DNA of 61,205 nucleotides, filler included, from Collodictyon triciliatum (Eukaryota): assembly GCA_043381765.1 (NCBI GenBank). It is 9 parts of 9 records of this genome, joined end to end, with 100 filler letters (N's around TTAATTAATTAA, not from the genome) between each part and the next. Parts side by side here need not be neighbours in the genome. Positions count along the whole stretch, not along the records: positions 54,501 to 61,205 come from JBHJMP010004299.1; 8 more parts are not named here. One strand, 5' to 3'. Shown here in pieces: positions 1-61,205 of the stretch. How positions within the stretch are numbered: the first letter of the stretch is position 1; the number at the start of each line of letters is the position of its first letter. The position numbers were made by a program, and so were the translations under genes. Below the pieces are notes generated by a model that had not been told where the DNA came from, searched no databases, and worked only from the letters and a program-made list of their open reading frames with translations.

Positions 1-3000
1 ACATACTCATACCAGCGGACAAGGAAGGCAGCTGGATTTCTGATGAGGACTACCTTCTCGAAAGAATTAAGAGTGAAACAACAAAAATTGGAGCTGGTTG
101 GGATATCAACCATTTTCTGATCCTGCAAAAATATCTTCGAATGTATCCCTGTCTCTGTAGAATGCCCAACTTCAGTGGACACACCGGAAAAATGCAAGAG
201 TTTGGCCTCACAACAATTGGATATGAAGACAATTTAGATGAGCTCATTGCATTCGTTAAAACATTAAAACCTACTGTATTAGAAAATAGCATAGTTGGAA
301 AGAAAACAAAAAAATTATTTTTTTCCGTTGATGCACTCCGAAAGACAGAGGTAATGAAGCTAATTCATCCCTTCGCCTTGTGGAGGATGGAAGCTAAGCA
401 AGGTCAGGAAAAGGTACCAGAGGACCGGAAGGAATATACTCTTTTCACATTTGTACTGGATGACAATATATTGGATGAAGTGAATGATAATATTCAAAAA
501 GTCATCAACCCCAGCGAAGAAAAAAAGTATACAGAAGAAACCCTTGTTGTCAGAGGATATGCACTTTGCCGGCTGATTTACTTCCATGAGCCTACCAAAG
601 AATCGTTAAGAAAGCTATGTGAGCCGGGATGTCGTATGATAATATTAAAGGATGACCCAAGCAAATCAATTCCAGAGACTGTCAAGATTATCATCAAGGG
701 CAATCTGGCTGGTGTCAATGGAACAGTATCCAAAATATCCGATGAGGTCAAGAGAATTGAAAGAATAATGGTAACAAGAACCGTCAAATTGGAGCTCCAT
801 GAACTTGGGTGTCTGAGGACTGCAGGATTTGCTAGGTTGCGCAAGACGATGAATGACATTGGCTCAGATATTGTGCAGAAACAGGAAGCCAAGGTAGAAC
901 ACAGCCAGATTAGCGGACTCGTCCGTCAAGTGAACTTCGACAACGGATTTGTACTTCAGGTGAGGCACGGGAATATTGCAAGAGATGATCTGGACGCTAT
1001 TGTCTCTTCTTCGAGTGAGGGCCTGATACTTAGAGGAGGTGTAGCTCATGATATCGCTCTTACATTCGGTCCCTTTTTCATGGAAAAATGTATGGAATAT
1101 GTGAAAACCTCAGAGCCCCTGTGCGTTACAGATGCCAAGGCGTTTAGAACAGCAGAAAATTCGAACAAGTATTTGATATGCTCAGTTGCACCAGTTTTGC
1201 CTGCGGGAGCCACAGAACAAATTGCGACCGACTTGCTTCAAGAGACATTTCAAAAAATCTTTGTAGAAGCTCGAACACATGGAATAAGAAAGCTCGCCGT
1301 CCCAGCGCTTTGTGGAAAATCGTTCATCAATTCTTGCGATATAATACTGAAGGCCTTTATTGAGTCATTGAACCGATTCGTTTTATCAGAACCACAGCCA
1401 CCATTTGACCTCATCCGATTTGTGGATACTGATTGGGCAGTAATCGATAATGTGTGCAAGAGGATAGATAAAGAGTATGAGACAACACCTATTGACAGAT
1501 GGTTGAGGCCCCCCAATCCAGAGACCGTGAGCAAGCAATATCCAGAATATCAATGGTATTGGATGGGAGATTCAGGGACATTTATGCCGTATGATGATGA
1601 ATTGAACAGTTTGATTGATTGGTCGCACATGATGGGGTTAAAAAATGCTTACATTCGCAACTCGAATCGAATGGGATCAAAAGTATATGAGATAGATTTC
1701 TATTCAATGGTGCAGAGAAACCCTATTACCAAATATCTGAGGAAAATAAAAAAGGAAAAGTTCATTCCACCGACAACACCACAGGCACAGAACTCTCAAT
1801 CAGCAGGAGAAGACGTGTCAAACTTTAAGGAATACGATCCTGAAGAAGAGGTAGTTGGCTCTGAAGTGACGGAAATAACTTACTTCATAAGAATCAGTCA
1901 CTTACCTGACTATATTGAGAAGGCTGTCGAAAAGATAATCAGAGGAATAAGAGGATGTGTCGAGACTACTGAATTCGAGCTTCTAATTTCCTTCATAGAT
2001 GAGGACCTTTTACTGTTCATGAAAACCCTGGAAAGCCGCTACCAGATTACAATTACAATGCAACATCCTCCAATTCTTGATCCAGAGACACCAATTACAT
2101 GCAAGATACAAATTATTGGCTCAAAGTGTAAGTCCATGCAAGCAAAAATCGACCTTACAGATTACGTCTTCAGAATTCTAGAGGTCAATACTTCACAACT
2201 GGTGCAGTACCCGAAATACTGGGAACCCTTCCAGCAGGGCAACTGTCAACTTTTTGAAGTTCTTCAAGGTTCAGGAGAATGGAACTCTGTTAGTGGACTG
2301 TTTAATAGAACAATCACAGGGAAGACCATTATTCGCATCCACCGAGCACAGAACAAGGTTATATGGAGGAGATTTTTTTTCAACAAAATGTCAATATCTT
2401 CGCTTTTGGGTCGGGAGGCTAGAGTAGAAAGCCTGTTCTATGGAACGAGTATAACAAACCCGAATCTCATTTATAACGACGCAGATGGTGATGGATTCAA
2501 AATGCAATTTTGCACATCCGGCCTGTGGGGTATATAAAATTATACTATAGTTTTGTTTTGTTTTGTTTTGTTGAGTTTTTTGTTTTTGTTTTTGTTTTTG
2601 TTTTTGTTTTTGTTTTTGTTTTTGTTTTTGTTTTTGTTTTTGTTTTTGTTTTTGTTTTTGTTTTTGTTTTTGTTTTTTTAAAAGGATTCCATTGCGGCAC
2701 AGTCACACACCCTTTTTTTTTAAAAAAAAAAATGCTATTCATCGCATGAATCCTTATCGTCATGGTAGGTCAAGGGATGTACTTCGCATCAAGGGCATCC
2801 TACTCTGATGGATACAAGTTTGAAGTAGGAGATGGCAACTCACAAATGTTTCTTGCAGATGTGATTGTGGGAGACTCCGTGCAGCTTCCACAAGATAATG
2901 CTTTGGTGTTACCACCGTGGAAACCAGACGGCACTATGAGATACCAATCTGTGTCTGGGAATACGTGTGATACTCCTATCTTTATTGGTATGTATATTTT

Positions 3001-3119
3001 ATCATGATTTTTTCTTGAAGCTTTTAATTTTATGAGAAATGTGTTTAAAAATAACTCGATGAATAATAGTTTACGAAAATAACCGGGCCTATCCGAGCTA
3101 TCTCATCACATACAATTGA
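1..3119 (+). CDS. Macro domain + WWE + PARP catalytic domain protein (PARP14/PARP12-like), 5' truncated; exons <1..2529, 2769..2987, 3070..3119
   Basis: The frame is open from base 3. Macro motif VLQVRHGNIARDDLDAIVSS...GGVA; WWE motif YQWYWMGDSGTFMPYD...YEIDFYSMVQRN. PARP motifs IHRAQNKVIW, LFYGT, GLWG|QGMYFASRASYS, QMFLADVIVG, FI|VYENNRAYPSYLITY* are joined through two GT-AG introns. Confidence 0.9.
2578..2673. repeat. (TTTTTG)n microsatellite inside a PARP intron
   Basis: Direct tandem repeat seen in the sequence. Confidence 0.95.
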
Positions 3120-3733
3120 TGATGATGATGATGAGTCTGAGTGCAACGAGAATAATTACCGGGGCAATCGATTGAGAAACGAGAACTGCGACAACAGAAA
3201 AAAAGCAGCAGCAGCAAAAACAACAAAAAATATAAGTCAGTGACTGCACCCCAAAAAGAAAAAGAAAAGAAGAAAACCACACTCAATCTCATGTTTTGAT
3301 TTGATGCACTTGCCGACTTGTTCCCGCAATAAATAAATAAAAAAAAGCATAAATTAAGTACAATTATTGAACTTAAAGTGCGTACCACATCGTGGCAGTT
3401 TTGAGAGTAACCGTTCAAATACGGCAAGGATAGATGCTAGGCTGTCTAAGTTCATTTGAGCAACTTGAAATAATCGTGTAAACCAGAAGAGAGTTTGTAA
3501 CTAAGAGCATCGAAATGAGGACTACTGTTGCCACAAACATAGCACTTCCTTTTTTTTAAGCACTAATATATGTAATGAATCATTTAATGGTTTCCCAGCA
3601 ACCCAGAATGTTTTATGAAAGGCATGATAAACCAAATGTCTGAACAATTTGCGAATGTTTGTTTTATTATTTAGACACAGTTAGATCTAGTTGTATTCGA
3701 CACTAACAGAACATCAATAAAGTTGTCGGGTTG

Positions 3734-3869
3734 ATGAAAGCACACACACGGCAATTACTTCGAAAATCGATTTCGACGAGACCTTTCAGCTTTCTATCTC
3801 AGACAAGGTTTACATCCTATTTCATTCCACAGGATGAGTCTTTTGAGGGACAACGGGTCACTTTCCTTG
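3734..3869 (+). CDS. Possible first exon of a mitochondrion-targeted protein (perhaps RNase Z/metallo-beta-lactamase), cut by an N gap
   Basis: R/S/L-rich, acid-free N-terminus MKAHTRQLLRKSISTRPFSFLSQTRF followed by VTFL(G), which resembles the RNase Z 'VTFLGT' start. The segment is too short to be sure. Confidence 0.3.
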
Positions 3870-4656
3870 NNNNNNNNNNNNNNNNNNNNNNNNNNNNNNN
3901 NNNNNNNNNNNNNNNNNNNNNNNNNNNNNNNNNNNNNNNNNNNNNNNNNNNNNNNNNNNNNNNNNNNNNNNNNNNNNNNNNNNNNNNNNNNNNNNNNNNN
4001 NNNNNNNNNNNNNNNNNNNNNNNNNNNNNNNNNNNNNNNNNNNNNNNNNNNNNNNNNNNNNNNNNNNNNNNNNNNNNNNNNNNNNNNNNNNNNNNNNNNN
4101 NNNNNNNNNNNNNNNNNNNNNNNNNNNNNNNNNNNNNNNNNNNNNNNNNNNNNNNNNNNNNNNNNNNNNNNNNNNNNNNNNNNNNNNNNNNNNNNNNNNN
4201 NNNNNNNNNNNNNNNNNNNNNNNNNNNNNNNNNNNNNNNNNNNNNNNNNNNNNNNNNNNNNNNNNNNNNNNNNNNNNNNNNNNNNNNNNNNNNNNNNNNN
4301 NNNNNNNNNNNNNNNNNNNNNNNNNNNNNNNNNNNNNNNNNNNNNNNNNNNNNNNNNNNNNNNNNNNNNNNNNNNNNNNNNNNNNNNNNNNNNNNNNNNN
4401 NNNNNNNNNNNNNNNNNNNNNNNNNNNNNNNNNNNNNNNNNNNNNNNNNNNNNNNNNNNNNNNNNNNNNNNNNNNNNNNNNNNNNNNNNNNNNNNNNNNN
4501 NNNNNNNNNNNNNNNNNNNNNNNNNNNNNNNNNNNNNNNNNNNNNNNNNNNNNNNNNNNNNNNNNNNNNNNNNNNNNNNNNNNNNNNNNNNNNNNNNNNN
4601 NNNNNNNNNNNNNNNNNNNNNNNNNNNNNNNNNNNNNNNNNNNNNNNNNNNNNNNC

Positions 4657-5100
4657 CACGTGGGTCGGTCTGAACGGCTTCAGCTACTCACGAAGTAGTT
4701 GCGGCCACATGTCCAGCGGTAGTTGGTAGAACATCACCGAGGTCTTTGTTGGTTTACTTCTAGCGAAGCTGACCATAATATCGCTCAAACTTATCTGCTT
4801 CAGCTCCAGAAGCTTTCGGGCGTTTTCTGCAGTGCGGAAGGCAATCAGGCAAAGGCCTTCGCTGTCCGGTAAGCGCAATTGGATGGACTCTTCCCAAAGT
4901 TTGTTCGCTTTCAAGAAGGAGGCGAGCGCATCTGTGAGTCTGCGGGCCTTGTTCTTGTTGTAAACGACGTGCTCGACACAGTGCAAAAAAAAGTTCGCTC
5001 AGACAGACTTGCAGGCGGCTTCCTGGACTTGCGAGCAACTCGGGGTTTTCCGCACCAGCGTTGGAACCAGAAGAACTGGTTGCTACTTTCAAAGTCAATA
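4657..5100 (-). mobile_element. Degenerate non-LTR retrotransposon ORF1 (RRM/gag-like) fragment
   Basis: The translation LCLIAFRTAENARKLLELKQISL...KTSVMFYQLPLDMWPQLLRE*LKPF resembles L1/Tx1-clade ORF1p. It has an in-frame TAG and a frameshift in the poly-T run, and is more GC-rich than its flanks. Confidence 0.45.
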
Positions 5101-6717
5101 GGGGCGTCCGCTTTTTTTTTTTATTGATGTGGAAGCGTGAGTGGCAACGCACGAAAATAAGGAAAGTAATATCTCGGTGAGCAAGATTAAGGGAAGCTCA
5201 GTTACTTATCATTTTTATTCATGCAAAAGATTCTTCTCATGGAAGATTCATGATATTGTGCTACTCAGTAAGGCCAATATCCTGTCTGCCTTGGAGAAGC
5301 CCGCAGCACCTCAGGGTATTTCCTCATAACGCAGGGATTGGTTGATAGGCTCGAGCTGGACACCATTAGGACTTTTAGCTCCCGCAGCTCATCACTGTCC
5401 ACCCCTACCAGAAATTCCTTATCTTTTGGCACTTTATACCAACATGACTCTCAAGATCAAACCAACCACCGCTCCTGCCACAGTGACACCGATGTAGATG
5501 CTGTGCGATTCATCCTTCGTTACAGCGCATTATAAGAGATTTTTGATCGAGTCTAGCATTTTAATCATGGACACATTTCCTCTAGTCTGAACTATACCGG
5601 GTTCTCTATGATAATAACTACCTCATCATACGTGATACTCTTGACTTTGAGGTCAATGAGCACCTGGATATGATGATTCTTGATTAAACATAATCAAATA
5701 CTAATTTATTTTTTAATGCGAAAATAGGACATAGATTTTGAAGTCCATCGAAAATACACCAGCAAATTTTTTTATCCAGTCGATCAAATGCAAATGCGCT
5801 GATCAAAATACAATAAAGAAATTACACAGCAATATTGACACAACATCTGTATAAAATAATTATCAACGTTAACTTGGCTTCCTCCTCTTGCAGCACTTAA
5901 TGTTTCGATTATAATGTCTATGGCTGCCATGTCAGAGCCTGGTTTGTCTAACATAGCAACCGAAAAATAAAAAAACAATTGCAGTCAGGAGTGAAATTAG
6001 TAGTGGAGGGGCAGAGTTGTCCCCGCGGTGAGTTAAGGCCTTCAGCCTAAAGAAGATATATAAATGTTGAACTAAATTCATATAAGCCCGAAGCTCGAAG
6101 CAAAGCACGAACATTTTTTGGAGAAAAAAAATGTCTCACCAATCCATCAACAGATTCATTTTTGTCAAAGTTATTCGAGTCCGGCTGCGATTGGATTTCA
6201 AAGATGATATAATTGCTATCTGAAAAGTATTGAGTTTTGATATTAATTGTAATTAAAAATAGTCGGAAATAAAAAAAAAATTTTTTTTCTTCCTTTCAAT
6301 TTTGTGCAGGAGGTGGTGTTGGCAGTGGAAATAAAAATTATTAGAAATATTAATTTGACCATACCAAGTGATGGAGACTTTGAAGGAGATTGAGTTTGAA
6401 AACGAGACTGGGAGCGAGACTGAGATTTTTGTGTATCAGTCCCATTTTTTTTGGTTTTTTGTTTTTTTTGTTTTTTGTGTATCAGTCCCATTTTTTTTTT
6501 TGGTTTTTTGGTCTTTTTGTTTTTTGTTTGATTGTTTTGTTTTTTGTTTTTTGTTTTTTGTTTTTTGTTTTTTGTTTTTTGTTTTTTGTTTTTTGTTTTT
6601 TGTTTTTTGTTATTCGTTTTATTGTTTTATTGTTTTATTGTTTTATTGTTTTATTGTTTTATTGTTTTATTGTTTTATTGTTTTATTGTTTTATTGTTTT
6701 ATTGTTTTATTGTTTTA

Positions 6718-6817
6718 NNNNNNNNNNNNNNNNNNNNNNNNNNNNNNNNNNNNNNNNNNNNTTAATTAATTAANNNNNNNNNNNNNNNNNNNNNNNNNNN
6801 NNNNNNNNNNNNNNNNN
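6718..6817. other. Artificial assembly spacer N44-TTAATTAATTAA-N44; the 12-mer lies at 6762-6773 and recurs at 13578, 20393, 27205, 34015, 40831, 47640 and 54445
   Basis: The identical 100-nt cassette has stops in all six frames and is mostly flanked by microsatellites or homopolymers that break assemblies. Confidence 0.97.
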
Positions 6818-6978
6818 CAAAAAACAAACAAAAAACAAACAAAAAACAAACAAAAAACAAACAAAAAACAAACAAAAAACAAACAAAAAACAAACAAAAA
6901 ACAAACAAAAAACAAAGAACAAAAAAACAAAAAAAACCGCTCCCTCACAGCTCAGGCACAGGTGCAGCCGCGTGTTGA

Positions 6979-9794
6979 ATGGGCTGCGGACTTTCGAGAA
7001 AGACTGCAACCGTGCAGCCATCCCCGCTCATTGACCCCAAAGACCTCAAAGAGAGCTCAGAGCCACAAACACGCCTGATCCTTTCAAACTCGATCCGCTC
7101 GCTGCCGCTCTCAAAGTCCAACCCAGAGCTTTCCCCCTCGAAAAAAAACAGCGCAGGCTTATCACCCCCGAATCCGATCGCAGCTTCGCCTTCGACTGGT
7201 CCAATGCTCGCCTCTGAATCTGCCCCGGACTTGTCACAGAATCCCTCACAAAGTAGCAAAGTCATCCAGGTTGCAGCGGCAAATCCAACATCGCCCGGTC
7301 GGCACCGCGTATCCCACTCGACTGCCGAGCATCCACGCGCAGTTTCTCCACCTGTCTCCGCATCGCCCCGCTATCGCGACGCCCAGCAAGCCGAACAGGC
7401 TTCCAATACGATGTTTTCATCTTTGCCCGCAGAAACCCATCCTGCTTTTAGTGGGAATGACCTGCAGGAAAGAAAGGAAGTCTCGGTTGCAGATGCGGGC
7501 TGGAATGAGGGCGATTCAGTCGAGACGGTAGAGTTGCTGCATGAGTTGCCAAAGAGTATGGAAAAGAGCGATGTTAAATCAAGGCCAGTGCCGATCCACG
7601 CAAAGATCTTTGATGAGAGCAATCATGATGCGTTAAGCCTGCGTCCTGATGTAGCACAGTCTGCATTGTCCACATCGCCAACGTCGTCCGAGGGCTCGTC
7701 CATTTCATCCTCCTCGGCTCTTTCTCCGAGCAAAGGAAAGAAGAAAAAGAAGGTGACAATTATTAATGTTTCCCTCGGTTTTTTTTTTTGGGTGATGTTC
7801 TTTATTTTTATCCTCAGAATGGTTTGTTGTTATCAATTAAATATTGTTTCCATACTTATCACCAGAAATTCACTTTTTTGATTCGCTTCATTTTTTCTTT
7901 TTGTACTTTTACATCCGCTTTTTGTTATTATCATTGTTATTTTTCGCATTACATGAAACTGTATATATATATATGAAAAAGATGCAAAAGATGCACAATT
8001 TTCTTTTCTTTTGTCTTTAATCGCTATTTGTAAGTGAGCATCTATTAGAGCCATCGACTGACAGAGAAATCTATTGATAGCCGTTGCCTGCGATGTCTGG
8101 TGGTATTCAAAACCTTCCACCACGACCGTCCCAGAATTCATCGATTGGGCTCCCTCCACTAGAAAGTGTAAAGGGAATCAAGCCGACTGCATTGAAGCCG
8201 ATATCAAACGCACCTCGGGTGGCTGATTCTAGCCTCAAATCTAATGTACTCATCTTGAACCAACCGGTATCATCAGAGTCTGTGTCGAGTAATGTTTCAA
8301 AGGATTCAGTCAAGGCGAGTGCAGATGTATTGATTGAGGGTCAGCGCACCTTCATAGATACGAGTAATTCAAATCAAAAGGAAGTGTTAAATTCTATTTC
8401 AAATCATCCTGATAATCAAAAGCCGATTGAAAAGCCTAATCAAAAGCCGATTGAAAAGCCTATTGAAAAGCCGATTGAAAAGCCTATTGAAAAGCCGATT
8501 GAAAAGCCGATTGAAAAACCTATTGAAAAGCCGATTGAAAAACCTATGGAAAAGCCTATTGAAAAACCTATTGAAAAACCTATGGAAAAACCTATGGAAA
8601 AGCCTATTGAAAAGCCGATTGAAAGGCCTATTGAAAAGCCGATTGAAAAGCCGATTGAAAAGCCGATTGAAAAGCCGATTGAAAAGCCGATTGAAAAGCC
8701 GAGCCAAAAGGGAGCGGACCCGGCTAGCAGTCTCACTCTGCCTCCTCTGTCCAGAAGCACTGCAGCCACGGGACCAGAGAGCCAGGGTTCTCAGGAAGCA
8801 AACGGACAGGCAAAGCGAGCTCCTGCTGCCCTGACCCGGGTGGTGCGCCACAACATCGGAGTCATGAGAAGCCGCCAGTTCCGCCAGATGATTGAGGTTC
8901 TTGACTGGCCTGCGGGGTGCCTGAAGGACGAAGCAAGAAGGGCTCTCTTTGTCGTGATAAGTCTGCGTCTCTGCCCACAACCTGATTTCACATCTCACTT
9001 CACTTACTGGCTCATCATGATACTATTTCTCGCTGCCACAAAGAAACAAGGAAACAAAGAAACAAAGAATCAAAGAAACAAACACACACGCATATATATG
9101 TATATAATATACATACAAAATGATATTGAATACCACTTGTGGCAAGAAAGAAAGAAAGAAAGAAAAAACATGAAGCCTACTTTCTCTGCCTTTCTAACGC
9201 ACATTTCACCCCCTTCTTCTCCCTCCATTTCTGTTATCCCTTTCGTTCTTTCTCTCACTCTGGTGATGTCGGTGCGAGGCAGATGAGGAAGGGCAAATCA
9301 AAGAGTACTACCGGCCAATCGTGGCGATGGCGAACCTGAATCCGTTCCAGATCTGCATCGGCCACATGAACGACATCATCGACCGCGTCCGGATGGACGG
9401 ATACAGCACCATCATCGAGATCATAGCGTCGCGGAATCCGTACGACCACGTCTACTTCAAGTTTGCCACGTACGAGGACATTGGATTCCGCGTGAGCAGC
9501 GGGCAGGAGACCACACTGATGCAGACGCTAAACAACGTCAACAAGGAGCACGTCAAAGGCCCGCGCGAGCTGCACACGCACAAAAACTACTATGCAAATG
9601 CAAAGATCTTCCAGCTGCTCCGCGACAACTTCAGCCGAGGCGCAATCACGGCCAAGCAGTTTTCGTGCAGGATGAAGGTCTACAACGAGGCCTCCCAACG
9701 CATGGCCTTGGGCATAGCCTCGCTGGACACCCTCCAGGTGGACGAAATCATCCAGCTGCGGAGGCTGTTGTATGCCGAGTGGCTGATCGGCTGA
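6979..9794 (+). CDS. Unknown N-myristoylated/palmitoylated low-complexity protein with KPIE repeats and a globular C-terminal domain; exons 6979..7752, 8081..8960, 9283..9794
   Basis: MGCGLS start (G2/C3 acylation motif). GT-AG junctions keep frame (KK|PLPAM; VVIN|EEGQIKEYYRPIVAMANLNPF). The last exon has strong coding bias and ends in TGA. Confidence 0.75.
8418..8700 (+). repeat. 12-bp coding minisatellite (AAGCCGATTGAA and variants) encoding more than 20 KP(I/M)E units
   Basis: Tandem repeat with synonymous variation (CCG/CCT, AAG/AAA), in frame with the exon. Confidence 0.95.
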
Positions 9795-10484
9795 GCGGCC
9801 GATTGGCCTGGTTCGGTGCTTTGCAGATGATTGCCGTTCTCCTCTCCTCTTCCTTCTTGGTTGCTCCTCTCCGGCAAGGTCCCCTCCGGCGTGCCATATC
9901 CTTCCTATTGGTTTCTACATCATACTCTTTCTAGTATGGGGGTAGAGATGAAATTGAAAGGGAGAGGAAGAGAGAAGAGGGAGGAGAAAAAAAACCAGGT
10001 TGCATATAGGTGAATCATAGCGGAAATGATAATAATAATAATTGAGAAATAAACTATTATATTAAGATTGTTTTATGATTGACAGATATGGCTGTAATGA
10101 AATTGGAGTATAGGGATGGAGTCGATGGAGGCGAGATTTAAGCAAGCAGGTAATCGGAGAAGGGTTGCCAATGCTTTTGAGTTTTTCTTGCTCCCTTTTC
10201 ATAAGGTGCTGGCACCTCTGGTCACTTGAATATCAAAGCTCTTCCAACGATTTTCTTTTAGTAAGGTATTTGCAGGATGTGACAGTGACGAAAAAAAAAG
10301 TGGAAATCTCATAGCACCCGTCGAAAAGCTAGGACGTGTTAAAATGAGAAATCCCTTAGAATAAGTGCAGTGATTATTATAGGTGAACAAACAAAAGAAC
10401 AACTTTCATCAAAAAAAAACTTGGAAAAATTGTGTATGTCAAGACGAGAAAGTTGTTGCAAATCATACCTTGGTGCGCAGATGA

Positions 10485-12052
10485 TCAAACATCATCGGTT
10501 AGGACTGCAGTATTGGATTGATCAGTGCATGGTGCATCTGTGTTGGGGTAAGTATCGCTGGATTCTTGTTGATTGTATTCCTGCTGAAGTGATGCGAGCT
10601 CCAAATCAGGGCGGCTCGTTGCAGTTTGAGAGGATGTAGCACCGTGGCGAATCCAGAAATATCTGATTAGGAGGAAAGAAGCAAGCAAGACGAGGAGAAC
10701 AAGAACTGACAGCATCATGGGGCCCTTGATGTAGATGGGCAGACGGAACATGGAGACGGCGGAGATAAACATGAGAAGCAGCAATATACGCATGAGTTTG
10801 TCTGTGTCTGTGTATTTTGCAGCCCGATTTCCAGCCAGGAGTCCAATTAGTGAAAAGAAAGCAGCACCTATGTAAGCAAACACAGAGAAATACCGGTATA
10901 ATGTAAAAAGAAATTATATATTTTTAAATCGAATTAAAGATAATATAAGAAATTATATATAGCAAGCGTGGTGAAAGAGAAGCAAAGTTATTGTGGATTT
11001 CGTAATAGAAAAGAGCGGCGACAATTCAAAAAAAAACAAAAAACAAAAAAACAAAGGAGACAGAATCACCTATATGTCGGAGACTTTAAACCGCAAAATA
11101 AAATAAACAAGAATGTACTATTTGAAATACGAATCAAACCCAGGTAAAGAACCCAAGTGAGGCTCTGATCAAAGCCATCAGGGACGGTGTAGAGATTGAG
11201 CGGACCGGCGTACAAAGCGATGCGAAGCGGCATGGACAACATACCAGCCAGAGTGAACGTGGCGCGAATGGCATGAATTGGAAGTGGGAAAAGTGCAAAG
11301 TAGAGCATAATGGGAGGCCCGCCGACACCAAGCATACCCGACAAGACACCCGACAAAAATCCAAAGACCCCGGCTGCAAAGAGCGCCCGCCCACTCGGCC
11401 GCTTCCACCAAGGAAGAGCAAGGTCATAGCCCGCGTCCTCATCAAGCAGCTGCTGTCTCCAACGCTGCCGCCTTTGTTTTATTTTACTTTAATTCGGCTT
11501 CATGATACATTGGTTGCTTTTTATCTTCTTTTTTTACAAGATATGGGTTGTTTCAGCACCTTTACGATTATTAAAACGCATGATTTTTTTTTTTTGGATT
11601 TGAGAATACCAAGTGAGGGCACCATAGTCCGAGGCAGAAGCGTGCGGCGGAGGGAGCGAGCGCTGAGCAGCGATCTGTGCGGCGCGAAAGAGCGCGAAGG
11701 CAAGAAGAAGGGCGGCGAGGGCGTTGGCCAGGACGTCGGGGGAGCCGAGCGCAAGGAGCGCAGAGCCCAGGGGCGTGGCGAGCAGCAGCGGCAGGCCGAG
11801 AGCGGCAGCGCGGGGCAGATGCGCGTGGCGATGGGTCAGGATCAGCAGAACCAGCGCGCATGGTGTGTCCATCACAGAGACTAGCGCAACGCCCAGCCGC
11901 AGAGGCGCCCCGCTTTCTCCAACCCCCGGCACAAGGCCCACGAGCGTCCAGCTCATCAGAAACAGGATCGCCGATCCGAAGGACGTCAGCCCGAGGACGA
12001 AGCCGCTCACAAGCGCCAGGCCGCAAACAACACCGATCAGCCACGCGGCCAT
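10485..12052 (-). CDS. Sulfite exporter TauE/SafE (TSUP) family membrane protein; exons 12052..11610, 11471..11140, 10867..10485
   Basis: Motifs SGFVLGLTSFGSAI and GFLSGVLSGMLGVGGPPIMLYF, with multiple TM helices. Canonical GT-AG introns are in frame. Confidence 0.85.
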
Positions 12053-12334
12053 CCGGGGGCTTTCCTGCTGTTTGTTTGTTTGTTTGTTAGTTCGTTCACT
12101 CGCTTGCTTGTTTGCTTGTTTGGTTCCTTGTCTGCTTTTATTCTGCTTCGTCCTTGCGCCTGGTGGAATGTTGCGCGAGACCACATTGGTGGCGGATGGA
12201 TCGGGCGGATATAAAGGCAAAACCGCACGGAGTACGCATTCAATGAAACCGACGAAAAATAAAGGACTGCATTCCATGAAAGCGAAAGCGAAAGGGGTAT
12301 TAAAGGGAGGGCGAAGATACAACAAGAATCATGG

Positions 12335-13423
12335 CTATGCATCGTCGTCTATCAACTCGATGACATCGGCCGGGCGGGCTGCAGCTCGGGCTTTCACGTG
12401 TGCGCGCGATGGCGGCAGGGTCAGCACAAAAGAGCCTGTGCGCAAAGCAGAGGCGGTGTCTTGTTCGGAATCGGAATCCTGAATCTCCTCGACCGCAGGT
12501 GGCTTTGTGCTTTGGCTGCGGTGCCGGTGCGCCGATTGGGTGTATGTGTACGTTTTCTGGGAGACGAATGGGAGGCTGCGCGATGGCGGCGTTGCATTCA
12601 AGAAAGGGAGCGCTACGCCAGCCGCTCGAACAGGGGTCTATATAAAATAGTGATTAGTGATGAGTGATTAGTGATGAGTGATTGTGATGGGTGATTACTC
12701 GCTCGAGACCATCATCGCTAGCCACAAAGGGTGGCGTACTGTGCCCAGTCTGGGGTGTAAAGTATTTGCTACCGATGGTGTTTGGCGGGGTGGTTATGGT
12801 CAGTGGAGTGAGGCTCAGATGCGGAGAGTGAGACGGCGGCGGGGATGACGACGAAGGCGATGCCGAGGATGACGATTGGCCACGTCCGTCGTCGTGCACT
12901 ACTGGGTATATGCATAATTGTATTAGCATTAATGATGGTGATTGGCCTGGTTTCATGTATACGTGGCTTTGTTCGCTTCTTCACTGGTGTGGAATTCGAC
13001 GGACCGTCGCACGGGTCGATGGGTTCTTTGTCTGCGGTGCTTTCGGGAATCCCCAACTGATTATGCAAGTGTCATGAGTGAGATATAGCGACGCTGGCCG
13101 TAGAAAAAGTCTATTTGTACCTGTGACTCAGGTGGGGAGCGTCTCTTTGACCATTCGCTCCGGATAGCGGCTATCAGAATGATTCGCACAAAGAGTTGAG
13201 TTCGTATTTTCTTCTTTGCATGACGACTTTGTAAGAAAAATGTAAAGAAAAGGAAAAAGGAGAAAAGAGAAAAGCCAGTATAAAAATTCAAAAATTCATT
13301 CATGTAGCATGTCTGTGAAAATTCTGTCAGATATCCTAATGTATGTCGTGTAAGCATACCCTGCATGTATGGATTCACTTTGTGGCTCTCTGATTTCGGT
13401 GGAGGAACGAGCGGAGTGGACAC
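12335..13423 (-). CDS. 3' part (5 exons) of an unknown protein with a disordered S/P-rich tail ending in a SUMO-interacting-like motif (DVIELIDDDA*)
   Basis: Consecutive GT-AG bounded exons splice in frame (VNPYMQ|AAIRSEW...ESQ|LGIPEST...|...LER|TPVRAAG...). The 5' end is lost in a gap. Confidence 0.6.
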
Positions 13424-13489
13424 CTAGCGATAGAATACAAGTACAAATATTTATACAACTCTCCGTGGCCATACAAGAAAGTGTATTCG

Positions 13490-13533
<44 letters not shown>

Positions 13534-13876
13534 NNNNNNNNNNNNNNNNNNNNNNNNNNNNNNNNNNNNNNNNNNNNTTAATTAATTAANNNNNNNNNNN
13601 NNNNNNNNNNNNNNNNNNNNNNNNNNNNNNNNNCATATCTATTCTTTTCTATTCTTTTCTATTCTTTTCTATTCTTTTCTATTCTTTTCTATTCTTTTCT
13701 ATTCTTTTCTATTCTTTTCTATTCTTTTCTATTCTTTTCTATTTTTTTCTATTTTTTTCTTTCTTGGCAATTCTCGGCAATTCTCGGCAGACCTTATTTT
13801 GAAGCACACTCTGGTTGCATTCCACCACTCGATGAGTGTTGCTTAAATCTGCCATTTTTCTGTTATTCAATTTTAG

Positions 13877-16800
13877 GTGACTTTGGTGTGTCGAAAATCA
13901 TGGGTTCTGCTTCCTTGGCGAAGACCATGGTCGGAACTCCTCATTATCTCAGCCCAGAAATTATTAAAGGCGATGGATATCCTTTTAAGTTTTCTTTTCT
14001 TCGTGTGATGTCATGGATTTCTTTTTTCAAGAAAAAAATACACAGCAATTTCAAATTCTTGTCGTTCCTCCTTCACTATGATTACTTATGATTTCAAGTC
14101 TGATATTTGGTCGCTCGGATGCATCCTCTACGAACTCTGTACACTCAACAGACCTTTTGATGGTGATGTAAGAATCTGATAGTCCTTTTCCATTTAAAAT
14201 ATGCGCAAAATTTAGCTACCGCAGATTTCTTTAAATGTTAAATTATAACACACGACTTTTAGAATATGTTCCACTTGATGGCAAACATACAGAAAGGAGA
14301 ATATAAGAGCATAGGTGAAGCTTTGTACTCAGCAGATTTGAGGGGTTTGTCATGCCGTTTGTTACAGTTGGATCCGTCACATCGCCCCTCCGCCTCTCAA
14401 ATTCTGGCTGACATCTGGGTCAGAGACCACGTTACTCGGGTCGCCGAGGAGCTTTCTGCTGCAGACCCTCAAAACACTGGAACCCCAGAATCAAAAACGT
14501 ATTTATCATATTGTATTAACTTTGTCCTTTTTTTCTTTTTTTCTTTTTTTTCTTTTCGGCGGTAGAGCATCATTCGTCTTCCGTATCAAGCATCTATATT
14601 TTAATCCGCATTAATTCGTGGGATACGTATGCTTTTATCTCCGATATTTGAAAGAGCTCATCTTTGTATAGAAACCAAATGCTGATGGCCCGCAGACCGA
14701 TGCTGAAACGAACAAAGACCAATCTCGCTTGCAAGTTGGAAGCAGGACAATTAAATCTCGGGGGCGGTGTAGCCGCTTTAGCATCCCCTGGTGGTTTGTT
14801 ATCATATATCCTGCCTCAATCCGTGGTCAAAAATGACGCTCCTTCCGAGCCCATGGTCGTACCTGTGACTCAAGAGCACACAAATTCCACAGAAAAAGAA
14901 ACAGCCCCACAAGAAGCACCCACATTTGCCTCCTCACAGAATTCCCCAGATAATCATAAATTACTTAACAACGAAGACAAAGACGAGTTGGGGAAACTGG
15001 CGGACCTAAATGCACCTAACAATATCCCACCTACCACGATGAAGAGGAAATCATCATTGAAGCGTGCTGTCGGATTTGCTCAGCCCATCAAAGACCACGC
15101 TTCTCAATCACCAGCCAGTAGTGGTTTAATGGCTGAATCAAATACACCTTTTGCAAGCGTTGATGCTCTATTAAATGAATTGCCTCCTGCAACTTCCAAT
15201 CTCATTCAAACAACAAAGACCCTTTTACACACAAATGAAACGGCTGGTTTTGAAACAAAAATCAAAGCTACCATTCTCTCGCCACTTCCGCATTCCGAGC
15301 AACAACCTATAGTACAGTTCCAGATTCCCATGATACAGACTACCGAGAGCACCCTGAATGAGAGGAAAGTTACCAAAATCGAACCTGGTATGATATCGGA
15401 CATTAACCCCGCCAGAATCATATCGGGCCCGACATCCAGGAGATCGTCTTTACCAAGACCTCAAGAGCCTCCAGCCATGATTTGCTCCGTATGAATATCC
15501 TCGACATGCACAAATAGAAAATTAAAATACATATGTAGTTTTCATGCTTTTCTTCTCATCAAGGCCTTGATTATATCTAAACAATTTGGCATTAGATCCA
15601 TCATGAAATGCATTGGCGAAAATCAAGCCATTCCCTCATGCTGGAACAGGAAGACCAGAATAATGTGTAAGTCCAATTCCAAATATATATATATTCTCCT
15701 GAGCATACAAAGTAATATATCGTGAGTTACTTACGAAAACAAAATTAATCTGAAATATAGTATTGAAAACCAAGAGCAAGACCTGCACCAGTTTCTAGCC
15801 ATCGTCAAAAGCGATTTCCAAGAATTTTTTGAGATGCCTGAGGAAAGCAGAAAGCCTCAGCCCAGCGACCAGCAGCATCAGAAACCTCATAAGCAAGTGT
15901 CGATATCCAGACACTCTTCATTGTCTCCATCCCTTGTAACAAGTGCTTCAGGCAAACAAAGCCCATCATCTCCATTCCCTGCCCTGCCCAAGTCGGGGTC
16001 CAACCACTCTTCGATTCTAAAATCTGTTTCGTCTGAAGGCATCCACTCAAAACCACATCACGAGCTCGAACCTCTGAAACACTCCCACAACTTACTGGCC
16101 CCAACAATTGACTACCCGTCCACAAGCTCCAGTCTCTCTCCATCTCCCATTATGAATCAAATCACATTCCAAGGTTCTGTGCTACCTGATGTTTTGTCCT
16201 CGTCCCACCACCAAGTACATCTGAAACCCTTGCCAGTTGGGGCAATCAACCGCTCAATCACACCCAGAGACGCAGAGCGTTCCAAGAGAAGCTCTCGGGA
16301 TATCACAGCAGACGTCTTGGAGCGCCTGGACCCGATGGCATCGAATCCCATCTCTGACAGAATGCCTCATTCGGGAAGGAATGCTCCCCTGGCCCCGATA
16401 AATCACCATGAGATTCACCCAACTGCTTCGCATCCTCATTATCATCTGCCACAAGCGGAAGTGCATGGAGCTGAAAACGGTCAGGCACGTCACAAAGCAC
16501 AGTCACAACTCCCAGCATTGCCCAGCAACCTGAGACACTCATTCACGCCTATGGATTCTGTGGCGGATAATTCAAGAGCCGTCCCACTCGTCACTGGCTT
16601 CAGTCCGGAGTCATTCACCAAGGAGGTTCCCTTACCTGTTGTTTCCCGAACACCCGTGCATGACCGAGTTTCAACTCTTTATCCATCTCCGTCTGGGGCG
16701 ACCTCGACTGCTTCGATGGCAACCTCTCATATCCTACCAGAGAACACAAGTCTGCGCATGTCCAATCAGAAATCAAAGGTGGGCCAGCTTCGCTCCTCGG

Positions 16801-17549
16801 GTCCGAGAGAAGGCCTTCCTCCTCTGTCAGACCATAGCTTCGCTCGAATCACAAGTATACTGCGTGATGACTCGAATAACGAAGCGCTTGGTCAATCCGA
16901 CGATGTGCCTTACGATGAAAGCAGAAGAAGCCGTTCCACGATTTGTGAGTCATATGAAGACCGACCCTACCTGCCAAACACTCGCTCTGCATCTACCGAC
17001 AATGGCCTCCCTATGAAAAGGATGACTCCGATGCGAGTATCCCGCAGATCTCTGACTGGAAGTCCTAGCTACGATGAGGTATGAAGTTGTTTAGTCTCGT
17101 TTCCAGAGGCACTATTTTGTCTCTGCGTCTGTCAGAAAATCTAACCCATTTAATTTAACGACTCATCATTTGTTCCCCGTCATCTCCTCCTCTTGTTATT
17201 TACTCCCCCTATCTGTTTTTCTAAGCCTATTCCGAGGTCTACAAGTCCTTTTGTTTCTGGCGTTCTCAACGACGAGTTCAATTCAAAATCTCATCGAATA
17301 CCGCCTAAGCTTGCCCACCAGTCTTCTACAAACTCGTCAGCCTCCAGTCTCTTCGGGAACACGTCGCCGATAGCCTCTCGAAATGATGCGATGGGTTCGA
17401 AGACACGGCAAACACAGAGAGACCACTCATCCAACTCCAGCGCAACCTACTCATTGACCGGCTCTACTTACAATGTTTTTGCTGCACCCCAGAAACCTAA
17501 CCAGCGTGCAAAGCTGCAGCCATTGGCATCCATTGAAAACAAACCGTGA
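13877..17549 (+). CDS. NIMA-related (NEK) Ser/Thr kinase with a long disordered C-terminus, 5' truncated
   Basis: GDFGVSK...[44 protein letters not shown]...YSADLRGL...[16 protein letters not shown] is typical of NEK kinases. The first intron in the window is AT-AC. Confidence 0.9.
13977..14085 (+). other. U12-type AT-AC minor intron in the NEK gene
   Basis: 5' ATATCCTTTT, branch TCCTTCAC (14069-14076), 3' TTAC. Removal gives [11 protein letters not shown]. Confidence 0.9.
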
Positions 17550-18368
17550 TTCTGCGTCTGTAATCAACCCGGCTTGAAACCCACACGCCTTTTCTTTCAT
17601 TCTTTCTCGGCCTTGTTTCGTCTAGTGTGTTCGCAACTTCTTCCCTCCTTCGCCACAAAAAGCATATCACCCATCTTATACATCACAGTTTAGAGAATGT
17701 GTCTTAATCCCTCATGCCACATCTATGTGGCTGCAACCACCCGCACCCTTGTAACAACCCAAATCCCTGCAGACAAAATCCCTCTCCCTTGTAGAATAAA
17801 CCCTTGTGCGAAACCAACCAGACTCAGAAAGCCAAGAGAAACCACTTCATTGCACCCTGTGAGCTGATTCCAGATTTGTAACATCTCGACTAGAGTTCGC
17901 CGAAATCGAGGACTGCCTCTGCCGTGAAATCTGAGAAAAGTCGGTCGGTGGTCGCCACTGCTCGCCTGGTGCCTCAAAACACGACGCGATCCAGACAGAA
18001 AGCAAAGCGAGGCAGCTTCATTGCCCACCGAGACAGAACGCCTTGCCGGAGGATGAAAAAGAAAAGGAATGGGAAAAGCTGGAGGAACGACCTCGTTGTA
18101 TGAAGAATTCCTCAGCTATAGCAGGAATGACGAAGCCTTTTCTCGGTTTTCCATTTGCCCGCAACTTACCGTGCTTTGTATGAGGAGGTTGTTGCAAAGA
18201 GAGCCCTTGTCCTGTGGCTGGTATTTGCTGCAACTCCCTGATCGTTGGTGTTGTAGATACGAAGAGCCGCCTGCTCTCTCGGGTTTTGTTGCCTCTCTTC
18301 TAACCTTTTCAATTTTGCAACTAGCCCGTGGCGAAGCACATCCTCTGTTGTTTGTGTGGTCTCGAGTC

Positions 18369-20276
18369 ATGGGAATAACCAACCTTTTGCCACGATTGAA
18401 GCACAACATGACTAAGGTGAAGGCATGCGAGCTCAAAGGAAATCGAGTTGGTATTGATGGCTATGTCTGGATTCATCGGGGGATATTTATATCCTTCTTT
18501 CATTTAGAATATCATACCTCTTTTCTTTTTATTTTTTTATTTTTTAATATTTGTGTGGAATGAAAAGCGTCGAGAAGAGCAAGATTTTCTTTGACAGCAA
18601 TTTGGCTTTACACGTGCGCCCAGGAACTTGCTAGCGGTGTGAATACCGACAAATATGTTTTGTACTTTATGAGACTGATCGAGTCAGTCATCCACGCCGG
18701 AATGATTCCCTATGTGGTATTTGATGGCTCAGAGTTACCAAGCAAGAGAGGAACCGAAAACGAGCGGCAACGGTAGAGGACAAGTCGTTCCATTTTACCA
18801 CAGAGGACTAAATTATAGAACACCTTTTTTTTAAACCCCCCTATTCAACAAAATCAGGGCTAGTCAGCCAATCGTATGAAGCAAAAACAATTTAGGAAAA
18901 GAGAAGAATACCGCAGAGCAGGAATGGAGGCGCAAAAGGTTGGACGCCACAGTGAAGCACACTCAAATTTTGCAAAGTCTATCGATGTCACCCCCATCAT
19001 GGCCCATCAAATCATTCGAGTAAGATAATGTGCTCGCCATACTTATGACATAGCGTTTTACTATCAACAAAAACCGAATGTGTGTATTATTTTTTGTCTT
19101 GTTTTGTTGATTGCTCAAGTTCTAATCAGTATTATTCTATCTTGAAATACGCGATTCGTAGGCCTTGAGAAGCAAAAAGGTTGAATTTGTGGTGGCGCCA
19201 TATGAGGCAGATGCCCAGCTCGCGTATATGTCCGTGCATAAAATTATAGATATTGTTCTAACTGTAGATTCTGATTTAATCCCACATGGATGTCCTATGG
19301 TACGCCAGATAAACCCCACACATATTGGGGGAAGATGTCCTAAATATATGCATCTCTGTGATGTCCGTGGTTATTTCAGATTGTATGTTCAATCAAAAAA
19401 AAAAACGCTAAAGTGAATATCTTAGGTTTTGTTTAAGTACGAACCAGAAGGAACGGGGGATTTGTATATTAAGGAGAAAGTGTTTGTCGATAAAAGCGGA
19501 GAATTTTATGGATGGGATGATGAGAAGTTTCTAGAACTGTGCATATTGGCAGGTAATTTTTTCATTTATTGATCATCCCTTTCAAAAGTAGAGAAAAATA
19601 TCAGCAAATAAACCTTTTGCGGTGATTTGATTTTCTGTGTAATGAATCAAATATACTGATGTGCAGGGTGTGATTACGTGGGCTCTCTTCCTGGTGTTGG
19701 GTTTGCAACTGCTGAGAAGATGATGAAAGCCTTTGGAAACATAGAAGCAGTAATTGTTGAGACAATGCCGCCATTAACCATGAAAAAAATAGATTATATG
19801 ATGTAATGCGTAGTGATTTTTGCTCGTGACCCACCATCGCATCGAATACTTTTTTTTTCAGGCAATATCTGGGTTGAGAGCCAAAAAGAGCACTATAATA
19901 CCCGAGGACTATGAGCAAAATGTCTGCAATGCGAAGATTACTTTTCGACATCAAATAGTATATGACCCCAGAAGTAAGACATTGGTACACAAAACTCCAC
20001 TTCCAGACGGCTACGACCTGAGTGATTTCCCATTTCTCGGAGAGTAAGCCGGTTTTGATTCAGAAGAAAGCAGTGCGGATAATTATGCCGTTTTCGATGA
20101 TTACATGACATAGCTAACGTGAACATCTTTTTTTTTTAAAATATGGTTGTTTTTTTTTTCGCGGTTCATCTATGTTGTGCACCAGAATGTGGCCAGCATC
20201 GCTCGCTCAGCTGATATGCGAAGGGTATGTCGACCCATCAAACCATATCGCGTTTGATGCTGGAGCTCCGAGACTG
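18369..20276 (+). CDS. EXO1: Exonuclease 1 (XPG/Rad2 family), multi-exon, 3' part lost in gap
   Basis: MGITNLLPRLK, VGIDGYVWIHRG, VVFDGSELPSKRGTENERQR, SIDVTP, VAPYEADAQLAY, TVDSDL, CILAGCDY...LPGVG, TFRHQIVYDP, FLG. Confidence 0.95.
18489..18611 (+). other. U12-type AT-AC minor intron (first intron of EXO1)
   Basis: 5' ATATCCTTC, branch TTCTTTGAC (18587-18595), 3' TTAC. Removal gives WIHRGIF-TCAQELA, and no GT-AG solution keeps this motif. Confidence 0.9.
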
Positions 20277-20448
20277 GTAAATTGGTCTTTCGAAACTTGA
20301 ATGAAAACATAGAAGAGTTATGCATTCCTTTCGCTGGGTTCTTTTTTTNNNNNNNNNNNNNNNNNNNNNNNNNNNNNNNNNNNNNNNNNNNNTTAATTAA
20401 TTAANNNNNNNNNNNNNNNNNNNNNNNNNNNNNNNNNNNNNNNNNNNN

Positions 20449-20550
20449 TAAAAACTAAAAACTAAAAACTAAAAACTAAAAACTAAAAACTAAAAACTAA
20501 AAACTAAAAACTAAAAACTAAAAACTAAAAACTAAAAACTAAAAACTAAA
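20449..20550. repeat. (AAAACT)n microsatellite
   Basis: Direct tandem repeat at a contig edge. Confidence 0.95.
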
Positions 20551-20599
20551 AACAAAAAACAAAAAACTAAAAAAAACAAAAAAACAAAAAAACAAAAAG

Positions 20600-20826
20600 A
20601 CCGGAAAAATCAGACCGTAAATGAAAAAGACGAAGGAAACTATTCAAAGTATGAGGAAGATGAGGGCTTCTTGCCACAAAGCTCGGCCTTGTTTGCAGTA
20701 CAGACTTCCCTTCAACGGAGCCAAAGTACACGCAGACGGCTTTCGAATATGTGCTGGCAACACGAACAAAAAGCGGATGGTGACGGATGCGTGTGGTGTC
20801 AATCCAGAATAGCATATATTCGGTAG
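20600..20826 (+). CDS. Orphan terminal exon (possibly the 3' end of EXO1) ending in a CxxH...CxxC motif
   Basis: An AG acceptor is followed by the open frame (D)RKNQTVNEKDEGNYSKYEEDEGFL...MCWQHEQKADGDGCVWCQSRIAYIR*. Confidence 0.4.
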
Positions 20827-20911
20827 TTAAGGGTAATTCCACCACTCGGAGATAGCCGCACAAGGAACACTTTTTTTCTTTACTGGTGGTTTATACTTTT
20901 TTTGATTGAAG

Positions 20912-23900
20912 CTACGCGCTCTGAGTCGCCGCGGGTACTTCCCTCTCCTCGACGCTGTAAAGCTGTTCTGCTGTCTGAAAGAATATGTCCATGGCAGAGG
21001 ACTTGGCATAGAGATAGGCAAAAAACCGTAGAGAATCGTCCACGTTGAACGGCATTTTAGGGCCACTGCACCGAACAACGCGAATGTCTGATTGGCCCTT
21101 CTCCATTTCCTCTGCCCTGAAGGCGTAAATGAAATGAGCAAAGGGAAGTAAGGCGATTAGTTCAAAGGAACTTAAAAAAATAGGTTAGAATCAAAAGTTT
21201 TCAAATTGTCAGATATGGAGCAATCGAAACTCATACAGTCAACCACAAGGAATCAAATATTCGATTTCTCCCTTCTCACGATTACATGTGTGTCGTACGT
21301 GCATGTGCGGGTACCTGCGGTCACGCTCTGACAAGGATTCGGCCCAGTTTTCAATGACTTCCTGCCTTCTCTGGTTGATGAGGACAACTAAGTTCCTTCG
21401 ACACTCTCTGAATTCAGCCATAAGGGACCTGAGCGCATGAATTTTTTCGACGTTCACAGGTTTCTGTTCATTACATAGTTAAGCTGGGTTATGACTATTT
21501 TATTTTTGAGCGACAACTGCGTCCTGTTTAGTGTACTTATAGTATTTATATGATATCTAACTTGAAGGAAATGATCGAAATGAAGAACAAATCCGTGTGA
21601 AGGCTTAGGGCGCACAATCACTGAAATCATCTGTGAAAAGGTCAAAACTGTTTTTATCAAAATTCTCTGGTATTGTGCTCCAAGAGTAAAAAGAATTACT
21701 CCAGGGTGGTCTTCAGGGGCTTGCATCGGCTTTTACCGATAGTAACCCAGAGAAATATTTCTCAAAATATAGTAAAATTATTTGACAAAAATACGAGGCA
21801 TTGAAAGCAAACGAATCACCTCGCAAGCCTGGACAAAATACTCTTTCAATTGAGTTGTCTGCTCCACAAGAGGTCTCATATAGATGTTATCGATGGTCCC
21901 TGTTTGTATTTTTTACTCCACATAAGCCAGTTTGGAGAAAATATGGAATCCTCGCATAAGAAGGTTTTGGCTGCAGTTTTAATACCACAAAATTTGTTAA
22001 AAATTCAAGACCTGAATATTTCCCTGTCAACACAGGGTCTCTGCTAATTATTGAATGAAGAACCTGTATGGAAACATATTACATCATTAGTGAATCCCCA
22101 GTCAAACGAATCCTCTTATATAAATGGATAGAAGTTTCGAAATATTACCTGTAGATATATTAAAACTAGTCTCTGGTTTTCCATGAGATTCTTGTACTCC
22201 TGTGGTAGGTTCATGAGACTGAACTTTGTCCACGCAGCAGTGTCCTTTGAATTAAGTTCCTATGCATTCAACGCCTTTTTTTTAAAAAAAAACCCAAACT
22301 AATTCAAGCAGGTAGGAACTCAATTGAAAATAATGCAAAAATCAATAAGTTGAAACCCCAGATGACGTCAAGATCGAATGAATCTGTATTTTCAAAGAGA
22401 TTGAGTACATGATGAAATATTGTGATTGGTAATCACCTGTGCTTGGTCCAAATGCAGCGAAATTGCATCGATAAGCTCTTCAACATACTTGTCGTCTTGA
22501 AGCTTGTCCATTTCAGTGGAATTCTAATAACAAAAAAGAAAAAAGAAAAAAGAAAAAAAGAAAAAAGAAAAAGAAAAAGAGAAAAGAAAAAAGAAAAAAA
22601 GAAAAAAAGAAAAAAAAGAAAGAGGAGATAATTGTACCAAGAGTTACAAAATATAACAATCAAACGCCCTGGACAGATTAGATTTCACTTACAACGAAAT
22701 ATTGAATGATATACTCCATCTTATATGAAAGATATTTTGAAGGAAGGAAATTACCTCTCCACTTTCATATTGTGATAAGACAGCACAGTAAAGTTCAGCC
22801 GTTAGTCGCATAACTTTGGCCAATTTATTTCTGACAGCATCCGCGCCCCAGAATGGCCATATAATCTGGTTCACAAACCAGGCGGTCAAACAGCCCCCAA
22901 TAATCGATGTGCAGCGGGACGCAGGATACTTCCAATCGGCCATATGGACATCAGGGCTATATTGACACGCGATTACCAGAGTCAGAGTGACCATGAAGAT
23001 AAAGGCGCCGTAGTGAAACCTACAGCAGACGACTTTATTAATAATTTTACGTAGAAATTTTGATCATCAACTAAATTTATATGTAGAGATTGTTATTAAA
23101 AAGAAAAGAAAAGAAAAAACACTAAGTGAAAAAAGTACCGTCCCTGGCAATTATAAAGTGCGATGAAAACCCATGGAGCAAGAAATGTACATATCAGCAA
23201 AGGCTCAGAAGCAGCCTCTTCAGACAGCAGATACACTCCTGCAAGACTTGCGCCACATATTGTAGCCACAATCCGCAGAAATCCCTATTTGATGGTGACA
23301 TTCATACAAAGTGCTTTAAACCATTTTGGCCCAAAAAGAAACTAGAGAAATCAATTTTGCATGAAGACAGTAGATACCAAATGAGATGCGAGCTATTCAG
23401 AAGACTTGATTTATTGATAAAAGAATATCTCATCTACATTTCACTATATTTTAGTTTAAATGTATCTGAGTAATTTATTCTAACAAAGATTGCCTTGAAC
23501 ACAGTCGACTCTACGGCACGCTGGAAAACTAGAACAACTGTAATATAGGACCAGACTCCAAACCATTCTTGGATGTGCTCTGTTATCCTCCTTGGCAGGA
23601 GAAAATTGGGCAAAAAAATAATGGCGAGAGCGATGGTGTGTTTAATCATATAGCGAACCTAATTAGGACATAAAACAAAACATACATTAATTCAGAACCC
23701 CAAGCACATAATACTACATTGGTAAAAATGGAATAGAAATGCGAAAATTGATTGAAAAACACATAAGTCCAGGAAAAAAAATCGGAAATGTTAATCATGT
23801 TTCGTTTTAAGAGCCATTCTGCCATGCCTTTTCATTTTTGAGAACTTCAGAGAGCTTCTGCCTATCCTTTGGAATATTAACAGCGATTCTCTTCCAAACT

Positions 23901-26900
23901 CTGGTATAAAAATGTTGATATATTTTCATAGAATCTTAAGGAGAGGAAATGAAGTTTTGAAGAATTCTGATATTGACTTTATATCACAAATTTAACTTCA
24001 ATGTTCAAATGAAATCCTTAAAGAGAACCTGAATGGTTCTATGAATAGCTCGAGTATGAAAGAGTCCTGAAACAGAGGCATCGATTTAGACTCTGGAGAA
24101 CCGGACTTCATTTCCCTCATCTCAACTAGTTGAGAATATGATGTGCAACAAAGGCGACTCAGGAATCTGGAGTTGTTTTCCTCGTGCTTGGTGTGATAAC
24201 TAAAGGTAGAATAAGTTCCATAATTCAAGAGGAAATAATAGCCCCTTACTCATAAATGTCTGGTCTTGATATGTGCTATGATTTGGAATGAAATTTTTGT
24301 AAGGAAAAAATTCTCAAACTTAAAATAATTACTCGTTTATCTCATGAGCCAAACTAAGGATGGCGGCCCTTGTTCGACCGTAGTAGAATGTTGTAAAGTA
24401 CAGAATACGCAATTCCCACGGAGGGGTCGGGTCCTCCAGATATTTCGTACGCCGAAGCTTTGCATTTTATCAACATGTCATTAGTATACGAATTGATCTT
24501 GAATATCATATAATATGTAGTAAATAAATATCACAACAAAGAATGCCCGCTAAGTTGGAGTATTTGGATCCATAAGCATTTAGAAAGAATAAACAAACCA
24601 AAAAAATCAAACAAGCAAAACGGAATAGAGAAAATATGATGTTTGCATGCAAGAAGGAGGAGCAAGAACGAAAATATTTACATTATTTTGGAATGACTGA
24701 ACAAATCCATTCCTTATTGACCCAACAAGCTGTTCAATCGATTCAGTCAAGGTACGGAGAGAATGCAACAGATAGGCGTGATCTTCTTTGGACATAGTTT
24801 GGCGATGTAGAGTGCCCACGAGTTGTGCCATGATATGGATGTTGGTAGTGCACTTTGCAAAATTGTCTCTCCAAATATCACGCATGGACCCCCACCTTTT
24901 AGCAAAATGCAATAATATCAACATCAATTGAGCGTGATAAGGCAACCGATGGCAGTATTTCTTTTTTGTACATCGCAATTTGGAAAGGAGAAAAAAATAA
25001 GTTTGACAGTAAGGTCATTGCATATTATCCAAAAAATAATAATTAGTTGATGATTTTTTTAAGCAAAAGAAAAAAAAAACGTAATAGTGCAAACCAATGC
25101 TCGATGGTCTCATCGCTGCATTGTCGAGCTGAGAATCCACTCAGGGTCATCATGAGCACAAATACGTGATCCAACAGTATTTTAGATCTCTAAGTATATT
25201 TTGGTTATCAGCGAATTCAAGTTATTTCAAACCATGCTGATCATTTCGTCAATAAATAAACATATCTGAATGAATTTCTGTTGAAAAGAGGAAAGTACAT
25301 ATCGCCTACATAGAGTATAGGAGACCAATCACTCGGTTTTGATGAGAATGGCTCATAGGCAAGGTATTCCATCAAAGTGTTCAGCCTCATAAATCGTGTG
25401 TTTACTTTTCGAAGCAACTGTCCTTTTGCTTGAGCCGCTCTTTCGTAAACAGACTGAATAAGAATGCAAAAGATCGAGATGATTCAAAGGTCCTTGACAA
25501 TTTTTTTATCTTCTATTTACAGAAGCCTTTCACTAAACTGGAGAGTTAACATAATGCGTTATTCAGAATGAAAAAGCGGTAGTATTATTATGCTCCTTTT
25601 ATTTTTTGGCTCACTTTCTCTCTCTTCGGACGGACACCCACGCGAGATAAGAACTCAGCTTCGGTGTACAAAACCGCCGCGTGTTCTCCAACACCACCTT
25701 TCGACAGCATTCGGGATGAAAAATCTGTTAACATCGTCCCAATGTCACTGATGCAGACCGACAACTCCTGTAAAAGGGTACTGTTTAGTAAACAACACAT
25801 ATTTGAGGGCCAAGGAAACCGATATGTCAGACTGATATTTCAAAGGGTATTCGTTAAATCTCTTTCATTCATAAGCTTTCAAAGTCAATATTCTTTAATG
25901 AAAAAAAAAAAAAGGGAATACATTCTGTAATTCAGATTCAGAAAACGTAGGATAGACGACGAGAGCTGTGGCTGTTGTGATGATTCCTGCAGTCAACGTG
26001 GACATGAATGATGGTATGCACAGGTTGAGAGCAGATTCCCATGTAAGCCATTCTTCAGGAGACTGTATTTGTAAAGTACGTTTTATCATTTATAATTGAT
26101 TATCAAGGAGTAATAGCATTGCGGGATTATCAAATAATGGACTCAATAGATCACACAATCAAAAAAAAATGAAACCATTTACACATATTAAATCAATATT
26201 CGTAGTTGTTATCGTAAGAACTTCAGTTTTTTTTTTGTTTTTTTAGCAAATAATCTAGTCTGTTGATGGTATGTGTATTTGATTAAATTTCGGTAGATAA
26301 CCTTGACGATGATATTTGGCATGGCAAGATTTGCATTGATGGCCACCAACAGAATGCTAGGACTTAGTTTCAAGGTATTGACGGGAACACTGACCAGTAT
26401 CATCAAGGTGACTATTGCAATTTGAATTGGTTGAAAAAATCAAAGATAAAAAAAAGAAAAGAGTCATATATCAAGGCAAAGAATCCAGCATCAACGCGGT
26501 GTTTTGTAGCTCATAGTCCCATGAAGGCGAGTATCATCACACTAGTAAATAATAGCATAGTCAAATCAATTACTCGATGCAAGTTTATACGGCCCTGTAA
26601 CAGCGAGTATTGCCACAGAGATCAAGCAGCCCATCACTGAACCCCACAGTAAAGTGATGCAGCATCGCACAGTTGCACCAAACTGGAGATCCGATGCTCC
26701 AATGCCGGCGGCAACCTTCCCATGATATCATCCAATCGATGATTATTCTTTGGCTTCAACATGATGAAAAGAATCCGTTCCACAGCCAAGTCTTTATCAT
26801 AATCAAGAGGTGTATATATAAATGTGAAAGGAAGTTGCGTGCAATAGAATGATAGCAAAGCCAGACCAGATGAATGATTGGAACCAAACATGACCCAGGA

Positions 26901-28504
26901 AACGAAAGCGGCTCCAGAACGACAAAGAGCATCGCCAAGATGTGGCCGACTGTCCCTCGAACAGCACGACGAAAACTCGGCTCTGCCTTCAATTCTTCCC
27001 AGCGCGCCCCAAGGTTCATCTGCCCTATAGGTGTTGAAGAGAGGGAAGGCGAAGTTTTATCGAATAGAAAAGAAAAGAAAAGAAAAGAAAAGAAAAGAAA
27101 AGAAAAGAAAAGAAAAGAAAAGAAAAGAAAAGAAAAGAAAAGAAAAGAAAAGAAAAGAAANNNNNNNNNNNNNNNNNNNNNNNNNNNNNNNNNNNNNNNN
27201 NNNNTTAATTAATTAANNNNNNNNNNNNNNNNNNNNNNNNNNNNNNNNNNNNNNNNNNNNAACTTTTTCCCAAACCCAAAAAAAAAAAAAAAAAAAAAAA
27301 AAGTAAGAAAGGGGGCCTTTGATTGATGGCCAATTTTTTTTGTTTCAGAGATGAAAAAGGTTTATATAAAAACACCTGTCAAATCGGGAACCCTTGGAGG
27401 CCTTTTTTGTTTCTTTGCCTGTAAATTATTTAATTGATGTTTAAAATTGGGAATATCTACTATTATACTTTTTCATCGTCATGTCAAATAGCTCGGTGGA
27501 TGGAGTAAAGGTTGTATTTGATAGTGTGCATCACATGCACCCACGTCATCACCAAGTAATATTACTCACAACTATTCTGGAAGCCAGCTCTGGGTGATCG
27601 TCTTTCTCTCCATGAGGAGCAATATCGCTGATGTTATTTGTAAAGGGATCGTCATCATGCAAACCAAGGGAGTCTGTGTGCCCGTTGTAGTCGTGATTAT
27701 GCCGTCTAATTATAATATTTGGGATTCCGCCGAGATTGCGCTTTTCTGGTTTATAAGGTTCCACGCTATTAGCATTCAGCATATCGGGTGAAGGCAAATG
27801 AGTGAATTCAGTTGGCACAAGCCCTCCGTTGTGATCTGCAAAGCTTTCTGGATGGGACTTGGACCTTCTCATCGTAAGATTTTGATGTTCATCGCGAACC
27901 ACAGGGCGTATCGTATCAGGCGAGGTGTTTTGGGGTAGTAAGAAAAGTCTGCTTTGTCCGAGATTTCCATAGGAAAATGGAAAGTCGTCTGACGTTCCCA
28001 CCCCTGATAATTGCCATGTTAAAGAATGGATAATACTTTATAATTCGGAGATAACTAGGTTAAGACTATTTAATTCTACTTAATTCGAGAATTTATTTGG
28101 CTTCCAAGAATTAACTGCAATATATTTTAATTATTTTTTTATTCCAATATAAGGATAGAAGGCTATACAGTACCTATAGATGAGTGAACTTTGTCTTTCA
28201 CTTCCGGCTGCTATCGTTTATTAAAAGGGAGGAAATAGAGAAATTACATGTCTTGTTTAGGGCATTTATGAACATCTTAAAATTGATAAGTTACCTTGAT
28301 ATTTAGATATTCTGCGCTGGGGTGTAGCAATGAAACAGAAGTTGTAGAGTCTATTTCATGCCTTATATTGCCCGTGTTGATTGCGTCTACATGGCCATTT
28401 GGTTGAGATACTGCCAGCAAATCCTTTTCTAAACAAACTGCAACAGCCACTTCTGGTTCAAACTGAGTCGATTGGTGTGTTGTGTCTACCGAATTGATTG
28501 TCAT
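20912..28504 (-). CDS. ALMT/FUSC-family (aluminium-activated malate / aromatic acid exporter-like) membrane transporter with a long disordered N-terminus, many exons
   Basis: Two membrane modules: FRRAVRGTVG...QFGATVRCC...GSVMG...VVYPTFS, and WSYITVVLVFQRAVESTVFKA...TLTLVIACQY...RCTSIIGGCL...NQIIWPFWGADAVR. C-terminal LRFFAYLYA motif. The exons splice in frame across the spacer at 27161-27260. Confidence 0.8.
27067..27160. repeat. (AAAAG)n intronic microsatellite
   Basis: Direct tandem repeat. Confidence 0.95.
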
Positions 28505-28632
28505 TTTAAAAAAAATAGATTGCTGTTGATGATACACAGTTTAATCGTTTAAAAATAATCGTATTTTAAATCAGGTAATTCCATTTTTAACAATAACAAC
28601 AATAAAATAATAGTGATGATTTTTTCGACAAA

Positions 28633-33843
<5,211 letters not shown>

Positions 33844-34070
33844 TACAAATGAATAAAAGCACATTTATTACGAGTAAGGTCTCGCAAATCATGCCTGAAA
33901 AAAAAAAAAAAAAAACCTAAATAATTCCAAAAAAAAAAAAATTACTCGAAGAAAAAAAAAAAAAAAAAAANNNNNNNNNNNNNNNNNNNNNNNNNNNNNN
34001 NNNNNNNNNNNNNNTTAATTAATTAANNNNNNNNNNNNNNNNNNNNNNNNNNNNNNNNNNNNNNNNNNNN

Positions 34071-34870
34071 ACACCCTACAAAAAGTCAAAACATCAACGG
34101 TGGGGAGAAACACTGGGCATCACCCACACCCCGCTCACCGCAAGCTGGAGACAAGCACGAACCCCGCAAGTCCTTCCAAATCACCGCTCTCCAATGCTTA
34201 ATATCACCAATAGGGAGCTATGGATAGGCACACGCGCGGCAAAAGCTGACAAAGTCTCCTAACAATGCACACTTTGCAGCAACGGTGATGAATCCATTGA
34301 GCATACATTTGCGCAATGTCCTTTCGCTCAAAACCTGCGCGAAACAGCCGGTGAGATTCTTCGACTGACACTCAAGACGGCTGCGGCTGTTGGGCCCAAT
34401 CCAGGCAATATTTGGGCCTCTGCAACAGCTGCGCCCAGATGCAAAACCATTCTGGGCAGTGACGCGAGGCCATTTGCTATGGACTATGTGGATAGCGCGC
34501 ATACACTCATGCAAAGCAAGACTCAACAACCAGCCACCCATTCCTGATAACAGGCTGAATGACATCATACAAATCTCTTTCCTCAACAGCTTTCTTTGAC
34601 ACCTGCACGTTCTCTACTACTCAGACTCTGTGAGAAGAGACATGTGGAAAGAAGCTGAGAAGGAGATTAAACCTCGACTTGTCTCTCATGCAGTCACAAG
34701 ACCCAGGCTACAGGCCAAACCGCAGGATGCAATTCCTGATTACCGACTGCTTCTCCACCACCCGGCCACCAAGTAGCGTCCATGCAAACAATTGCTAGCG
34801 AACCAAAGCCAACATCTCCACCAACCCGCACAAAATCGAAAGGAAGAATAAAAAACTATTACATTACAGA
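34071..34870 (+). mobile_element. 3' end of a degenerate L1/Tx1-clade LINE (ORF2 C-terminal zf-RVT knuckle, 3' UTR, tail)
   Basis: QCTLCSNGDESIEHTFAQCPFAQ (CCHC zf-RVT) followed by LLWTMWIAR, with an in-frame TAA and a frameshift. AATAAA is followed by an ATTACATTACA tail. Confidence 0.8.
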
Positions 34871-35040
34871 CTAAGATTCTCATCGTTTCCTGCGCTGGGG
34901 ATTGCCGATGGGTAAGGGCAAGTGATCAATTACCGCTGAATATGTTTTTACTATAGTTGTTAAATTTTATCAATCGCAGACCGTATCAAAATATATATTC
35001 ATATTCACTATTATTTTTCACATATATAAACCATATCTAA

Positions 35041-38000
35041 ATGACCCACATTGCCTATGGGATAGAGAAATTGGTTGAGCTTTGACCAAAAAGAGAGAAA
35101 AATTTATCTTTAATGACCGCATCCCCTACGACTGAAGCTGTTCATTTGTCACCGGAAAGGTAATGGTGAAGTCTTTTAACCATTAAGTTACTTCTATTTC
35201 AAAAATGATAGTTTTTTATACTCAGCATATGATGTAATAATTAAAATGAAATTGATTTGATCCACATCATTGATAGTTCACTCGAGTACTCGCTATCTCC
35301 GAAGAGGAGGATGAAATATGCACGATCAAAAAGGCGGGAATCTATTTACTGTTATCGATAAATGCTTTCACTTTTTTCTTTTTTTTTTAAATTAATCGAT
35401 TTTCTTCTTTCAACTTGAAAAATTGTTTCCGTTTACTAATCCATATCTAAATTTTCAGCAGATTATAAGTGATAGCTGACATACTTGCATACTGTCTTCA
35501 ACAAAGGCATTAGAGGAATTGGTAAGAGTAATTTTATGATTTGTTGAGTAAAATCCAAATAAACATGAATGATTTATTATTAAATTAGTTACTAGAATAT
35601 ACTTCAATATTTTAGAATCATAAACAAACGAAAATCCTTTCTTATATTACAAAGATAGTTATTCTTTCCACGAGGCACCCTAAGTCACAAAACCACATTT
35701 CGATCAGTCGAATTCAAGTATGATACACTTAAACAAACTTAGTCCTCATAAATTTTGGTTTTGTGATTCTAAGTAAACGACGGAGTCCGTTTTTTTTTTT
35801 TTTGTTATCTTGGTAAATTCTTTCATTTACCTTCATAGGGCACAGACAAGATTGGATGTGTATGACTTAAAAGAAAAGATGTTCGAAAAACAAGGGTGAT
35901 TGAATTTTACGACATGAAAAGATTTTAAAAGAATTATATCCATCTTTAAATATGCAAATTCCGGCAACTGTAATTATAAAATGATCTCAGGGTGGACTCT
36001 AACAAGAGCTTTTCATAGTAGCACCTCACGAACTATCAAGAAGGGCTCATTTTTCAATTTCATCGCACAGAATACTCTGCGCTCACATTTTTTTGGTCTT
36101 ATACAAGTCATACAGTGAGTTTTGATTGTTTCATTTTTTAGAAGGTATATTTATTTTATTTATCTCATAGTTTTTACTCTCAGCATGTTGAAAAAAATTC
36201 AATACATAAAAAAAACTCATAAATAGAATATTCATCGCACATTCCACGGGAGAATGGAATCTTTAGACCAGATTTCATATGCATTGTAGTAGTAAAACAA
36301 TATGGTTTTTGTCAAAATTTATCATAGAACAAATCTGCTATGTTTTACTCCTAGAAAAGAAAACATGATTAGAGTGATAAATTTCATGACAGAAAATTGA
36401 TCACATGATTGATATTCAACAATAGAAAACAAAATATGCACACACTTAGTTTCAATTCGTCTAGCAAAAAAATAACAAAATGTTTATCAATTAAAATTCA
36501 TTCTATGCCAAATGTCTTTCATTGATAAATGATTCTATCTGGCTACATCAAGAACCAACTGGAAAATCATATTATTTTATTCAACACACCATATTTAAAG
36601 TTATTTATTCATCTTCAATCGGAAACTGTTCAAACTCAAGTCATGGACAAAACTCAGACACAGTCGAAAATGGAAGGAAAAAAAACAAAAAAAAATCCGT
36701 GGGAAAGGGAACTGTTTCGATATACTACATGGAGGAGGATGGGATGGTGGGTTGGCGGCTCCTAGTTTTCCCGATAGTCTGAAGTAAAGGTCTAAGAACG
36801 TACGGTGGGTGTGTTGGGTTGTGTTGTGTGGAAGTAAGTATGTCTTCGTCCAATCTTTCAAAAAATACCAATAATTCAAAAAACTATAATGTTCAAATCG
36901 AAGGGGACTGAGAAATCACTTTTCTGCGGCTACTACAAATTCAAGGTACATACGAATATATAATTGTGAGCTGCCACAAGATTTTAAGATGGGTACCTGG
37001 TCACCAAATTAATTTTCTTTATACATAGATTCAAGAATCAAATAAAAAAGTCTTTTGTTTGAATTGGAGGAAAACGCATCTACGCTACAATTCCACGTTG
37101 ACAGTAGCCAATAAGTAATCTAAATGTTTTACATATTAAGATGAATGTCTTAATTTGTTTACTAAATCTTCTCAAAACAGTCTCCATTCTCTATGCTTAG
37201 GTTTCCCTAGCGATGAAAGAACTTTATGTCATACTTCTAGATTTTCATACCTTTCATGCAAAGTTTAAATATTTCAGTTTTTACCAGAAAAAGTCTAACT
37301 TGAGCCCCCACCATGCCGTCCGAATTTGTATCAGGGATCGTATTTAATTATGTATACAATTGATAATTTCAGCGGAAATTGTTAAGAGAGCTGGCTAATA
37401 GTATTGTATAAGCCATGAACCCGCACCATAATGAGATACGTCAGACACCACCCCTCTATCCGGACACGTGAGAATATAAACAATGAACTGACACTTCCTA
37501 TACAGCCACTCAGTTCGAGAACTTTTTACCAACATATGGAGGCTTATTATATGGTGAGCTTTGCCCTCATGTTTATATAATGTTTCTCTATAAGATTCAA
37601 GGAAAAGGGTTTTCCATTCTCATTCTACCCATGTAAAAATAATCTCTTTTTTTCCAGGATTTGTAGGTTTGAGTATTTCCAAATAATCCACACACTCCTC
37701 CCCTTCAACTCAACATGCGAGATGAAAGCGTATATTTTCACATCTGGAACTGATGACTGAACCGCCATTTTTGCAGACTGAACACGCCCTTTTTTCTGTG
37801 AGTATTTCTTAAATGTACTCACATGACTCATGTTTTAACACCGATTATAAAATAAAAAAGATTTTTTAAAATATACTGAATTATAGGGAGCTGATTCGAT
37901 TTACCTTCACCGCGTATGCGTCAAACTCTGACAATGTGGTTCATTTTCTTAAAATATGCGTGTTTTGAAAGTTAGACTACTCTATGGGTTATGAAGTCAC

Positions 38001-38300
38001 CTGTCTTCTATCATACGTTTAATCATTAAAATACAAATTTCATATTCTTACTTTTTTTCACTTGACCCACATTGATACAAAGCAAATATTCTATATTATA
38101 TTGATTTAAAATGAATAGATGCAAGAAGTATGTAGATCTGTCGAACCATTTCCAAAATCTACTAATTTATGATGGACCAAGTTTCTTGATTATTGCAATC
38201 GAAATTTTCATTTGTAAGTATTCATAATATATGTAGAATATGTGCTTGTTTTCTTTTGGTCCAGATTATGGCTCCCAATTATCTACAATTTTCAATTATG
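35041..38300 (+). pseudogene. Unidentified multi-exon coding remnant with in-frame stops
   Basis: A series of AG/GT-bounded, higher-GC segments read as protein (e.g. FTRVLAISEEEDEICTIKK; FKEKGFPFSFYPC...TDD*TAIFAD*TRPFF) but contain several stops. Confidence 0.35.
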
Positions 38301-38954
38301 GAAAGGTTATCACTAAAAAACTTCCATTTACATTTTGATGCCGTTCCTTGAGGCTAAGTATATAAGTAGCGGAATTTATAGGCCTTATTCATTGGCTGTT
38401 GGATTATTTGAGATGCATATTTTGTATTAATGGATTGATTAACAAAATCAGAATAATTTTTATCAGGAAAATTCAAGCATGATTAGGCTAATGGGTCGAA
38501 ATCATCTAGATTAATTATTTCTTTGTTTTCAGATAAATTTTACAAAAATAACATAATGCAATATATATATATATAAGTAACTACAAGAGTCATAAAAGGC
38601 TACATCTCTAATCATACATACATTATTTTACTTTTATTTTTACTTTTAAATATGAACTTAGTTAAGGATTCATTACTTTATACCATTTGATAGTTGAAAA
38701 ATAAGATTTAAATCAAAAGTAGAGGTTTAGTCCACACTATTATATCAACCAAATATATTCATCCGAAAAATTCTATTAATAATAATCCTTTATAGTGGAG
38801 TAATCATAAAAATCAAAAGTGAGAGGAGATATGACGAGTCGATTTATCGTATTGAATCAATTAAAATTTCCAAACAAAGAGAATAACATATGAATATAGT
38901 ATATTATGAAGTCTTCTTAATCCGATGAATTATTCGCATTCTATCAACAGAAAG

Positions 38955-40786
38955 ATGTTCGAGCCATCACCAAGCAGACAATCTGACGCCGCCAACCAGC
39001 AAGAATCTGGAGACCAGAAACTTATGGAACCAACACAAGAACCCGCACCGGCCGATGAGAAAATCCAAAGAGGCTTGATTCCAGGCGCAGTTTATTCTGA
39101 TGACGAAGGGAGATGGATTGTTGTCTATGATAACAGAGTCTTGAGAATCTTCATGTCCTCCACGTTTCGAGACATGCAAAAAGAGAGAGACGAGTTCTTT
39201 GCAAAGGCCGAAAAAAAGGAACATCGTTTTGGTCAATTACAAAATTCATGATTATATGTTTGTATGTTCGGTGTATTGATGAATCAAAAAATTGTCCCAG
39301 ACTCAAAGATTTTGCCAAGAAAAAGAGTGTCATTGTTGTTTTCATCGACTTGCGCTGGGGACTGACCAGTGAAACATCTGAAAATGGATTGGTAAGAATC
39401 ATTCAAGTTCTTTCTTGATTTTTCTATTTTTCATTTATTTTTTCATCAGTTTTAAATTATCACGATTATGAAGGTCGTTATCAGCTGCCTTGAATCTATC
39501 GAGGAATGCCCATAATTTTTATGCACGCTCGGCTCACGTTGCGGCTGGTCACCAAACCATGAAAACCCATCTGAATGGCATCCAGACACGGACTTCAAGT
39601 TTCCATACCTCAAGGAAATTAAGGGTCTCAGTGTGACTGATTATGAGGTTCATTTATACTTTATATCCACTTGAAGTCAAATATTTGTATTTATCACTAT
39701 TAGTCTCTAACATCAATAATATCAAATGGATTGTTCACGGCGCTCTGAGAGAAAATCCTGTTGCCCGACGTGCACTCTTCTATTCCCGAGACGAAGAACA
39801 TGCAGTCAACCATGTTACTGAAATCGATGCAGAGCGCGCATTATATCGCCCAGTCGATGAAAAGGATGAAAGCAAAAATGACTTTATACCATTTCGCTTT
39901 TTTATGATTTAATAATTTAAAAATGCATATGAACCTTAATTTCAGAGAGAAAACCAGGATGGATTTAAAGAAAAGATTGGAAATGTCTTTGAAGTCAAGC
40001 CATACAAGACACCCCAGCAGCTCGTCTCGATGATGGTTGATGATTTGATGGAAGCAATCGACAAGGATTTTCCAGACCAAGAGATTTGGTTTCAAAGAAA
40101 TTTTAAGTATATTCTTTATTATTATAGCATTACGATATTTTTTGGTTATCTTAAATAATAAGATCAAAAACCTTGCAGCATAAAAATCCTGAGGACATGG
40201 CGCATGAGCAGTTCATGTGACATCGGCTGATTGGATTGGAAGGAAGAGACACCATCTTGGCCATTTTGAAGGAGAGAGCGATACTGCAGCTCGATACTGA
40301 TGATTCCGATATTACCGTTGTTGGAGCAGAGTCTGGTATTGGGAAATCGACGATTATGAGCGGACTGGTTCGTGACCTGAACGCGGGCAAAAAGTCGAAT
40401 ATAGTAGTCATCTACCACTTTGTCGGTTGCTCAAACCTGAGTAACTATGTGGAAAAGTTAGAATAATCAAACAATCTGATTATAAACTCTATAATTGGGG
40501 CTATAAATTAATCACCATTCGTTATAGTTTGGTTGAGCGTGTAGCTCGCATTCTTGTTGAAAACGAAGCAATCGAGCTGAAACTTGACTCAGAAGAAGGT
40601 TTATTTGTCAAAATGATATTTGTTTGATTTTTAAATATTTTTAATTCAACGTGTTACATAAGCATTCATTTTTGTTTTATGTCTTGTTGTAGGGAAGGAG
40701 GCTTTGAAGAAGGGACTAGACCACATACTCAAGCTTGCATCAAGAAATGAGTCGATTTCAAATATCTCATTTTTTAATTAAAGAAA
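38955..40786 (+). pseudogene. DUF4062 + NACHT/P-loop NTPase (TEP1/NWD-like) gene, apparently pseudogenised, 3' truncated
   Basis: RIFMSSTFRDMQKERD, FIDLRWG, CLESIEECP*FL..LGSRCGW, SVTDYE|IVHGAL, Walker A GAESGIGKST, IYHFVG. Lesions include TAA 39513-15, TGA 40218-20, mutated acceptors and a probable frameshift. Confidence 0.8.
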
Positions 40787-41081
40787 NNNNNNNNNNNNNN
40801 NNNNNNNNNNNNNNNNNNNNNNNNNNNNNNTTAATTAATTAANNNNNNNNNNNNNNNNNNNNNNNNNNNNNNNNNNNNNNNNNNNNAACAAACAAACAAA
40901 CAAACAAACAAACAAACAAACAAACAAACAAACAAACAAACAAACAAACAAACAAACAAACAAACAAACAAACAAACAAAAGAGAACAACACTCTCTATA
41001 AACCTGCTCTGCGCATCGGCTGGTTAATATACTTTCTCAGAGCTATGTCTTGTTTGTCTCTTGCTGTCATCAGGCTTCGCC

Positions 41082-42271
<1,190 letters not shown>

Positions 42272-43353
42272 GCGCGTGCCTCACGAATCATTTATGCTTT
42301 CATGTTATTTTGTCAATGCGATGAGACTTATAAAATCTGTGATGATGATAATAATGATAATGATAATAATAATAATGATAATAATAATGATAANNNNNNN
42401 NNNNNNNNNNNNNNNNNNNNNNNNNNNNNNNNNNNNNNNNNNNNNNNNNNNNNNNNNNNNNNNNNNNNNNNNNNNNNNNNNNNNNNNNNNNNNNNNNNNN
42501 NNNNNNNNNNNNNNNNNNNNNNNNNNNNNNNNNNNNNNNNNNNNNNNNNNNNNNNNNNNNNNNNNNNNNNNNNNNNNNNNNNNNNNNNNNNNNNNNNNNN
42601 NNNNNNNNNNNNNNNNNNNNNNNNNNNNNNNNNNNNNNNNNNNNNNNNNNNNNNNNNNNNNNNNNNNNNNNNNNNNNNNNNNNNNNNNNNNNNNNNNNNN
42701 NNNNNNNNNNNNNNNNNNNNNNNNNNNNNNNNNNNNNNNNNNNNNNNNNNNNNNNNNNNNNNNNNNNNNNNNNNNNNNNNNNNNNNNNNNNNNNNNNNNN
42801 NNNNNNNNNNNNNNNNNNNNNNNNNNNNNNNNNNNNNNNNNNNNNNNNNNNNNNNNNNNNNNNNNAAAAAAAACGTGTACCATCCTTAAAACAATTATCC
42901 AAAAAAGAGAAACGTACTTGTCATGGTGTCATACAAAGGAATATCCCTTACAAATATGACACCTATCACATTCGAAACCAATACGAAGAAGGAAATAAAC
43001 TGTAAAAAAANNNNNNNNNNNNNNNNNNNNNNNNNNNNNNNNNNNNNNNNNNNNNNNNNNNNNNNNNNNNNNNNNNNNNNNNNNNNNNNNNNNNNNNNNN
43101 NNNNNNNNNNNNNNNNNNNNNNNNNNNNNNNNNNNNNNNNNNNNNNNNNNNNNNNNNNNNNNNNNNNNNNNNNNNNNNNNNNNNNNNNNNNNNNNNNNNN
43201 NNNNNNNNNNNNNNNNNNNNNNNNNNNNNNNNNNNNNNNNNNNNNNNNNNNNNNNNNNNNNNNNNNNNNNNNNNNNNNNNNNNNNNNNNNNNNNNNNNNN
43301 NNNNNNNNNNNNNNNNNNNNNNNNNNNNNNNNNNNNNNNNNNNNNNNNNNNNN

Positions 43354-43390
<37 letters not shown>

Positions 43391-43740
43391 TGAAACGATG
43401 GTTCTCCACAATTTCAGTCACTCCATGTTGATTGTTCTGCGGGGAGAAACGACATTATAGTATACATATGTCTCAAAAAAATAGCAGGATCGGTTCGCGC
43501 TCTTCGCATCTGAACTATATAAAATGAGGACAATTATTTCCAGAATTAACAAAATTCTCATAAAATGTGAAAAGTATTTGTGTGCAGTCATACTTTGGTT
43601 TCAAGAATGAACTGCGCAATTATTCTGTTAAAGTTCAAAGAGTATTGTAGTTCGCGCATACAAATGAGATTCAGTGGATTAAAACCCAGATATTACTTTC
43701 TATCACTTCTCATATTACGAGGTTTTCTGCAATTTTATGT

Positions 43741-45145
43741 TCATTCTCGTTTATGCCTTGACAGAAAATCTTGAAAGGTCTCAGGTTCTTCGTCAGAGTC
43801 AAATTCAGCCACTCCGTCATCTGGTCTTTTCCAGCCACCATCCGTTTTCCTTGAATTTTAATTAGTATTTTTGTTTTGGCTTGTTTAAAATGGCAGTCTC
43901 AAAGAATTTTATCACTATAAATATTTTCTTATTTTATTTGATTTATGTAGCTCATACGCAACCCAACCAGACTCATGCATCCTAAAACAGTAGACAGCAT
44001 ACAGACGAGATTCATCATCAGCCTCATTTTTCTCTTTGTCTTTGGGAATGGATTTTGTTGCTGGAGTAAGGGTACTCTGTGTCTGTTAAGTTATCGAATA
44101 TAAATATAAATAGTTCATTAATATGATTTGAAATGATATGAACATACTTCACATGAACTTTTTTATATAAAAAATACAGAAAATCGAATATGTAAAATAT
44201 AAATAAATATAATAAACATCTTACATTTTCGCTCGACTCTGGGTCATATATGTATAATCCGATGGAGTTGTATATACAAACATCCCTCTTTTGTGGGGTC
44301 GCTGAATTAATTTCAGACTGCTGTGTACGGAGAGCCTCTTGAGACAACGCACTTATAATTTTTTGGTGAGACTCCTTAGTGTGCCTCAGCAGAGTTTCAG
44401 AGTCTTTCATACGAGCCAGCGATGGTGGCAGAAGCTTGTTGTGTATGGAGGCTAGGGATCCATTCATATCTTCTTTCTGCTTTTTTGAAATTCGGGGCCC
44501 ATATATCAATTGCTTTTCATCAGTTGAACCATCAAGTGATAGCGCAGCCTCAGTTCTCTTTCTGGTTTCTTGCAAAAGAGGTGACTGGACATGTTTTGAG
44601 TTATCAGCACTTTGCCATGGACTGTTTTGCCTGTTTCCTTTAGATATCTGAAAGTTTTTGTTTTTTTTTTTTTAAAAAAAAATAAGGGAATCAGGATTTT
44701 AAATTAATTCTCATCATTGAGGAAACCCATTCACAGGAGTATATTTTTTTCCCATCAAAACTACGACAATCACATATAATTCATATGTGGCAATGTGAAG
44801 GGTTTGATAGAGACGCGTAAATAGATTGGTTTATATCGCACCACATTCGATATGATTCTTTCCCTTTTTTCCTCCTTCAAGTGTTGTTGCTCCTCCTGTC
44901 GAAGAAGTTGTTCCCTCATGTGTTTTTTACCTTGCCGATGGATTGAAAAGGCTTGCAACGTATCAAAGATGGACCCATTTTTACACACAAGACAAGTGTA
45001 TTTTCCATTAGATAGTTTCCTATATTCGCCCCCTGGCAATGTCTCCGTGAATAGATTCTGGACCTATAAAATTTACTTATTATCACACAGAGACATGATG
45101 AGAAATGACAAAAGTGTGAAGTAAGAGGGGTGTGTAGCTTACCAT
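43741..45145 (-). CDS. SCNM1: Sodium channel modifier 1-like protein (minor spliceosome component); start uncertain
   Basis: N-terminal zinc finger GKYTCLVCKNGSIFDTLQAFSIHRQGKKH and acidic C-terminal motif MHESGWVA|KTDGGWKRPDDGVAEFDSDEEP, both diagnostic of SCNM1. Confidence 0.85.
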
Positions 45146-45734
45146 ACCAAATAATCAAACCAGTAGGGTCTGAATTTAATCGATTGGTGATACAACATAA
45201 ATTTGTTATGATGTTGAATGAGCCCCTTGTGTGTGTTAACTGTTGCAAATAAAAATAACCCGAAAGTGTCTAAACTTTGCATCTGCAGCCCAGCTGTCTC
45301 CCCCATAAGTGCTGTTTTAAACAATCATGTTTTTTTTATTAAAAAAAGAAAAAAGAAAAAAGAAAAAGAGTTTCCAATAGTAAAAACGAAACAAAACAAA
45401 ACAAAATTAAAACTTCTATCTTAGTGAACTTTGGTCACAATGTCTAGTTACTCGAAATTACCTCATCCTAGCAGGCTTTCTTTTCTTTTCTGAATACAGA
45501 TGTACTTTTCTCTACTTTTTTTTTATAAAAAAAAAAAGGTATTTAGTTAAGGGATAACTTCATAAAAACCAGAGGTGAGCTTGGTTCAACAACCAAGCAA
45601 ATCGGTGGCCTAAGACTAAATTTCATGCTTGTGAACTGAATGCAGCATTCAAACGAGACAAAGTTTGTTTTATAAGCGGCGCATATATATTTTGTAAAAG
45701 GAATTGTATATGGTAGAGGTAAAAGGAGGAAACA

Positions 45735-47198
45735 TCAAAGAGAGGGAGAATCAGAATTAAGGTGTGTGGTTTTCTTTTTCTTGTTTCTCTCTAGTTGAAC
45801 TTGGAGTGACGCATCGATGTCATCGAGCAAATGTCTTGATTCAGGCAATCTGAATTTCCTGGCCATCAGACAACTTGAAGAGGCTATTTGATTTGAATGC
45901 ATAGAATCCAAGAATCCAGCATGAAATGATTCCTTTGGATAAAAACCAAATACGAATGGCCTATATTTTATACAAGATGGCATATTGACTTTTCTTTTTC
46001 TTTTAACGTACGAACGGAAATATAGTTCTGCAATGGTGTCCCAAAAATGCTCTTCTGGGGCTCGTATAACCGAGAGGATATTCAACAACCGCTGAGACGC
46101 TGGAGAGGAAAGTGCAAATTTAGCCAGTTCAAGTGGGATGATACGGGATGGACCAGCACTTTTTCTAATAATGCCTTCTTTCCAAATCGAAGAAATATTC
46201 CTGGTGAAAACAGGAAGCATTTTTCTTTGAAACAGGATGTGGACGGTGTCTAGACGTCCTCTATACAAATACTCTTTGTCATTAGGATCAACACCAGTAT
46301 AAAAGTAATCACACCCCTGATTCTGTGATAGCCCCATTAATTCAGGCCAGTCACTCAGTGGCTTCAAAGGATAATCTTGGCCAGAGATGAATATGTAATG
46401 AGATGCAGATGAAAAAGATGGCCTTATCTTATTGAAAAATAATAAAAGACTCATCTGGGCACGTAAGAGGTCGACAGAGCCATATACTAAACTAGGCCCA
46501 CTCAAAACACATGCACCAAGTGATTGCAGTCGAGATATCGCTGATGCTTTGGAAACAGCAGTATTGTTCCCAGATGTAAAAACGACGATGCGTCCTGTGC
46601 GGTGTTTGTGGAATAATCCAGCCAAATCAAGTTCTTTTTTTAGACGAGATACTAGCCTGATTAACAAGCGAACCTGGTGGTGGGCAATAACAAAAAATGC
46701 AGGTTGCCAATTTTTTCTATCCCTAAGTGGCCCAAAATCATAGCCATTACTCACATCACTGAGGCTATGGGGCTGAAAGACAGTTGTCGGGGTATCCGAC
46801 ACCAGGCACGTACTTGGGGTTAGAGGGCGAAGAGGAAGACTGTTAATGGGTTTTCCTGCTTTTTCTGCGCAGTCAGCCTCTACAGCGCTTTGTGACAATA
46901 TGAGCTTTGCAATATCAGACAGTGACGAGAGCACCATTGTAGAATTTTCATCCAATCTTTCAAAATACTTGGAACTTGCCAAGCTGCACAATAACTTGTT
47001 TGACTCGCTCCACAAACGCTCAGGATTTGTTATGAGACATCCGATGCTACTTTGGATATCTACTATCCATCCAGTTGGCATGGGTCCTTGTGCATGAGTG
47101 CAGGACACCGAAAATCTGGCTGCTGTTATCTGGCGAGAGTGATCCGCACAGCAGCAAAAAAGGAGCACAAGTATAGTGCTATGTAATGATGGGTACAT
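45735..47198 (-). CDS. Core-2/I-branching (GT14) glycosyltransferase, intronless, with an N-terminal signal/anchor
   Basis: AFFVIAHH, YIFISGQDYPLKP, APEEHFWDT and LMARKF motifs in a 487-aa ORF. Confidence 0.88.
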   Translation of the reverse strand: MYPSLHSTILVLLFCCCADHSRQITAARFSVSCTHAQGPMPTGWIVDIQSSIGCLITNPERLWSESNKLLCSLASSKYFERLDENSTMVLSSLSDIAKLILSQSAVEADCAEKAGKPINSLPLRPLTPSTCLVSDTPTTVFQPHSLSDVSNGYDFGPLRDRKNWQPAFFVIAHHQVRLLIRLVSRLKKELDLAGLFHKHRTGRIVVFTSGNNTAVSKASAISRLQSLGACVLSGPSLVYGSVDLLRAQMSLLLFFNKIRPSFSSASHYIFISGQDYPLKPLSDWPELMGLSQNQGCDYFYTGVDPNDKEYLYRGRLDTVHILFQRKMLPVFTRNISSIWKEGIIRKSAGPSRIIPLELAKFALSSPASQRLLNILSVIRAPEEHFWDTIAELYFRSYVKRKRKVNMPSCIKYRPFVFGFYPKESFHAGFLDSMHSNQIASSSCLMARKFRLPESRHLLDDIDASLQVQLERNKKKKTTHLNSDSPSL

Positions 47199-47824
47199 AC
47201 AAAAAAAATAAAATAATATGGAGCAGTCTACCTCAAGGCTTTTGATCCTGACACCTTGCCTCCTTCCGTTTAATTACTTGCTCGGTGTTTGGAGGGGTTT
47301 CTAAGTTGAGTTATATTATCATACAGATTGAGATGAGCCCGTTCAAACATGGGGAGGAGGGCGAAAGAAAGAGAAGAAAGAAAAAAAATAAATAAAGAAA
47401 GAAAAGAAAAGAAAAGAAAAGAAAAGAAAAGAAAAGAAAAGAAAAGAAAAGAAAAGAAAAATAAAAGAAGAAAAAGAAAAAAAGAAAAAAGAAATAAAGA
47501 AATAAAGAAAAAAGAAAAAAAGAAAAAAAGAAAAAAGAAAAAAGAAAAAAGAAAAAAGAAAAAAGAAAAAAGAAAAAAGAAAAAAGAAAAAAGAANNNNN
47601 NNNNNNNNNNNNNNNNNNNNNNNNNNNNNNNNNNNNNNNTTAATTAATTAANNNNNNNNNNNNNNNNNNNNNNNNNNNNNNNNNNNNNNNNNNNNTTTCC
47701 CCCCCCCCCCCCTCCCCCCCCCCCCCCCCCTTTATTCGATTCAAAGTGTTTCTGACTCGCTTTATTTCGACTCAAAGTCGTGCCCCCTCTCCACACTAAT
47801 TTTGCCAACAAACAATCCCATTAG

Positions 47825-54221
<6,397 letters not shown>

Positions 54222-55464
54222 TGCTTGACTCAAACCCAAATGCACTCTTCTTTCAGCGTGTCGTTTTTTTTGGGTTTTTTTTTTGTTTCTTTCTGATCCA
54301 CAAAGCCACCAGCATGACCTGTCTCGGGCTGGTGATGATTCTCCCCATAAAACACGACCGTTTCATCACACAACCATAAACCAAAAAAGCAATGAAAAAA
54401 NNNNNNNNNNNNNNNNNNNNNNNNNNNNNNNNNNNNNNNNNNNNTTAATTAATTAANNNNNNNNNNNNNNNNNNNNNNNNNNNNNNNNNNNNNNNNNNNN
54501 CTTTCTCTCTTTCTCTCTTTCTCTCTTTCTCTCTTTCTCTCTTTCTCTCTTTCTCTCTTTCTCTCTTTCTCTCTTTCTCTCTTTCTCTCTTTCTCTCCTC
54601 TCTTTCTCTCTTTCTCTCTCCTTCTCTCCTTCTCTCCTTCTCTCCTTCTCGCTTTGTGCCCTCCGCCTTTTCTGCTGCTTTGCGTGTGTCCTTGCAAAAC
54701 AAATCAAAGTCACACCCAGCGATCGAGCAAAAGGGCTCCGTTTCCTTCGTTACAGTTGCGATATATTTCTGGAATATACCTATAATTATTTATACAGAAG
54801 AATTTGCTCGCGACAATAGACCCTGTTATAAATATAAATATTAACTGTATATATGTACGTATCTTGATACGTTTTTGCCAACAATTTTCCTAATGATTTA
54901 TCTATTCTGTTCCATACATGATATGCATCACAACACATCACGATAGGAATAGATGTGATGATCACACAACGAGAGACAAAGTTGCGGGGAATAATAATAA
55001 TAAAAAAAAAGAGGCTCCTTTGCTGAGAAACAAGCATACTGAGAGAGAAAAAAAAAAGAAGACATATTCCCCAGAAATATAATATTATTACACTGGGGTT
55101 CTTTCCTTCTCCCAACACACCACATTCTGAATCTAAAAAAAACAAAACAGAAAAAACACGCAAGCGATGGAAAAGAGGGATCCCGAGAAGGACGAGACCG
55201 CCTACCAGGAGACCAACGCCACAGCCCTGCGCCAATGAACGCCTACTGACCATACGCAAACCGAGAAGGCCGACGCAGCCAACGCAGAGAGCGGAAAGGT
55301 CACTTGACCACATCCCTGTACAACACAGGTTATGCAGAGAGACACACCGACGATCAACACGCCAGCTGCCACCAACTCGTGAGTACAACAAACTGCTAAT
55401 AAGGCGGAGCGACCTGTTTGAAACAAAAAATCGATAATAACAATAAGAATAAGAATAAGAATAA

Positions 55465-55541
<77 letters not shown>

Positions 55542-56419
55542 GGAATACAAATACCTATCGAGCTCAAGCCATCGACCCACGGGTAGCAAGATAAGTATGA
55601 ATATAATACTCAGAATCAGTTGCTCTGGTATATTTTCTTTTTCTCTTTTCTTTTTCTCTTTTCTTTTTCTCTTTTCTTTTTCTCTTTTCTTCTCTTTTTT
55701 CCTTTTCCTTTTTCCTTTTTTCCTTTCCTTTCTCTTCGGTCTCATTCAGCCTGTAAATGGATAAACTTAATTACAAAGGTTGTGACGAACTTGGTTTTAT
55801 CGCTTTCAAGGTACAACACTTTTTATACAACGAAAGTGTGCACATATATGTAGCAGTTTATTGCACAGACAACCATCGAATTAAATCTGGGGTGACAAAA
55901 GCAGGAGGTTTGACGAATCCAAGAAGCTAACCTGAATAATATAATAGTATAATTAGTATACACAATAAGGTTAAAAAATAGTTAATAATCTCATTCTATT
56001 CCTGTAATCAATTTTTATTTCATTTTCTATTTATATAATATCATTATAATTAAAAAATGACAAACAAGCCCTTGCCTTGGCCCAGACAGAACCCACCCTA
56101 TAAACTTGCCACCAAACATGCACTTCAAAAAAAGCTTACTATCCACACTTGCGGCGGTAATCATATTGTTTGGGGCCGATGTGTTGACTTTCAGTCGCAA
56201 TGTCTACACGACCGTCCTTTCGAACTCGCCGAATCGGCTCTCAGCGTTTTGTCTCAAGTCACTTCTAAAAAAACTTTGTGTGTCTGTTTGCCACAATGTG
56301 CACATTTTGAGGGTCTCGGTAGATGCTTAATTTTAACTGAATTGATTTTGTGCAGTTTTTTTTTATTTATTTATTAAATTGACTAATTGACTCAAGTTTT
56401 ATTAAAATTGAAAACTTGG

Positions 56420-58575
56420 TAGTTTTCAAAAGGAAAAAGTAAAACAAAGACTTTCAGATAAAGAAAAGAAAAGAAAACATCTTGAGTCTGATAATCTAAA
56501 GTATTAAAACCAGACTATCGAAGCCTGNNNNNNNNNNNNNNNNNNNNNNNNNNNNNNNNNNNNNNNNNNNNNNNNNNNNNNNNNNNNNNNNNNNNNNNNN
56601 NNNNNNNNNNNNNNNNNNNNNNNNNNNNNNNNNNNNNNNNNNNNNNNNNNNNNNNNNNNNNNNNNNNNNNNNNNNNNNNNNNNNNNNNNNNNNNNNNNNN
56701 NNNNNNNNNNNNNNNNNNNNNNNNNNNNNNNNNNNNNNNNNNNNNNNNNNNNNNNNNNNNNNNNNNNNNNNNNNNNNNNNNNNNNNNNNNNNNNNNNNNN
56801 NNNNNNNNNNNNNNNNNNNNNNNNNNNNNNNNNNNNNNNNNNNNNNNNNNNNNNNNNNNNNNNNNNNNNNNNNNNNNNNNNNNNNNNNNNNNNNNNNNNN
56901 NNNNNNNNNNNNNNNNNNNNNNNNNNNNNNNNNNNNNNNNNNNNNNNNNNNNNNNNNNNNNNNNNNNNNNNNNNNNNNNNNNNNNNAAGATGAGAATATT
57001 ACGGAAGCTATTAAACAGCCAGAGTTACGAAAGTTAAAAAAGCCATCTTCAAGAAACTCGAAATACCGGAACAATGTAAAGAATGGGCTACAACGCATAT
57101 GCATCGAATCATTCCCAGAGATATTGTAAATGGTATCGAATATGTCGTCAAAGTCAGTCCAAATAAGCACACTCCATGTCTTATTTACATGAATCGCATT
57201 TTTTGAGGACATTGGAACCAAACTGTTTCAATCAATCTCTATAAGGACTATCAATACACCATGTCATATCACTCTAGATACTGCATCTTTGGTAAATCTA
57301 TTACTATCAACTGGAAAACATTATTAATGAAGAATATATCAGGATGCAAGGAGACACTATGGGATAAGTTCTTTGAAATGAAGAGGGTCTGTCATCAAAG
57401 AAGCTACAATTTTAAATACATGATACAATCAGACGGCTTGGTGGTGTCATTGTTGTTTGAAAATAAAAGGTATTTCAAATTCAAAATCCAAATACAAACA
57501 AAAAAAACCCCAAGAACATGTTTCTATATATGAACTTTCCGAAGAGCTGTTATCTTTATTAGACAGAAAAAAAAATTGAGTGGACGCAGGCAAGTTTAAT
57601 TTGGTTTACATGGTGGATGAGACAGGTAAGAAATTACGTTACACGGCACACCAAAAAAGAAGACATGATAGCAAATCTCTTAAAAATCACAAAATACTCT
57701 TGCGCAAGAAAAAAGAAAAGTACAATTATTCAGGGATATGCATGGCAACAGATTTACAAAGTGCTATTTCTTTTGTTCCAGGACTTTTTAAGAGAATCAG
57801 CGGTTTGAGACACCGAGAGTATCTTTAATCGATTTAGAGACATACCTGAGTAAACATAATTCATGCACGGTCGATTATGAATAATTTCGAAAATATGTAT
57901 CTATGAAATCAAGATGCCAGATATAATTTTCCAGATTTTATGAACGAGTAACTTTTCGAAAGATGAGATGGAGACAGTATGTTATTACAAAAAGAAGTGA
58001 ACAGTTGTTTATAGACAGAATCGAAAAGGCATTTGGCAAGGATGTTGTACTGGTGTATGGAGACTGGAGCAGAAAATATCCGATGAAGCATTTTATGCTA
58101 ACAATCGGAAGAGGATTACGAAAAATACTATCCAAACGTCTTGAAACAGTTAATGTAGATGAATTCAGAACCTCCAAGATGTGTTGCAACTGCGAATAAG
58201 AACTGGAATATCTGAAACTGAAAGGAAAAACAAAAAAAGATGTATAGATGTCTCACATGTAAAGAATGTAATCACTTAGAAAGCAAACAAAGTGTATTCT
58301 TGACAAGGAACTTTAACAGCGCTAATAATATACTCAATAGCGTTCTTTTAATCCTTCAAAAAAAAATATGCGTACACCTCTCTTTAAAAAACGGGCTGTT
58401 GGGTCTTTCCTGGCAGCCTTCGTCACTACACGACCCTCTGTGAAAAAAGTAGTGAAACCTTGGATGCTAGCGCACCAAGTTTGCCAATCGAATGAACAGA
58501 TTGGTATTCTCCTTCTAGTTAAAAATATTTATTAGCCCATACGTTATTTTTTCATCACATATTCGGTTCTGCGTA
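56420..58575 (+). mobile_element. Decayed Fanzor1 element (eukaryotic TnpB-like RNA-guided RuvC nuclease) with an internal N gap; boundaries approximate
   Basis: Across frameshifts the translation gives SIKTRLSK; IEYVVKVSPNK...LIYMN..EDIGTKLFQSISIRT..PCHITLDTASL; FKYMIQSDGLVVSLLF; RuvC-I VDAGKFNLVYMVD; FRKMRWRQY; VLVYGDWS; RuvC-II VDEFRTSKMCCNC; CxxC; RuvC-III TRNFNSANNI. Several stops and indels are present. Confidence 0.88.
58390..58575 (+). ncRNA. Putative Fanzor omegaRNA scaffold
   Basis: Four consecutive hairpins immediately 3' of RuvC-III: 58394-58418, 58423-58455, 58459-58479 and 58482-58506. The position matches TnpB/Fanzor omegaRNAs. Confidence 0.6.
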
Positions 58576-58719
58576 AACTGTGAGGACTTTTTTTTTGCAG
58601 GGTTTGTGTGCGGGGAGGTTATACGGAGCGAACGCTCATCCGACGGTGCGCGGCATATGCGGCTCTCGATCGGCTGTGTCTTGCTCTAAGTTCTTTCGAT
58701 ACAAAATCCCACCGTGGAC

Positions 58720-58929
58720 ATTGTGCAAAAAAACCACACCATGAGCGGTGGAGAGAAGCTTCTAAGCATCACAGACATCCCGCAAGTCTCTCCAAACTAC
58801 CAACAGGGAGGCATCGCAAAAACCCAGTCCACAGGCCAAACCGCATAATCCAATTCCTGACCATCAACTACTTCTCTACCACTCACAGCCAAAACCTCCG
58901 CCATCTCGCACAAATTGAAATAATTGTAA

Positions 58930-58969
<40 letters not shown>

Positions 58970-58970
58970 A
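58720..58970 (+). mobile_element. Internally deleted copy of the same LINE 3' end as 34071..34870, with a (TAAA)n tail
   Basis: ACCCAGTCCACAGGCCAAACCGCATAATCCAATTCCTGACCATCAACTACTTCTCTACCAC aligns with ACCCAGGCTACAGGCCAAACCGCAGGATGCAATTCCTGATTACCGACTGCTTCTCCACCAC (~34701). KKPHHERW resembles KKSKHQRW. Confidence 0.75.
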
Positions 58971-59224
58971 AGAAGAGGAAGGGGAGGACCGCGTTGAACT
59001 ATACTTAACTTTATCACGGACTTAACTGAGGTAGTGTAACGAAGCCAGGAAGACACTCGGCCTCCACAACAGACACGTCATGTCTTATTCGTCCTGGAAG
59101 AGAGACACGAAACACTGTTTGCAGCAGGGCGAGGCGAGAAGTGGGGCGGACCAGAATGGCACAGAGAAGCAGAGGAAAGCCGGTGCGCACAAGAAGGCAG
59201 AGGGGAAGGCCACGGATGCGCCAG

Positions 59225-59779
59225 TCAAAGGGACGTCTCTGGAGGGGAAAAGTCGTTTGGGGAAGAGTCGACCCAGTGGGACTGGCGAAGGGCGTGGGCG
59301 CGCTGCTGGAAAGGAAGGCGGGCCGCGTCGGGCATTTGTTTCCAGATTTTTCCGAGTGTGCGGCTGGCTTCGTTGTTGTTGCTGAAGGGGTCTGCATGCC
59401 GCACACGGGGCCGCCATTCCATGCAGAAGAGGAGGAACGCATTCAGCGGACGCCCGCGCCGCCCTTTGCTTCGGTCTTTTGCTTCGTCCCTGGATTTGTC
59501 GGCAGACTTTTCCGAGGACTTGTCGGCGGATCTGTCGGCCGGAGTAGTCTCTGCAGGGAGCGGCGCACGGGTGCGGGGTTCTGCGTGGTCGGCCAGAAAG
59601 AAGAGTAGCGGGGGAAGAGACAAGTCGCCGTGGATGCTCTGCTGTGCGTGGAGAGAAATCCCCGAGGGTCGTGCGCCCCACTCCACGCGCGGCTCCATCG
59701 GCTCGGGTGTGGCTGAGGCTGAGACTGAGGTTGAGGCTGCTGTGTTTGAGGGGTGTCCTGTGGGTTGCTGTGTCGTCAT
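59225..59779 (-). CDS. SOX/MATA-type HMG-box transcription factor, intronless, GC-rich
   Basis: RPLNAFLLFCMEWRPRVRHADPFSNNNEASRTLGKIWKQMPDAARLPFQQRAHALRQSH matches the sequence-specific HMG-box consensus. Confidence 0.85.
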   Translation of the reverse strand: MTTQQPTGHPSNTAASTSVSASATPEPMEPRVEWGARPSGISLHAQQSIHGDLSLPPLLFFLADHAEPRTRAPLPAETTPADRSADKSSEKSADKSRDEAKDRSKGRRGRPLNAFLLFCMEWRPRVRHADPFSNNNEASRTLGKIWKQMPDAARLPFQQRAHALRQSHWVDSSPNDFSPPETSL

Positions 59780-61205
59780 GGTGCGCTGGCACGGATTCTT
59801 CCGTCTCGCTGGGTTGGCGGCTCTCTGCCTCGAGGATTAATCGTTAGCGGAGAAATCCTTGCTTGGCGAGCGGCACGAGTCGCTGATTCAGATAGCAGAG
59901 ATTGACTCAAAAGAAAGAATCAGAAGAGTTACTCAACAGATTGAATCAACAGATTGATTGAAGAGAGTGAATCGTAGCAACGCTCTCTTTCAGAGTCTTT
60001 TCCTTGCCACGCGATCCGCCAAGCACCGGCGGTGTGTTGGGTGTGGGTGAGTCATGCCTGTTTCACTCTCGGATTAGCGCCGGTCTCCTGCAGGCCAGAC
60101 GAGATGGAAAACAGGCGAAATAATCGCCCCGGCGACTAATCCCCGTGAGTGCACTTGTACGAGACTTTTCCCAGTCCCAAGGGTGCTTCTTTGGTTCGGC
60201 CGGTATTATTGTGGTGTTGAACACATTGCTTTGCTAGAAGGATGAGCGAATTTCTCGTTGCCGATTTAAATACCTGGCAAACTCACGCTTTTTTTTCTTT
60301 TCGGGTTCCTTGGACTCTAACCTTTTCTTTATTTGCACACATGCTCCAATTTCTCGGAATTTTCGATGCAGATTAGGAAGTATCAGACGCGAGCGGATTG
60401 CGCCTATTCGGGAATCTAGAATCAAAAATGGTCTTTTTCTTATCCCCTAATCCGCACTTACGCTCTTTTACCCATGACTGGAATTTATGAAAATTAAGTT
60501 AATTTTCCACATATGTTGATCCTTAAGTGGATATATACAATGAAAATACGTTCATTCAGACAGAAATCCACACGAGATAGCACATTTAAACAAACAGCAG
60601 CATATCCAGTACTCGCCATAGTATCCCCAGCCAGGGGACGAAACCACACACAACACGGCAATAGTTCAGCGAATATAACGCATTTGGCAATAATCCGTTG
60701 AAACATCGCATATTTCCGGCGAAAAATTGAAACTGTGCACGAGCTGTGACGTCAAAGATTTCTGCAATAATTCTGAAAAGACAAATCAGGGCAGAATCCG
60801 CTCCAATCCACTTTAGGTATCATTAATTCCTATTATGGCTAATTCAAAGACAATTCTGGAAAAGGGCGATTCGAGCCCCAGCCGTAATGACGCATATCTC
60901 AAAACGCCCTGGCATCGCGGACAACCACCTCACCAAGTTTCTAACAGAATCATCTGGAGGAGCCAGTCACTGACTCCAATTCTTGTCTCTTGTTCGATCT
61001 CTTTCTGCTTATTGCAATTAAAAAGGAGATTCATCACAAACTAACAGATGGTCCAAGCATACGCCATTTTAAATTAACATACGTTGGATGTTTGGAGAAT
61101 CTCGGTCACCTTTCCCCATCACAACCCCTGTTTTTTTTTTTTTTTTTTTTTTATTTTTTTTTTTTTTGTCAATTGCGGGGAAATTTTTGTAAATTAGTCA
61201 TCGAA

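Follow-up and report, generated by a model that had tools for sequence, protein, structure and literature searches.

Probable decayed copy of a multi-copy Fanzor1 element in the nuclear genome of Collodictyon triciliatum

Identification of the element

Analysis of the window, a 61,205-nucleotide stretch of DNA assembled from nine parts of the Collodictyon triciliatum genome, showed that positions 56425-58522 (approximate, + strand) very probably represent a decayed copy of a ~2.1-kb Fanzor1 element, sited in the nuclear genome of a eukaryote. We assign this reading a probability of about 0.9. Homology is colinear across the WED/REC, RuvC and zinc-finger regions, as expected of a Fanzor1 by descent, with profile positions 1-163 lying behind a run of N.

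A family HMM was built from 59 full-length relatives (619 positions). It matched seven stop-to-stop pieces between 57015 and 58440 colinearly, all on the + strand, over profile positions 164-586 of 619. Six of the pieces gave E values from 3e-42 to 3e-10 and the seventh gave 2e-3, which is far above chance. An earlier note on this DNA had named the region a Fanzor1 remnant and had proposed aligning 56400-58400 to Fanzor-type profiles; alignment to the family HMM, with E values down to 3e-42, confirms the identity claimed. When the whole 61-kb window was scanned in six frames with the same HMM, nothing better than E 0.018 was found elsewhere. That marginal match, at 1148-1360, falls in an alternative frame of a WWE/Macro ORF and was judged to be chance.

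Structural data gave the same assignment. The read-through of 57792-58244 matched Fanzor1 chains in the PDB from Parasitella (9cf0, E 3.6e-13), Spizellomyces (8gkh, E 3e-8) and Guillardia (9cer, E 8e-4). The fourth of the four matches listed was a giant-virus TnpB-like protein (9b0l, L79), at E 1.4, which we take to be the mimivirus Fanzor2. The family profile aligned with SpuFz1 over profile positions 4-602 of 611 (E 1e-83); its three PDB matches at E ≤ 0.01 were all Fanzor1, with no Fanzor2 or TnpB chain at that threshold. Searches with single pieces were less informative. Pfam returned a TnpB-related match for just one of eight (Cas12f1-like_TNB, E 0.036, below cut-off), because the pieces are too short. 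The RuvC-I piece alone matched nothing in the PDB, and the sole PDB match of the C-terminal piece alone was a Cas12f1 chain at E 0.81. In a word-index protein search, a 90-aa piece found no match and a 151-aa read-through found P0002 alone.

Every motif quoted by the earlier note was located in place on the + strand: YVVKVSP (57141-57161), IYMN (57183-57194), KLFQ (57220-57231), HITLDT (57265-57282), IQSDG (57423-57437), VDAGK (57580-57594), YGDW (58056-58067), DEFRTSK (58158-58178), CCNC (58182-58193), CLTC/CKEC (58249-58269) and RNFNSANNI (58306-58332), together with the TAA stop at 58197-58199. The RuvC-II Glu stands six residues ahead of the first CxxC (D-E-FRTSKM-CCNC, 58158-58193), an alternative-E arrangement described in PMC10711439 as Fanzor-type. 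A C4 zinc finger is present between RuvC-II and RuvC-III, its halves split by the TAA at 58197 and a frame change.

Organization of the gene copy

The pieces of the pseudogene alternate between two reading frames. At the upstream end, 56425-56527 (+) is a putative Lys-rich, NLS-like N-terminal start of the Fanzor1 frame. Its likeness to the N-termini of the proteins of relatives L005 and L006 (KRKK...KKRK...SIKT) is weak and non-significant (tblastn E ~0.4, 278-nt database), and TAA stops lie within it at 56440 and 56497. A run of 459 N, on which the earlier note was silent, follows in the sequence as read (56528-56986), hiding ~150 N-terminal (WED/REC) codons, about a quarter of the gene, and masking the counterpart of profile positions 1-163. 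Since 459 nt matches the length missing from the profile, the run probably stands for genuine sequence.

The remaining WED/REC part (57015-57530, +) was resolved by the family HMM into three pieces: 57015-57203 in frame 0 (E 1e-10, profile 164-225), 57193-57324 in frame 1 (E 3e-10, profile 225-263) and 57207-57530 in frame 0 (E 6e-13, profile 258-328). The RuvC-I piece (57580-57720, +; E 3e-13, profile 357-402) carries VDAGK, with the Asp codon at 57583-57585; an in-frame TGA (57577-57579) stands directly before it. Downstream of the piece, a 62-nt stretch that begins with GT, ends with AG and contains a pyrimidine tract could be read at 57720-57781 (+). This is a candidate short intron, or alternatively a variable coding insert combined with a one-base deletion. 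The segment is absent from giant-virus relatives (P0003); P0002 reads through with a 22-residue segment of little similarity, and no spliced joint across it was found among the joints listed from sister contigs, 15 out of 17.

The REC2/RuvC-II piece (57783-58196, +, frame 0), identified by HMM and PDB matches, contains YGDW, DEFRTSK with its Glu codon at 58161-58163, and the first CxxC at 58182-58193; within it, 57927-58196 gave the family HMM E value of 3e-42. In-frame TAA codons occur in or at this piece at 57789, 57882 and 57924, and at 58197 just past its end. The second half of the zinc finger (CLTCKEC, 58249-58269) and RuvC-III are found in frame 1 at 58222-58443 (+; E 6e-11, profile 540-586), ending in TGA at 58441-58443. 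GC content is 0.34 in the gene body and 0.45 at 58375-58522.

Decay and loss of activity

The earlier note had called the copy dead, and the stops, frame changes and RuvC-III Asp-to-Asn replacement that it cited are all present. Five frame changes and stops at 57577, 57789, 57882, 57924 and 58197 interrupt the reading frame. The catalytic D-E-D triad with DPG and RD is likewise not preserved. In RuvC-I the window copy has DAG (57583-57591) where relatives have DPG (HMM consensus vDPGk), and in RuvC-III the RD of relatives (consensus inRDvNaalNi) is replaced by RN (58306-58311, with the Asn codon at 58309-58311). The profile residues D372, E530 and D581 show no variation among the 22 relatives compared; their counterparts in the window are D, E and N. 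Judged from its sequence, the copy is a dead Fanzor1 gene that is no longer functional, as five frame changes, five stops and two altered catalytic motifs would leave it unable to act as a nuclease.

Sister contigs were used to examine how much of this damage is peculiar to the window copy. One-letter indels at 57199 and 57314 coincide with two of the frame-change sites, the frame-restoring states being a minority of sister-contig depth at both. At 57789 all sister contigs carry G, giving GAA and not TAA. Of the 40 best-supported sister-contig differences, 36 were examined; 8 were silent, and at least 13 restore a residue conserved in relatives, for example at 57391 (C to F), 57789 (stop to E), 58054 (V to A) and 58099 (L to P), each given as window to sister. 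These restored residues indicate that the window copy carries private damage.

The 3′ RNA scaffold and the element ends

The structured RNA at the 3′ end of relatives is well supported. Its model matches at the ORF 3′ end in 34 of 34 loci, 90% of cells are paired as against 41-50% in slid controls, and compensatory change is seen in 27 of 33 pairs. A covariance model from this RNA, R1, the calibration of which is rough, was run without filters on the entire window. The best match was 58375-58522 (+), overlapping the end of the reading frame, with a modest 16.4 bits (E 0.0044) against 7.6 bits for the runner-up; in a 422-kb search with default filters, R1 gave no match there at E 0.01. The minimum free energy fold of 58375-58522 has four hairpins (z -2.86), and sister-copy changes at the paired positions 58451 and 58483 both keep pairing. 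Rfam, at gathering thresholds, gave no match in the window. On the modest model score, the segment may be read as a decayed omega-RNA (fRNA)-like scaffold. Sister-contig cover ends at 58493-58517, and the element would have its right end near 58517-58522.

No transposase was visible, as the earlier note had observed. In a tblastn search of the whole window with two DDE_3 transposases of relatives, the best E was 2.6; the same two queries matched 9 of 35 relative loci strongly. Terminal inverted repeats (TIRs) with a TA duplication were not found, and the left end was not located. No inverted repeat rose above shuffle level: gapped local alignment of 55700-56527 with 58380-58640 scored 20, equal to the shuffle mean, and a wider upstream search, to 40 kb, scored 24, the shuffles reaching at most 25. 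The 32-nt TIR of relatives is absent from the window at ≤8 mismatches. Two inverted pairs (I4 and I14, 70-74% over 23-30 nt), the right arms of which lie near the family's right boundary, gave no signal relative to shuffles, and a 13-nt direct repeat (D15, 56204 and 58426) was at chance level. Most simply, the window copy would be a non-autonomous or truncated member without a transposase, in decay ever since it inserted.

Copies in the organism and relatives in giant viruses

The window copy is a member of a multi-copy Fanzor1 family in this organism. The presence of such a family in the lineage had been proposed from the single copy, and it was borne out by contigs at 80-100% identity in sets X1 (263), X4 (271) and X3 (145), with one contig at ≥80% in X2. 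The sister copies are many and diverged, and come from a freshwater metagenome and two runs labelled by organism; single positions are covered by 8-19 distinct contigs (X1, X4). No contig covers 58526-58768, an observation given no weight here. Flanking sequence at 58994-59400 was matched by one contig, with 4 differences, and a blastn search with 55901-58600 found no second copy within the window. The host is a eukaryote, as seen from the polycystin channel, HMG-box (near flank) and WWE/Macro genes in the window. TAA ends two of the six long host ORFs checked, polycystin-like and WWE/Macro, both with Pfam domains, and is therefore a stop in this genome; host ORFs of 840-860 codons are open under the standard code.

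An exhaustive protein search identified 1783 relatives at E ≤ 1e-3. The best were P0002 (56% identical) and P0003 (634 aa, 50% identical), and the nearest full-length relatives (~50% identity) were all on giant-virus MAG contigs, the names of which carry GVMAG. Flanking genes of the giant-virus relatives include capping enzyme, RNR, Hsp70 and a 2-Cys adaptor. A single scan of a viral collection gave 315 candidate loci. The nearest full-length relatives are contained in elements bounded by TIRs, some with an IS630/Tc1-type transposase and some lacking it: a divergently oriented DDE_3+HTH transposase is found upstream of Fanzor in 9 of 35 metagenome loci, and the 32-nt TIR occurs at both ends of L001, L003, L004, L005, L006 and L014, of which L004 is a Fanzor-only element of 2.28 kb with both TIRs. 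A FastTree phylogeny was made from 120 rows, comprising rows of ≥450 aa, six short close matches and 19 locus ORFs, with no named references. The pairing of the window copy with P0002 (98) was its sole supported grouping, the next clade having 77.

Discussion

The element is best explained as a Fanzor1 gene, encoding a TnpB-like nuclease, RNA-guided and of the RuvC type, that has WED/REC lobes and a C4 finger, followed by a 3′ scaffold that would extend to the right end. In an intact relative, by analogy with characterized systems, the 3′ part of the transcript would fold into the scaffold, the sequence just past the right end would serve as guide, and the protein-RNA complex would cut matching DNA beside a short adjacent motif. 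The RNA-guided mechanism and the position of the guide are established for Fanzor1 in the literature, and may be carried over to this family by that analogy.

Could the gene be alive, its breaks being short introns, homopolymer sequencing errors and codons of a variant code in which TAA specifies a residue? Of the five frame changes, three do fall at A/T runs (57193-57206, 57460-57503 and 58215-58238), where they may stem from homopolymer errors in the assembly, and another coincides with the GT..AG stretch at 57720-57781; eukaryotic Fanzor genes are known from PMC10530073 to gain introns. TAA also accounts for four of the five in-frame stops. Nevertheless, TAA terminates the polycystin-like and WWE/Macro ORFs, the long ORFs of 840-860 codons are open under the standard code, and the in-frame TAAs align with varied residues of relatives (K, M/K, L, E) rather than with one. 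The stop at 57577 is moreover a TGA, a catalytic Asp is Asn, DPG is DAG, at least 13 private changes affect conserved residues, and the 15 of 17 joints listed include none spliced across 57720-57781. A live gene is thus very improbable. Descent from another TnpB-like lineage (Fanzor2/IS607-type, or a contaminant bacterial TnpB), or a chance collection of motifs, can be given practically no weight. The sub-threshold Cas12f1-like_TNB match in Pfam and the Cas12f1 chain (E 0.81) found by the C-terminal piece would favour it, but the significant PDB matches are Fanzor1 (9b0l reaching just E 1.4), as are all three of the profile's matches at E ≤ 0.01. The colinear tiling, the eukaryotic genes in the flanks and the Glu six residues before the first CxxC, Fanzor-type in the account of PMC10711439, argue against it as well.

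The setting of the decayed copy raises a different question, namely whether it arrived with a giant-virus genome that integrated here, as an endogenous viral element carrying a Fanzor1 element, rather than as a host transposon. The closest full-length relatives are all on giant-virus MAG contigs, and the locus forms an island of AT-rich sequence (GC 0.34, as against 0.45-0.50 in the flanks). The element, however, is multi-copy (X1 and X4 having 8-19 contigs at a position) whereas a single contig matches the flank at 58994-59400, an HMG-box gene lies in the near flank, giant-virus hallmark domains were found in none of the 29 window ORFs covered by a partial scan, and identity to any sampled viral copy is just ~50%. 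An endogenous virus is therefore improbable. A bolder interpretation is that the copy is the fossil of an unusually copy-rich, transposase-less Fanzor1 family that is still alive in a microbial eukaryote of fresh water. Such a family would have been obtained from giant viruses, or be shared with them, and would have gained a short intron; its intact members would make nuclease and a five-helix guide RNA and spread by trans-mobilisation or RNA-guided homing. We regard this as speculative and rather unlikely. If true, such members would be a new source in nature for a compact, programmable nuclease, and would allow the persistence of Fanzor without a transposase to be tested.

Taken as a decayed Fanzor1 copy, the window copy is real but ordinary, a single copy among many of a mobile element of known kind. 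It matters little alone, because dead Fanzor1 copies are expected debris of eukaryotic genomes, and the Fanzor1 genes and remnants that giant viruses and protists carry have already been catalogued well, as in the accounts of PMC3627910, PMC10530073 and PMC10711439. What it adds is that the organism hosts a multi-copy Fanzor1 family, that this family belongs to a clade very abundant in uncultured giant viruses (the 315 candidate loci), and that even a decayed copy appears to bear a trace, at a modest model score, of the clade's conserved 3′ guide-RNA scaffold, marking the right end. Should the full genome hold an intact copy, it would be a further candidate compact RNA-guided nuclease and a data point on virus-host exchange.

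Comparison with known systems

Fanzor2 and IS607-type TnpB (9B0L) share the superfamily, with its split RuvC and zinc ribbon. The match to them is nonetheless non-significant (9B0L at E 1.4, as against 3.6e-13 for Fanzor1), and none was obtained with the family profile at E ≤ 0.01, which places the copy closer to Fanzor1.

The Fanzor1 proteins with solved structures are those of Spizellomyces punctatus (8GKH), Parasitella parasitica (9CF0) and Guillardia theta (9CER). The window copy differs from these in being broken, with five frame changes, five stops, DAG and RN. It is also distant from them, although still alignable by HMMER, and its closest database protein is just 56% identical. It resembles them in the order of its parts, WED/REC, RuvC-I, REC2, RuvC-II (its Glu six residues ahead of the finger), C4 finger and RuvC-III. 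It may also resemble them in a guide-RNA scaffold at the 3′ end, here a putative decayed remnant. Positions 57792-58244 align with them directly, and the family profile spans all of SpuFz1.

Mariner/Tc1-type Fanzor1 elements are described from giant viruses and protists in PMC3627910 (Bao and Jurka 2013), as PGv-1, PUl-1 and PUl-4. Unlike elements of this type, the window has no DDE_3 transposase, TIR or recognisable TA duplication, and unlike the giant-virus elements, the window copy lies in a eukaryotic chromosome among host genes, where it is multi-copy. It belongs to the same Fanzor1 clade as the Mariner/Tc1-type giant-virus elements (L001-L006, ~50% identity), is similarly compact, with a right end that would fall a few tens of bases past the stop codon, and may carry a homologous 3′ structured RNA, going by a modest model match. 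Fanzor-only forms are found among the Mariner/Tc1-type elements themselves, L004 in the present set and PUl-4 as given in PMC3627910.

Identification of the locus

All peptide motifs read by the earlier note were found on the + strand between 56987 and 58443, in two alternating frames: YVVKVSP at 57141, IYMN, KLFQ and HITLDT between 57141 and 57423, IQSDG at 57423, VDAGK (RuvC-I) at 57580, YGDW at 58056, DEFRTSK at 58158, CCNC at 58182, CLTC/CKEC at 58249-58269 and RNFNSANNI (RuvC-III) at 58306. A 459-N run at 56528-56986, which the note did not mention, masks approximately the first 150 codons. Upstream of it, 56425-56527 has a weak, non-significant, lysine-rich resemblance to relatives' N-termini.

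Pfam searches of single pieces returned one match from eight (Cas12f1-like_TNB, E = 0.036), because such pieces are too short. Piece 57792-58244, searched against solved structures with TAA codons read as X, matched the Fanzor1 proteins of Parasitella parasitica (E = 3.6e-13), Spizellomyces punctatus (E = 3e-8) and Guillardia theta (E = 8e-4). The giant-virus TnpB-like protein 9b0l, which we take to be the mimivirus Fanzor2, reached just E = 1.4. When 1.84 billion representatives were searched exhaustively with HMMER, 1783 relatives were obtained at E ≤ 1e-3, headed by P0002 (209 aa, 56% identity) and P0003 (634 aa, 50%). A family profile was built from the 59 sequences of 580-720 aa among the 150 matches listed and run against all six-frame pieces of 55900-58800. 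Seven window pieces tiled profile positions 164-586 of 619 colinearly on the + strand, one of them at E = 2e-3 and the other six at E = 3e-42 to 3e-10. No score in the rest of the window was better than E = 0.018; that marginal match, at 1148-1360 (+) to profile positions 540-595, overlaps the WWE/Macro ORF in another reading frame and is probably due to chance.

A profile of 22 relatives aligned with SpuFz1 end to end (E = 1e-83) and at E ≤ 0.01 retrieved Fanzor1 chains only. The DEFRTSK motif places its Glu six residues upstream of the first CxxC, an arrangement given as typical of Fanzors in an excerpt of PMC10711439. Profile tiling, structure matches and the placement of this Glu agree with the original claim, and on this sequence evidence the locus is therefore a Fanzor1 gene by descent.

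Decay of the window copy

Five frame changes break up the tiling path, near 57199, 57285-57315, 57460-57503, 57720-57783 and 58197-58225. It also runs through five in-frame stops, a TGA at 57577 and TAA codons at 57789, 57882, 57924 and 58197, the last of which had already been noted at 58197-58199. TAA is a genuine stop in the source genome: it closes the polycystin-like and WWE/Macro host ORFs, and ORFs of ~850 codons run uninterrupted when read with the standard code. RuvC-I reads DAG in place of the family's DPG. At RuvC-III the copy has RN, a site at which 22 of 22 relatives keep the Asp (D581), bearing out the reported Asp-to-Asn replacement. These defects together confirm that the copy is dead; it failed every test of a functional Fanzor1 member.

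A 62-nt GT..AG stretch, 57720-57781, falls at the site of one of the frame changes. This segment is missing from the giant-virus relatives, its counterpart is read through in P0002, and no spliced joint across it was among the joints listed from the run contigs. Either a short intron or a variable insert combined with a one-base deletion could account for it.

The surroundings encode, in long open frames, domains of a polycystin-type cation channel (47800-50385, +), a WWE and Macro domain protein (3-2537, +) and an HMG-box protein (59228-59836, -), which shows that the window derives from a eukaryotic nuclear genome. The locus is flanked by a long AAT/ATT-type trinucleotide run (55400-55600) and a (TAAA)n microsatellite (58927-58965). 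Eight pairs of 44-N blocks, 12 bases apart, recur every ~6.81 kb across 6718-54500, and longer N runs occupy 3870-4655, 42394-42865 and 43011-43353; these blocks look like masking, not assembly gaps.

Sister copies in public runs

Small shares of the stretch were present in nine of ten listed public runs. Contigs from four runs were aligned to 56987-59400 at ≥80% identity, giving 263 (X1), 1 (X2), 145 (X3) and 271 (X4); whether X1 and X4 are RNA or DNA is a guess. The copy thus marks a family, as the note had proposed. The X1 contigs fell into identity classes of 99% and above, 95-99%, 90-95% and below 90% with counts of 14, 51, 106 and 92. Cover was unbroken over the gene, fell approximately ten-fold at 58445-58525 and was zero at 58526-58768. 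On the HMG-box flank (58994-59400), X1 and X4 each gave one contig with 4 differences; the labelled organisms therefore share the window's species or are closely related to it. Against this single-contig flank, 8-19 distinct contigs at single positions indicate that they carry the Fanzor element in multiple copies. At 58769-58930 lies a separate short repeat, uncovered on both sides, whose summed depth was high in X3 as well as in X1 and X4.

We examined 36 of the 40 best-supported differences from the sister contigs. Eight were silent, and at least 13 restored a residue conserved in relatives. All sister contigs carry G at 57789, producing a sense codon. The frame-change sites 57199 and 57314 showed one-letter indels among sister contigs, the frame-restoring state being a minority of the depth. 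The restored residues and these indels indicate that the window copy has decayed from a conserved ancestor.

Giant-virus relatives and element ends

The full-length relatives closest to the window copy are carried by long, gene-dense contigs, named giant-virus MAGs in the viral collection; loci L003 and L036 sit on a contig of 254,533 bases. Among the products of the genes flanking these relatives are an mRNA capping enzyme, the small subunit of ribonucleotide reductase, Hsp70, DnaJ and a protein with a 2-Cys adaptor domain. In 9 of 35 metagenome loci, a divergent DDE_3+HTH (IS630/Tc1-type) transposase of 343-346 aa stands directly upstream of the Fanzor gene. The resulting 3.3-kb two-gene unit (L001, L003, L005, L006) ends in 32-nt terminal inverted repeats, its right end ~47 nt past the stop codon. 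The L005 contig carries a second, diverged DDE_3 transposase copy (35% identical) at L005:1028-2035, 4.6 kb away from its Fanzor-linked counterpart. L004:379-2654, on a 39.8-kb contig, is a 2.28-kb Fanzor1-only element with both 32-nt repeats and without a transposase, a natural non-autonomous form alongside the two-gene form.

A second viral-contig scan, seeded with the clade nearest the window copy in the tree, found 315 candidate loci, of which the best 80 were kept; identity of the sampled loci to the window copy reached ~50% at most. The phylogeny of 120 rows paired the window copy with P0002 (support 98), the sole supported placement.

No transposase was seen in the window, in keeping with the earlier reading (best E = 2.6, tblastn with two relatives' transposases). 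The relatives' terminal repeat was not found in the window at ≤8 mismatches, nor did inverted repeats around the copy exceed shuffled controls, so that the left end is undefined. The copy is either a transposase-less, L004-like form with decayed ends, or truncated.

A candidate guide RNA scaffold

The last 170 nt of ten relatives share a common fold. Its covariance model matched 34 of 34 loci searched (E ≤ 1e-10), in sense orientation at the Fanzor ORF's 3′ end; the observation concerns the ORF 3′ ends of L001, L003-L009, L012, L014-L016, L019, L020, L038, L040, L042-L045 and L053-L132. In an alignment fitted to the model, which favours structure, 90% of cells were paired against 41-50% with slid partners, 27 of 33 pairs showed compensatory change, and 0 of 500 shuffles matched the observed values. 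In the giant-virus loci, this five-helix RNA of ~170 nt, probably the omega-RNA scaffold of this Fanzor1 clade of giant viruses, overlaps the Fanzor1 ORF end and terminates within the right terminal repeat.

With filters off, the model's best match in the window was 58375-58522 (+; 16.4 bits, E = 0.0044, full model span), the runner-up scoring 7.6 bits; when 422 kb were searched under default filters, the 58375-58522 match fell short of the E = 0.01 cut-off. The region forms four hairpins (z = -2.86), with 1 of 200 shuffles folding as well, and has a GC content of 0.45 against 0.34 in the gene. Its end coincides with the end of sister-contig cover (58493-58517), and two sister-copy substitutions at paired positions preserve pairing. 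We somewhat favour its being a decayed omega-RNA scaffold, which would place the right end near 58517-58522.

Comparison with known systems

As the literature establishes, the 3′ RNA of an intact relative would bind the Fanzor1 protein, and sequence beyond the right end would serve as the guide, directing RuvC cleavage of DNA adjoining a short motif; by analogy with TnpB, such cleavage may aid persistence of the element. The window copy is incapable of it. The locus belongs to an already described kind, the Fanzor1 elements of the mariner-associated clade of giant viruses and protists. As far as the excerpts cited describe them, the viral-contig elements share the arrangement of the mariner-type Fanzor1 elements PGv-1, PUl-1 and PUl-4 (PMC3627910), and the relatives' 3′ RNA has the same location as known Fanzor guide RNAs, in the interval from the ORF end to the right repeat (PMC10530073).
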